Shown: piece after piece, positions 1 through 64,000 of the stretch | How positions within the stretch are numbered: position 1 is the first letter of the stretch | How the letters are laid out: each line of letters starts with the position of its first letter | Assembly: GCA_038496445.1 (NCBI GenBank) | Contig: JALMLS010000268.1 | Location: forward strand, 186,001 to 250,000 | DNA length: 64,000 nt | Direction of reading: 5' to 3' | Source: Trichosphaerium sp. ATCC 40318 | Taxonomy: Eukaryota > Protista > Tubulinea | Translations under genes and position numbers: made by a program | The notes under the pieces: model-generated | The model's input: the letters and a program-made list of their open reading frames with translations, nothing else | What the model was told of the DNA's origin: nothing | Databases searched by the model: none

Positions 1-880
1 TCCAAACGATACAGTCGCAGAGTTTACCATTGCTGGTTTAGCATCGCTCACTAATTATGTTATTAAACTAGTATTACTTAATACCGCTGCGTACACTCTG
101 CAGGTACACCATTAGACCATACTTGAGCGCTCTGGCTCTTCGGTATAGATCGAACAGTCTTGTCAGGAGCAGTTGCGCTCTTATGACGTTGTTTACTACT
201 TCCTCTCAAATTCAAATCTACTGCTGAGGCTCTTTTTGCGCGCTGGTTCAAAAGTCCTTTCAAAGCAAAAGATCCACGCATAAATGCAGGTTCTACATAA
301 AATTATTAGAACGTTAAACGAAGAACAGATGAAAGTAAGAAGCTGCCAAAAAAAAAAAATACTTGCCCTTTTTCTTTCTGACCATGTTTATCGCAGGAGG
401 AAACAGACTATTCACCTGTTGGTCCAAGTCTATCGCAGTTTTGTGCGAATAATTAACTGCAGTATGAGTCTCCAAACTTAATCCTGAAGAGTGTTTGTTA
501 AACAAACAAGACATAGAAAGTAATAAAAAAAATAAAAAAAAATGAAAACAATACAAACCTCTTGTTACTCTACAAAGGCTAATAATAATATCACGTATAA
601 GACTTGTAGACATGCAACTCTTTTCCATCATTTGACCGCCATCAATGTAAATTTTCAACTGAAAGCGAGAGGTGAATAAAAAAACCTTTTTTTTTCAAAG
701 GATTAGAACGCACAGTTGTACGCGGAGACGTTGAAGCGCCCAATAATGGTTGTTTTTGCATAGAAAAACAAGAAGCCAGTGCTCTTGATGACATATTATG
801 AAGTGAGGAGCGTCTTAGCATCATATTACCAGAGCCATCAGTGGTGAGACCGTATTTACGCCTAACTGATTTAACATTGT
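1..880 (-). CDS. partial multi-exon gene of unknown function, running off the left edge of the window
   Basis: Minus-strand ORF pieces (78..281, 314..658, 642..911) are separated by AT/poly-T-rich intron-like stretches; no recognisable domain. Confidence 0.3.
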
Positions 881-1778
881 TGCGAAATAACTGAAAAAAA
901 TCGAAATTCAAAAAAAAAAAAATGATCGCAAATTGCTAGGCTGACTGCTTTAAAAATACAACATACCCTTGTGACCATGATACAGTAGTGAATTGGTTTT
1001 GCGAGTATAGTTTACTGCATAATCTAACCCAGTAAGGGCTATCTTCGGGAATGTCGGCGTTCTTTTTAATCGTTATGAAGTGTCTGAAGCGTAAGGAATG
1101 CTAATACGTACCCAAATTGGACTGGATTTGAGAGAAAAAGTCCTTTCAACTTTTTCTCGCTTTAGATCTTCGCCTGTATGAGGTAAGAACGTATTTACAC
1201 GCGAATGACAATAAAATTTAAGCGCTGGCAACTTTTTTAATTGGTATGCACCTTTTTTAGGGAACGTGTGCGCAGCAGCTGTTTCTTCTGGTATGTAATC
1301 GATGCTATTGTATAAATCCTCCCATTCATCTATTTGAATAAGTTGTGTTGCGAATAGTACCTTGTTAACGCACCTAAGCGAACAGGAGGTAATTCAAGCT
1401 CTAATCTACGACGTGATGGTTGCTAAATTTTATTATTACAACGAGTCACTTGCGCTCGGTAAACGCTAGTTTTACTCACCAGGCGTTTATCTAAGGCTAA
1501 ATAGCGTTTGCCATCGTTTGGTTTTTCAGCGGAGTTGTTGGCCATGATATAAACACTCAGACGTTACTAACGCGATTTAGGGTACGCATAAGGCAAAATG
1601 CCTGTTGTCCTTTTTGTAAATGGAACTTTGTTTACCGAACTTTTTTGACTAATATAACACCGCAACGAACGACAACGCCACCGCGTGCGTTGGATTAACA
1701 TTTGCCTGCTTAAACGCAAACTAGCCGTTTATTATTTCTCCTTGTTTTGCATACATTATTGCAATAACGATCAAACGC

Positions 1779-3595
1779 TTATACGATCACAACGTCAGGT
1801 GCCTAATATCTTTAGAAGTGAAGGTTGCGGGTATTTTTACTATACCTCCTTTTTGACCTTCTCAATGTCCCAAATGATAAAGTTACCATCTAAACCAGAC
1901 GTAGAGAACGTTTTCACCTACAAAAAACAATTAAAAAAAAAACAAACGAAAAACAAAGCAATTTTAAACGCACGGTATCGCCATCTTTCTCTCTTATCTG
2001 GATTGCCCTACAATCAACCGTTTTAGTAAGGAAAAAAATCATTTATTTTCTAGTTTTCTGTCCTACCCGATGCAGTTCTTATGTTTCGTATCGATTTTAA
2101 CGCTCTTATTGCCTGCGCCCTATTGCGTTGGTTAATTTCAACCCTTTCCGTCGACTTCACACGAAAATCTAAATAGAAGGTGCATGCGTACTTGATTGTC
2201 CATAGCACGGAACTTGGCCATAGCGCTGAGCTTCTTTCCACCGCCAGAAATCTTGGCGTCCAAGTTGGCAACGTAGTTCCAGTTGCTACCGTCAAAAGTC
2301 CACAAATTAGGAGAGTAGGCGTGTCCAACAGCAACAATGGAATTTTCGGTGAGCCAAATAAAGTCACGGTACGGCAAATCCTTGTACTTTGCGACATGCA
2401 TTGGATGATCTCCTGGTTCCGGACAATCGATAATAATAACAGTAGAATCGTGGCACATAATACTACAAGCAAGCCGTTAAAAGATGAATAATTTTTTGAA
2501 GTTTTTTTTTTCCCGATTTTTATCTTGTTTCACCGTACCCCAACTTGTTACCAGATGGTGACCATTTAACAGCTCTGGTCCATCCTCCGGCAGGGTCCAT
2601 GGTCTTCAGTACAGTACCAAACGGAAGCTTCTTGCCAAAAGCAGTACCATTTGCAAAGTCCGCTCTGTAGCAAGTATAAATAAACAAAAAATATGGACGC
2701 CAAGCAGCGTTTAAAAGAAACGGATTAGCGTACTTTTTGTCGATACCCCTTACGAAGGCAGAGCAAATACGAACGACGTTATCAGCGCAAGCAGTAACAA
2801 GCAAGGCATTGTTTGGATGCCAATCAAGATCGAGTACGGTCGAAAAGTGTTTTTTAATATGTTTCGATACCCACCAATCGTTATCTTCTTCAAAGTAGCA
2901 CACGGATACAATCTTAGCTCTAATAAAAAAGGTCAGGCTTATTTCTGACAAGAAAAAAAAAAAAAAAAGTTACCCTGAAGCGACGGCGAATTTATCCTCT
3001 CTAGGTGACCATTTACACTTTGTAGCGGCACGGTTAATACTAAAAAAGAAAAGTTAGTGTGGTTAAAGCGGTACAAGTTTTCTTTTGTTTTTGTGAGCTT
3101 GTCGTACCGAAGTATCACAAGCGTAGGTTCCCAGACCTTCTCTGCGTCGTTGTAGTTCCATACAAAAGCGTTACGATCTTGTGAGCAGGTAACTATGCGG
3201 TTCTTTATAGGACCCCAATCGATACCCATAACGACTTGGTCGTGCTAGATGAATTTAATGACAGGTAAGAAATCACTAAAACGTTCGTCGGAGGAGAGAA
3301 ACTTCGCTTTCAATCCGAATAGAAAAATTTGTTGGTTTTAAACAATCACGTGATTATATTTACCTCTGGAAGTACATGCTCAAGTTCAAAGACTCCATTC
3401 TCTACCTTGTAGATTTTTACTTCGTTATTATTTGGACACACCGCGACACCTTATTAAATCAGTTAGAGCGAAACAGAAGCGCCCTCCCTTTTTTTTTTTT
3501 TGTTTTTGTTTTGGTTACGGTGGCGTACGTGATTTGTCAGCGTTCCAAGCGTGGCACGTTATAACGGTAGCCAAACGGTTAATTATAGTCGACAT
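1779..3595 (-). CDS. ARPC1: Arp2/3 complex subunit 1 (p41-Arc, WD40 repeat), multi-exon
   Basis: Exons translate to MSTIINRLATVITCHAWNADK, GIDWGPIKNRIVTCSQDRNAFVW..WEPTLVILR, VSVCYFEEDNDWWVSKHIKK, STVLDLDWHPNNALL and FSTSGLDGNFIIWD, all diagnostic ARPC1 motifs; GT-AG introns. Confidence 0.95.
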
Positions 3596-4135
3596 GCTGC
3601 GTGGCTCTTTTTAGTAGACTACTAAAATGTGAAACCAAGAGAACTTGCTTGACTTACTTGCTCCTGTTACTCCAGAAGCACTTCTTCTTTGTTCAGCAAA
3701 AGTTGGTTTAACATAGCGTAAGAGGTGTCTTTAAGAATACTCTATACATTAAATCACAAAGATTGATGAAAAAGCAACAAGCCAATGTTTTTTTTTTTCT
3801 TGGAGTGTGTTTCAACTGTGAGTTCGAAGTAAAACCTTGTGGTTTTAATGGTGTATAACTGCCTGGTAGTTCCACGTGTTTGAAAGCAACTGACTTTATT
3901 GTTAATTCCTATACAGTGACAAGCGCACGTGTTCAATGGTTTCAACTATCTTATTAGGCGCCTTATTTATAGTTAGCGTGAGTACCTTGATCATACACAG
4001 CCCCTCAGGAGACCGTACGATCTTGTCAGATACTGGCTTGATTTAATCAGCAGTCGTTTAGATTACTTCAATACACCTGATGTATCCTGGCTCTCCCAAG
4101 ACTCATGGCCAGATAAATATTTCTTTGGTACGATA

Positions 4136-5724
4136 ATGAGATTAATCGCCTGGGTTCAGGATTCAGGGACTTTATTTTTTGTTTTAATCATTCACTGCAA
4201 GTTATGGCTTTTATTTTTCTAACGACTTTTTTATGAAACAGGATTCGTTGTAGGACTACAACATCCAAATGTATCAGGTAATATTGTGTTCATACAGGAA
4301 CTACATTGGGGACAAAAATACGCTGAAGCGATAAGAAAAGGAGCAATAGGAATAATACTCACCTCACATTTTTATGGTATTTTTTTTTGCTCCCTTTCCA
4401 GTCTTGACTGACTACTTTGATGAAGAAGCTGGTATTTTGAATTACGCCCGAAATACAGTTAACGAGCGATTGCATTTAATGAAACAGAGATTGCCAACAG
4501 TTGAAGGTTCTGGCGATGGATTCAAACAAATGTTTTATTTACTGGAATACAGTTCGAACGGACAATTCTTTAAGTTCCCATGCACTCTTTCGAGTACAGG
4601 TACGCCTACAAAGTGACAAGCAAGTACTCTAAACTTATATTAGATCCAAATCCATGGAAGGATGTTGCAGTTTATGGATCTGTACGTAATCTACACTTTA
4701 ATCTTGCTCTTGTGCTTATTGGTTTTTTCTAGCTTTTCATTTCGCTGGGTATTGGATTCTTGTGCTTTCTTGTACTGTCCATGGCTTGTTACAAAATTTA
4801 CGTCATAGCCAAGTCTAGTGGATTAAAGATGACTGTTCAGTTAGCGTATCTTTATATTGAAGTATTTGCGAATACACGTGCGACAATCAAGAGGTGTTTA
4901 GTCTTCTTTAATACGTTTTGTTTAGTGAGAAGTGTTTTCATTCTTATTGACCCAATGTTCATGAGGAGAATACTTCCAGTCACCCCGTTCAGTTTCATGT
5001 CGTTAGGAGTTGTTTCTTTATCTCTGGAAACAACAGTTCTAGTGTATTTTTACTGGTATGCCACACAACGACAAATTTGTTGTCGTTTAATTAATCTCTT
5101 GTTTTTTTTTAAGGCATAAACTGAGACAAGACACATCAGCGCCTTGTATCAAAAAATGCTTGATTACTAGTACTGTAGTGATAAGTATTTTGGTGTTAAT
5201 CGAAGTGGCAAATGGATATCTTTGGTCGTTTGGTGTGAGTCTTACATTGGCAAACGTGAGAGCTATTTCGTTTTTGTACATCGCACTTTTGGCTTCTGGA
5301 CTTTTCCTGCTATTCAAAGGGTTGTTGGTACTATGGAATCTTAGTAGAGTACGTAGACCAACATGGAGAGTGCTACTGATAAAGAAGGTACGAACGTAAT
5401 TAAAAGCAAATTACTTTTTTCTTGTTTTTTTCCTCAGTGCCTTTTGCTAACGCACCTATTTTCTAGAGCACAAAACGAATAACTTTGAGTTCAATATTCA
5501 TATCTATTGTTGCAATTACAAGCGCTTTTAGCTTATTCGGCAAAGTATCAAGTCCATTAAAGTTCATAACAGTATTTACAGTACATTGGATATCTTTGAT
5601 GATGATAAGTATTCTACAGATATCAGCAATTATACCTCGGCTGAACCAACAGACACCAAATTCTTCAAATGACATTGGTAGAACTATATTAAATCCATCT
5701 GTTGTAGAGCTTGATGATATGTAG
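4136..5724 (+). CDS. multi-exon polytopic membrane protein (N-terminal soluble region plus about 7 TM helices, GPCR-like), function unknown
   Basis: ORF pieces 4374..4616, 4760..5119, 5160..5399 and 5485..5724 give a succession of hydrophobic helices (..LAYLYIEVFANT..IDPMFMRRILP..LVYFYW..) ending in a polar tail; start codon uncertain. Confidence 0.55.
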
Positions 5725-6806
5725 AGTATGATCAAAACCAGTTAATAAAGAAAAGTGTTTCTTGAAAATGTATACATTACTTTGAGAAAAGGGCAAGCCC
5801 TTAGTACATCCAATGTCAAAATGGGACAGCGTGTAGCTTCATTTCTGTTCAATCTTATATTCTAACATTATGACGCCCATACAAGGCGTAGAAATGTTAA
5901 TCGAGTTACTATCTTGAAGCCACCCCTTAAGAAAAGGCACATGTCCAAGTACATGCAGGAGGGAAGGCACCTATCAAGCACTATTTCTTCTTAGTGGGCG
6001 AGACTACATCACTGACCTAGTTCTCCTCTAACATATAACACCCTCCTAATATGTAGAATCAAATTCTGTAATCGAGTTCTGGATCTATAACAGGAGCTAA
6101 CTTGGCTCACTTTACGAGCATTAACCATTCTTAAAGGAGGTGTAGAAATGCAAATAGGGTACTAAACCAGGTGTATTGAAGGGTAACCAACCTCACAACG
6201 AGTTTCTTCATTTTATTATTATCCTACCCTTCTTTAGTTTTGGGCTTTATTGTTTCAGTTTGTCTGACTTTATTTATAATTCCACAAGCGAATTTGTTCC
6301 ATGGTTAGCAATGAGAACCTTCGTGTATATCAGTTAATCAATTACATTGGAGGACGCAAAGGGACAGTACCTTTGGTAAAGGAGAGTATAAAATTGTCTG
6401 CAATTCTGTTTTTAAGACTTTATACTGTTCAATAGCTTATGCGCGTTATTTTTAGGGCGTGTGGCTTGATAGTTTCTAACGTTTCGTTCCGTAGAAAATA
6501 ACAAAAGGCGCGAAATCACATTGAATCTAAATTTTTAATAAGTTCACGTGATCCACGATGTTTTCCCGGAAAAGCACTGTTGACAATAGTGAAGATTCAA
6601 CGGACACGTTTATCAAAATTAGTAGCGTAAGTGCGCAGATCAGAGTACTACAACAAATTGTGCCACACAAAAAAAGCCGTGCACTAAAGAAACTAACCTA
6701 TCGCTTTACTAGCTATCAGATACTCTACGAAGCTCTCTAGTTTGACAGTCAACACCATTCAGCACGTTTAATTCAAACATTACACAAAAACAACCACGTG
6801 ACCGCA

Positions 6807-7589
6807 ATGGATTCAATTTACCTGGCTGTTGTATTCCTTGTGTTTGTATGCCTCGTTGCCTTTGTATGTGCTCAAAATCAAAACGCGGGATTAAACAAAT
6901 GCCAAGTATTTACGCACTTATTCGAAGTAAAAGACGGCGTATTTAAAGACGTTTGTGGCGATATTTCTCTTAGGCCAATAGATAAAGATAAAAACCCAGT
7001 AGCTTTATCTTTTTTGACTGACAATCCTGGCTATGACAATAACTCCTTCATCGCTAGAGACGGAGACTTGTTAGCAATGGATAAACCTATCAGATTTACA
7101 AAAAATACAAAATGGTGTATCGTCTTTGAAGGAAGAAGTCTTCAGAGAGATAGATCAATAAATATGATTCTAGGACCTGGAGGTAAAGATGGAAACTGTC
7201 AGATAAGGTTTGAAGGAAGCAACGGACTGGGTATCTATTCTCCAACTTTCCACAAAGCCAACATCAAACTACCATTTTCAACTGATAACTTTCACACTTT
7301 GATCATCTTTTCCACTGGAGATCACGTGTCAATTTATCAAGATAATGAACATGTTGCTACTTTTAAGGAACCGCTAATAGCAGGATTTTGGAGAATAGGA
7401 GGATGGTATCATAGCTACTACGGAAACATTGAAATCAAAAAACTTGGTGTTGCGTTCGATGTTGATTTAGATTGTGTCCATCAAGTTCTCGATACTCCGG
7501 AAGAATCTAACTCGATAATTCAATGGCTCAAGAATGTCATTAACAACTTGACAATACGTAAGAATCTTGACAAGGTTACCGTTTATTAA
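6807..7589 (+). CDS. single-exon secreted beta-rich protein (possibly ConA-like lectin/glucanase fold)
   Basis: ATG at 6807 and signal peptide MDSIYLAVVFLVFVCLVAFVCA; uninterrupted 260-codon ORF; the pattern 'DNFHTLIIF..GDHVSIYQDNEHV' resembles LamG/ConA 'WHHV.V...G..V.lYvDG'. Confidence 0.6.
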   Translation: MDSIYLAVVFLVFVCLVAFVCAQNQNAGLNKCQVFTHLFEVKDGVFKDVCGDISLRPIDKDKNPVALSFLTDNPGYDNNSFIARDGDLLAMDKPIRFTKNTKWCIVFEGRSLQRDRSINMILGPGGKDGNCQIRFEGSNGLGIYSPTFHKANIKLPFSTDNFHTLIIFSTGDHVSIYQDNEHVATFKEPLIAGFWRIGGWYHSYYGNIEIKKLGVAFDVDLDCVHQVLDTPEESNSIIQWLKNVINNLTIRKNLDKVTVY

Positions 7590-7954
7590 ACTGCTCAACA
7601 CGCACATTGACAATCTTTCCGAACAAGAAAATTGTATCAATACAAACTTCATTTACGCCAACTGTATTATCTTGTTTACTTACTTCGAGGTAAACGATTA
7701 CCAATGTTGTATTTTGAATAGTACTGTTAATGACTCAGTCTAAAGTCGAGTCGGACTGAGGTGAGTCGACTTGAAAAAACACATCTAAAAAGTCGAGTTG
7801 AGTTGTTACCAGTACTAATTTTGAGAAATTTTTCCTTTTAGAAACTGCAGTTTCTTGTTTTTTCCTTTTTGTTTCGTATTTAAGAAGACTGAGTAATAAA
7901 TAAGATAATTAGTAGTTTATTAGGTTTGTAGTTTTACAGTAGTGCTTTGTTCTT

Positions 7955-8684
7955 TTAGTAGTACTCTTCATTCTCCAACTTTCCTCGTCTTTTAGCCTTT
8001 GCAAGCCTTCGTTTTAAAGAGCGTTCAAGTTTGTCAAGAGGATCAACCTATGAAAGTATTTTTTACATGTACATTGTACTGTGTTACCTTATAATTGTAC
8101 TCAATATCATAGTTTTCAACCACAAATGTTCTTTCCTCGATTTCGACAGGCTCAGTGCTAACACAAGCTTGTGTTAGAACAATTCAACACAATTAAATTT
8201 TTTTCTTACTTATGACGTCCCCCAGAGTGGAAGTGATGTGATCTGGGTTGGTAGTTTGCCTCTTTGCTATCTACGAACACCTTATTACCTTTGCGCAAGT
8301 GACCATTGTTTCCATACGCCTAAAAGAGCAATCACATAAGCTGAATTACTGTTGCATCTTAGGAGCACGTGCAAGTTTTGTTATGGACGTAAACCGTCGA
8401 GAGCACATTGGACATTTGTTTGTAACCTATAATGTTTTAAGTTAGTTGTTTTGATGATTTAAGCCCACCTTGCTCCATTGGATGATACACAAATAGCAGT
8501 AGTTATGCTCACAAACGTCAGTGGCACCACGCATTGTCATTTCTCCTAAGCATATGGTACACTTCTCAGGGAACGTTCGTCTACGCTGTTCATGTCGCCT
8601 GGTCTTTTTTAAAGGCGTTGAACTGTTTCGCAACTCTTCAGCTGCATCAAAGTCGGTTAATCGCTTTCTTTTATTTGATGCCAT
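7955..8684 (-). CDS. RING-HC zinc finger protein (putative E3 ubiquitin ligase), multi-exon
   Basis: CTICLGEMTMRGATDVCEHNYCYLCIIQWSK|VTNKCPMC gives a C3HC4 RING across one intron; basic NLS-like N-terminus; last exon ..KRRGKLENEEYY* ends at 7955. Confidence 0.8.
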
Positions 8685-8981
8685 GTTGCGCGCGTCTAAA
8701 GCCAACGAAGGTAACGTGACTGTTACTACGTATCTGTTAGCGCACGTGTGATGGACTTAGCAATCGTTAAGTGCGCCTCCGTTAGAAAGGCTAGCATGAC
8801 TTTAACTCGTACGTAGGTTCACCACGAAGAAAAGATTGACAGATAGCTCAGTATAAAACGGAAACTCACGGAATTTTACAAAAAAACAATAGGAAGCATG
8901 TAGATGTGATTTAGTTTTAAGCGTTTATATGTACAATACTCAACAACTGCTCAACTCAATTTGGGCGGAGTTGTCTTATTA

Positions 8982-10651
8982 TTAAGTTGTGTTTCTCAAG
9001 CCTCGTGGAGAACAATGCTCTTCATGTTGACTTGCAATATCGTACTTGTCAATATTAAGAAGCCATTTAGTTAAGAAACCTAAAAATAAAATTACAACAA
9101 GCCATCACTCTCTTGGTTGTTCTCTTGTTTTAAGAACAAAAGTATACCTGGTTGTTGATCAAAATGGTACATCATTAAACCAATGGATAGAACAAGGATT
9201 GTTCCACTTACCCAAGAAGGAGGGTGTCCAATGTGACCTAGTATTATGTTGTTTAGTATTTTGGTTTTTTGTTGATTGTGGTAACATAAGAACGTACCAC
9301 GCTTCCTCAAGTAGGTGTAAAATGAGTCTATGGCATATGTTAAACAATATGCTGCAAGTTCTTTACGTTTGCTTGGGCGATCTATAAGTGTAGCCAATCC
9401 AGCAATCCATCTGTATTAAAAAAGCATTAAAGTCAGAATTTATTGTTTTTGAAGGAGCTTGATTCTTCGTTGTCGTACGTGTGTTTAAATAGGTTTAATC
9501 TACTATATGTAGTTCCTGAAGCACCATAATACATGCATCCTGAAGCCCAACCAAGCCAACAATAGGTAGCCAAAAAACAGCTTGACCGTAGAATACTTAC
9601 AACAAGTTGTACCCTGTTTTTATGCTTTGAAAGTACAAAGAATATAAGGTACACAGGCAAATAAACAGGAATAGCGCGTCTCAAAGCTTGAAACCAGAAG
9701 TATAGAAGATATCGAACATGTGACATGCCTACAGATAATAAGCTCGAAGCTAGCCCACAAAAAATTCAAAAAGAAAAAAAGAGAAGCGCGAAATTACCTG
9801 GATGTGTCACGTGGCATGGTGATTTTATTTTAATGCCAGGAGACTGTAGTATCGCCATATTGTGTTTTGATTGACCACCCTGATAGTTGAGAAAGCTCAG
9901 GTACGAAGGATGAAGCTCATCAGGTGCTTGAAGCCAAGTGGATAAGATTTGAGCTGACGAGATACACATTATGATTGTAGCGCCATAAGGTACATCAGGT
10001 GATATGGTACGTAATGACCGAACCAGAAACCTAAATATAAGCGTTAGACAAGCTGATGGATGAGCAATTTTCGAGTTTTTTTGTAGAATTTCTTTTTGGG
10101 AATAAAGTATACTTCTTTTCTCACCAATTGACTATTATAGAGCTTGTATGTAGTTCTCCATCTACTGCAAGTGCCAATGCCATACTTACAGCGGAGTTTA
10201 CAGCCATTTGAAGTCTAGGTGATACTTTTTTGGGTAGTTGTTTCTCTATAGCACGTCAGGCCATAAAAAGAGCGAGTGGATTGTAGAATGGTACAAAAAA
10301 CAAATAACGCCTGTTTTAGGCCGGGTTTTGCTTAAACGTGTCAATAGGCGAAATGACAACGCCAGGCGCTTTCAAGGAGGTTCAAAAACGTACTACGCTT
10401 TAAAAAAGTTGCTATTGCGTCTGTTGCTCTAAACCCGCCTACAAATGCCCCCAATGCGAGCCCACGGCGTATGCCAGTTACACGGCGTTTAAGAAGGCAC
10501 ATAGGAATGAAATAAACGCAAAACCCTATTAAATTGTTACGCCATTACGCGGAGGTTAGTGGCTACCTTTAGTGAAGCCTTCAAGAGTAGACAAGAGCTT
10601 CTTCTTTATAAAACGTTTATCCTCGTCCTCTATACTGATATTACTCCCCAT
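8982..10651 (-). CDS. TMEM135-family transmembrane protein, multi-exon
   Basis: SAQILSTWLQAPDELHPSYLSFLNYQGG, PCHVTHPG, RAIPVYLPVY..SILRSSCFLATYC and IDRPSKRKELAAYC match the TMEM135 family pattern. Confidence 0.8.
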
Positions 10652-10829
10652 TGTAGCACTTTCTTTCTGCTTGATAGGTTGCAAATGGCATCAACTGGGT
10701 GGGAAAGACGAAAGGTCAAAACCGTTATTTAAGATTCTGTCATAATTTATGAAAATACCTTCAAGTGTTTTAAAGGGCAAAGAGTGACGCTCAGATGTTT
10801 TGAAAATTGAAACATACAATCCAGGGAGG

Positions 10830-11885
10830 TGGCACGTTTATTGCATAAGCAAAGACATTTTCAGCATTGTGCTAGCAGTTACAATCTCGACTTGCAGAAG
10901 AGAAAAACTCGTGTTGCAAATACGATTACGACAGCGCTATTACTTACCACTCAGTTAAATATCTGCATAGCTGATATTGTACATCATTGTGGTAAGTGTA
11001 CCACTCAGTGCTATATAATTGTAAATGTACTTGCAATTGGTGAGTAGCGATATCGTCGCTTATCTGCGGGTATATTTCTACAACGATGAGAGAATTTAAA
11101 TGTAAAAAAGTCACTACGCGCCTGATAGAGTGTGCCAGAAAAAAAGAACAATGTTTGATAATCTTTTACGTTCATGGAACCTACACGTTGAAAAGAAAGT
11201 AGCAGTCCATTCTTACCACGGAAAAAAATATCAAAGCTTCGTATTTGTAGATTGAGGTTTTAGGCATGTGGTAATACTGTGAAACGAAATTCATGCGAGT
11301 AAAGCCATCTTATCGCCTATAAAAAATTACCAACTCTGCACGTAGCGAAAAGTGAGAACCGGTTTACACAGTCTACAAAACATTACCTGGACGTAAGACA
11401 AAAGGGATCCTGTTTTCTCTGTGAATAGATGAGTGATGTTTTGATTGGATAGACATAGGTGACCCTGTCGGAGTGTGTTGCTTTGTATCGCACATTGATT
11501 TGAGCGACGGTTTACCTTTGGCTTATAGATAGCTGGCTCGCTGGAGATCACAATTCTAGTTGAAGTGAGCAAAGCCGTAAACAGACTATGAACGTACGCT
11601 GAACTCTCGCGTGCAAGTCTACAAATTGTGGGAGGTGCAAGAGCATAAGCAATGTATAAGGGGAGATCTACGTACATTGAATCCCTAGTGATGTAACTGG
11701 CTACGCTTTTTTGTAGCCTGACATCAAGTTCATAGTCTACAATATCGTGTTGTAGATTCTCAAACAAAACCGAAATATCGGCAGCAGAGCTGTTGTTGCT
11801 TAGAGTCAACAGAAACACCAACGTACAGTCTACTTGAAAATACAGGTACATGCTCTTGAGCACTTTTTCTGTTTAATGTTGCCAT
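10830..11885 (-). CDS. hypothetical multi-exon protein
   Basis: 178-aa ORF 11327..11863 with intron-like ends and further downstream exon-like segments; no domain recognised; boundaries approximate. Confidence 0.35.
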
Positions 11886-12547
11886 TGTAGTTGTAACAGC
11901 TTTTAATTTATTAAAGTGGCTTAACGTCATTCTATGTGTTGCTTATCAATCGTCTTTTCGCTCAAATATCCCAACAAAACTACGGAATTTGCCACCTACA
12001 CGATCATTGTTCGTGCACTCGAGATACTAGAACCGTTCTAGAAGCTAGTCTACTCGCATTGTTCTCGTCAAACAAAAAAATACATGGAAAAAATGTGTTT
12101 TATGTGATTTTTATGCTCATTGCAGGTTACTTATAGATAAACGGATTTGCATGCAAATCCCGTGTGCATGAAAAAAACAAGAATCACCCTTTTCTATTAT
12201 TTAATGTTGGAACTGCCTGTAGACTTTCCTGGGCATACAATTTAACGTGTTTTAATAAATTACAGAATTGATGGGCTGTGCAGCTGCTTGCTTTGGCATG
12301 TTTTGTCAACAAAATGATTGCTCCAAATATTGCTTAAAATCTCATGTCACTTTAAGAAATATCGAGTGGCTTTAAGCTTATGTACTTGTATTCTCACAAC
12401 ATGCTTATGATTGTACCTAAAAGATTTGCATTCATACCACAAGATCAAAATAAATAAACCCTTGTAACAGAGTAGCTCAAACAACCTAGTGAGTGATATA
12501 CATATACGTGTCTATAAAAAAAAAACCAAGGTAGAACCTTTTATTCT

Positions 12548-13471
12548 TTACGATTGCAAGTGATACATTTTTTTATCCGTTTTGACGTCACATTGAGGTA
12601 CATTGTTTACAACACGCCTAGTGACATCTCTTGAAATCTTACTACAACCGCGAATATACAACTTCTTTAAAACCTTTTTTTTTTCATCTTGATCCAATAA
12701 GTAGTTAATACCTTTATCACAAACACCTTTGCAACCAGTCAAATCAATGCTAAAAGCGCCAACAAGACCCATGATACCTCTGCTTGTTATTCTCTCACAG
12801 TAGCTCAATACAATACTTTTAACTCCTGACAATGCCAACAATCCATCGTCCTCTATTGGAGCACTGCAAATATTAATTGTATGAACACCTGATATAGCCT
12901 TATAACCCTCTACAGTTATATCAGTGTTGTATCCACTCAAGTTTATTGTATGAACACCAGAAAGAGCTTTAAGGCCTTTGTCCGTTATTTTACAACAGTA
13001 CCCTAGGTCAATAGTATGAACACCATGAAGATGTTTAATACAATCATCAGTTATGTAATCAATTGCAGCATAAGAACGTCTGGTTTTTCTTTTATTCAGG
13101 TCAATTGTATGGACACCAGCGAGTGCTTCGAATCCCTTTGATGTTATTTCTAAAGGGGAGCGGAAATAAATACATCTTAGAACAAGATTACGGACACCAG
13201 CAAGCTTGGAAAGGTCTTCATCTGTTGGTCTGTCTAATTTTGCAATAATTGTAGTATTTTTTAAAAGTGGACTACCAGACAGTATATCTAGTTTGTGTTT
13301 TACAGTATTTGATATTGTAATACAATGATAACCAACATGATTCTGGATTACATCAAATAACAGTTTGCATGTGAATGAAGAAGCTATCCGACTTCTTTTT
13401 CCCATAAACATGAAAATAATTGCAAGAATTTCTGGAGGTGTATCTAAAAAGGTATCCTGTTGTCTTGACAT
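12548..13471 (-). CDS. F-box / leucine-rich repeat protein (FBXL-like, 'GVHTIDL' repeats)
   Basis: F-box FLDTPPEILAIIFMFM..SRIASSFTCKLL followed by LRRs of the type ITDKGLKALSGVHTINLS; no intron in the ORF body. Confidence 0.85.
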   Translation of the reverse strand: MSRQQDTFLDTPPEILAIIFMFMGKRSRIASSFTCKLLFDVIQNHVGYHCITISNTVKHKLDILSGSPLLKNTTIIAKLDRPTDEDLSKLAGVRNLVLRCIYFRSPLEITSKGFEALAGVHTIDLNKRKTRRSYAAIDYITDDCIKHLHGVHTIDLGYCCKITDKGLKALSGVHTINLSGYNTDITVEGYKAISGVHTINICSAPIEDDGLLALSGVKSIVLSYCERITSRGIMGLVGAFSIDLTGCKGVCDKGINYLLDQDEKKKVLKKLYIRGCSKISRDVTRRVVNNVPQCDVKTDKKMYHLQS

Positions 13472-14574
13472 GATGGATTTCTTTGGCTCTTGTTTAGTAA
13501 GGTTGTAAAATGAATCATAGTTAAACAATAACGCACCTTGTCACACGTAGAACTTTTGTTTAAACGCGTCTTGAGAACGGTATATTACGTTGAATTCTTC
13601 GCTACCAAAAAAACAATTTAAAAGCTGCACGTTCGCTACTAATAGAAAAACAAGAAAAACAATGCGCAACCCTCTGTAGCAACGAGAGAATACGTTTTAA
13701 GGCGATAGAAAGAAAGAAACGCGTAGTATAGTGTGGTAAAGTGTAAATTAGTTTTTGAGACTTAAAAAGATAAGCGTTGGCTGCCAGCACGCGAAAGAAA
13801 CAGTTTGTTGATTAAATCTCCGCTCAACTGACAAAGTTTGTATTAGTGGTTTAACTAAACGTACAATTAATGCTGTGATATCCTCCAGGTTCTTCAGAAG
13901 CGACAGCCGGCAGTACTGAAATGTGATTAACGCTAAAAAGATAGGTCGTTGTCAGTCAACGCGTAAATGATTAATCATCATCTGACGACTCTAAGACGGG
14001 GTAGGTTACGAAACCGAAATATGTAGAATTTTGTTCAAAAAAAGTCAAAAATTCGGCACACTAATTATCCATTACTACCAAGTTCGACCATAGCCATTCT
14101 TCAATTCGTTTCCCATACAAAACTTTGCTTACTGTTCCCCATTCTTATACCAATGGCGACGAACTCCGTTTTTTTTCATAATTAATAAAGCGTCTCACAG
14201 CCAGTTTAAGCTAAAAACTAGATTTTAACTCAATTTTGTTGTTGCACTTTTCTTTTTCATTCTCTTTCTCATCTTTTTACTTTTATGATTTAATTAGGTT
14301 ATAAGATGGTACGACGCTGGTACGTGGCCCTCCAAAATTTGTGGAACAAATTTCGGAGCCTGATCGGACAAGCTGGGATGGTGATTTTTTTCAATGTTAT
14401 TATCTTGTTATTAATATGAATAAAGTGAGGGCTACGGCGCTCGCCTCTTGTTTGAAAAAAAAAAAAAGTTTAAACTAAAAACTGAATCAATAAGGCGGAA
14501 AACCGTTTGGTTTAAATCAAGCAAGACTTAATCTTTGTGAACAGTTTAAACAACCATCTAAAACAGGCGGAGAA

Positions 14575-17500
14575 ATGAAGCTTCTCTTTGTTTTATACAC
14601 TATTATTAGCATAACATTATCACAACGCATTTTCCGTGTTGGTTGCGTGTACAACTCAATAGGAAGAAATGCGCCGTCGGGGTTATTACTTCGAAACTCA
14701 TATGAGATGTGGAGAGACAATGTACCAACGGCAATCAAACTGTCACAATTGAAATTCTTTAGGTAAACGCACGTGGTGGATTACGAGTTAAAAATGAAAG
14801 CTACACCGTTGAGCTTGTGTTCGGTGGCATTGATGGTACGAAAATAGAAAAGCACCCTTCATTTCGGAACGTTTTTACTAAAAGATCATCAGGTACTCCT
14901 ATTTCTGCTCAAAATGCGACAGAGTACCTTGCGGATAATTATGATCTAAACTACATTTTTTTGGTACGTCCAGGAGGCCTGTTGTTCGCTTTTATTTTAT
15001 TCTATTCTTATTAAGATTTTGTAGCCTTTCAGTACTGCACTGAGTATACCTGCGGCTATTGTGGCTCACGATCGCGGCATTAATTCAATATATGGTACGA
15101 AAATATTACGTCACGCAGTGATTTACGATTGTGTTTTAGTTGCGACAAACTCCCTGTCTGCCTATATTTGTATGGATGATCAAGCGTATCCTTGTGCTCA
15201 ACCGTTTGGTAGAAGGTTTCCTTTGAGCACTTCCGTGAGTTACCCACTATCAAAAGTTGTGAGTGATGCCATGAACTTGCTTAAATTCAACGGAGCTAAA
15301 ACTGCTGCAATATTTTTTTTGGGTACGTCTGTCGGATAGGCACACGTGGTATCTATCAGCTGAGATGGTTTATTTCAAATAAAAATAAGTTTGATCTTTT
15401 TTAATTTTGAAATAGATATCACGTGGGGAAGAGATGTTGTTGATGGAGTTCGAAGAGTTGCCAACTTGGCAGGTAATCTTTTTAACTTTTTGTGTTGTTT
15501 TCTTTTGAGCTTACAAGTTGTTTGTTTAGATGTTGATCTGTTGTATTCAGGCGGCGTTCCATTTACAACGAATCAAACCCTAGTTAGAGAAAGGTTGACG
15601 CACTTTATTGAAACTGTTCGTCCAATGAAGCCAGGTACACAAATACGATCAAAACATGCCTAACGAACTCGTAGATATAATTATTGGAGCAGTATTCTTC
15701 TCATGCCAAACCTTTATGAAGGTACCCTTATGCTTCTAAAAGCATTCTCTCATGTTTTGTTTAGCTTGCCAAGGAGCTTGACTTTAACGCAAAGGTACAA
15801 GGATGATCTTATTTCTTTGAAAGCTAACCTTGATTCCAGGCGTACTTGATGCTTCTACCATGTTTTCTTGACTTTATTGATGACAAACCTGAAGAAGGCA
15901 AATATGTCATTGGTTCTGGAGGATTTGTGCGTCTCTACAAATTAGCAACGATTAAATTAATATATGATAGTGGGATCCAAATCTTAAGGGTGAGGAGTAT
16001 GATGAAGATGATGCAGCCATACGGTAAGAATAACGATGAAAGCAGTAATACTAATTCGTGTAAGGTATTATCATTTCCTGAGTCAGGGTAATGCAACCTC
16101 TCCTGAACTCTTTCAAAATCGCTATGTTGAACGCTTTGGAACTCCTCCAAATTCGTGGGGAATACTGGCGTATATGGCTGGAATCTTAACACAATACGCA
16201 GTAGAAAAAGCAAAGTACAAGCTAGATTTATTGGTACCTTTATCTTATTTTTTTCTCGGATAGTTCGCTTGATCCAGAAGATATTAGAAATGCAGCGGAT
16301 AGTGTAAATATCAAAGGTGTAGGTGGACCAATACAATTGGACATATATGGACGTAATGTGGCTCAACCTGTTGTAACGTTTCAATTGGATGATGACTATA
16401 CTCCTCAAATCCTTATTCCTCTCGCTTCTGTCACCAAAGAGCTTGTCTATCCTGCTCCAAAGTGGTCTGAACGCCGTACAACTTACGGTTGGTACAGTAC
16501 GTCATTATCAAATCGTTAAATAATAAGTGGAGCTCATCAGTTAAATAGAGTTTACTGTTGAACACGTGATGATGGCGATTGCATCTGTTGTCATTTTATT
16601 GACTCTTGCTGGTGTTCCATGGATAATCGCTTACAGAAATCGGACAGTAGTTCGCGCTTCTCAACCTGTTTTCATTGTAATCACGATGGTACGCTAAATA
16701 TTTTTTGTCGAAAACCCAACATTAATTTAAAGTGTAGTTTGGATCAATTATCATGTATTGTACTGTATTCTTTTGGAGTCTTCATACTGACGACCTTCAC
16801 TGTAATCTAACACGTTGGTTCCTTGGTATTGGGTTTGCTGTACGTAATACAATGAAACTACTGAAACAGATATCCATTATTGACACTTTATTTCTTTGAA
16901 TAGCTGTTGTACAGTGCCATATTTGCCAGAATAACACGTATTGCACACATCTTCTTGACAGACAGTTTGGAGATCTTTAAAGTCACCAATGTTATGATAT
17001 TCCCCATTGTGGGAGTGTTAACTGCTATTGAAGCTTTTATTCTGATATTGTGGTCAATTGTGAGTCCTGGAAGAGCTGTGATCGATATTGGAGCACCTGA
17101 GAAACTCTCTGATGACTTTTACACATGTCAGTTTGAAAACGCTGATATCATATTCTTGAGTATCCTCCTTGTCTACAATGTACGTTGATATTGAGTATTA
17201 TAACCCGCTGAATGATATCACAGGCGTGTATTCTATTGTATGGAATGATTTATGTTGTCCGAATATGGAAGATCAAGGCCATTCTGTACAACGAGTCTGA
17301 GTAAGATTGATTTCGCGTTTCTGCTTTCTATTAACACGTTTTTTAAGGTCAATCGGTTTTGCTGTTTACACAATTGCATTTACTCTCATATTAGTTGGTG
17401 TATCACCTGTACGTTTGTAGTAATCGCGTCTAGATTTCTTTATTGTTTTTTGACACTTTTTGTTTTCAGTTTATTTCGAAATCAGATAGAGTACTGGCAT

Positions 17501-17772
17501 ACGTTATTCGTTCCCTGTGCTTCATATTTGGACCTCTCATCACAGTTCTTGCTATATTACTTCCAAAAGTAGTTTATGTAGTGCGTGGTGATAATATGTC
17601 ATCTGGTTTCACATCAACAAAGTCAAACATGTCCAAGAAGTCAGATACTGCAGAGTTCTATCCAGCATCTGTTGTACAAAAACTAAGGACAAGAGTACAG
17701 GAACTTGAAGACAAAGTTGCCGATCTCACAAATGACAAGGCGGTGTTGAACAAGACAATGAAAATGAATTAG
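14575..17772 (+). CDS. class C (GABA-B/Grl-like) GPCR, tandem copy 1: signal peptide + periplasmic-binding-protein (Venus flytrap) domain + 7tm_3 + coiled-coil tail
   Basis: FRVGCVYNSIGRNAPSGLLLRNSYEMWRDN|VNARGGLRV..YTVELV is a LivJ/K-type PBP N-terminus. 7tm_3 motifs: AYRNRTVVRASQPVF, CNLTRWFLGIGFA, IFARITRIAHIF, PFCTTS region spliced as ..LYNES|KSIGFAVY, and LAILLPKV. About 20 short introns. Confidence 0.85.
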
Positions 17773-18309
17773 AATCAAAAGCAAGTGAGGCTACACAATC
17801 ACCTGAGAACGACAGTAGCACATCTGAAACACAAAGTCAGTGAACTAGTAATCCGTAATATTAAATCAAAGGTACCACTGGCTTTCTTAAGGCCTTATCA
17901 AAGTACTTCCTCAATAAATAAAGTGTACATTATATCGTAGCTATTGTTGTTTCAATACTGAGAGGCTTTGTGTTGTTCAAATTTTACTATGCTAAGCCAA
18001 GCTTGCTTCCGTACCTCAAAAGCACAAGCGTACTGCAGAGGCTACTTGAACTGGAATTTTCTGAAAATAAGCTGAAATTGATTTGCTGTATTCCGTAAAG
18101 CCAGAAAAAAAAACGTATCAACAGCATAAACTTCTCTTTGGTTCATAACCACATTATTAACCTTTCCTGATTTATTCGAACCTAGCAAGTTGTGCGTATT
18201 GTAAGCCACCTCACTAGTAGTTGCTACGAATTTTCTCAGTTGTAGTCAACTTTTTTCTATATTTGTAACTTTGTGAATGAAGAACTCAAGTATGCAGCGT
18301 GGATACCAA

Positions 18310-21300
18310 ATGAAGCTCCTGCTTGTTTTAGCAATTATTACTACCGCAACATTATCACAACGTATTTTCCGTGTTGGTTGCGTATATAATTCAATAGGAA
18401 GAAGTGCTGCGGAAGGTTTATTAGTTCGAAACTCATATGAGATGTGGAGAGACAATGTACTAACTACCACACCACCAAACTGTCACCAATAACATCATAT
18501 TAGGTAAACGCACGTGGTGGACTGCTAGTTAAAAATGAAAGCTATACCGTTGAGCTTGTATTCGGTGATGTTGATGGTACGAAAATAGAAAGTTGTCTTC
18601 GTTTCGGAACGTTATTAAATCCGATCTTTAGATACTCCTATTTCTGCTCAAAATGCGACAGAGTACCTTGTAGACAATTATGATCTTAACTACATTTTTC
18701 TTGTGCGTCCAGGAGGCCTTTTGTTCAGGATTTTCTTTTATTCTTATTTTATGATTTTGTAGCCTTTCAGCTCTGCACTGAGTATACCTCCGGCTATTGT
18801 GGCTCACGACCACGGCATTAATTCAATATTTAGTACGATAACGTTACGTCACGCAGTGATTTACGATTGTTATGTAGTTGGGACAAACGCCCTTTCGGCT
18901 TACATTTGCATGGACAATAAAGCGTATCCATGCACTCAACCGTTTGGTAGAAGGTTTCCTTTGAGCACCTCCGTAACCTTCCCACTATCAAAAGTTGTGA
19001 GTGATGCCATGAACTTGCTTAAATTCAACGGAGCTAAAACTGCTGCAATATTTTTTTTGGGTACGTCTGTCGGATAGGCACACGTGGTATCTATCAGCTG
19101 AGATGCTTTATTTCAAATAAAAATAAGTTTGATCTTTTTTAATTTTGACATAGATATCACGTGGGGAAGAGATGTTGTTGATGGAGTTCGAAGAGTTGCC
19201 AACTTGGCAGGTAATCTTTTTAACTTTTTGTGTTGTTATTTTTTGAGCTTACAAGTTGTTTGTTTAGATGTTGATCTGTTGTATTCAGGCGGTGTCCCAT
19301 TTAGCTTTAATCAAACTTTAATAAGAGAAAGATTGACGCACTTTATTGAAACTGTTCGTCCTATGAACCCAGGTACACAAATACGATCAAAACATGACTA
19401 ACGAACGCGTAGATATAATTATTGGAGCAGTGTACTTCTCATGCCAAACCTTTATGAAGGTACCACAGAGTTATAAAATCAATCATATCCTCATTCTTGT
19501 TTAGCTTGCCAAAGAGCTTGACTTTAATGCAAAGGTATGAGAATGATCTTATTTCTTCGAAACCTAACCTTGATAAAAGGCGTACTTGATGCTTCTACCA
19601 TGTTTTCTTGATTTTATTGATGACAAACCTGAAGAAGGCAAATATGTCATTGGTTCTGGAGGATTTGTGCGTCTCTACAAATTAGCAACGATAAAATTAA
19701 TATATGATAGTGGGATCCAAATCTTAAGGGCGAGGAGTATGATGAAGATGATGCAGCCATACGGTAAGTACAATAAACACTGTAGCAACTAGTATTTATT
19801 TATGTAAGGTATTATCATTTCCTGAGTCAGGGAAATGCAACCTCTCCTGAACTCTTTCACAATCGTTATATTGAACGATTTGGGAGTGCTCCGCAAGCAT
19901 GGGGAGTAATTGCGTATATGGCTGGAATGATGACACAATATGCAGTAGAAAAAGCAAAGTACCGCTTAGTTTAATATGGTCGAAGTTTTTCTTATTTTTT
20001 TCTCATTAAGTTCGCTTGATCCAGAAGATATTAGAAATGCAGCAGATAGTATAAACATTAAAAGTGTAGGCGGTCTAATTCATATGGACATATATGGACG
20101 TAATGTGGCTCAACCTGTTGTAACATTTCAATTGGATGATGAATTTACTCCTCACATCCTTACTCCTCTCGCTTCTGTCACCAAAGAACTTGTCTATCCT
20201 GCTCCAACATGGTCTGAACGCCGTAAAACTTACGGTTGGTATAGTACGTCATTTTCACATTATTTAAATAAGTGATATCTCATCAGTTAAATAGAATTTA
20301 CTGTTGAACACGTGATGATGGCGATTGCATCTGTTGTAATTTTATTGACTCTTGCTGGTGTTCCTTGGATAATCGCTTACAGAAATCGGAAAGTAGTTCG
20401 CGCTTCTCAGCCTGTTTTTGTGTTAATCACAATGGTATGTGGAAACTTAGATAAAGTTACGACACCCACGTGACGGTTTGTTGTAGTTTGGTTCTATCGC
20501 TATGTATTGCACTGTATTCTTTTGGAGTCTTCATACTGACGACCTTCACTGTAATCTAACACGTTGGTTCCTTGGTATTGGGTTTGCTGTACGTAATACA
20601 ATGATACCACTGATAACGATTATTGACACTTTATTCCTTTGAATAGCTGTTGTACAGTGCCATATTTGCCAGAATAACACGTATTGCACACATCTTCTTG
20701 ACAGACAGTTTGGAGATCTTTAAAGTCACCAATGTTATGATATTCCCAATTGTGGGAGTTTTAACTGCTATTGAAGCTTTTATTCTTATATTGTGGTCAA
20801 TTGTGAGTCCTGGAAGAGCTGTAGTTGACATTGGAGCACCTGAGAAACTCTCTGATGACTTTTACACATGCCAGTTTGAAAACGCTGATATCATATTCTT
20901 GAGTATCCTTCTTGTCTACAATGTGCGTTGGCTATTCGTCTTTTTATCCCTTCTAAAAGATATCACAGGCGTGTATTCTATTGTATGGAATGATTTATGT
21001 TGTCCGAATATGGAAGATCAAGGCCATTCTGTACAATGAGTCTGAGTAAGAGCATATATTTTTTTTCTGTTCTTTTTCTGAGCTAGATTTACCGCTTTCA
21101 AGTACCTTCTATTAACACTTCTATTTTTAAGGTCAATCGGTTTTGCTGTTTACACAATTGCATTTACTCTCATATTAGTTGGTGTATCACCTGTACGTTT
21201 GTAGTAATCACGTCTAGATTTCTTTATTGTTTTTTGACACTTTTTGTTTTCAGTTTATTTCGAAATCAGATAGAGTACTGGCATACGTTATTCGTTCCCT

Positions 21301-21628
21301 GTGCTTCATATTTGGACCTCTCATCACAGTTCTTGCTATATTACTTCCAAAAGTATTTTACATAGTTCGTGGTGATAATATGTCATCTGGCCTTGCATCA
21401 ACAAGGTCAAACATGTCCAGGAAGTCAGATAATACAGATTTCTATCCGGCATCTGTTGTACAAAAACTAAAGACAAGAGTAAAGGAATTAGAAGACAAAG
21501 TTGCCAATCTCACAAACGACAAGGCTGATGTTGAACAAGACAATGAAAATGAATTAGAATCAAAAGCAAGTGAGACTACACAATCACCTGAGAACGACAG
21601 TAGCACATCTGAAACACAAAGTCACTGA
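18310..21628 (+). CDS. class C GPCR, tandem copy 2 (full-length tail)
   Basis: Same exon structure and near-identical sequence to copy 1; tail ..NDKADVEQDNENELESKASETTQSPENDSSTSETQSH*. Confidence 0.85.
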
Positions 21629-22191
21629 GCTAGTTATAAGTAATATTAAATCAAAGGTACCACTGGCTTTCTTAAGGCCTTATCAAAATAGTACTTCCTC
21701 AATAAATAAAGTGTACATTATATCGTAGCTCTATCTTGTTGTTTCAATACACTGAAAGGCTTGGTGGTAGCAAGAGCAACTTTTAGATTTAGACTGTAAG
21801 ACAATCAATCAAATACAAACTTTGCCACAAACAATCTGTGGAACCTTGTGAATACTAGTTTCCAATTGTTATGTGGTGCTATAACCATACATGGCTTATT
21901 ATGTTACATTAAAGGCAGCCATGATAAAAATGAAATTATTAATAGAAACGCTTTTGACCTTCCGTTCCATGTTCACGTAGTACACAATTGAATGTGGGAT
22001 TCACTGTTTCATTTTAACTCGCACGCTTCTTTGGACCAAAATTGACATTTTTGGATTTGATTTGAGTGTTACCGGTAGTTCTTCGGTTAAATACCTTCCT
22101 GAAAGTAATTCTCTATTGTTTAATAGTCAGTTGTAGGTACCAAGTCAAGTTTATTCTCTATTTTCATAAAGTAGAAGAACGTGGGAAAACA

Positions 22192-25100
22192 ATGAAGCTT
22201 CTGCTTGTTTTAGCAATTATTACTACCGCAACATTATCACAACGTATTTTCCGTGTTGGTTGTGTATATAATTCAATAGGAAGAAGTGCTGCGGAAGGTT
22301 TATTAGTTCGAAATTCATATGAGATGTGGAGAGACAATGTACGCACTACCAAACTGTCAAAAATAAAATTCTTTAGGTAAACGCACGTGGTGGATTACGA
22401 GTTAAAAACGAAAGCTACACTGTTGAGCTAGTATTCAGTGGTAATGGCGGTAAGAAAAAGATTACTACGTTTCGGGTCTTTACTAAACCAAAGATCTTTA
22501 GATACTCCTATTTCTGCTCAAAATGCGACACAGTACCTTGTAGACAATTACGATCTTAACTACATTTTTTTGGTACGTACAGGAGGCCTTTTGTTCGCTT
22601 CTATTTTATTCTATACTTATTATGATTTCTAGCCATTCAGTACTTCATTGAGTGTACCTGGGGCCATTATAGCTCACGATCGGGGCATTAATTCTATATT
22701 TAGTAAGGTCGAAAAACGTTTCGGAGATTAACGACTTTGTTTAGTTGCGACAAACTCCCTTTCTGCGTATATTTGTATGGACGATCCAGCATATCCATGC
22801 ACTCAACCTTTTGGGAGAAGGTTCCCTTTGAGCACCTCCGTAACCTTCCCACTATCAAAAGTTGTGAGTGATGCCATGAACTTGCTTAAATTCAACGGAG
22901 CTAAAACTGCTGCAATATTTTTTTTGGGTACGAAGCACATGGTATAGCTAGATGCTTCATGCAAATAGAAATCTGGTTTAATCGTCATTTAATTGTATAC
23001 CACAGATGTCGAGTGGGGAAGAGACGTTGTTAGTGGTGTTCGAAGAGTTGCCAACTTGGCAGGTAATCTTTTTAACTTTTGTGTTGTTTTCTTTTGAGCT
23101 TACGAGTTGTTTGTTTAGATGTTGATTTGTTGTATTCAGGCGGTGTCCCATTTAGCTTTAATCAAACCCTAGTTCGAGAAAGGTTGACGCACTTTATTGA
23201 AACTGTTCGTCCAATGAAGCCAGGTACACAAATACGATCAAAACATGACTAACGAACTCGTAGATATAATTATTGGAGCAGTATTCTTCTCATGCCAAAC
23301 CTTTATGAAGGTACCCCTATGCTTCTAAAAGCATTCTCTCATGTTTGTTTAGCTTGCCAAGGAGCTTGACTTTAATGCAAAGGTATTGAGAATGATCTTA
23401 TTTCTTCGGAAGCTAACCTTTGATACCAGGCGTACTTGATGCTTCTACCATGTTTTCTTGATTTTATTGATGACAAACCTGAAGAAGGCAAATATGTCAT
23501 TGGTTCTGGAGGATTTGTGCGTCATTACAAACAACGATTAAATTAATATATGATAGTGGGATCCAAATCTTAAGGGCGAGGAGTATGATGAAGATGATGC
23601 AGCCATACGGTAAGAAATACTAGAAACACTGCAGCAGCTAGTATTTATTTATGTCAGATATTATCATTTCCTAAGTCAGGGAAATGCAACCTCTCCTGAA
23701 CTCTTTCACAATCGTTATATTGAACGATTTGGAAGTGATCCACAAGCATGGGGAGTAATTGCGTATATGGCTGGAATGATGACACAATATGCAGTAGAAA
23801 CAGCAAAGTACCAGTTCCTGCAATTTAAGCTTTAATCTCATTTTTTTCTCATTAAGTTCGCTTGATCCAGAAGATATTAGAAATGCAGTAGATAGTATAA
23901 ACATCAAAGGCATAGGCGGGCCAATACAATTGGATATATACGGGCGTAATGTGGCTCAACCTGTTGTAACATTTCAATTGGATGATGAATTTACTCCTCA
24001 CATCCTTACTCCTCTCGCTTCTGTCACCAAAGAACTTGTCTATCCTGCTCCAACATGGTCAGAACGCCGTACAACTTACGGTTGGTACAGTAAGTCATTT
24101 TCACATTATTTAAATAATAAGTGATATCTCATCAGTTAAATAGAATTTACTGTTGAACACGTGATGATGGCGATTGCATCTGTTGTCATTTTATTGACTC
24201 TTGCTGGTGTTCCATGGATTATCGCTTACAGAAACCGTAAAGTAGTTCGCGCTTCTCAGCCTATTTTCATTGTAATCACGATGGTATGCTAAAATAGGTT
24301 TTGTTTTAAAACCCAACGTTAATTTAAAGTGTAGTTTGGATCAATTATCATGTATTGTACTGTATTCTTTTGGAGTCTTCACACTGACGACCTTCACTGT
24401 AATCTAACACGTTGGTTCCTTGGTATTGGGTTTGCTGTACGTAATACAATGACACCACTGATATAACCACCATTGACACTTTGTTTCTTTGAAAAAGCTG
24501 TTGTACAGTGCCATATTTGCCAGAATAACACGTATTGCACACATTTTCTTGACAGATAGTTTGGAGATCTTTAAAGTCACCAATGTTATGATATTCCCCA
24601 TTGTGGGAGTTTTAACTGCTATTGAAGCTTTTATTCTGATATTGTGGTCAATTGTGAGTCCTGGAAGAGCTGTAGTCGATATTGGAGCACCTGAGAAACT
24701 CTCTGATGACTTTTACACATGCCAGTTTGAAAACGCTGATATCATATTCTTGAGTGTCCTCCTTGTCTACAATGTACGTTGATATTGAGTATTATAACCC
24801 CCTGAGTGATATTGTAGGCGTGTATTCTATTGTATGGAATGATTTATGTTGTCCGAATATGGAAGATCAAGGCCATTCTCTACAATGAGTCTGAGTAAGA
24901 TTACAATCATTTTTCTAGTTTTCTTTCTGCTGCTTTCTTGTGTTCTTGGTTAATCTTATCTGTGCTTCTTTCAATCGTAACGTTTCTATTAACACTCCTA
25001 TTTTAAAGGTCAATCGGTTTTGCTGTTTATACAATTGCATTTACACTCATATTAGTTGGTGTATCACCTGTACGTTTGTAGTAATCACGTCTAGATTTCT

Positions 25101-25511
25101 TTATTGTTTTTTGACACTTTTTGTTTTCAGTTTATTTCGAAATCAGATAGAGTACTGGCATACGTTATTCGTTCCCTGTGCTTCATATTTGGACCTCTCA
25201 TCACAGTTCTTGCTATATTACTTCCAAAAGTAGTTTATGTAGTCCGTGGTGATAATATGACATCTGGTTTCACATCAACAAAGTCAAACATGTCCAGGAA
25301 GTCAGATACTGCAGATTTCTATCCGGCATCTGTTGTACAAAAACTAAAGACGGAAGTAAAAGAACTAAAGACAACGGTATTAAAACTGGAAAACAAAATT
25401 GCAGATCTTACAAACGACAAAGGAGATGTTGAACAAGACAATGAATATGAACTTGAATCAAAAACAAGTGACATTACACAATCACCTGAGAACGACAGTA
25501 GCTCATCTTAA
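22192..25511 (+). CDS. class C GPCR, tandem copy 3
   Basis: Same exon structure; extra heptad in the coiled-coil tail (KTEVKELKTTVLKLENK); stop about 5 codons earlier than in copy 2. Confidence 0.85.
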
Positions 25512-26270
25512 ATACAAACTCACTGAGCTAGTAATAAGTAATATTAAATCGATGGTACTACTGGGTTAAGGCCTTATCAAAGTAGTGCTTGCTCAATAAA
25601 AGAGTACATTTTATCACAGCTCATTTAATTCTTGTTGTTTCAATAAATGATCCTTTTATCGTAACATAATTGTATAGCATATTTGAATAAATACGTGACA
25701 CTGTTTGTAGAACAAGTATCTCGGGTGCTAAGATTGGCGTCTTAACGCCTAACATCACAACACTTACAACACAAATTATTGCAACAAATTCCAGTATTTG
25801 CTTATCACAGTGAGCATTTCAGGAAAAAGCAAAAAATATGTGGCTCACCTGATGGCATCCATGTTGTCGAATACGAGGCATAGAAATTATTCAGGATATT
25901 AGTAATGGCGAAACGTGACAACTTACTTACAGCTGTAAGTAAACATTCCAATTCTACCTCCGCTGAGAAGTCACATTGCAATGTACGTAGTACCAATGCA
26001 TTTCAAACATTGCTGTAAAAGAAGTAGTTTTATACTTGTTTTGTGTCGCTTTAGTTTGCAAGTATATGTTTTGCATGCGCCTTGAGCTCTGTTGGGTTAC
26101 CCTAGCACCTAAAAAGCCAAACTTGCTACTTTCTATTTTGGACAAAACGTCACACAGTCTAAAAACAACCGCACAACTTTTCAGATAGAATCTGGTTTTC
26201 TTTTGGAAAAACGTTGAAAAAATACCTTCTTTCTTACGCGTGTGTTACAGATATACGATTCTGCAATAAT

Positions 26271-27452
26271 ATGAAAACGTCTTTGAATATATTAGATATC
26301 CCTTGTGAGATACAAATCTATATATGCAGTTTTAGTCAGGAAGTATTCTCAAAGTTTAGTGTTCTTTCTAAAAGAGCTGCAACAAATACACATTACAATT
26401 ACAATCTTAAAAAGCAAGGATTGTGGTTGTACTGGTACAAGCATAGCGAACAAGTTCGCGAGTCTAAGATGATGAACAATGGAAAAGTAGATGGCAAGAC
26501 CAAACTTTGGTTTACGAACGAGCAGCTTGCAAGACAATCATCGTGGATTAATGGCAAGATGAATGGCGTTGCTAAAAAATGGCACAATAATGGGCAACTC
26601 AGACATCAGGGATGGTTCGTTGATAGTAAGGCGAACGGTGAGGTTAAAGGTTGGCATAGGAGTGGTAACCTTGCAATGCAATCGTCATGCATTGATGGCA
26701 AGCTTAGTGGCATGTACAAGGAGTGGTATTCAAACGGGCGACTGAAACATCAACAGTTTTACGTTGATGGTAAATTGAATGACCAATCCATAAAGTGGTT
26801 TGAGAACGGTCAAATCCAAGAACAATTCTCAGTATATGTCGATGGTACAATGAATGGAACGCTTACAACTTGGTATAACAAAGGTCAAAGGGAGTCTATA
26901 AGCACGTGGGCTAATGGTGAGCGCCATGGAGAACGCCAACAATGGTATGAGAGCGGTGAAGTCAAAATACAAGAAACTTTTGTAAATGGTAACCGTGATG
27001 GCATTTACTCGCAGTGGTACAAAGATGGTCATCTCCAAGTTGAATGTGTGTACCTTGAAGGGAAACAACACGGTTTTTACAAGTCTTGGTATTGGAATGG
27101 AGCTATACAACATGATTGTGTATATGTTGAGGGAGAGGAAGATGGAGAACAGAAGATTTGGTATCATAATGGATGTCTTAAAATTAAGTACATTGCAAAG
27201 GGGAATAAGAAACTAGAGTACAAAATGTGGTACGCAAACGGTGTACTTGAAGAAGAGTCTACCTATATAGATGGTGAACTGGATGGTGAGTGTAAGGTTT
27301 ATTGGGAAAATGGCCTTATCCTCTCACACTGCTCTTACGTTAATGGTAAGAGACACGGTGTTTGCATGGACTGGTGCCAGGATGGATATCAAGATTGTAT
27401 AAGTATTTTTGAAAGAGGTGAAGAGATACACAGGTTCACTAGGAGAGAGTAA
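26271..27452 (+). CDS. degenerate F-box + MORN-variant (YwqK-like) repeat protein
   Basis: ILDIPCEIQIYIC..SVLSKRAA followed by about 14 repeats of the type G.(Y/W)K.WY.NG.l.....Y.dG; uninterrupted ORF; an upstream exon is possible (acceptor-like GTTACAG at about 26250). Confidence 0.85.
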   Translation: MKTSLNILDIPCEIQIYICSFSQEVFSKFSVLSKRAATNTHYNYNLKKQGLWLYWYKHSEQVRESKMMNNGKVDGKTKLWFTNEQLARQSSWINGKMNGVAKKWHNNGQLRHQGWFVDSKANGEVKGWHRSGNLAMQSSCIDGKLSGMYKEWYSNGRLKHQQFYVDGKLNDQSIKWFENGQIQEQFSVYVDGTMNGTLTTWYNKGQRESISTWANGERHGERQQWYESGEVKIQETFVNGNRDGIYSQWYKDGHLQVECVYLEGKQHGFYKSWYWNGAIQHDCVYVEGEEDGEQKIWYHNGCLKIKYIAKGNKKLEYKMWYANGVLEEESTYIDGELDGECKVYWENGLILSHCSYVNGKRHGVCMDWCQDGYQDCISIFERGEEIHRFTRRE

Positions 27453-27642
27453 AAATATGTACTGAGCAATAACCAAAAAAAACAAATAAAGTCAATTCTT
27501 TGAAAACAATCAATGAACGAGATTTTTCTTTTTCTCCTTTTTTTTTGGGTGATAGTGCTCACTCATAGTATTAAACTATACCATATTATACGTAGTCTTT
27601 ATTATACAATTTTTTTTACCTTGTTATTTATATTTACACTAT

Positions 27643-29780
27643 CTACATCTTGGAGAAGAACATTAAAATCATCGCCGAACTTTTTTTTTGTTTTGATTTT
27701 CGAGCTTACGCAGGCGCTTTGGGCGTTGACTGTGTCCGCTCAAACGAAACTTGCAGTAACCGAACTACGGCACGTGATATATCGCCTTCTTCGCTAGCAA
27801 GTGCATTCATGCATCGTCTTGTATCAGTAAATCCCATCCGAGAAAGCTCCAGTAAAGAAGCTTGTAAAAGTTGTGATGAAGAAGCATCTTTTAAGTCACC
27901 AACAGAATGTCTCTTTTCTATATGCTTTACTGGTTTTAAATCAACTTTTTCTTTTGATCCATTCATAAGTTTGAGTTTATATACAAACGAAGAGAACTGT
28001 GGTAAACCCCTAAACACAATATGTCAATTTCTTTAATACTTAAAAAAAAAAAAAGGAAAAAACAAACACCGTTGTCTTAGACAGAAGTAAGGACTGTGTC
28101 AGAAAAAAGCAGTAAACCAGCGGTAAAGAAGTAAGTTTACCTACTAAAATCAACATAGAAAAACGTTTAAGACCATACGTAGGCATACCAAAGAGCAAAA
28201 AAGTTTAAACAAAAAGCAAAAAAAAGAAATGCGTACCGAATAAAGGATAAATCAGGATCTCGTAGTAGTACAGCCTCATTAGTGAATCCATGTACTAAAC
28301 AAAGCTCCAGGTACTTTAATGATCTTTGAGCATTCTTTAGACGTGACTGGATGCAAGCCAAGTTGTAATAAATTTGAGGCAAATTTGGAAATATATACAA
28401 AATAACATCCAATAGTCTTGACGCGTTGTATAGATGCTTAACCTCATCTTTTGACATCAAACCAAGAGATATTTTATACAACTCTTTAGCAATACGACAA
28501 CGAAGCCAATTATGAGTTTTTTGAGGCCTATAGAGAAGTAAGCTCAACACTGTAATTTTTTTCTTCAAAACTCAAGGCGTAGGAATTTCTCAAAATTTTT
28601 CGCTCCATTATGTGTATCCACAACATAAAATATATTTGCCACTGCATTGTACTCTTATTTTACGTAAAATCGTGGAAAGTGGTACGTAACACTGACCCAA
28701 AAAAAAAAAGTACAAGAAATTTAATTGTTTTTTTTTTGCACCCCAACACTGCCTTCAATATAACCATTGCAGTGCGTAAACATTGTATTGAAAACGCAAT
28801 GATTTCTACGAAATTTCGAAAAGCAAGAAAAAGTGTAGCATTGACACGTACGTAAGATTAACGTCAGAAACCATTATACCATAAAGAGAATTAACAACAT
28901 CTAATAACTTCACTTTTACGATTTTTTGAAGCTCAATATCTTCAACCAAATCCATGATACGATCAAGCTGCTTACTAAGGTACAACGCGAATTCTCTACG
29001 CCGCTAAGAGAGTTTTTAGCCACTTTTAAAAAAAGACTTGAATAGTAATTTGCAGTGAACAAAAGCGCATGAAAGTACACTGCATTCAGTAAACATATAA
29101 AGTTAACGTCGTTTTACCTTATTTATTTGTCGTGCTTGTTTTTCTGTAGCTAAACACACATTAAATGTGTTATTGTGCTTCTTTGATAGCCTGTGAACCA
29201 TACTACGTAACACTTGGTCGTCTGTTATCTGTTTTAAGTGTTAGAAACAGTTTGCTTTCACAGAAAACGTCCAAATAGGCTGACGGTAAGCCTAATGCGG
29301 TTTTTGTTGGCGCAATACTAGTATTGAATTGCGTAGTTACATCTAAAGGCGCTTTTGGCGTTTTAAAAACAAACTGAAATGTTTTTGTAAACCAGAGTTT
29401 GTGCTGTTTAGCAGGCGTATACGTACCTCTACAAATACATTGGGACACTTCTCCCATAAAAATTGTGTTGTTACGTGGTCTATGTTGTCTAAGGTTGCTT
29501 GGTTTCTACACCACTGCCTACTGAGTGATTCCAGACTTATTTTGCGAGCCTCTGTAGTGAATGTAATGCTAGCCGCGTCTTTTTTGGTGATAATAACTGT
29601 AACGGGCGGTAATGTAGTCCTAGAGCGCTTGGGAGAATCGCTAACGCGGTTTAGATATGTCAAAAGGAAAAAGGGTCTCAAAGTATGAACGTACATCATT
29701 TGGTACGCGAAATATTAATAAATGACATTTGCTTGGCTTCTGAGGTGCTTCTTAGATGGAAAGCGTTTGTAAAAGACAAG
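27643..29780 (-). CDS. multi-exon protein with TPR-like repeat and C-terminal UBA domain
   Basis: IYYNLACIQSRLKNAQRSLKYLELCLVHGFTNEAVLLRDPDLSFIR (TPR-end type) and LLELSRMGFTDTRRCMNALASEEGDISRAVVRLL (UBA, MGF motif); 5' boundary uncertain. Confidence 0.65.
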
Positions 29781-30658
29781 AAAAACCGAATTGCTGTTTA
29801 AGCGCGAATACACCAATTTGTTCTACCTTTGGGTATATAAACTTTTACTACGAGTAGAAGCCAGTAATATAATGTGCACTGCGAATTCATTCGTGTTTTC
29901 TTCTTTTCAACAAAAACGGCGAGTGTCGCTGGTTGCCTTACTGCTTTTGACAACTTCCTATAAAGCTAATTTTTGGCCTGCAACTTGCAAATTGTGTGTT
30001 CTTATTTGATTATTATTACAATAAATAGAGCACGTGTGAAAAAGAATACAATCATTTAAAAAAAAAAAGATCGGTATTTTCATCTTTTACACTTCTCAAT
30101 GAGTTGCTGAAGACGAAATGACATTAAAAGTGAACTCATAAGTAACACAAACGATAGAAAACATTTTAAACAAACTCTAGAGCTTGCGTATCCTCTATTT
30201 GGTGCAGATTCGTACGATATAAAGCGCTTGAGTATCATTGAAAGGTTTGTTCATTTTATTTCGTTTCAGTAAAGTATCGTAGCTCGGGGTAATCCTACCG
30301 AAAGATGTAGCAATGCACAAACTACGCTATTACGCTAGCTAATAACTTCACAGATGATAGCGCTTTAAAACATTTCAAGTGTATGGCACAAAGATGTACG
30401 GTACCTAAACGTATTGAAAATGAAACGTTTGTCACGTGTTTGTACGGGTATCGGTTTGTAAAAAAGTTACGGAATGGTCAAGTTAAATAGCGCTATAGTT
30501 GATTAAACTCTATCGCGTTATCAAACCGATAACAAGTTTGTACTGTAGCGCCTGGGTTAACAACCAGTGAAAGAAAGCAAAAAATACACAGTTTATAACT
30601 TTGGAAAAAAATGATAGTTCGACGCTCTACAGGGGTTGTTGGCGCGTTCTGGCGCTAT

Positions 30659-31535
30659 ATGAAGATAAAAGGTAACGAAAGAAACCAAGAAAGTTCAAAT
30701 TCGCTTCGAAACTCATCATTAACGCGATACCTTGACGTATGAGTTATACTTAGTAATTTTTTCGTTTTTACCTCTTTGTATTTTTTGTAATCACGTGACG
30801 TAGTGACGTTCGCGCTTTTTTTTTCTCGTTTATTAGCGATGCTGATTGACTTTTCTTTCAGAAGAAAACGAGCCTTGTCTATTGCTCGAATTACCACCCG
30901 AAATCCAACAATATATTTGCTCATTACACTCTGACTGTTGGGCTAACTGGCATTTGCTATCGAGAAAAGCGGCAATGATGACTCACTTCAACTCAAAGTT
31001 AGAGAAAACAGGACCATGGAAACAGTTTTATAAAGATACTGGAACTGTAAGAAGAGAATTTGAAATATCAGACAATATTCTAAACGGAGATTACAAGATA
31101 TACCAAAGAGATGGTAAATTAAGACTTTTTTGTACATATAAAAACGGTAAAAAACACGGGGAGTTTCGTCAATGGTGGGCAAATGGTAACATACAGATAC
31201 ATCAATATATGCGTCATGGTGCAATTGAAGGTGAACGTAAACATTTTCATGAAAATGGTGAGTTATGGATGAAAGTGAAGGTGAAAAAAGGAAAAAGACA
31301 AGGTGTTTATAAACGATGGCATAAAAATGGTCAGTTATTTTTGTTTGTTTATATGGTTCATGGTGAAATGCATGGTGAGTATAAACAGTGGTATGATAAT
31401 GGTGAACAACATATAAGATGTAGATATAATCATGGTCAGCGTGAGGGGATATATAAAGAGTGGGACATGTCAGGAAATTTAATTTCTTCGTTAAACTACA
31501 GCAAGAAAAATGGCTTTTATAACAGAAAAGACTGA
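30659..31535 (+). CDS. degenerate F-box + MORN-variant repeat protein
   Basis: LLELPPEIQQYICSL..WHLLSRKAA followed by about 7 MORN-variant repeats. Probable micro-exon ATGAAGATAAAAG|gtaacg..tttcag|AAGAA gives MKIKEENEPC; main exon to 31535. Confidence 0.85.
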
Positions 31536-31547
31536 AAAGACTTGACT

Positions 31548-33181
31548 TTAAGAACATCCATGTTCGTATTCTTCTATGGTTTTTTGTATATCTGTGATTT
31601 GAAGTGTTTTTACACCTTTCCAAATCGACTGTAAACAATCAAGACAATGACGTAGAGCATCAATGTGTTCTTTTTGATTGTCTTTGCAAAAAAAAATTAA
31701 CTTTGTGAAATATGTTTTCAAATAAAAAGTAGATAACGTACCTGATTCTTTTGCTTGTTTTGCTTGTGCCAAGTATAATCTATAGTTTAATTCATGTTTT
31801 GGGTGGTAATGACTTGCATAGCTTTTCTTCAATAACCGTAAAATACGATGACATCGAAACTTGTTGTTTTCAATGTTGATTTTCTGTTGGAGAAGCTCCA
31901 CCTTATCAAGCAACAATCCGTAATTTCTTTGGTGGGATTTCCAATGGACCAAATCTATATCTGTTGTACAGTTGCTACATCCAGTATTACCTATAATGAT
32001 TTAAAAAAACATTTCTGCACGTGTTATTTACCTGTTGAAATAGAAGTGAATTGTTTACAACTAACACATTTTATAGAATCAAGGTGGCTTTCTCCTTCTT
32101 GATCGCTACTGCAGCGGGCACAAGAACACTTAAAATGATAATGAGCTTCTAGATAAGATTGTCTCTCGTGTTTAGATGATAACACATCAACATAGGATAT
32201 TGTAACAGGTTCACCTAACCTTGGTTACCAGGAAGTTGTATTACTTCGTTCTAGTACCTGGCTCAATATCCCGAAGTGCTACAATACTGAGCGATAACTT
32301 AGAATCCTTGGTGCGGTTATACCTAGCCTCTGCATTTGGCATACACGCGTGATTCAACATTGAAGACGTTAAAAATATACCAGCAGCTGCGCTTTGTTAA
32401 CTACAAAAAATTATTGTTATTTTTTTGGTACCTTTTGGCATGTCACAAATCAGAAAAGCGTTGTATTGTATGCGCTGCAAGATACCTAAAAATAAGATGA
32501 TTGGCCACACGCACGTGTTGTGTATAACAAGGAAGCCTTTTATCGGCTTGTAGTATACCTGATATTAATGATTTTGTTGCGAAAGTTTTAAGTTCTGATT
32601 TCTCATTTTGACACATGTCAAACACTAGATCTACGCAATGTGTTACAAAATAGCTTTTAAATGGATCACACACCAAGTATTTGGCTGCTGGAATCCTCCA
32701 TGGGCAAATTATCATGCGAAACTAACGACATGAACTCGTTTTGGCGAGTATCAGCAAGATAGAGCTTGATTAGTATAGATAACGCTAAATACCCTTGATA
32801 CCGCAATTGGCTAGCTTGTGGTAGCGATAGAATTGGACAGGACAAAGTATGGTGCTTGGTGTTCTGTTTTTCACACCTGGCTGAGCAATAAGCTATCTAA
32901 CGACAGAATTACAATTTACACTTCACAGACGTATCGTACAGAACACTTAGGGCAAGAAAACGTTGGGTTGGTCACAAATACTGCACAATGAGTACATACG
33001 AACCGAGACGAGACGGTCCGTTCGCTAGCATGAGCAAAAGGTTCTTCATCCGATAATTTACTCCCTTTACCAACGTATTACTCTTAAACAGCGCTCAAAA
33101 GTATTCTGTGCCTGCTGATACAAGACACGAAACTTGAGCGAATCTTCCAGTCTCCTCTGTTTGCTTGACGCTCCAACTCAT
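31548..33181 (-). CDS. SMYD-family SET + MYND lysine methyltransferase, multi-exon
   Basis: WSVKQTEETGRFAQ..EEPFA (SET-N), CTHC..CPKC|..YCSARC..HHTLSC (MYND), GIFLTSSMLNHACMPNA, VALRDIEPG|EPVTISYVD and YHFKCSCARC (post-SET); further exons upstream of 33181 are possible. Confidence 0.85.
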
Positions 33182-35833
33182 CTAGTTTTTTAACCATGGA
33201 GTACCGCCAAAGACCGAATAGAATGAACTATCTGCTAAACAAAGTTACTGGCGACTGGGACATGCAGATTACTCTAGAATCCTGCAAATGCTAATTCCAT
33301 TAATTGGCTAGACGAGAATTATTATGGAAAGTCAGTTCGAAAAAAGAAATATCTGAACAAATGCATAATTAACTTACAGGATGTGTAGTACTCATACTCA
33401 ACATCTGTTCTGATTACAGCGAGAATACCACAAGTCATGTAATTCGAGTTTGTGTACGTATAATAGAGATACAAGACGCTTAGTTCTAACTCGCCTAAGT
33501 AGGTTCATACTTATAACAATGCTTGAATATTCTGTGTTACATTTTAAAAGAATATTAAAGGAATCCCTTTTGGAATCCAAAAAAGGCATTAGCATCCAAC
33601 AACAGTACAATCTGCAACTTCTCCTCTAAACGATGCAAATCATAAAAGCACTTTTCGCAACATTGCTTTTAGCCTGTGTATTATCAGCTACATTGAACCT
33701 TATGCTTCAAAAGCTAATGTTGGCACTTGTGCTACCTCACCAAAGTTCACTTATGTATCTGGAGAATCTTCAACCTGCGTTACATACGCACTAAGCATTC
33801 AGAACAGTTTACCAGGATTCCGCCCCATGATTGTAGGTTCTTGTGATGCAGTTCCTTCAATGTTCAGAAAATAGTAAAAAAGAAACTTCACTAAAACTCC
33901 GTTTACCATTTAGGAATGCTCGCTCAAACGAAACGCTAAAGTTTGAAAACTACACCAACTTCAATTGGACTGGTATTTGAGTCGTCTTATATGAGAGAAC
34001 CAATAGAAACAATGGAAACAGAAAATAAAGACGGTCACATTTGGGCAATTCCAGAATTAGAAGCACGTTTATTGTTCAGTCATGATGCAATGCATACCTT
34101 GTAAAATCCGTAATACTTTTGACGCTTTCTTGATCGTGCCAAATGACTCAACATCTTTGGTTGTTTGGGTTTCATATGGACTTAAGAAAAGCACAATCTT
34201 GTGGCGACTTCAGGCTATACAAAAGAAGCTCATGGAAACTTCTGACAATATTAAAAAGGCACTGTTGTGCTTAGTGATTCTCACCAATAAATATGGTATG
34301 TTTTCTAAATACTAGGTATTAAAGCTAAGGTTCCATGCTGTTGTTATTGATGGTACGAAATTGACATTTTACGAATTTATTTCTTCCCTCCTGAACCACA
34401 AGTTGCACCAATGTTTCATTGATTAACCTCACCAAAAGAAAAGTGTTACAACACAAAGTGGCAGTACATTTTTATCAAAACGTTTCAACCTTTGCTCTTT
34501 TGTAGAGCAACAAATAGTCTTGTTCCTGATACGTATAGTTAAACTGGTTAGGCTTAGTAAGCCTGATTCACCATTTACAACAGATGGCGGCTTGTACATA
34601 AACATTACCGCTGTGCTGGCAAAAAAGCCAAAAACTGAGCGAGTTTTGTCTCAATCACACGCTCCTAAAACGCGTACAAATAGTCGAAATTGGCTCTCCT
34701 ACGCCCGCAAAGGCAGTATGCAAGCGGAAACGTGTAAGTGTAAGTCAATATTAGCAAACAAACTTAAACACTATCACAACCCCACTAGCCCGTAGAAACA
34801 CAACCTCAGTATGCTTCCCTACAATTCTAAACAAAAAAACAAAAAACACAGTTTCTAAAAATACCTTTTTGAAACTAAAAGCTGTTTAAAACCTCATGGT
34901 GCCCACTGTGGTGTAATATTACTAATACCACAATTTTTTCCCCAACGCGAATAAGAAATTCAAAAGCTCGATGATGTTTATTACTACTGTAGGATCGGAA
35001 ACTGTTTATCAGGGCTACGGCTCAGTCCAGGCTGATCTATCTGTGCCATTAATGAAGCTTGTTTATTCGCTAGATTGTGTTATCACTAATATTGTCTGGC
35101 TGAAAGATAGCTACATGGTGGTGTGGGTGCCTTTGCAAAGGGGCTAAGGTTTGAGATATTGGTTTACGGAATTCCATCCTACATTTACTATTTTTTATGG
35201 TTAGATGAGCAGGCTTGGAAGAATGATACACTTGAATTCAGCAGGCTATTTTTCAAAACAAGATAGAACCAACAGAAAGTAGTGTGAAAGTTGTTTGTAT
35301 CCGTTTAGGATTTATTCTCACTTTTGAAGTGTGATTCCTAGTTGGAGTCTATTAATAATATTACTCACTGAACATTTTACAAACCGAAAGCTTAATCGCC
35401 ATTTTAAATAGAATGTTGCATGTACACATTCTTTACATTATTCGTCCCTTGAGGACAATTACCAAACTGGGAAAAGTGAGTTCATTCAACTGATTTTTTT
35501 AAGGTTAAGTTTTGTGACGAACAAACGTTCGGAAAACAGCGCCTAAACGCTGTTACTCGTTGAATACTAGCCGCTCAGTCGATGCCTATCAATATCCTCC
35601 TTCTAAACCCAATTCCATACTCAATATTGTGCCTCAAGGTTCTAGAAACGAAGTGTTTTTTTTCCTTTTTTGCCAACAGTGCGTTGAACTACTTTCTCTC
35701 TTTCTAGAACTACTAGCTCAGCCAACTGGATTTCCGCAGATCTCTCCGTTTCCGAACCAACTTTTTACCACATTGATTGTACGCACAATAGCCTTGAACA
35801 TTTGTTTTCAGCGCAATTTGGTATTAACTTAAC

Positions 35834-36694
35834 ATTCAACCTTCGCTACTTCCCAACTCAAGGGTGAACTTCAAATCGGTATCTACGTTGGGGGGGTCTT
35901 CTCTTGTAACGTTTCTTGTGATTCTCTTGCTTGGGGTCTTGCTTCAAATGTTACAAAAGTTGAGACTGACTTCAGTTGTATCTTACAAAAGTTGAGACTG
36001 ACTTCATTGTATCTTACGATTCTTCATCCCCAACAACCATCTTTCCTCTTGGTACTTTCTGTAATCCATCTGGTGAAGCTCAAAATTACGCAACATACGA
36101 ATACACTCCATCAGCAGATGAGAGTGTTAGATTCGCTCTTCGTGGTGTAAACACCCCTACTGCGTACGTAACACAAAACCTTTGCAAGAGCTCAAAACTA
36201 ATGTCTTCTTCTAGATCATCAACAACTGGTAAAGTATTGGGAACTTACTCCGCAATAATTAACACGTTATCATTGACCCCTCCTGCTCAATTAAATGTTG
36301 CTGTAATCACTGGTGCTACTCTTAATGATACCAACTGCGATTGTCCTGGTAACGCTGCTTGCGGAACCCTTGTTGAACCAGAACTCTCAGTTAACTACAA
36401 GTATCTGGAACAACATACACCATTCTTGTTGGTGCAAGCAGCGAAAACGCTGTTGTTGTAACTGCTCCTACTGGAGGAGCTGAGGATAACACTTACTCTG
36501 TTACTATGTCCCCTGAAGGTACAGCAATTGGATGTACTCCTGCTTCTGCTCTTACAACTGCCGCTCCTGTTGATAGTAGCACACCTACTATGCCAACCAT
36601 GCCAACCATGCCAATCGCACCAGTTACTGCTGGTGCTTCTACAATTACAAAGGCTATAATTGTTGCCATGCTTTGTTTTTTGGCTTTTGTTTAA
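35834..36694 (+). pseudogene. disrupted gene for a Cys/Thr/Pro-rich surface protein with C-terminal hydrophobic (GPI-signal-like) tail
   Basis: Continuous protein-like reading (..GELQIGIYVGGVFSCNVSC..TKVETDF/IVSYD..CDCPGNAACG../VSGTTYTILVG..TPTMPTMPTMP..AGASTITKAIIVAMLCFLAFV*) is broken by a 32-nt duplication at 35951 and a frameshift near 36400; no start codon or signal peptide seen. Confidence 0.6.
35951..36013. repeat. tandem direct duplication, 32 + 31 nt
   Basis: ttacaaaagttgagactgacttcagttgtatc followed by ttacaaaagttgagactgacttcattgtatc, then ttac. Confidence 0.95.
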
Positions 36695-36971
36695 TTAAAG
36701 TCTAAATAAATAAAACAACATTTTCTCACTACAGCAACTGTAATTGCGGATATGTATTTCAGTGACAGCAAGCAGTTTGAAGTGTACAAGCTTTGTTTTT
36801 TTATGTTGATCCTAGAGATTTATTGTAATCATGCGTAGCCTTACCAGCATATACGAAGTTCTTCCAATTAACTTACTAACATAATTGCTTTTGACATTTT
36901 GTAATCTTCTACGAGGAAGTTGATTCTACTGCTAAGTTGTTTATTGCTTATTCATAGCAGTATTCAATTCT

Positions 36972-37679
36972 TTACACTAGTCTAAAGTCATTTGGGTCTT
37001 TAGGTGTCCACGTTACACTATACAGTGTACCATCTTCCAGCCACTTCCTACACTCTCCCTGTATACCGTCGGTGTATATAGACTCCTTCCACAACTGACC
37101 GTTGCTATGCCAACACTTGTGCGCTCCAATTCGATCACCGTTTGAGTAAAAACACTGCTCACACAATTTGCCACTTGTGTTATAGTATCTGAACTCTCCA
37201 TCACGTTTACCATTGATGTAATTACAGTGCATGCTCACTTGTCCATTATCGTACCACTCTTTGTACTCTCCTTCTAATATACCATGGAGGTAATTACACT
37301 GCTTGTTCAAATGTCCATTCTTGCTCCATTCTTTGTACTCGCCTTTCATTTTGCTATTAGTATAATTAACTTGCTTGTGTAGTTGACCGTTCTCATGCCA
37401 CTCCTTGTGCTCCCCGTGTTGTATACCGTGCATCCAAGTCTCTTGACGGACGAGTTTGTTCTCGTTGGTTCTGCTTATCATTCGCCATTTCCCGTGCTTT
37501 CTCATTTCACAATCAAACCTTGACGTCACTGCTGTCTGTTTCGAAAGAAGTGGCCAATGTAAATACACAAACGAGTCTAGGTCGATAATATCAAGTTGAA
37601 TTTCACCTGGAAGGTGTAGTAGATGGCATTTATCCGGTTGAACACCAAATCTCTCTTCATTTCTTGTTTGGCACTCCAT
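36972..37679 (-). CDS. degenerate F-box + MORN-variant repeat protein
   Basis: LLHLPGEIQLDIIDL..WPLLSKQTA, then repeats HGEHKEWHENGQL..; single ORF. Confidence 0.85.
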   Translation of the reverse strand: MECQTRNEERFGVQPDKCHLLHLPGEIQLDIIDLDSFVYLHWPLLSKQTAVTSRFDCEMRKHGKWRMISRTNENKLVRQETWMHGIQHGEHKEWHENGQLHKQVNYTNSKMKGEYKEWSKNGHLNKQCNYLHGILEGEYKEWYDNGQVSMHCNYINGKRDGEFRYYNTSGKLCEQCFYSNGDRIGAHKCWHSNGQLWKESIYTDGIQGECRKWLEDGTLYSVTWTPKDPNDFRLV

Positions 37680-37898
37680 GTTAGTAGTGATTAACTCTTA
37701 TTTTAAAATATACAACATTAAATTATCGCAATAATTTGACTTTACTGTTTTTTTTGGACACGTTTTAGTTTGGCTTAGACTTGCTTTGTATCTGATATCG
37801 CGCTAGTTCCCTTGCGATTAGACGTGCTGCTTAAAGGAACTCTGTTCCGTTCTAGATTTAGTCCACAGGTGGTCAAATTTGCTTTATTCAGAAGTGCG

Positions 37899-40625
37899 AT
37901 GTCAGCACCAACGTGCGTTTTTATTCTGTTTGTTTTGGACCGTAGATCCTTTTTTGCACGTGTTAATAAAGGTTTTGTCCTTATTTAAACTAGCCTTGAA
38001 GAACTCAAAGCTCGTCGCAAGTTAGCGGCTGAAGAGAGGCAGAGACGATGGAAAGAGAAGGAAAAAAAGGCGTGGGAAGCAAAACTAAAGGCTAAAGAAG
38101 AGGCAGACAAAAAAAAAGCGCTAGAAGCCGAGCAAGCTAAGCTAGCACTTCAAAAGCAAAAGGAAGAAGAAGAGCGGCTTAGAAAAGAACGAGAGGAACG
38201 CGAGAGGCAAGAGTATGAGGCTGTACGTTATAAATGACTATTATCGCATTATGATCAGTTTTTTTTTTGAATTTTGAGTAAAAAATGAACAACTACGTTT
38301 CATGTCACGTGACATCTTAAAATTTATCATTTTTATTCTGTACTAGACGTTAGCGAAGGAAAGGGCTGAATACGACGCTGAAGTACAGAGACAATGGGAA
38401 GAGAAGCACAATGAGCTTAATGCAGTATCTGACGCAGTACAAGAGCGCGTGGGTGATGGTATAATTAAAGAATCGGCACCACACGATGCAGTAAGTTGTT
38501 TATTTTTAGACACTCATTTATTTACCGATTGCTCAAAAGGATCGCGCTATCGACCCTGTAGCTACAGCAAACGTATCGAAAGCCAATGAAGATGATGTAG
38601 GGACTGCAGAGGCCATAAAAGGAACTACAAAAGAACCAGAAATTCAAGAAAAAGCGCCTCCAAAAGATCCAGAGCCTATAAGTGAACCTGAAGTGGTTCC
38701 AGAGCCTGAAGTAAAAGAAGAAAGAGTTCATCAACCGGAACCTGAACCTGAAGTGGTTTCAGAACCTGCAAAAGAACCTGAAGCAGCGCCAGCTCCAAAA
38801 AAAAAGATGACCTTTGCAGAAAAACTTGCTGCAATGAAGCGTAAGCAAAAAGAAGAGGAAGAGAAAAAAAAGAGGTACCAGGTACTAGTTCGCTGTGTTA
38901 TTAAACCAAACGTAGGGAAGAAGAAGAAAAGATACGTAAAAGAAAGGAAGCCGCAGAGGAAAGAAAACGAAGGTACATAGTGCCATCTAAAAAAAGTCAC
39001 GTGATCATAAGTACTTATTGGTTTTTAAAGGTGGGCTGCAAAGAAAAAGCAAGAGGAAGAAGCGCTATTAAAACAACTGGAAGAGAAACGTATAGCGGAG
39101 CAGAAAGCAAAAGAACAAAGAGAGAAGGAGCAAGAAGAGTATGAAGAGCAACAAAGACAAATGGCAGCCGAGAGAAGAGCACATGATGAAAAAGAGCGTT
39201 CTACATTTTTAGCTCAACAACTGGAGGTACCTCTTTTGTCATAAATACACTTTGTCTTATAATACCCCTAATAGGAAAAATTGAATCCAGGCAAGAAATC
39301 AACGCCTAAGCAAGACCCAGGAGAGCGCAAGGTAAGAGACAAGAACTCCAAAAAAATCATCTCATCCAAAAAAAATAGAGAAAATTGAAGACGACTGAAG
39401 AAGGTGTTACAATACTTGATGAAGAATACGTTCTACTTACAAGAACAAAGCCGTACGCAGTGGTATTTATACGCTAATATTTAAACATATTAAAGGGGAT
39501 TACGTGCTTCGCATCCAAGAGGATCAAGAGCACTACCAACAAGACGAAACAGTATGCAAATTATTTTAATATCCAAAAAACTAATGCCTATTTTTTTAAA
39601 TAGCTTTGCAGCACATAAACGTGCAAGTACTGCAACCTCCAAAACCTGATAGCGATCCAGATTCTGACCAACCTACAGAGCCAGATACAAATCCTCAGCC
39701 AACCAAAGCGCCTGAGCCTGAACAGCCTGAGCCTACTCCAGAAACAGTCAAAGAACCTGAGCCTGTAAAGGAACCTGAACCAACCCCAGAGCCAGAACCC
39801 GTAAAGGAGCCTGAACCAGTTAAAGAACCTGAACCTACTCCAGAGCCAATCAAAGAGCCAGAACCAGTACAGCCTGAACCTAGTCCTGAACCTATCAAAG
39901 AGCCGGAACCTGAACCTATCAAAGAACCTGAACCCATCAAAGAGCCTGAACCTGAACCAGAACAAGTCAAAGAGCCAGCAAAGGAGCCTGAGCCTGAACC
40001 TATCAAAGAACCTGAGCCCATCAAAGAGCCCGAAACTACACCAGAGCCGATCAAAGAACCTGAGCCCATCAAAGAGCCTGAACCAGAACCTATCAAAGAC
40101 CCTGAAATCAAAGAGCCTGAACCTGTCAAAGAGGCACCTCAAGAAAAACCTAAGGTCACAGACGTTGAAAGGTACTGATAGATAAGGTAACTACTGTAGT
40201 TGTTGATAAGTTGTAGACAACCATCGCCTGAGATACCCAAGTACAAACCAAGCAATCTTAAGAAGAGAAATATCAGAGAAGACCAAGTACCGCCAAAAGA
40301 TGACAAAACAAGGTATATACCATCCAAACGTCATGCATCTTTTTTTTAACTTACAACTTTAGTAACGTCAACACAACTGCCACACCTAATACAAGGTATT
40401 GCTGTAACAACTCAAACATGGACGATTTACTAACGCATATTAGTAGCAATATTACGCCAAAGGATGAAGAACCAAAGAAGAGAAAGAACCCTTCCACGGT
40501 AGATCTTTTAAACATTGAGCTTTTTATTTGTTCTAATTTCTTTATAGTGGTGGCTTGGTTACACAATTACAGGCGTTATTATTTTATCAGGCATTATGAT
40601 TTATGCCTATACAGCATATAGATAG
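37899..40625 (+). CDS. multi-exon charged coiled-coil + Pro/Glu/Lys-repeat protein with C-terminal tail anchor
   Basis: MSAPT|[23 protein letters not shown].. gives E/K/R-rich helices, followed by a long (I/V)KEPEP repeat and a last exon [25 protein letters not shown]. Confidence 0.7.
39700..40130 (+). repeat. coding minisatellite encoding (I/V)KEPEP(EP/TP) units
   Basis: Repeated atcaaagaRcctgaRccN units inside ORF 39606..40178. Confidence 0.9.
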
Positions 40626-41380
40626 ATTGCTTTCGTGAAGTACCACGTTTTTTTCTTGTCACATAATAAACAGCAGCAACTCAGCAACAAAATCTGTAAC
40701 CGTATAAAAATGTGAGATTTCAATAGCACACTTGCTTTTTTGAAGTATGTTGTTGTAACGAACGGACTTAAGCTTATTTAAGTGCAGCCACTTTACACTG
40801 TCAATTCTTGTTCCTTTATTTATCTAGTATGCCCTTAGTTAAATAAGAGGACATGTTGTTTTCCCTTAATGAGACTTGCTCCGCTGGTATTTCCAATAAT
40901 CCCATGTTTGAGTAATACGTCACAAGACGTGACAGACAAAGAAAACGAATTTAGATCCATAAAAACCTTCTAAAACCTCACCACGTATTTCCAAACTCTG
41001 TTTCCCCACTTTTCAGATCTTGGACAATTACGCACGTTCGGAAAAATTTTCGCCCCATTTTCCCGCGATATCAAAAAAGACTATAGTTGCGTAAGGGCTG
41101 TTTTTTCATGTGTAAGCGTTGCTGTTCTATTTTCGGAGGTCCCACGAAGTTGGACTATCAATTATACCGAAAAACACATGTCAAAAAGTCTCTTTGAGAA
41201 ATATGATCAGAAAATGTTGTTGAAGAGTCAAATGAGATGAAAACCACTGTTTTAACGCTCTTACTATTTTTTTACAAGATCTCCGCTGGTTCCTCCTTGT
41301 TTCCCTCGCAGAAAACTAAGTATTTTTCAATATTTTCAAAATATCCATAAAAATTAAATTACAACACAGTACGCACTACA

Positions 41381-42899
<1,519 letters not shown>

Positions 42900-43284
42900 A
42901 CAATATAATTCCGTGCAATGTCACAAACAATAAACTAAGTTTTTGCTATACTGTTGTGATTTGTTTAATGTTGACAGCTGAAAGAAAACCAACCAAACTT
43001 TTCCTTAGTGCCATTATTTTATTTCTATGTTGTTTGCCATTCACGAGCAATTACAAGTGCTGTTTTTGTAGTACAAGAGATGGGCTTCATGATCTAAATA
43101 GAACACCAAAGTCCTTTTCTATCAAGCACTGTTATTGAGCGTGGCTTTAGTTTCTTTTGTAAAGTTTGGGCAAAATTGCAATAGTTCATGTCAAACCCAA
43201 AAAAAAAATGTGGTGATCGCGTCAAGTGCCTCCTATTGTTCGAAGTTGTTCAATAGCCATTTGTGCACCAATATATCACCGGAC

Positions 43285-43373
43285 AAGTACGAAGTAATTT
43301 GATCTTGGGAGTCAAACGCCTATCCAATCGGCCACTCCTCACATCAATTAGAGGAGGTAGGAATCGAACCTAC
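43285..43373 (-). ncRNA. circularly permuted class II (Leu-like) tRNA-like element, functional status unknown
   Basis: Minus-strand order: T arm GTAGG-TTCGATT-CCTAC, 3' acceptor CTCCTCT-A, 7-nt linker, 5' acceptor TGAGGAG, TG, D arm GCC-GATTGGATA-GGC, G, anticodon arm TTTGA-CTCCCAAGA-TCAAA, variable hairpin TAC-TTC-GTA. Confidence 0.55.
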
Positions 43374-44117
43374 TTAATTTTGTTTTTTGTTGGTGAGCGG
43401 TAGCACTGCGGATTGAGACACTTTAACTTTATTGCACCACGACGACTATCAACATCAATTTTCTTCTTTTAAATAACGCAAAATACTATCCTAAAAAAAA
43501 GTGGGTTTTGAGAAACAGTGGCCATACAGCACAAGGCGAGCACGTTAAGTTGGTTAACGATTTTATCTTGCTTCAAATAGTTCGAACACCAAATGAGTAA
43601 TACACTACACTATGCTTCTTCTACCACTGTAAGAGTTCTGCGTAACTACAGTTGTATAATTTCGACGTGTAGCCACATGTAAGTTGCGTTTTTTATTGAA
43701 AATCTAGAGCTCTTTAGAATATTTTCACTGAATGATGCAGCTTTGTGTTTTGAAGTACGCTATCAATCATGTACAATTAATGTAGGCGCTAGCGCTGACC
43801 TCTTTTACATAATCATGACAGTGTTCTGACTTTTTTACAATTATCAAGTGGCAATGGTTTAAACGAATAAAAGATCACGGCGCTAAGGCTCAGAAATTAT
43901 CTTGTTTTTTAATTTCAATGTAGTTGCCTTTCGTGACATCCATACACTATTAGCGTTTCAAGCAGAGAACTCATGAGAGTAATAAATTACGTGTTTATTT
44001 TCTTTTGAAATCCATGTCCAAAAAGTACATTGTTACATTAAAAATACATTCATTGTTGCTTTAAAAACTGGCGTCGTTAGTTACTTCTAGGCGCCTACAG
44101 CTGTTTCCATACGGTCC

Positions 44118-45002
44118 TTACAGATCTTTGATGATTTTTTCATTGAGTCTGTCGTAGCTAGTCTGAGAATTAATAAATCACGTGACTGATAAATAAAAAA
44201 AGAAAAAGAAAAAAAAAAGAAATTAAAAAACTCGTACCTGATAATCCTTTCATCATATCACATGCCTCGTCAATCATATCAAAACTTTTTTGCATCATAT
44301 CTAACGCTTCAACACTATCTACTTTTGCCTTACATACTTTCTTTTCTCGTGCAATCTTTTCTAACTGTTTTTTGTTTTTCAACTTTTGTTCTGCTTTGTA
44401 TAACGCTTTCTCCTCTTCTGGGTCTAGCAAACCAAGTCGTTGTCTGTTCCTTAGTTGCATAGCTTCAAGGTCATCAGCGGACCGAGCTTTTATATGATGA
44501 GAGGCTCGTTTTGGCGAAGGCGGAGGTATTTCAATGCCGTGTTTGCGAAGGAGTTCGTAAGCTTGGTCTCTTTCTCTTTTAAGCGCTTTTTCCTTCCGTT
44601 TGAAAAGTTCAACGCGAGCAAGTAACTTTGACTCATGTCTTAAAGCTTCATCGCGTTCTATCTCCGATTCTTCAAGCCTTTTCTTTATACTGTCTTTTTG
44701 ATACTGAACAAGACGTAACTGCGCGCGAATACCAAAATCTTGCTTTGGAGACTGTTGTAATGATGCCCTTGATGTCGTTTTACCAAACGAAATAGTGGAA
44801 CCACGTGATCTAGAAAAGTAAAGGAGTTAATACCGAAAGTATTTATAGAGGTAAAAAAAAAGCTTCACGTGTACCTCCCAAGTATAGTCTTCGCGTTACC
44901 AGTACCATTATCTGTTTTTTTCATTTCTTTTCTTAGCTCATAATTTCTTGTTCCCAAGCTACGTCTTCTTGCTGATTTTATCTTACGTCTTGATGTGCTC
45001 AT
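44118..45002 (-). CDS. three-exon basic coiled-coil protein of unknown function
   Basis: MSTSRRKIKSARRRSLG..|SRGSTISF..KKRLEESEIERDEALRHESKLL..MMKGLS|..RLNEKIIKDL* with GT-AG introns. Confidence 0.65.
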
Positions 45003-46772
45003 TGTTATACTTGTTGAAATTTAAAAGAGAGAAACCTGACGGTCGAGATTGGATGACACTAAATACTTGGTGAGGAGATTACAAATGGAACAAAAAATAC
45101 TTCCATGAAGAAGTACTTGTAGTTTCCCTTTCTCAACGCACTTCTTGTCTTTGGGTACGCTCGTTAAGCTACAGATGTTCAGTACGTAAGTTTTTACGTA
45201 CGTAAAGCACGTGACTGCGTCTTCGCGTATTTAACGCCTGTAGTAACAGAAGGAGGGTGTTGTCAAATCTTGTTGTCAAAAAGTACGAAGGAGTTTTACT
45301 TTGCAGTGTTCGGCGTTGACACAAAAAATCTGAAAACTTTTTCTCACAATGCACGAGATTGAGCGATTACTTAAATAGTTCCGGGGACTTCCTTGGCTTT
45401 TTTAGGTATAGACACGTGCTATAGCCCTTTTCTTAATTGTTTTCAACATTTCTTCATTTTGATGCTATTTTTACAAAAAAACTAAATTAGTATTATTGGA
45501 CACAAAAGAAGGTTATGGAGAACTTCTTTGGAAGGTCCGTCGATTTATCTATTGTAACGGAAGCCAAAAAGCGTATTGTTCGTATTAAATATGTTATTCA
45601 TTCTACGTATTATTGCTAACAAACTCTTTTGGAATTAACAAAAAAATCTGATGGTTTTTTTTAATTGTTTATTAAAGACTGGTGTGATACCATTAAACGT
45701 AAGTGATGAGGAACTTTTATTACCTAAAACAAAGGGTACAATTGTAACTTTGAGATACATACAAACGGACAATAAGCGACTCTTGCGCCATGAAATGTAT
45801 TCCGAAGTGACTACCCTAAAAGGTGTTGCTCTTGGTTCTCAAGTTTTATGATACATAAGATTTTAAACGAGAGGTAGCTACTTCTACGAGGTGCTAGTTA
45901 TAAATTTCATACACATGAATCATTTAAAAATTTTTCATATCTGCTTCCAGTAAATACATGGCAACGGTAGCCTAGAGTAAATAAATAAGTCACCTGCCAC
46001 TTTACATTTGTAAAAAAAATGATACCGACGCACATCAGCCATTCAGCTTGTATTAAGTTTTGGGATGGCTATGCGGAAGCGTCTCCATCCTCAATACCTA
46101 ACACTTTGAGCGAATATTTCTTCAAAATCTCTCAAAATTGTTTTCAATTACAAAAAAAGTTCTAAGATACAAAAACAGCCACAGTGACATCCCACACGAT
46201 CCATTTGCCATCGCTAAAGATAGCATGTATTACGCCGCCAGTGTCACGGAATACATCTACAATATTCTGTGTAAGCTACACGATCTGGTTTTCAGCAAAA
46301 TGACGTGCAATGTTTCGATAAGTCCTTACCGTTTTCACAGCAGAACATTTTTTGGTTTGTGCTTCCCAGCACTTAGAGTTGATACAGTTGTCTATTGTTG
46401 TACATTCTGAACTTTCGCCATTATCACAAGGAAAACCGGTTAGTGCGTGACTGGACTTTAGATCAACGAGACAGTGATTTGGCAAATAAGTGCACACGCA
46501 ATGTGTCAGCCTTTAGCCGCCAAGAGGCAGACCTATGACTCGCAAGTTAGGAGATGGAGGAGTAAGTGGGAGGTGGGTTGAGATTGCGATAGCTTGTTTA
46601 TAGGGTAGCGCTTGTTGCAACGATAGAGAGGTACAAAGTCGCTCACTTTCTTGGCACTTACATTTGCACCGTCGAAGATGTCTGACGACTTTGTCTCTCC
46701 TCTAAGGCACAGGTGTACTTAACATCAAACTTAGCTTGTACTTGTTTAGCTACTTACAAACATCACTAAATC

Positions 46773-48347
46773 ATGGATTTCTGTGTTGTATCACTTGAAC
46801 AGGCGATAAAATACTACCACAAGAGGCATGCTCACGAATTCAGTAAAATTACTGCGAAACAGCATGAAACGTTCATAAAACAACTTGAAAACATTGTAAA
46901 TGCTGCAAACAAGCGCTTCTTACAAGAGCTTGATCAACATCTCTTTGGAAACATGGATACTGCCAGCGTGACTAAACAGCGTACAGACAGTTCTAGAGAA
47001 TTGAATGTGCCAAAATATGCCGAAACTGTAGCACAGTTTGAGCCAGAGGACGCACAGTTACCAAAATCCAAGCAAAGAAAGGAGTATGTACTACACACCT
47101 TAATCTTAGTTTGTTTGTCTAATGCTAAAAATAGAAGACAACATTTGACAAACAAAGTGCTTGACATTATTGATTTTCCTCCAGAGGTTATTGCAAATAT
47201 TCTAAATCATACAGATGCAAAATCAAGGTTCAGTGTTGCTCAATCGTGTCATTTGATGGCCGACATTATACATCAAGTTGTTGGATACAAAAAGATTTAC
47301 ATTTATGACATTCCAGATATCATACAGATACGACAGTACAAAGGTGTCATGAACAACACTCTTGTTGTCATGAAGATAGAAAATAATACTTTATTTTCGT
47401 TGTTATCTGGGTGTCGTAACATTGATACAAACTTTCTTAGACGTAGATTTTCAGATTTTGATATAAGTAGTGTTATCAATGATAATGATCTCAAAGCGCT
47501 TGCTGGAGTTCATTATATTTGCCTTCACCGATGTAAACACATAACAGATGAAGGTATCAAGGCATTGAGTGGCGTGCACAAAATTGACCTATCTATGACA
47601 TCAGTATCAGATGATGGAATCAAAGCACTAAAGGGTGTACATGACATAAACCTTGCATGTTGTGACAAAGTGACAGACGAAAGTATCAAAACACTTGCAG
47701 GTGTTCATACAATTTGCCTTTATGAATGTAAATATGTGACAGATGAAAGCATCAAAGCGTTAGTAGGTGTTCATACAATTGTCCTTTCTTACAGTTCAGT
47801 AACAGATAACGGCGTCAAGTTGCTTCAAGGAGTTCACACCATCCACCTCTCCCACACTTCTGTGACAAGTGAAAGTGTCAAAACACTTGCAGGTGTTCAT
47901 ACAATCTACCTTGATGGTACAGCAGTGACAGATGAGGGTATCAAACTACTTTCAGGTGTCCATATCATTGACCTTAAAGACACGCCAGTGACAGATGAGG
48001 GTATCAAAGCGCTCAGAGGTGTACACGCCATTGATCTTACTCGTACTGCAGTGACAGATGAAGGTATCAAAGCACTCAAAGGAGTTTATGCCATTAACCT
48101 TGATGGCACTACAGTTACAGACAAGGGAATCAACGCTCTTACAGGTGTTCATACAATCGGTGTTAGTAATTGTGAACATTTGACAGGCAAAGGTATTAAT
48201 GCACTAACAGGTCTTCATGCAATAGAAATACGTTTTGATTCTTCAACAACACTAGATCGAGTTTGCCATTTTGATGCTCGTGTTGTTGATTACTTTGGGC
48301 AATTTTTATACAATTTATTGAAAGACGAAAACATGTATGTTGTCTAA
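46773..48347 (+). CDS. F-box / leucine-rich repeat protein ('GVHTI.L' repeats) with N-terminal extension
   Basis: IIDFPPEVIANILNH..SRFSVAQSCHLM (F-box) followed by about 12 LRRs VTDEGIKALxGVHxIxL; probable in-frame 51-nt intron 47084..47134 (GTATGT..CTAAT..ATAG). Confidence 0.88.
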   Translation: MDFCVVSLEQAIKYYHKRHAHEFSKITAKQHETFIKQLENIVNAANKRFLQELDQHLFGNMDTASVTKQRTDSSRELNVPKYAETVAQFEPEDAQLPKSKQRKEYVLHTLILVCLSNAKNRRQHLTNKVLDIIDFPPEVIANILNHTDAKSRFSVAQSCHLMADIIHQVVGYKKIYIYDIPDIIQIRQYKGVMNNTLVVMKIENNTLFSLLSGCRNIDTNFLRRRFSDFDISSVINDNDLKALAGVHYICLHRCKHITDEGIKALSGVHKIDLSMTSVSDDGIKALKGVHDINLACCDKVTDESIKTLAGVHTICLYECKYVTDESIKALVGVHTIVLSYSSVTDNGVKLLQGVHTIHLSHTSVTSESVKTLAGVHTIYLDGTAVTDEGIKLLSGVHIIDLKDTPVTDEGIKALRGVHAIDLTRTAVTDEGIKALKGVYAINLDGTTVTDKGINALTGVHTIGVSNCEHLTGKGINALTGLHAIEIRFDSSTTLDRVCHFDARVVDYFGQFLYNLLKDENMYVV

Positions 48348-48413
48348 GAGTCGAATAAAACTACACTTGAAAAAAAAGGATTTATTGGATTGTGCATTCG
48401 ATTCTACGATTTG

Positions 48414-49952
48414 TTACTGGTTTACTGGCTTGTCATTTTGATAAACGGTTTGTACAATCTTGCCAGTGAGTGATTCGAAGGTTTTGTGTAGCCCTTCCTT
48501 GAGGTTGTTAACATATCTACCACACATGCAAACAACACCAGTAGAATGCCACATTGTTACAACTCCTTCAAGTTTACCATCTTTGTAATTAGCCTGCATC
48601 TTTGGTACTCCATTGTCATGCCACTTTCTATATTCCCCTTCAAGTTTGTCATCCACATAATTACAGTGCATAGACACTTTACCATTCTCATAAAACTCCT
48701 TGTACTGTCCTTCGATTTTACCTTCCTTGTAAAAGCAGTGAAGAACCAACAAACCATTTGAATTCCACTTCTTGTACTCCCCTTCGATTGTACCATTCTT
48801 ATAAAAGTAGTGAAGAGCCAACAAGTCATTGTCATGCCACTCTCTGTATTCACCTTCGAGCATGTCATCCACATAATTACAGTGCATAGATACTTTACCA
48901 TTCTCAAAAAACTTCTTGCAATCCCCTTCATTTTTACCATTCTTCTTCGTATTTGTCTGACGCAAATTTCCATTCTCATACCACTCACTGTGCTGGTTTG
49001 CTGTGTCTAGTTTCTGAATGTTTCCATTTGAGTGGTAAAATACTCTGCTGCCTTTAGTATGTTTCATCCACAATTGTCCGTTGTAGTCCCACATTGACAC
49101 ACTTTTATCCTGAAAATTAAAATGAAATTCCAGCTTTCCATTGCTATGCCACTGTTTGCTCTCCATATTGTTTACCATTCTCATATTTGGATTGTGACTT
49201 TATTTTCCCATCATCATACCATTCATTATGTTCACCGTGCTGTATACCATCTAACCACTCACACTGTTCCTTTAGTTGCATATTTTCATGCCATTCACTA
49301 CATTCACCATCTTTTTTGCCATTGACATAGCTGCACAAAAGCTGCGATGTTCCTGACTCTTCATATTGTTGGTGGTACACTCCATTTAACATTCCGTTGG
49401 TATATGTGCAGGTGCTGTTTTGCTGTCCATTTTCATACCATGTGTTGCGTGCTCCTGTTAAAAGGCCGTGTGTGTAGCTACAACGCTCTAAGAGTTGGCC
49501 GCTTTCAAACCATTGTTTGCTCTCACCATGTTTTTTGCCAAGATTCCACGTGGTATGTGACTGAAAGTATCCGTTTTCGAACCATGACTTGCTCTCGCCA
49601 TGCAAAACCCCACAAGAAAAAATTTGCTTCGTTTTAACCTTTCCGTCTTTGTGGAATGTTTGAAACACCCCATCCCGCTCTAGTGCATGAGTATAGCGTG
49701 TTGACCACGCCATACCCTTATTTAACACCGGCCACATCTGATTGATTTGACCAGTTGAGTCTTTTTTTATTATCATATCGTGCAGTTCCAGCGGCAAATC
49801 TATCAAGCGAACAGGAGTATTATCTTGTTTTTTTACCTGAGTGATGAGTTAGATCCAACCGAGTTTGTCTACTCTTTTGAAGTGTGAGTCGGTACCTTTT
49901 TAGGGTGTGGGCCTTTTATTGGACTGGGTTTGCGGGGTTTTTGAGGTTGCAT
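48414..49952 (-). pseudogene. F-box + MORN-variant repeat gene with an internal frameshift (pseudogene or assembly error)
   Basis: Exon 1 MQPQKPRKPSPIKGPHPKK|gtaccg..ctaac..cag|VKKQDNTPVRLIDLPLELHDMII. ORFs 49144..49806 and 48414..49184 join into one repeat array if 2 nt are restored at about 49160 (GGAGAGC vs the expected GGAGAGAGC = GESKQW). Confidence 0.8.
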
Positions 49953-50199
49953 TAAGTGTTTGTGTGAAGACGTGCTTTGAACTGTGTAGAATTCTAATTT
50001 TTATGTCCACTTTCAATCAGATTGATTACTTAATGATTCTTTGAACTTGCCATAAAACACAGTCAAGTTGCTTCTGTGTTGTGACAATGTGGTGCAGGGG
50101 AAAAAATAGGCTGATAGGTCGATTAGTTGTCCAAGACGGCATACTATTGACTGTTTACATACTACGTTACATTTTAATCACTTTCAATCACAGTTCAAT

Positions 50200-50450
50200 C
50201 TTGATCAACATCTCTTTGAAAACACTGATACAGCCACCAGCATGACTAAACAGCGTACAAACACATGCTAGAGACAAAATATACTCTTGGCTTGTGACAT
50301 AAAGATATTAAATCGCTTGCAGATGTTCACGCATTTGGCTTCGCTACTGCAAATATGCGACTGATGAAGGCATCAAAAAAGCATGATTGGGTATTCTCAT
50401 ACTACAGTTACAGACAAAGGAATCACCACTCTTACAGGTGTTCATACAAT
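50200..50450 (+). pseudogene. collapsed relic of an F-box/LRR gene paralogous to 46773..48347
   Basis: cttgatcaacatctctttgaaaac..tgactaaacagcgtaca matches 46930-46986, and actacagttacagacaaaggaatcaccactcttacaggtgttcatacaat matches 48108-48157, with large deletions between the two. Confidence 0.85.
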
Positions 50451-51305
50451 ATTTAAAAACACGTCTGTATGTTCCTTTCTTATACCATCCAAGTCCAATG
50501 AAAAACAATTGCATTTTTATTTATTTCATAAAGTAAGAAGCTTGCTTGAGTTGTAGCTTACAAAGGGATTTTAAATCAACACTAGTAAATGGTGTTCGGT
50601 CACGTGTTGTGATCAAAGTCAAAAACAGTCACATACAAGATAGTCATTGACTGTTTACTTGTGAGCATGTGAGTGGAAAGTTAAGTGCTGTAACTGCTAT
50701 ACAAGCGTTAACAATTACAATACATTTGATTCCATTTTCGAAAACTCGTTCATTTAACAGCTTTCCATTTAATGCTTAAAAGGTATCATTTGCTTAAGAT
50801 TTATGCTATTGCAAGTACTACATCAAAGGGCGTATCTCCTACAGCCACAATCTTTTTGTTTGAGCGTATTATGCACCATATAAAGGTACCTTGGTTTTTA
50901 AGTACAATAGCAGGCATATATCAGTGTACATGCAATGTGCAGTTGTCAAAACACACTGTAGCATACATAGGCGTTTTAACCGTAATTGCACTCTTCAATA
51001 TGTCCTTAGTGGGCTATTAATGCGCTTGCGAGTATTATAAAAAGTAACTCTGTATTGGAGTGCATTATTTTAAAATTGTCTTTTTCGAAAAAACTTTACC
51101 TTTGTGGTTTTGTTCGTACTTTGAATAAGTTTCTCTTAGAGAGATTGAGCCAAGAAGGTTTGTACTTTTTTCCTCATTATCATCGCATCGAATAAACCCT
51201 TTGGAGATTCCTCAATATGTCATCGAAGAGAAAGAAGGCAATATTTATTAGGTACAATTAAGTCACTCTGTCTTTTTTCTTAAGCGTTAGTTTTTTGCAC
51301 GGAAT

Positions 51306-53298
51306 ATGTGTCGACGTCGCGGGTTTTTTTTATTTTCTATTAGTGTATTAGCGCTTACGCCGTTAATCTTGTATTTGGGTACACTTTTTGACACTTTTAA
51401 ACATTAACGGCGTTGTAGCTCTTGTTCAACACCCCTTGAGCACTTCTGATGGTTCACATATTGCCGTGGAGGATATTATAAACGTTTGTAGCGTATTTCA
51501 GCACATTCACGCTAACAGTTACGTAGACAAAGACTGGAGCAGCTACTTCGCCACCAAATATCAATCAAAGCCCTCAAGCGCAATGTACGTCTATTTTCAA
51601 AATAAAAACGTATTTTTTAACACCACACCAGCTGATATAGCTCTACCTGTCCTCATTATAACATACAAACGCCCCAAATACCTTCAAAGATGTTTAGACT
51701 CGTTATTCAAGCATTGGCCGGCTGCAAAAACAAATATGCCTTCTTCACCTCTTATCATCTCACAAGATGGTAATCATGGGCCCACTGTGGATCTCATTAA
51801 ATCCATAAAGAAGAAACATCCCTTGGAGCACATTCAGGTATGCACGTGATACTATATCTTTTGAGAAAAAGTGTCTTAAACAACCTATAAATAGCGCCTT
51901 GATAGGAAATTGAATGTACCTGGTTTAAAGTAAGTAACTACTCCTTTGAGCGATATTGTTCTTTTTCCTTGTTTTGTGCATGTACTCATATATTCTTAGA
52001 AAGTGGAACAGAGGCTACCACCAACTAGCGGCTCATTACAAGTGCGTTCTTAGACTCTTTTCTGTTGAACAAAAAATTTTAATCTTTTCTTTAGATTTGC
52101 GCTATCACATGTGTTTGATACTTTAAAGCTTTCTCGTATTATAATCCTAGAAGGCATGTTTGTGATTATGCTGTTTAGCCACTCAACTACAGTCACTGGC
52201 TAACTTTTGTATTTAGAAGATTTAGAAATTGCACCAGATTTTTTTGAGTATTTTCAAGGTATAGCTATACTACGCTTTTAATAGCGATTATTTACGTTTC
52301 GTAGCTCTTAAAAATAGGTTGGATACTGATGATTCTGTATTTTGTGTGTCGGCATGGAATGACAATGGTAAAGCAGGCTATGTTAGAGATCCAGAGAGAC
52401 TTTACAGAACGTACATAAATGTTACCTTTTTACTACAAAATTATTAATTTCGTGAGCAACAGTGACTTCTTTCCTGGTCTTGGATGGATGTTAACTCGTG
52501 AGCTATGGCAAGAATTACGTGATACATGGTATTGAATCAACTGATTACATCGTATTAATTTTCTAATTCAGGCCTGTGGCGTACTGGGATGACTGGCTGC
52601 GAAAACCAGAACAAACAAAGGTGCACCAATAACTATATTGACAAAACTGATTTTCAACAAAGGGGAGACATTGTATTTACCCAGAAGTCCCAAGATCATT
52701 TACTTTTGGAGCTAAAGGTATGTAGCAGTATTAGGTTAGTTTCCTCTTTCTAAAACTAAACAATTCGTTTTAGGTGGTGCTAGTAAAGGACAATTTTACA
52801 ATACTTTTCTAAAGTTCATAAAATTGAACGATAAGTTTGTTCCTTTTACAAAAATGGATCTTTCGTACCTTCAAAAGGTTAGTACCGTTTTGATAAGTAT
52901 AGGCAACTTCTATTTTATGCTATATACGATTAAATATTTGAGTTGTAGGATACATACGAAAAGTCTCTAGCATTACAAGTATCGCAAGCAGTACCCTTGA
53001 AAGACATAAACGCTGTTGAGGGGTATACGGGCAAAAACCATGTCAAGATAATTTACAATACGCCTAAAGATTTTTCAAAGCTTGCTATGAAGTTTAGAAT
53101 AATGTACGAGCTCAAGGTAAGTACAATCGTTTTTTTTTTTCATGTTTTGTTTTGAATTTCACAAGTTTTTTTTTTTGGCACGTTTGCTTACTTTAGAATT
53201 TCGTTTAGGATAAAGTCCTCATGCGCTCAAGTTATAATGGTGTAGTGTCGTTCTATTTTAAATCAAAATATGTCATGCTCGTACCTTCAAGCTTTTGA
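51306..53298 (+). CDS. MGAT1: alpha-1,3-mannosyl-glycoprotein beta-1,2-N-acetylglucosaminyltransferase I (GT13), multi-exon
   Basis: Type II N-terminal anchor; PVLIITYKRPKYLQRCLDSL, IISQDG, GYHQLAAHYK, IILEEDLEIAPDFFEYF, CVSAWNDNG, LYRTDFFPGLGWML, WDDWLR, CIYPEVPRSFTFG and GQFY. Confidence 0.93.
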
Positions 53299-54002
53299 TC
53301 TTCCGAGGGTTTCTCCGGCTGAAGTAAAACAAAGGCACTTCCCTCTTCTAGTTCTGGCTATTACCGCTATTGAATACAAACGTAAAAGGATAAAAATGCG
53401 AACGAGCTTAATGTTAGCAAATCCCTGGATGAACGGGTTTTGGACAAAGACAGCAAATGGTAATCCTTGTGGCAAAGAAAAATGATCAGCAAAATAAATA
53501 CGTTAAATGCAGTAAGTTTACTTGTCTAAGTTCATAAATTAATCAATTCTACTGGCAACGAATTCGTTGTAAAAACCGTTTTTCGGAAAAAAACATATTA
53601 TTTGAAAGATAGACTTGTGACACTTACGTCAGCCCTGCCGAGTTCATTCGTTAGCCGACAGAAATGATGTCCATTTTGAAACCAACACGTGCCATGAAAT
53701 AGCGTTACGCAATACAGAGATTAAGAGTATTTTTAGCTGAAATACAACCGGATCTTTCCGTGCAAACTAATTCGGCCGGTTTCCGCGGAACTTTAACCAT
53801 AATTAATTACGGTTCTCATTAGTCCCACTGCATCCCTGCAATAGTGTTTAATACATATATAACCCTTCACCGCTAATTAAATACACCGGTGTACCGCTGA
53901 GTTTAATTTTGTCGAAAATTAGTGAGTTTTCTCTGACATTTATTTATTAATCTAAAAGAGCACAAAAGCATCTATCAGCTTAGCTGCTTCGTGAAATAAT
54001 AA

Positions 54003-57000
54003 ATGCAAGTACACACGAATATATTCCCACAAGAGTTAGACGGAAAGCGCTACAATAAGTTAGTTTCTGTTACTTTACTTCCAGATGCAGGTATTATTGC
54101 GTCTTATAACAAAGCAAACAGGTATGTAAAGAAAAACGGAGAAAGCAGCGGATACGCTTTTGGTTAAAGTAAACCGTGTCGACGCTCAGTTATTGCATTT
54201 TAGATACCTCGTAACTACTGTTGGAGGCGATTGTCAAAAAGAAGTAAAAGGAAAAGGAAACGTTGTATCAATACACGCAAAACTACCTTATATCGTATCC
54301 ATACATGAACTTGGGAGTGTAAGAAGCCTACAACTTTATAACACCGACACGGGGGAACTCAAAGACATTGAACTCAACGGGATTACGCCTTCTGTGGTAC
54401 GTTGTACCAATCCAACGCAATTTCGCGCTCATTAAAAACCAACAATCTAAAACAATAAACAACAAGCGTTAAAATAATAACGCTCCTCTCTAGGTTATAA
54501 CAGATGAGAGTAATTGCATTGTATTTGATGATAAGCACAATGCTTACTGGTTACACTATACAAACCCTAAGCTTGTTCCACACGGAACAATGATACCAAA
54601 CACATCACAAACAAGCAGTTTAACATCTGTAAAGATTGGAACAAGGCTTGTGCTTGGTAGCTTCACACAAACGTCACTTTACGACTTGGAAGAAGATGAA
54701 GTTATAACAACCTTAAAAGCTGATAATAACTTTCTCTTGACTAAAGCATTTGGTATGTATTTATCACGTGTTTTACCTCAAAATTGTGATTGGTTTTTTA
54801 TTATTATTTAATTAAAGCGCTAAAGGCTTCTTTTACTTATATCTGTGTAGGTGATCATGCTATAACAGTGACGTCATCTGAAGTTTTTGTTATAAAAGCA
54901 TCAACTGGACGTAAGTTTTTTTTTTTCTTCGTTGATGTCTATCTTCTGATCATGATGTATAATGGTCTTTTTAGGTACTGTGTCCACGTTGATTGACTCT
55001 CCTATATCTGCTATACAATATGATAATAATAGACAAGTTTTATTCTTGGGTAACTTAGAAGGAGAGATTAGAGCTTATAATATAGACTCTTTGGAGTATT
55101 TATATACTTTGAATCAAGTTGATGTTGCAACACGTAAACTATCCGCAAGAAGTCTAATAACACAACTCACAACCAGAGGTATGTATACTTTTTTTTTTCT
55201 GTTTTTTCAAGTGACCATCGAAGTACTCCTGTTTTTTTCTGATTTTTTTTTTCTCCAAGTGACCATCTTAACGCTTATGCCAAATGGTCTTATTGCTGCT
55301 GGTACAGATAGTGGCACTATAAATATTTATTTAACAAGAAATCAAAATCAACCTGAACCTGTAAAGACACTAAAGATAAACGGAGCGAGCTTCATTTCTT
55401 CCGTATTCCATAAGAAATTGAATGAACTTGCAGTGTTATTCAAAGACGCAGATAAGAAGCTTTCACTCGCCACTTGGAAACCAAAGTTTAGTAAATTATC
55501 ACGACGTGGATCCTCAGAGATTGTTGCTACACAACGCCTAAGCTGTGCAGGATACATGCAAGCACATAAAAGAAGGAAACTACTTAGAAATTCAAAAGAC
55601 GAGTTTTGGTATGAACTAAGAGGAGATGTTTTGTTTTGTTATAGTGCACATACAGTACGAATATATCTAATATTTTCTGATGTTGTTACTAAACACAAAG
55701 AGTAGGAGAAGACTCCATTAGCGAGCTATATGATCACTTCAACTACTACTATAAAGAGAGATAAATCAAAGAGATATCAAGGGCTTGAGATCAAGTTCGA
55801 TAAGACTTCATTGACTCTCATGACCGCCTCAGAAAAAGAACTCATAATGTGGACCACTGCTCTATCAAATGCTGTGCAAGTACGTAAACAACAATTACCA
55901 GTTTAAAATTACTGACACCTTGTCTAGAGCGTTAAAAATAGTTCTATAGGCGAGATTAACCTCAAAGACCTTACATACAAAACAGACTCTGAAGGACAAC
56001 GTATACGCCTTGGTACTCATCTTGCTGACATTGAAACACCTCTTATTCTATAATTTAGGACAAGGTAGTAGCGCTTCAATCTATAGAGGACGCTTCAATG
56101 GATTCGCAGTTGCTATAAAGCAATTTCATTCGAATGTTACAAAAGAAGAATTCAAGAGAGAAGCAGCAATGTTGAGGTACGTTTTTTTGGCTTCATTCCC
56201 AGCCCAATTGGGCTTTAAATTTGCGTGTACTTATGCTTTTAACAAGGGCCCTGCGTCACCCATGTATAGTGCATTTGATTGGGGCTTGCAATAAAGAGGG
56301 TAGCTATGCCCTAGTATTACCATACAAGAAGCACGGTTCACTTCACGAACTTCTTCAAGTTACAAAGTGCGCCAATTTCTCCACCTCTTTCTTTTTTTGT
56401 AATTAACAATTAACTTGTGAATCAAGACCATCTCCATTGAAGACATGGCGGTTCTATCTTAAAATAGTTAATGATATAGCACATGGTACGCAATTCGGAA
56501 AAAAAACAACCAAGAAAAAAAACTGACTTGTTTTATAGCAATGCAGTACCTTCACACATTCCAAATGAATGGACGAAGTACACCTATTATACACCGTGAT
56601 TTGAAGCCAGGAAATATATTGATTAACTCGCTTGATCCAACTCTACACAAACCGAGTATCAAAATAACAGGTTAGTGTGAACTACCGTTTTGTTCTTTTT
56701 TTTGAGTTTTTATTTTCTGACTTTTCCTTTTTTTAAGATTTTGGTATATCCACACAAGCTCGTGAATTACATACAGCTCGACAAGGGACTATGGCTTATA
56801 TGGCACCTGAAGTGTTCGCATCAAGTGACTACAGTACACAAGCTGATGTATACTCTTTTGGTATAGTGCTATGGCAGATGCTCACAAAAAAAGTCCCTAC
56901 ATCACAACTTGGGTACAACTTTCTGCCACGTCCAGCCTTCGTTTCGTTGATCTAACTTCTTTTTTGATAGAGGTGGGCATAAGAGACCTCCTATACCTGT

Positions 57001-60000
57001 ATTCACGCACCCAACAGTTGCTAAGCTTGTCAGAGGTACTGTTCTAGCGATTTAGTTTGTTTTCTAACTTTGTTAATAAAAAGAATGTTGGCAAAGCGAT
57101 CCTGATAAACGACCAACGTTTGCTGATATCATATCTTCTACTGAATCTATAATTGCTGAGTTTATTGTTAACGATACAATGGACACCGAAATAGAAAACA
57201 AAACAATCGCAAGGAGATCCAAGATTTATGGTAGAACCAATTTAATGAAGGTAAGCTTATCTTCCCTCTTATCGTCGTTATACACCTGTTTTGTGTTTGT
57301 CTGACTCTTATTTCAAAGGATACTCTCAAGCTCATTGAGAATTTTAAAGATGGTGAGAAGCAATTCTTGCTTCTGCGTGGATTGTCCGGAATGGGTAAAT
57401 CTATATTTGTATCAATGCTAAGTCGTTATGCTGCGACTCAAGGTCATGTTGGTAATGGCAAATGGAACAAAGGGCTTACTTGTCCTATCGGTCCAATTGC
57501 TGACGCTTTATCGTACGTATTTACATACCTGTTTGCCTTTCGTTAAGCGCTCCAATACTGACTTTAACTGAAGGGATATTGTTCGTTCTATTCAACAGAA
57601 TGCAAGCAAAGTTGAGTTACTAAGGATATGCAATATAATCAAAGCAGAAGTATCTTATAAATCAAGACTACTAATGTATAAGCTATTCCCAGTACTATTA
57701 CATCTTACAGAAGAGGATATTCCAATGGAATCCATAGAAGGCATGATGTGTGGATCGATGCAGGTATTGTTGTTTTTACATCCTCATCTCAACTCACCTC
57801 TCTTCTTTAGCAAGCTTTAGCTCTTTTTAGACTTTTAATTAGCACTCTATCTTCCAAAGAACAACCACTGGTAAGCCACTCATAAGCTCTTACATTAACT
57901 TATGTTATTTTGTAGATTTTTATCTTGGATGATTTACAGTGGGCTGATTTTATGGGTATTTCGTTGATTCAAGAAATCATGTCTTCACCTCAAATGTCGC
58001 ACGTGTTAATCCTTGCAACTTATCGTAGCAACGAGGTTGGTAAAAATCACCCTCTCCGTGTGCGTACTCAAACACACTATCATAGCTATTAGTGTACTAA
58101 CAAATCATTAAATAGGCTGCCTTGACTGCAATAAAAGAGTCTAGAGTTGCTGGTGTACAAGAGATTGTACTACAATCTCTTTCAGATGACGATATTACAG
58201 AATGGCTTCACGATATCATAGGCGAACCAACAACAAGTGTAGAAAAACTGATTGCATTGATTCAAGAAAGGACAGGAGGAAATCCTTTCCTTGTTAGCCA
58301 AACTATTGCTCATCTACTTGAAACAAACGCATTGGAGTTTTACAGCAAGAAATCAAAGGAAAGCGAAGAAACTTACTTGAAAAACCTATCAAACAAACTA
58401 GTTGACTCAAGTATCTTGCTAACAAAGAACATTTCAAAGCTTCGAACTGAAGCTGTAATGTGTCTACAAATAGCAGCTTGTCTAAAAGCAGAACAGTTTA
58501 CTGAATCAAGCATGCATAACTTGATGTCTCACTTCAACATGGTACGTTCTGTTTGTTTTGTTCTTTTTCGATATTTTTTTGGTGTTCACGTGGTGGTTTG
58601 TATTAACTTTTTTATCACGTTTAGGATGTTGAGAACAATGTATTGACGTATACTAAAAAAGCACGTGATTTGCCAAAGAATCAAGTACACAGCTGGTTGG
58701 AAGAAGCCCTTAATATCTCCTTTATCAAAAAGAAGAAGCGTGGTGATGATATCATTGTATTCAGATTTGCTCATGATAAGATTCGTGAAGCTTTGTATGC
58801 TTCTGCTTCTGATAATGATAAACGCCACTTCGCTGTTGGTCAAATTTTAATGGCAGAGTTAGAAGGCGCTAGCGAGATGGTCGTAGGCACAGGTACGAAC
58901 TCATTTAACATGTCTTTTTTTGAACACGTTGTCGAAGCTGAAAGTACTTTTTAGCAATATTCTATGCTGTTGAACAAATGAATCTTGGGTATGATGCAAC
59001 GCCAAAGAGTATGCATACCGAGTTAGCTATTTGTAACCTAAAAGGTACGAAATGGGATTTGCTTGAGATCAAGAGATTAACTCTTTCTTTTTTTCGTTTA
59101 GCTGTAAAAACAGCCGTCTTTCACGCTGCTTATGATACTGCTTTGGAATTCTTGCACAGCGCTTTCAAATTCCTTGGTGTTAAAAAAGGTGATGAGAGTG
59201 TTTGGGAACGCTTAGGGGAGAACGCTTGGTATTTACACAAATACCTTTGCCTCTGCGAACTTAGAACAAGTAAGTTTTTTTGAATGAAAAAACTTTTTGA
59301 GTACTCCTTCGAACAAACGCAAAAACTAGTCCTAAGTGAGATTGTGCCTATTATTTTTATTCACAAATTTGTAGAAAATATGGACGCAGATGCAATGAAG
59401 AGCCTTGAAATACTAATGGCTCATGCAACGACAAACGACCAGAAATCTCATGTTCTCAATCTTCGTTCTGAGGCTGCCTTATCTAGATGGTCTTTCAAGT
59501 GTGTACCACCAATTGTAACAGAGTTCCTCGTACATACTGGTGTACTACAAGAGAAAATCAGCGATTTCTCGGTTTATTCACCACAAGGTGACAAGTTAAA
59601 GGTAACTTTTTTTCTTTTTTTTTTGGAGTTAATGGATTTGTTTTTTAGGCCATGGAAGAACGTGTTCTAAAAAATGTATCCGTTACAGCGTTTAGAAAAC
59701 GTCTAAGGCATCGTGCTAAACTAGAGGAGATTGATTGGAATAAATACTTGATATCCAAGGCCATAAACAACGGATTGATAGCAGGTACTGTTTTTATTTA
59801 CCAAAACAGCTTTCGCTTTACTGATTTCTATTTTTAGCATACTTGAGCGCTAACACTTCCGCCCTGTCTTTCTTCTCTTTACTTGAAATGGAACTATTGC
59901 TCAAAGACAAAGAGTTCCCAGGTCTTGTATCATCTCTTGTATTGACATCTATATATTTTATGCACTACACAGAGAATAGAAGCTTAGCTAGCGTTGGTGT

Positions 60001-62438
60001 TGCTCTTCTAAAATCAGCGAATGAGATTATACTTCGTGGAAATAACTACAACTTTACTGATAACATTGGAATGGGTGAACTCCTGTACTTGAGAATATAC
60101 GGCGCAGCTTGTTTGGATAGAGAGAGTATAATGAATCGCGCTATTAACACCATACACCTCTCCGAAAAGGTAAGACGCTTGCTACTGTTTTACAAAAAAA
60201 TCTAATTATGTTATGTAGGACGGCGATTATAGCATCTTGTTCCAAGCTAAGACTGACATTTCGTACTTTGAATGTTTCTATGGTACAATGCCACCAAGCG
60301 ATCTTCCAGCAGCATTGGAGCCTCTCATTAAAGCATCTGCATCGCCTATGCCAACGTATGCACTATTCTTGTCAATACTAGTAATGATAAAAAACCTAAC
60401 TTATTGTTTAGCTACTCCAAGTTCTTGAAGTCTCAAGCTATAGTTGCTAATGCTTTGTGTGGTCGCTTGACAATATGCGAAGCATATGAATCCATCATAG
60501 AACGTGCTGAACATTACGGTGTAGGAGAATTAACATTGTATGTTTCCCAAATTCTCTATTATTTTCTTTCTTTTTTTTGCCCACACGTGACTAACTCGTT
60601 GTCTTTTAGACATACTTTCCTAACACGTGTAATCCCTGCTACTGTACTACGTAGAGATTGGGAACTAGCATCAAAGTTTATCAACAACCTACGCTTAGAT
60701 ACTTACAAGAGTTGTAATACAATGCTTGTTCTCACTATCATCTACCTTTACGCAACAACATTCACTAAAGAGCTTAAAATCCCACAAAGGTAAGGCACTT
60801 TATCAAAACCAAGATAACAGCACAAGTATATCTAACCGTTCGTCCTCCTTTTTAGCAAGATAACAGCTGTATATCAAACCTTACGTCGGTTTAATCATGG
60901 ACCTATATACAAGCTTGTTCAAAGCCTTATTAAGGTTCAACGTGGTGTTTATAGGAAGAAAGGAAAACCACGTGAGATGTCTTCTGTAATGCAAGTTGTT
61001 GGAAAATATGAAACTCATCGTGCTGCATTTGAAGAGTATGGATGGCAAAAGTTTACAGTTTTCTTATGTGATATTGCTGCACATTTTTGTTATCAACATA
61101 AATCTCACCATTTTGGTGATACTTTCCGAAACGTACGTCATATCATACATCTATCACATGTTTTTCTTTTATCTTATATTATTACTATAGCAAGCTATAA
61201 ATAGCGTACAAATGATTGATACACAACTTGAGTACATTTGGTAAGTCACAAAGAAGGTCTTTCTTCTTGAACTATTTTTTTGACTTTTGGTTTTAGGCAA
61301 ATTGAGTCTGATGGCTTGACATCTTTGGTTGAACATAACTCGACGTTTACGCAAACTATCGCTCATTTGGTATCTACTGCAGCAAAAGGTAGATTGGAAA
61401 AAGAGGAATCGAGCAACACAGAGCTTAGAATGTGGTTAGACCTCCTGACTTCATCACCTGATGAAAATACGTAAGTTTTTGGTATTCATTTGTGACTCTT
61501 TCTTGTTACTCACCAGACTCTCATAGCGAGGTTATACTCTGTCCAAAAGCTCTCGTTGAGAGCGCCATAGAAGTGATGCGAAGCAATTACCCTGGCGCTA
61601 TAGAGCTCATCTGGGAGTCTAATATGGCAAATAAGATAATGACAAACCAACGTCACGTGCTCTTATTATGTGTGTACATGCTACAACAATACTTGGAACA
61701 AATAGAAGGCGATGACATTCTTGTAATGGTCAATAGGTACCTATTATACAACCACAACACATATTATTCGTTGGATCTAACCGATATTTTTCTTTAGTAC
61801 TGATAACGGTATGATAATACAATTTACTGATTTTGTGCCTGATGATATCTCCTTGATAAAGACAGGTTAGTAATGACATCATATCCATCATGAATTAGCC
61901 CTAACATATCTAGACACATTATATACAATCGGTTCACCACCACCAGAGCTTTCAATGCCATTTATCCAACACGCTATCCCAGGTACTTCACAATGAATAA
62001 TTGACACGTTTTTTCTTTTTTTTTTGTGTTTTTCTTTTTTTTGAAACTAACACGTGTGTAGGTATAAAGGCGCTCGAAGAAATAAGATACTTGGTTGATA
62101 ACAACTCACCTATACTACAAGCAAAGCTTAAATTCAGTGTTGTACCACCATGCCCAATATCGTTAATGATATCCAACCCAATGTGGAGAAAGTTGGCTAC
62201 AAATGCATTGGATAAAGCTGGGATTGATTATAGTACATCCAAACATGATGATGGTTATGACTCAACTTGTTGGGTTATAACAGATACTATTTCAGAGACA
62301 CAGAATATTCCTCCTTTGGCAAGTATTATTTTTCTGGCAAAAAGAATAGAAAATGATATTCCTGATCCTCCTGCAACTACTTTAGTGTCACCGATAGATT
62401 ATAACTATATGGTGAAAATGATTACCACCAGTTTGTAA
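54003..62438 (+). CDS. giant multidomain kinase: WD40-like propeller - PH - TKL kinase - COG3899-type STAND NTPase - helical repeats - degenerate histidine kinase - degenerate receiver
   Basis: WD-like LFLGNLEGEIRAY and IAAGTDSGTINIY. PH: CAGYMQ..FWYELRGDVLFCY..ELIMWTTAL. Kinase: LGQGSSASIY, VAIKQF, HRDLKPGN, DFG, GTMAYMAPE, DVYSFG, CWQSDPDKRPTF. STAND: IYGR, GLSGMGKS, ILDDLQWAD, ATYRSNEV, RTGGNPF, FAHDKIREALY. About 30 GT-AG introns. Confidence 0.85.
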
Positions 62439-63016
62439 AAAAAAAGAAAGTACGAAAAAGCTGTACAGCTTGTAGCCCTACAAGAAAGAAAAAAAAATAA
62501 ATATTGTTTGTACATGCCTTTATTAAACCAATACGAGTTTGCAAATCAAGCAGCATTTCCACGCCTATTGCCTGAGTAAGGTAGTTACCATAACTCCTGA
62601 GATTGGCTAGGCAGGGAATAACGTTAGTATTGATTAGAGGGGCATCGACAGTTTCGAAATACAAATTTTTGATTGGATATTTACCAGTTTTCGAGAATCT
62701 TTGAGACCCTTTTGCTCACCTTAGAACCATCCTAAACTTAACCATGTAGCTACGATGCTATACTTACAGGCCCAAAAACAATTTTGTGATTCGTTTATGC
62801 TGTACCCAGGAAAAGTAATCACACAGAAACTGGTTTGATTCAATACTTGATTTCAAAAGGAAAGGAGAATGTTTGCATCTCAAACGAATCACGTGATTCA
62901 TATTGCTTTATGTGGATAGTGTTATTAGTGGCGAGGATATGTACTTATTAGCGGTTGTAGTGTAGAAACAATAAAAGAAATTGAAAAGACAAAAACTCTT
63001 TATTGTACATAGTTCA

Positions 63017-63910
63017 TTAACTGTTGACTTTTTTACCGTATCTGTAATAACTAGTTGTGGTAACTACACTTTCATTTTTATACTTATATGTCACGTGTTT
63101 ACCATGTATTCTATTCATATCATAGAAACAATGAACATATATTCTTCCATCTTGTCCGAAATAATGTTTATATTCTCCATGTTTCTTACCATCTTTAAAG
63201 TGACAACAAAGTACCAAGATACCAAACTGATTCCACTTTTTATACTCACCATTCTTTTGACCATCAACAAAATAAGTCATAGACTTTAACCTTGTACTGC
63301 TCCACCACTCTCTCTTTAAACCTTCAGGTTTGTTCATATTATAATTGCAGTGTACTTGTAAGAAATGAATAGCTGTCTTAGCACTATATTTAGTAATACC
63401 ATAGAGTTTATAGTCACCGTGTTTCATCCCATTTTTATAAAACAAATGTTTAATCAAGAAACCATTCTGACTCTCTTTGTACTCTCCATGTAATTGACCA
63501 TCTTTATAAGTTTTTAAAAGTTCTACTTTATCTCTAGAATAAGTATGAGTGCCATGTGGTACTCCATCTTTGAAGTGTTTTGTCATAAACAGCTTGTTAT
63601 TGTCATATTGTTTATCAACTTGTAATAATCCTGAAGAGTACTGTTGCTCTATGCGATGTACAAAACCACGAGCCTTCTTGTTGTAAGTGATGAAAAGACC
63701 ATGTTTTCTGAGGTTTGAATCGTATTTTGATGTCATAGCTGTCTGCTTGCATATTGAAGGCCATTTACTCTTTAAAACGCTATCAGCGGTGTCTTTAAAC
63801 ATCATCCAAAGGAGTTCTGGAGGTAAGTCAACTAAACAAGGATATTCTCTTTCTCGACGCTCGGTAGAGATACTTTTAACGTTGTACTGTGCGCTGGCAG
63901 GAAAGCTCAT
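63017..63910 (-). CDS. degenerate F-box + MORN-variant repeat protein
   Basis: CLVDLPPELLWMMF..WPSICKQTA..YDSNLRKHG, then repeats YKDGQLHGEYKE and FKDGKKHGEYKHY; single ORF. Confidence 0.85.
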   Translation of the reverse strand: MSFPASAQYNVKSISTERREREYPCLVDLPPELLWMMFKDTADSVLKSKWPSICKQTAMTSKYDSNLRKHGLFITYNKKARGFVHRIEQQYSSGLLQVDKQYDNNKLFMTKHFKDGVPHGTHTYSRDKVELLKTYKDGQLHGEYKESQNGFLIKHLFYKNGMKHGDYKLYGITKYSAKTAIHFLQVHCNYNMNKPEGLKREWWSSTRLKSMTYFVDGQKNGEYKKWNQFGILVLCCHFKDGKKHGEYKHYFGQDGRIYVHCFYDMNRIHGKHVTYKYKNESVVTTTSYYRYGKKVNS

Positions 63911-64000
63911 AACGTTAGTTTCTAAATTTTGATTTTTTGAGTATTGAGGACAAAACTACCTGTAGAATAACAAAATAGTAAATACTACCTTCGTCGTTAA

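Follow-up and report, generated by a model that had tools for sequence, protein, structure and literature searches.

The window is a stretch of 64,000 nucleotides of contig JALMLS010000268.1 from Trichosphaerium sp. ATCC 40318. At positions 54003-62438 on the forward strand, which carries all features of the gene described here, a single continuous model of 35 exons was obtained by dynamic programming and curation by hand. The model starts with ATG at 54003, ends with TAA at 62436-62438, and encodes a predicted protein of 2,109 aa with no internal stop. Its exons lie at 54003-54121, 54204-54396, 54494-54752, 54851-54910, 54975-55178, 55260-55654, 55706-55879 (exons 1-7); 55928-56012, 56059-56176, 56247-56366, 56427-56485, 56539-56670, 56738-56912, 56971-57035 (8-14); 57084-57250, 57319-57512, 57574-57763, 57811-57870, 57916-58059, 58116-58541, 58625-58892 (15-21); 58955-59269, 59330-59601, 59649-59784, 59838-60169, 60219-60355, 60412-60537, 60610-60789 (22-28); and 60856-61132, 61191-61240, 61297-61470, 61527-61736, 61798-61865, 61914-61982, 62062-62438 (29-35). 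The 34 introns are all GT-AG, 45-98 nt long, with consensus GTAYGT...YAG; alternative splice sites are possible at 59045-59101, 59270-59374 and 61471-61583. A sequence-only reading had taken the interval as one gene, and it is readable as such in this computational model. All motifs listed in that reading were found in place, the P-loop GLSGMGKS at exactly 57379-57402.

The genome contains a full-length paralogue, its domains in the same order, at G000:C130:100472-108669(-). It is collinear with the 54003-62438 gene from start Met to C-terminus, and 11 of the 34 intron positions and phases, distributed over every module, are common to both copies. The propeller/PH exon and the P-loop exon each occur in exactly two copies in the genome. 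Kinase and ATPase are the best-conserved parts between the paralogues; the kinase and Walker motifs are kept in the second copy, with YRD replacing HRD. The shared order and introns indicate an old, maintained two-gene family. Judged from the two sequences, this is a two-member family whose order of parts has evidently been unchanged since an old duplication.

The N-terminal region (aa 1-373; 54003-55543) is predicted to form a WD40-like beta-propeller, and its start Met aligns with that of the paralogue. Pfam matches were weak (E 0.11-0.2), but every one was to a WD40 propeller family. AlphaFold modelled exon 55260-55654 (as 55262-55654) as an all-beta structure with two four-stranded blades (pLDDT 70.5). 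When this model was compared with PDB by Foldseek, the best 50 matches were all WD40 propellers (E 1.6e-3 to 1e-2), in agreement with the propeller proposed earlier. The next region (aa 374-468; 55544-55879, with intron 55655-55705 inside) is a putative PH domain, 34% identical to that of the paralogue, with a basic beta1-beta2 loop (HKRRKLLRNSK) and the conserved Trp on the C-terminal helix. Pfam PH matched the exon with the C-terminal half at E 0.0018, which falls short of the Pfam cut-off because this exon holds only half a domain; the first half gave weak PDB profile matches to PH domains (E about 0.9). The PH domain of the sequence-only reading is thus plausible, with a score that stays under the cut-off.

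Pfam, PDB hits, the family HMM described below and the paralogue identify the region from aa 496 to about 745 (56009-57250, eight exons) as a TKL-type Ser/Thr protein kinase domain. Its motifs are the G-loop (56009-56090), VAIK (56109-56120), HRDLKPGN (56592-56615), an intron-split DFG (56670 and 56738-56745), APE (56803-56811) and CWQSDPDKRPTF (57086-57121). Exon-by-exon Pfam analysis matched Pkinase and PK_Tyr_Ser-Thr to the kinase pieces with E values down to 4e-13, and the family HMM matched the domain, in family order, at E 1.7e-23. The best PDB matches of three kinase exons were all TK/TKL kinases (TAK1, MLK, ZAK, RET, MET, KIT, ABL), whereas identity to the bacterial family's own kinases was 25-30%. 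Identity to the paralogue was 42%, the highest of any region (19-35% elsewhere). All catalytic motifs are in place and the nearest solved structures are TK/TKL, unlike the kinase of the bacterial family, so that the earlier prediction of an intact TKL kinase stands. The domain may have replaced the ancestral family kinase or may simply have diverged from one.

The kinase is followed by a predicted AAA_16 STAND NTPase core (aa 766-971; 57221-58059, including small exon 57811-57870). Its motifs are the start motif YGR (57221-57235), GLSGMGKS as Walker A (57379-57402), ILDDLQWAD as Walker B (57922-57948), and ATYRSNEV (58015-58038). The winged-helix/arm of the module (aa 972-1202; 58116-58892) contains TGGNPF (58272-58289) and FAHDKIRE (58766-58789). 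Pfam AAA_16 matched two exons (E 2e-5 and 2.5e-4). A profile of 36 full-length bacterial Ser/Thr-kinase/AAA_16/GAF/His-kinase proteins matched aa 765-1355 collinearly at E 1.8e-81, with every family motif present. When an exon of the arm (58116-58892) was searched against 1.84 billion proteins, all 77 matches belonged to the AAA_16 family, with the layout Pkinase-AAA_16-TPR_CHK1-GAF-(PAS)-HisKA-HATPase_c-(REC); those with a named source were bacterial. The AAA_16/COG3899 STAND type recognized earlier was therefore borne out by the profile and by nearest relatives that are bacterial "trifunctional Ser/Thr kinase/ATP-binding/sensor His kinase" proteins. None of the 77 had the propeller-PH extension, consistent with the remark in the sequence-only reading that the domain order was unfamiliar. 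A long helical, TPR-like region (aa 1203-1794; 58955-61132) follows. The family HMM alignment runs into it up to aa 1355, within the family's TPR region, and Pfam gave no match in 58955-61132 (searched without 59596-59633). No GAF domain was detected in the gene product by Pfam or hhalign, the latter remaining at control level, as the earlier reading had noted.

The C-terminal 711 aa were matched by none of Pfam, family HMM, pairwise phmmer and PDB profile. A profile of the two C-terminal sequences was compared with HisKA+HATPase_c by hhalign; the score was 20.4, collinear over 187 columns (P-value 0.026, probability 1-2%). Control domains (kinase, AAA, TPR, GAF, REC) scored 11.7-15.2. In 120 column shuffles the score was 10.8 ± 1.6 and never reached 20.4 (0/120); column shuffling also breaks local structure, so the observed value looks better than is due. 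A HisKA-like helical segment (aa 1795-1868; 61191-61470) was placed by collinear hhalign to the family's HisKA columns; Pfam gave no match on this segment. Alignment gave a candidate H-box, SLVEHNSTF (61322-61348), at which the paralogue has no His. An HATPase_c-like remnant (aa 1869-2016; 61527-62156) was placed by hhalign and by a language-model (Atlas feature) search, in which exon 61527-61736 (as 61528-61734) adjoined an HATPase_c cluster at 0.90. In this remnant the N-box position (61675-61701) reads YMLQQYLEQ, without Asn, the G1 position (61820-61846) reads QFTDFVPDD, without glycines, and the G2 box is absent; the DFVPD motif is kept in the paralogue. A decayed HisKA+HATPase_c module, lacking the phospho-acceptor His and the ATP-binding N, G1 and G2 residues, is the most likely identity of the last 315 aa. 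We infer this identity because its basis is a weak profile signal and position. Of the degenerate two-component module claimed earlier, the loss of catalytic residues thus holds at the motif level, and descent from a His kinase is a suggestive interpretation.

The tail (aa 2017-2109; 62157-62438) had been proposed as a pseudo-receiver, and Atlas features, as a lead only, pointed to clusters resembling receivers (0.83 and 0.76). This identity was not supported. The hhalign score against REC was 15.2, no better than controls; AlphaFold gave pLDDT 46; PDB profile search of 62157-62438 gave no match; and the tail of the paralogue is about 35 aa shorter and returned noise.

For the predicted STAND ATPase and the beginning of its helical arm, profile comparison showed clear homology to the bacterial/fungal family. 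The slot N-terminal to the ATPase holds an intact eukaryotic TKL-type kinase, preceded by a WD40-like propeller and PH domain, and the GAF sensor is missing. As a whole, the locus is probably one gene for a cytosolic signalling protein, a eukaryotic offshoot of the bacterial/fungal kinase-AAA_16-TPR-GAF-HisKA-HATPase_c(-REC) family with a TKL output and a decayed His kinase. The C-terminal part of this reading could be otherwise: in the same protein, with the same switch logic, the last 315 aa may be a lineage-specific domain of other origin, added to a kinase-AAA_16-TPR ancestor without His-kinase output. Kinase-AAA_16-TPR proteins without His kinase also occur in bacteria, and several of the 77 relatives, 1,000-1,400 aa long, may lack one. 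The failure of Pfam, HMM, phmmer and PDB profile to match the C-terminus, the low hhalign probability, the H-box His not kept in the paralogue, and the shorter, control-level tail all agree with such an origin. However, HisKA+HATPase_c scored highest among seven family modules and above every shuffle, H, N, G1 and G2 keep their order and spacing in a collinear alignment, the independent feature search also led to HATPase_c, and the region occupies the exact position of the family's His kinase. We consider a separate origin unlikely, though a serious candidate.

The exon model is purely computational, and it might fuse at least two adjacent genes, such as one coding for propeller, PH and kinase and another for the STAND part, with no fusion protein. 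This is very improbable. Coding pieces are separated by at most 98 nt, with an intron of 68 nt where kinase meets ATPase; the paralogue, on a different contig, repeats this order and has intron positions in common across the junctions; and in bacterial relatives kinase and AAA_16 lie within one protein at equal spacing. We give as little credence to a decaying gene or non-enzymatic scaffold, in which kinase or ATPase would be inactive despite its motifs and the product an adaptor or pseudogene. Fungal members of the wider family have a kinase-related, probably inactive domain (PMC6324907), and the C-terminal module here is clearly without catalytic residues. However, the frame is open across 35 exons, kinase and Walker motifs are intact here and retained in the paralogue apart from its YRD, and conservation between the copies is strongest in exactly these two domains.

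For a single protein with TKL output and decayed His kinase, the most likely mechanism, judging from known STAND NTPases, would be that of a nucleotide-switched kinase. At rest, the ATPase would be kept closed by the helical arm and C-terminal relic. A ligand or partner bound by the helical or C-terminal part would allow nucleotide exchange and self-association, which would bring TKL kinase domains next to each other for trans-autophosphorylation. Ser/Thr phosphorylation would then be the output, replacing the lost His-Asp phosphorelay, and PH domain and propeller would determine location and partners. Membrane recruitment, oligomerisation and an immune- or stress-receptor-like role had been put forward in the sequence-only reading as conjecture.

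A search of limited reach revealed no relative with the same domain order outside this genome. The protein resembles bacterial trifunctional proteins of the cyanobacterial HstK type in having a kinase directly N-terminal to AAA_16 at equal spacing, the ATPase/arm motifs YGR, GK-x, DDLQWAD, YR-x-x-EV, GGNPF and F-x-HD, and a helical region after the ATPase, with the collinear profile match given above. Unlike them, it has a eukaryotic TK/TKL kinase (25-30% identical to the kinases of the family), about 470 additional N-terminal aa of propeller and PH, no GAF, a His kinase that is at most a non-catalytic relic, and 34 spliceosomal introns in its gene. Group X hybrid histidine kinases, known from fungi (S. 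pombe Mak2/Mak3, C. albicans Chk1) and also reported from Amoebozoa and Klebsormidium, have GAF and a working HisKA-HATPase_c-REC output, and it is their kinase-related domain that is degenerate (PMC6324907). They share an N-terminal Ser/Thr-kinase-related domain, ATPase and helical repeats, followed in group X by a C-terminal His kinase and receiver. By description the roles are inverted in the protist protein, its kinase being intact and its two-component part degenerate. No group X protein was among the named nearest relatives.

Regulators of the M. tuberculosis PknK type are bacterial kinase-AAA_16-TPR proteins, Pkinase-type, without His kinase, propeller or PH. By description, their MalT/AAA_16-type STAND module, which bears helical repeats at its C-terminus, acts through a Ser/Thr kinase, as proposed for the protist protein; the latter has a TKL kinase, propeller and PH. 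Two further likenesses are functional analogies only. ROCO/LRRK kinases (Roc GTPase-COR-TKL kinase-WD40) also combine an intramolecular nucleotide switch, TKL kinase and WD40 propeller in a large cytosolic protein; their domain order differs, the protist switch is an AAA_16 STAND ATPase instead of a Roc GTPase with COR, and Pfam found no Roc, COR or LRR in the protist protein. NLR-type STAND receptors (NACHT/NB-ARC, N-terminal effector, C-terminal repeats) show the same tripartite arrangement of effector, STAND NTPase and C-terminal repeats, but Pfam assigns the protist NTPase to AAA_16 (E 2e-5) rather than to NACHT (E 0.09) or NB-ARC. We regard the protein as an unusual form of a known signalling family, not a new type of system: a eukaryote-type kinase joined to a bacterial-type ATP-driven switch, the His-kinase output having probably decayed.

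Open pieces were chained on the forward strand across 54003-62438 by three-frame translation; the source genome is a 70-Mb eukaryotic genome with short introns. The gene model began as a dynamic-programming draft, which was manually revised in the N-lobe of the kinase and extended by a 60-nt exon at 57811-57870. The resulting computational model runs from ATG 54003 to TAA 62436-62438 and consists of 35 exons separated by 34 introns, all of GT-AG type and 45-98 nt long, encoding a predicted protein of 2,109 aa. None of the four sequencing runs listed is recorded as RNA. A retrained model recovered 32 of the 34 introns and proposed three alternatives. An in-frame TAA lies immediately 5' of ATG 54003, and the start Met aligns with that of a paralogue in the same genome. 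One intron, 55179-55259 (81 nt), is in frame and stop-free; its retention would add 27 residues to the propeller region and keep the frame. Pfam was run on this gene one exon at a time rather than on the spliced protein, and residues 1397-1398 were omitted or masked as X in local searches with the spliced protein. Database searches likewise left out 59596-59633, at the end of exon 59330-59601 and in the next intron. All motifs listed in the sequence-only reading were found where it had placed them, GLSGMGKS exactly at 57379-57402.

The best other genomic match of the kinase exon was on contig C130, adjoining the best AAA_16 match of the genome. This locus (G000:C130:100472-108669, reverse strand) encodes a full-length paralogue that repeats the domain order of the window protein and aligns collinearly with it throughout, beginning at the first Met and ending at the C-terminus. 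Its exon model is rough, and the exon encoding YRDLKPG was missed by the automatic model. The two proteins are most alike in the kinase (42% identity), followed by AAA_16 (35%), the PH domain (34%), the tail (31%) and the propeller (28%); the remaining regions reach 19-24%. The paralogue retains the catalytic Lys, DFG, APE and Walker A and B, with YRD in place of HRD, and its C-terminal tail is about 35 aa shorter. At least 11 of the 34 introns, spread over all modules, have identical positions and phases in the two genes. Judged from these comparisons, the window gene and its paralogue evidently go back to an old duplication, at which the architecture was already complete, and have been maintained under selection. 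Such a duplication argues both against a mis-joined gene model and against a pseudogene. Family-specific exons occurred exactly twice in the genome. No further family member was found among AAA_16, kinase, HATPase_c and REC loci on the 16 contigs scanned (C62, C75, C162, C133, C10, C9, C234, C48, C13, C17, C49, C19, C140, C29, C42 and C47). At about 92000-97000 on the forward strand of C62, a locus with two class III adenylate/guanylate cyclase-like domains, AAA_16 (P-loop, Walker B and GGNPLF) and a helical region was considered and rejected as a family member.

The ATPase had been assigned from its motifs to the AAA_16 STAND type of bacterial STK-ATPase-GAF-HK proteins, and this assignment was firmly supported. 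Pfam AAA_16 matched the P-loop exon with E 2.2e-5 and the Walker B exon with E 2.5e-4. On the same exon as the former match NACHT reached only E 0.093, and an NTPase of NLR type (NACHT or NB-ARC) was rejected. A search of 1.84 billion representative proteins with the 142-aa exon 58116-58541 gave 77 matches (best E 9e-8, 31-37% identity), with no self-match or orthologue among them. In most, the aligned stretch lay at residues 500-630 of proteins of 1,700-2,200 aa. The Pfam order in this set was Pkinase-AAA_16-(TPR_CHK1)-GAF-(PAS)-HisKA-HATPase_c, to which REC or Hpt was added in some; one protein carried SpoIIE and one a cyclase. Named matches were bacterial (cyanobacteria, Leptospirales, Chloroflexota and Pseudomonas), and one was named [quoted passage not shown]. 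A family HMM built from 36 full-length matches aligned with the spliced protein over aa 765-1355, that is, the ATPase, the arm and the first helical repeats, with E 1.8e-81. The family order was kept, and every family motif, including Walker A, Walker B and the arm motifs, was aligned. A Pfam TPR_CHK1 search of the source genome was silent, as it was in all 14 control genomes, and is uninformative.

As in this family, a protein kinase domain lies directly N-terminal of the AAA_16 ATPase, the former at aa 496-745 and the latter from aa 766. The family HMM matched the kinase at aa 500-693 (E 1.7e-23) in the family order, and Pfam kinase matches to single exons reached E 4e-13. The G-loop, VAIK, HRDLKPGN, DFG, APE and the TK/TKL-style CW-x-x-DP-x-x-RP-x-F motif of subdomain XI were all located, consistent with the earlier description of a catalytically intact-looking TKL kinase. 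The best PDB matches of three separate kinase exons were TAK1, ZAK, DLK, MLK and BRAF for the first, RET, MET and TNNI3K for the second, and KIT, ABL, ZAK and RIPK4 for the third; no bacterial kinase appeared near the top for any of the three. With a complete core, a Ser/Thr-type HRDLKxxN loop and a TK-like sequence, the domain can be classed as TKL from its motifs and best PDB matches. It differs from the bacterial family's own kinases, with which it shares 25-30% identity, and lacks their characteristic activation-segment motif. Together with the TK/TKL best matches, these differences indicate that a eukaryotic TKL kinase occupies the position of the family kinase. The simplest reading of its origin would be that the domain was swapped, or that a kinase already in place had the STAND part fused behind it.

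N-terminal of the kinase, Pfam detected WD40 propeller families only, and weakly (E about 0.1). When exon 55262-55654 was co-folded with the paralogue, the model had an overall pLDDT of 70.5, with 73-82 across two four-stranded blades; this exon and these two blades are the whole extent of the propeller model. Its best 50 Foldseek matches were all WD40 propellers (E 1.6e-3 to 1e-2). The blades and the uniform Foldseek result bear out the WD40-like propeller proposed from the sequence. The PH domain proposed with it is interrupted by an intron. The exon carrying its second half resembled Pfam PH (E 0.0018), at 19.2 bits against a cut-off of 25.1, and the first half had the expected pattern and weak PH matches in the PDB. 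The beta1-beta2 loop is basic, which would be compatible with lipid binding by the predicted domain. A metagenome scan with an alignment of the propeller and PH region found no relative.

Pfam detected nothing on the exons from aa 1203 to the C-terminus, and the last 711 aa had no match by pairwise phmmer, the family HMM, Pfam or PDB profile search. The absence of a GAF domain noted in the sequence-only reading was confirmed: Pfam GAF was silent on every exon, hhalign against the family GAF columns scored 15.0-15.7 (control level), and the protein has no spare length to hold such a domain ahead of the C-terminal module. For the His kinase, Pfam found HisKA on no exon and HATPase_c on none of the C-terminal exons. 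The paralogue lacks the sole candidate phospho-acceptor His (SLVEHNSTF), and in the profile alignment neither protein has the N-box Asn, the G1 glycines or the G2 box. A two-sequence profile of the window protein and paralogue (aa 1795-2109) aligned collinearly, though weakly, with 187 columns of the family HisKA and HATPase_c (hhalign 20.4, P 0.026). None of 120 column shuffles of this profile reached that score (10.8 +/- 1.6, maximum 17.1), and the same profile scored 11.7-15.2 against the kinase, AAA, TPR, GAF and REC columns of the family; against a combined HK-REC alignment, 2 of 120 shuffles reached the observed score. In a language-model feature search, exon 61528-61734 adjoined an HATPase_c cluster at 0.90, with other His-kinase clusters at about 0.80. 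The profile score and the feature lead fit a relic HATPase_c fold rather than a working domain.

Two degenerate modules, a His kinase and a receiver, had been proposed for this C-terminus, and they fared differently. In favor of the former are the collinear score, above all shuffles and all five control comparisons, and the HATPase_c lead; against it is the silence of Pfam, HMM, phmmer and PDB searches. On balance, the C-terminus is probably a decayed His-kinase core. For the receiver, support is limited to a feature lead of 0.83 for the C-terminal tail, which was not reproduced with the tail of the paralogue; the latter gave noise. The hhalign score against REC was 15.2, as for the controls, and neither Pfam nor the PDB profiles matched a receiver. 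AlphaFold modeling of the last exon from a two-row alignment gave a pLDDT of 46, and a homologous-protein search with that exon returned no candidate.

Several hybrid histidine kinases of ordinary type, which matched HATPase_c and the receiver well, were found on contigs C245, C214, C159, C250/C338/C83, C13, C17 and C49. The genome thus encodes a working two-component system alongside the probably decayed module. Matches on C250, C338 and C83 were identical, as were those on C42 and C47; such contigs may be duplicates or haplotypes. The next gene after the window gene, at 63017-63910 on the opposite strand, is a single-exon MORN-repeat gene. The neighbors at 63017-63910 (reverse), 48414-49806 (reverse) and 46773-48347 (forward) comprise single-exon genes with MORN repeats, in some of which the N-terminus resembles an F-box, and a gene that combines an F-box with leucine-rich repeats; they are unrelated to the window gene.

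In STAND ATPases, C-terminal repeats control the transition between a closed, ADP-bound state and an open, ATP-bound one that self-associates. The nucleotide motifs and the kinase of the window protein are intact, no other part is as well conserved, and the two-component residues are gone; this pattern makes Ser/Thr phosphorylation the most likely output. Opening of the ATPase would bring kinase domains together and so promote such phosphorylation. Sensing or autoinhibition would fall to the helical region together with the relic domain, and the PH domain and propeller would determine where the protein acts and with which partners. A function of such a protein in immunity or stress is possible. 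A more far-reaching reading is that the gene pair encodes protist-specific NLR-like sensors, in which a bacterial His-kinase STAND chassis was captured, its phosphorelay silenced and a propeller-PH-TKL unit installed as a membrane induced-proximity Ser/Thr effector. We consider this reading unlikely. If true, it would represent an independent invention of a STAND receptor with a death-kinase-like output for immunity or stress signaling.

Members of the kinase-AAA_16-His-kinase family are widely distributed among bacteria and fungi, and the mechanism of the family is poorly understood. To our knowledge, neither the function of its N-terminal kinase nor the coupling of its ATPase to output is known. 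The gene pair represents a naturally occurring variant that has apparently abandoned the two-component output and retained an intact eukaryote-type kinase, which predicts that the ATPase can directly drive a Ser/Thr kinase. The window protein may lend itself to simple tests of how a STAND module controls kinase activation. Its importance is evolutionary and mechanistic rather than fundamental, and hinges on expression and activity of the predicted protein.

The building principle of the window protein is already known: proteins that combine a kinase, an AAA_16 STAND module and helical repeats, often with a His kinase at the C-terminal end, occur in bacteria, fungi (group X), Amoebozoa and Klebsormidium (PMC6324907). 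What is new is that a kinase of TKL type holds that position, that a propeller-PH extension is present, that GAF has been lost and that the His kinase has apparently been silenced. This domain order was present in none of the 77 nearest relatives found with the single-exon probe. Single-exon probes are blind to full-length eukaryotic proteins, and STAND exon 58116-58541 fails to detect even the paralogue in its own genome; the lack of relatives is therefore weak evidence, and rarity of the architecture is not established. Conversion of His-kinase scaffolds to Ser/Thr signaling is known from plant phytochromes and ethylene receptors (PMC6324907), and the window gene and its paralogue would join these cases.
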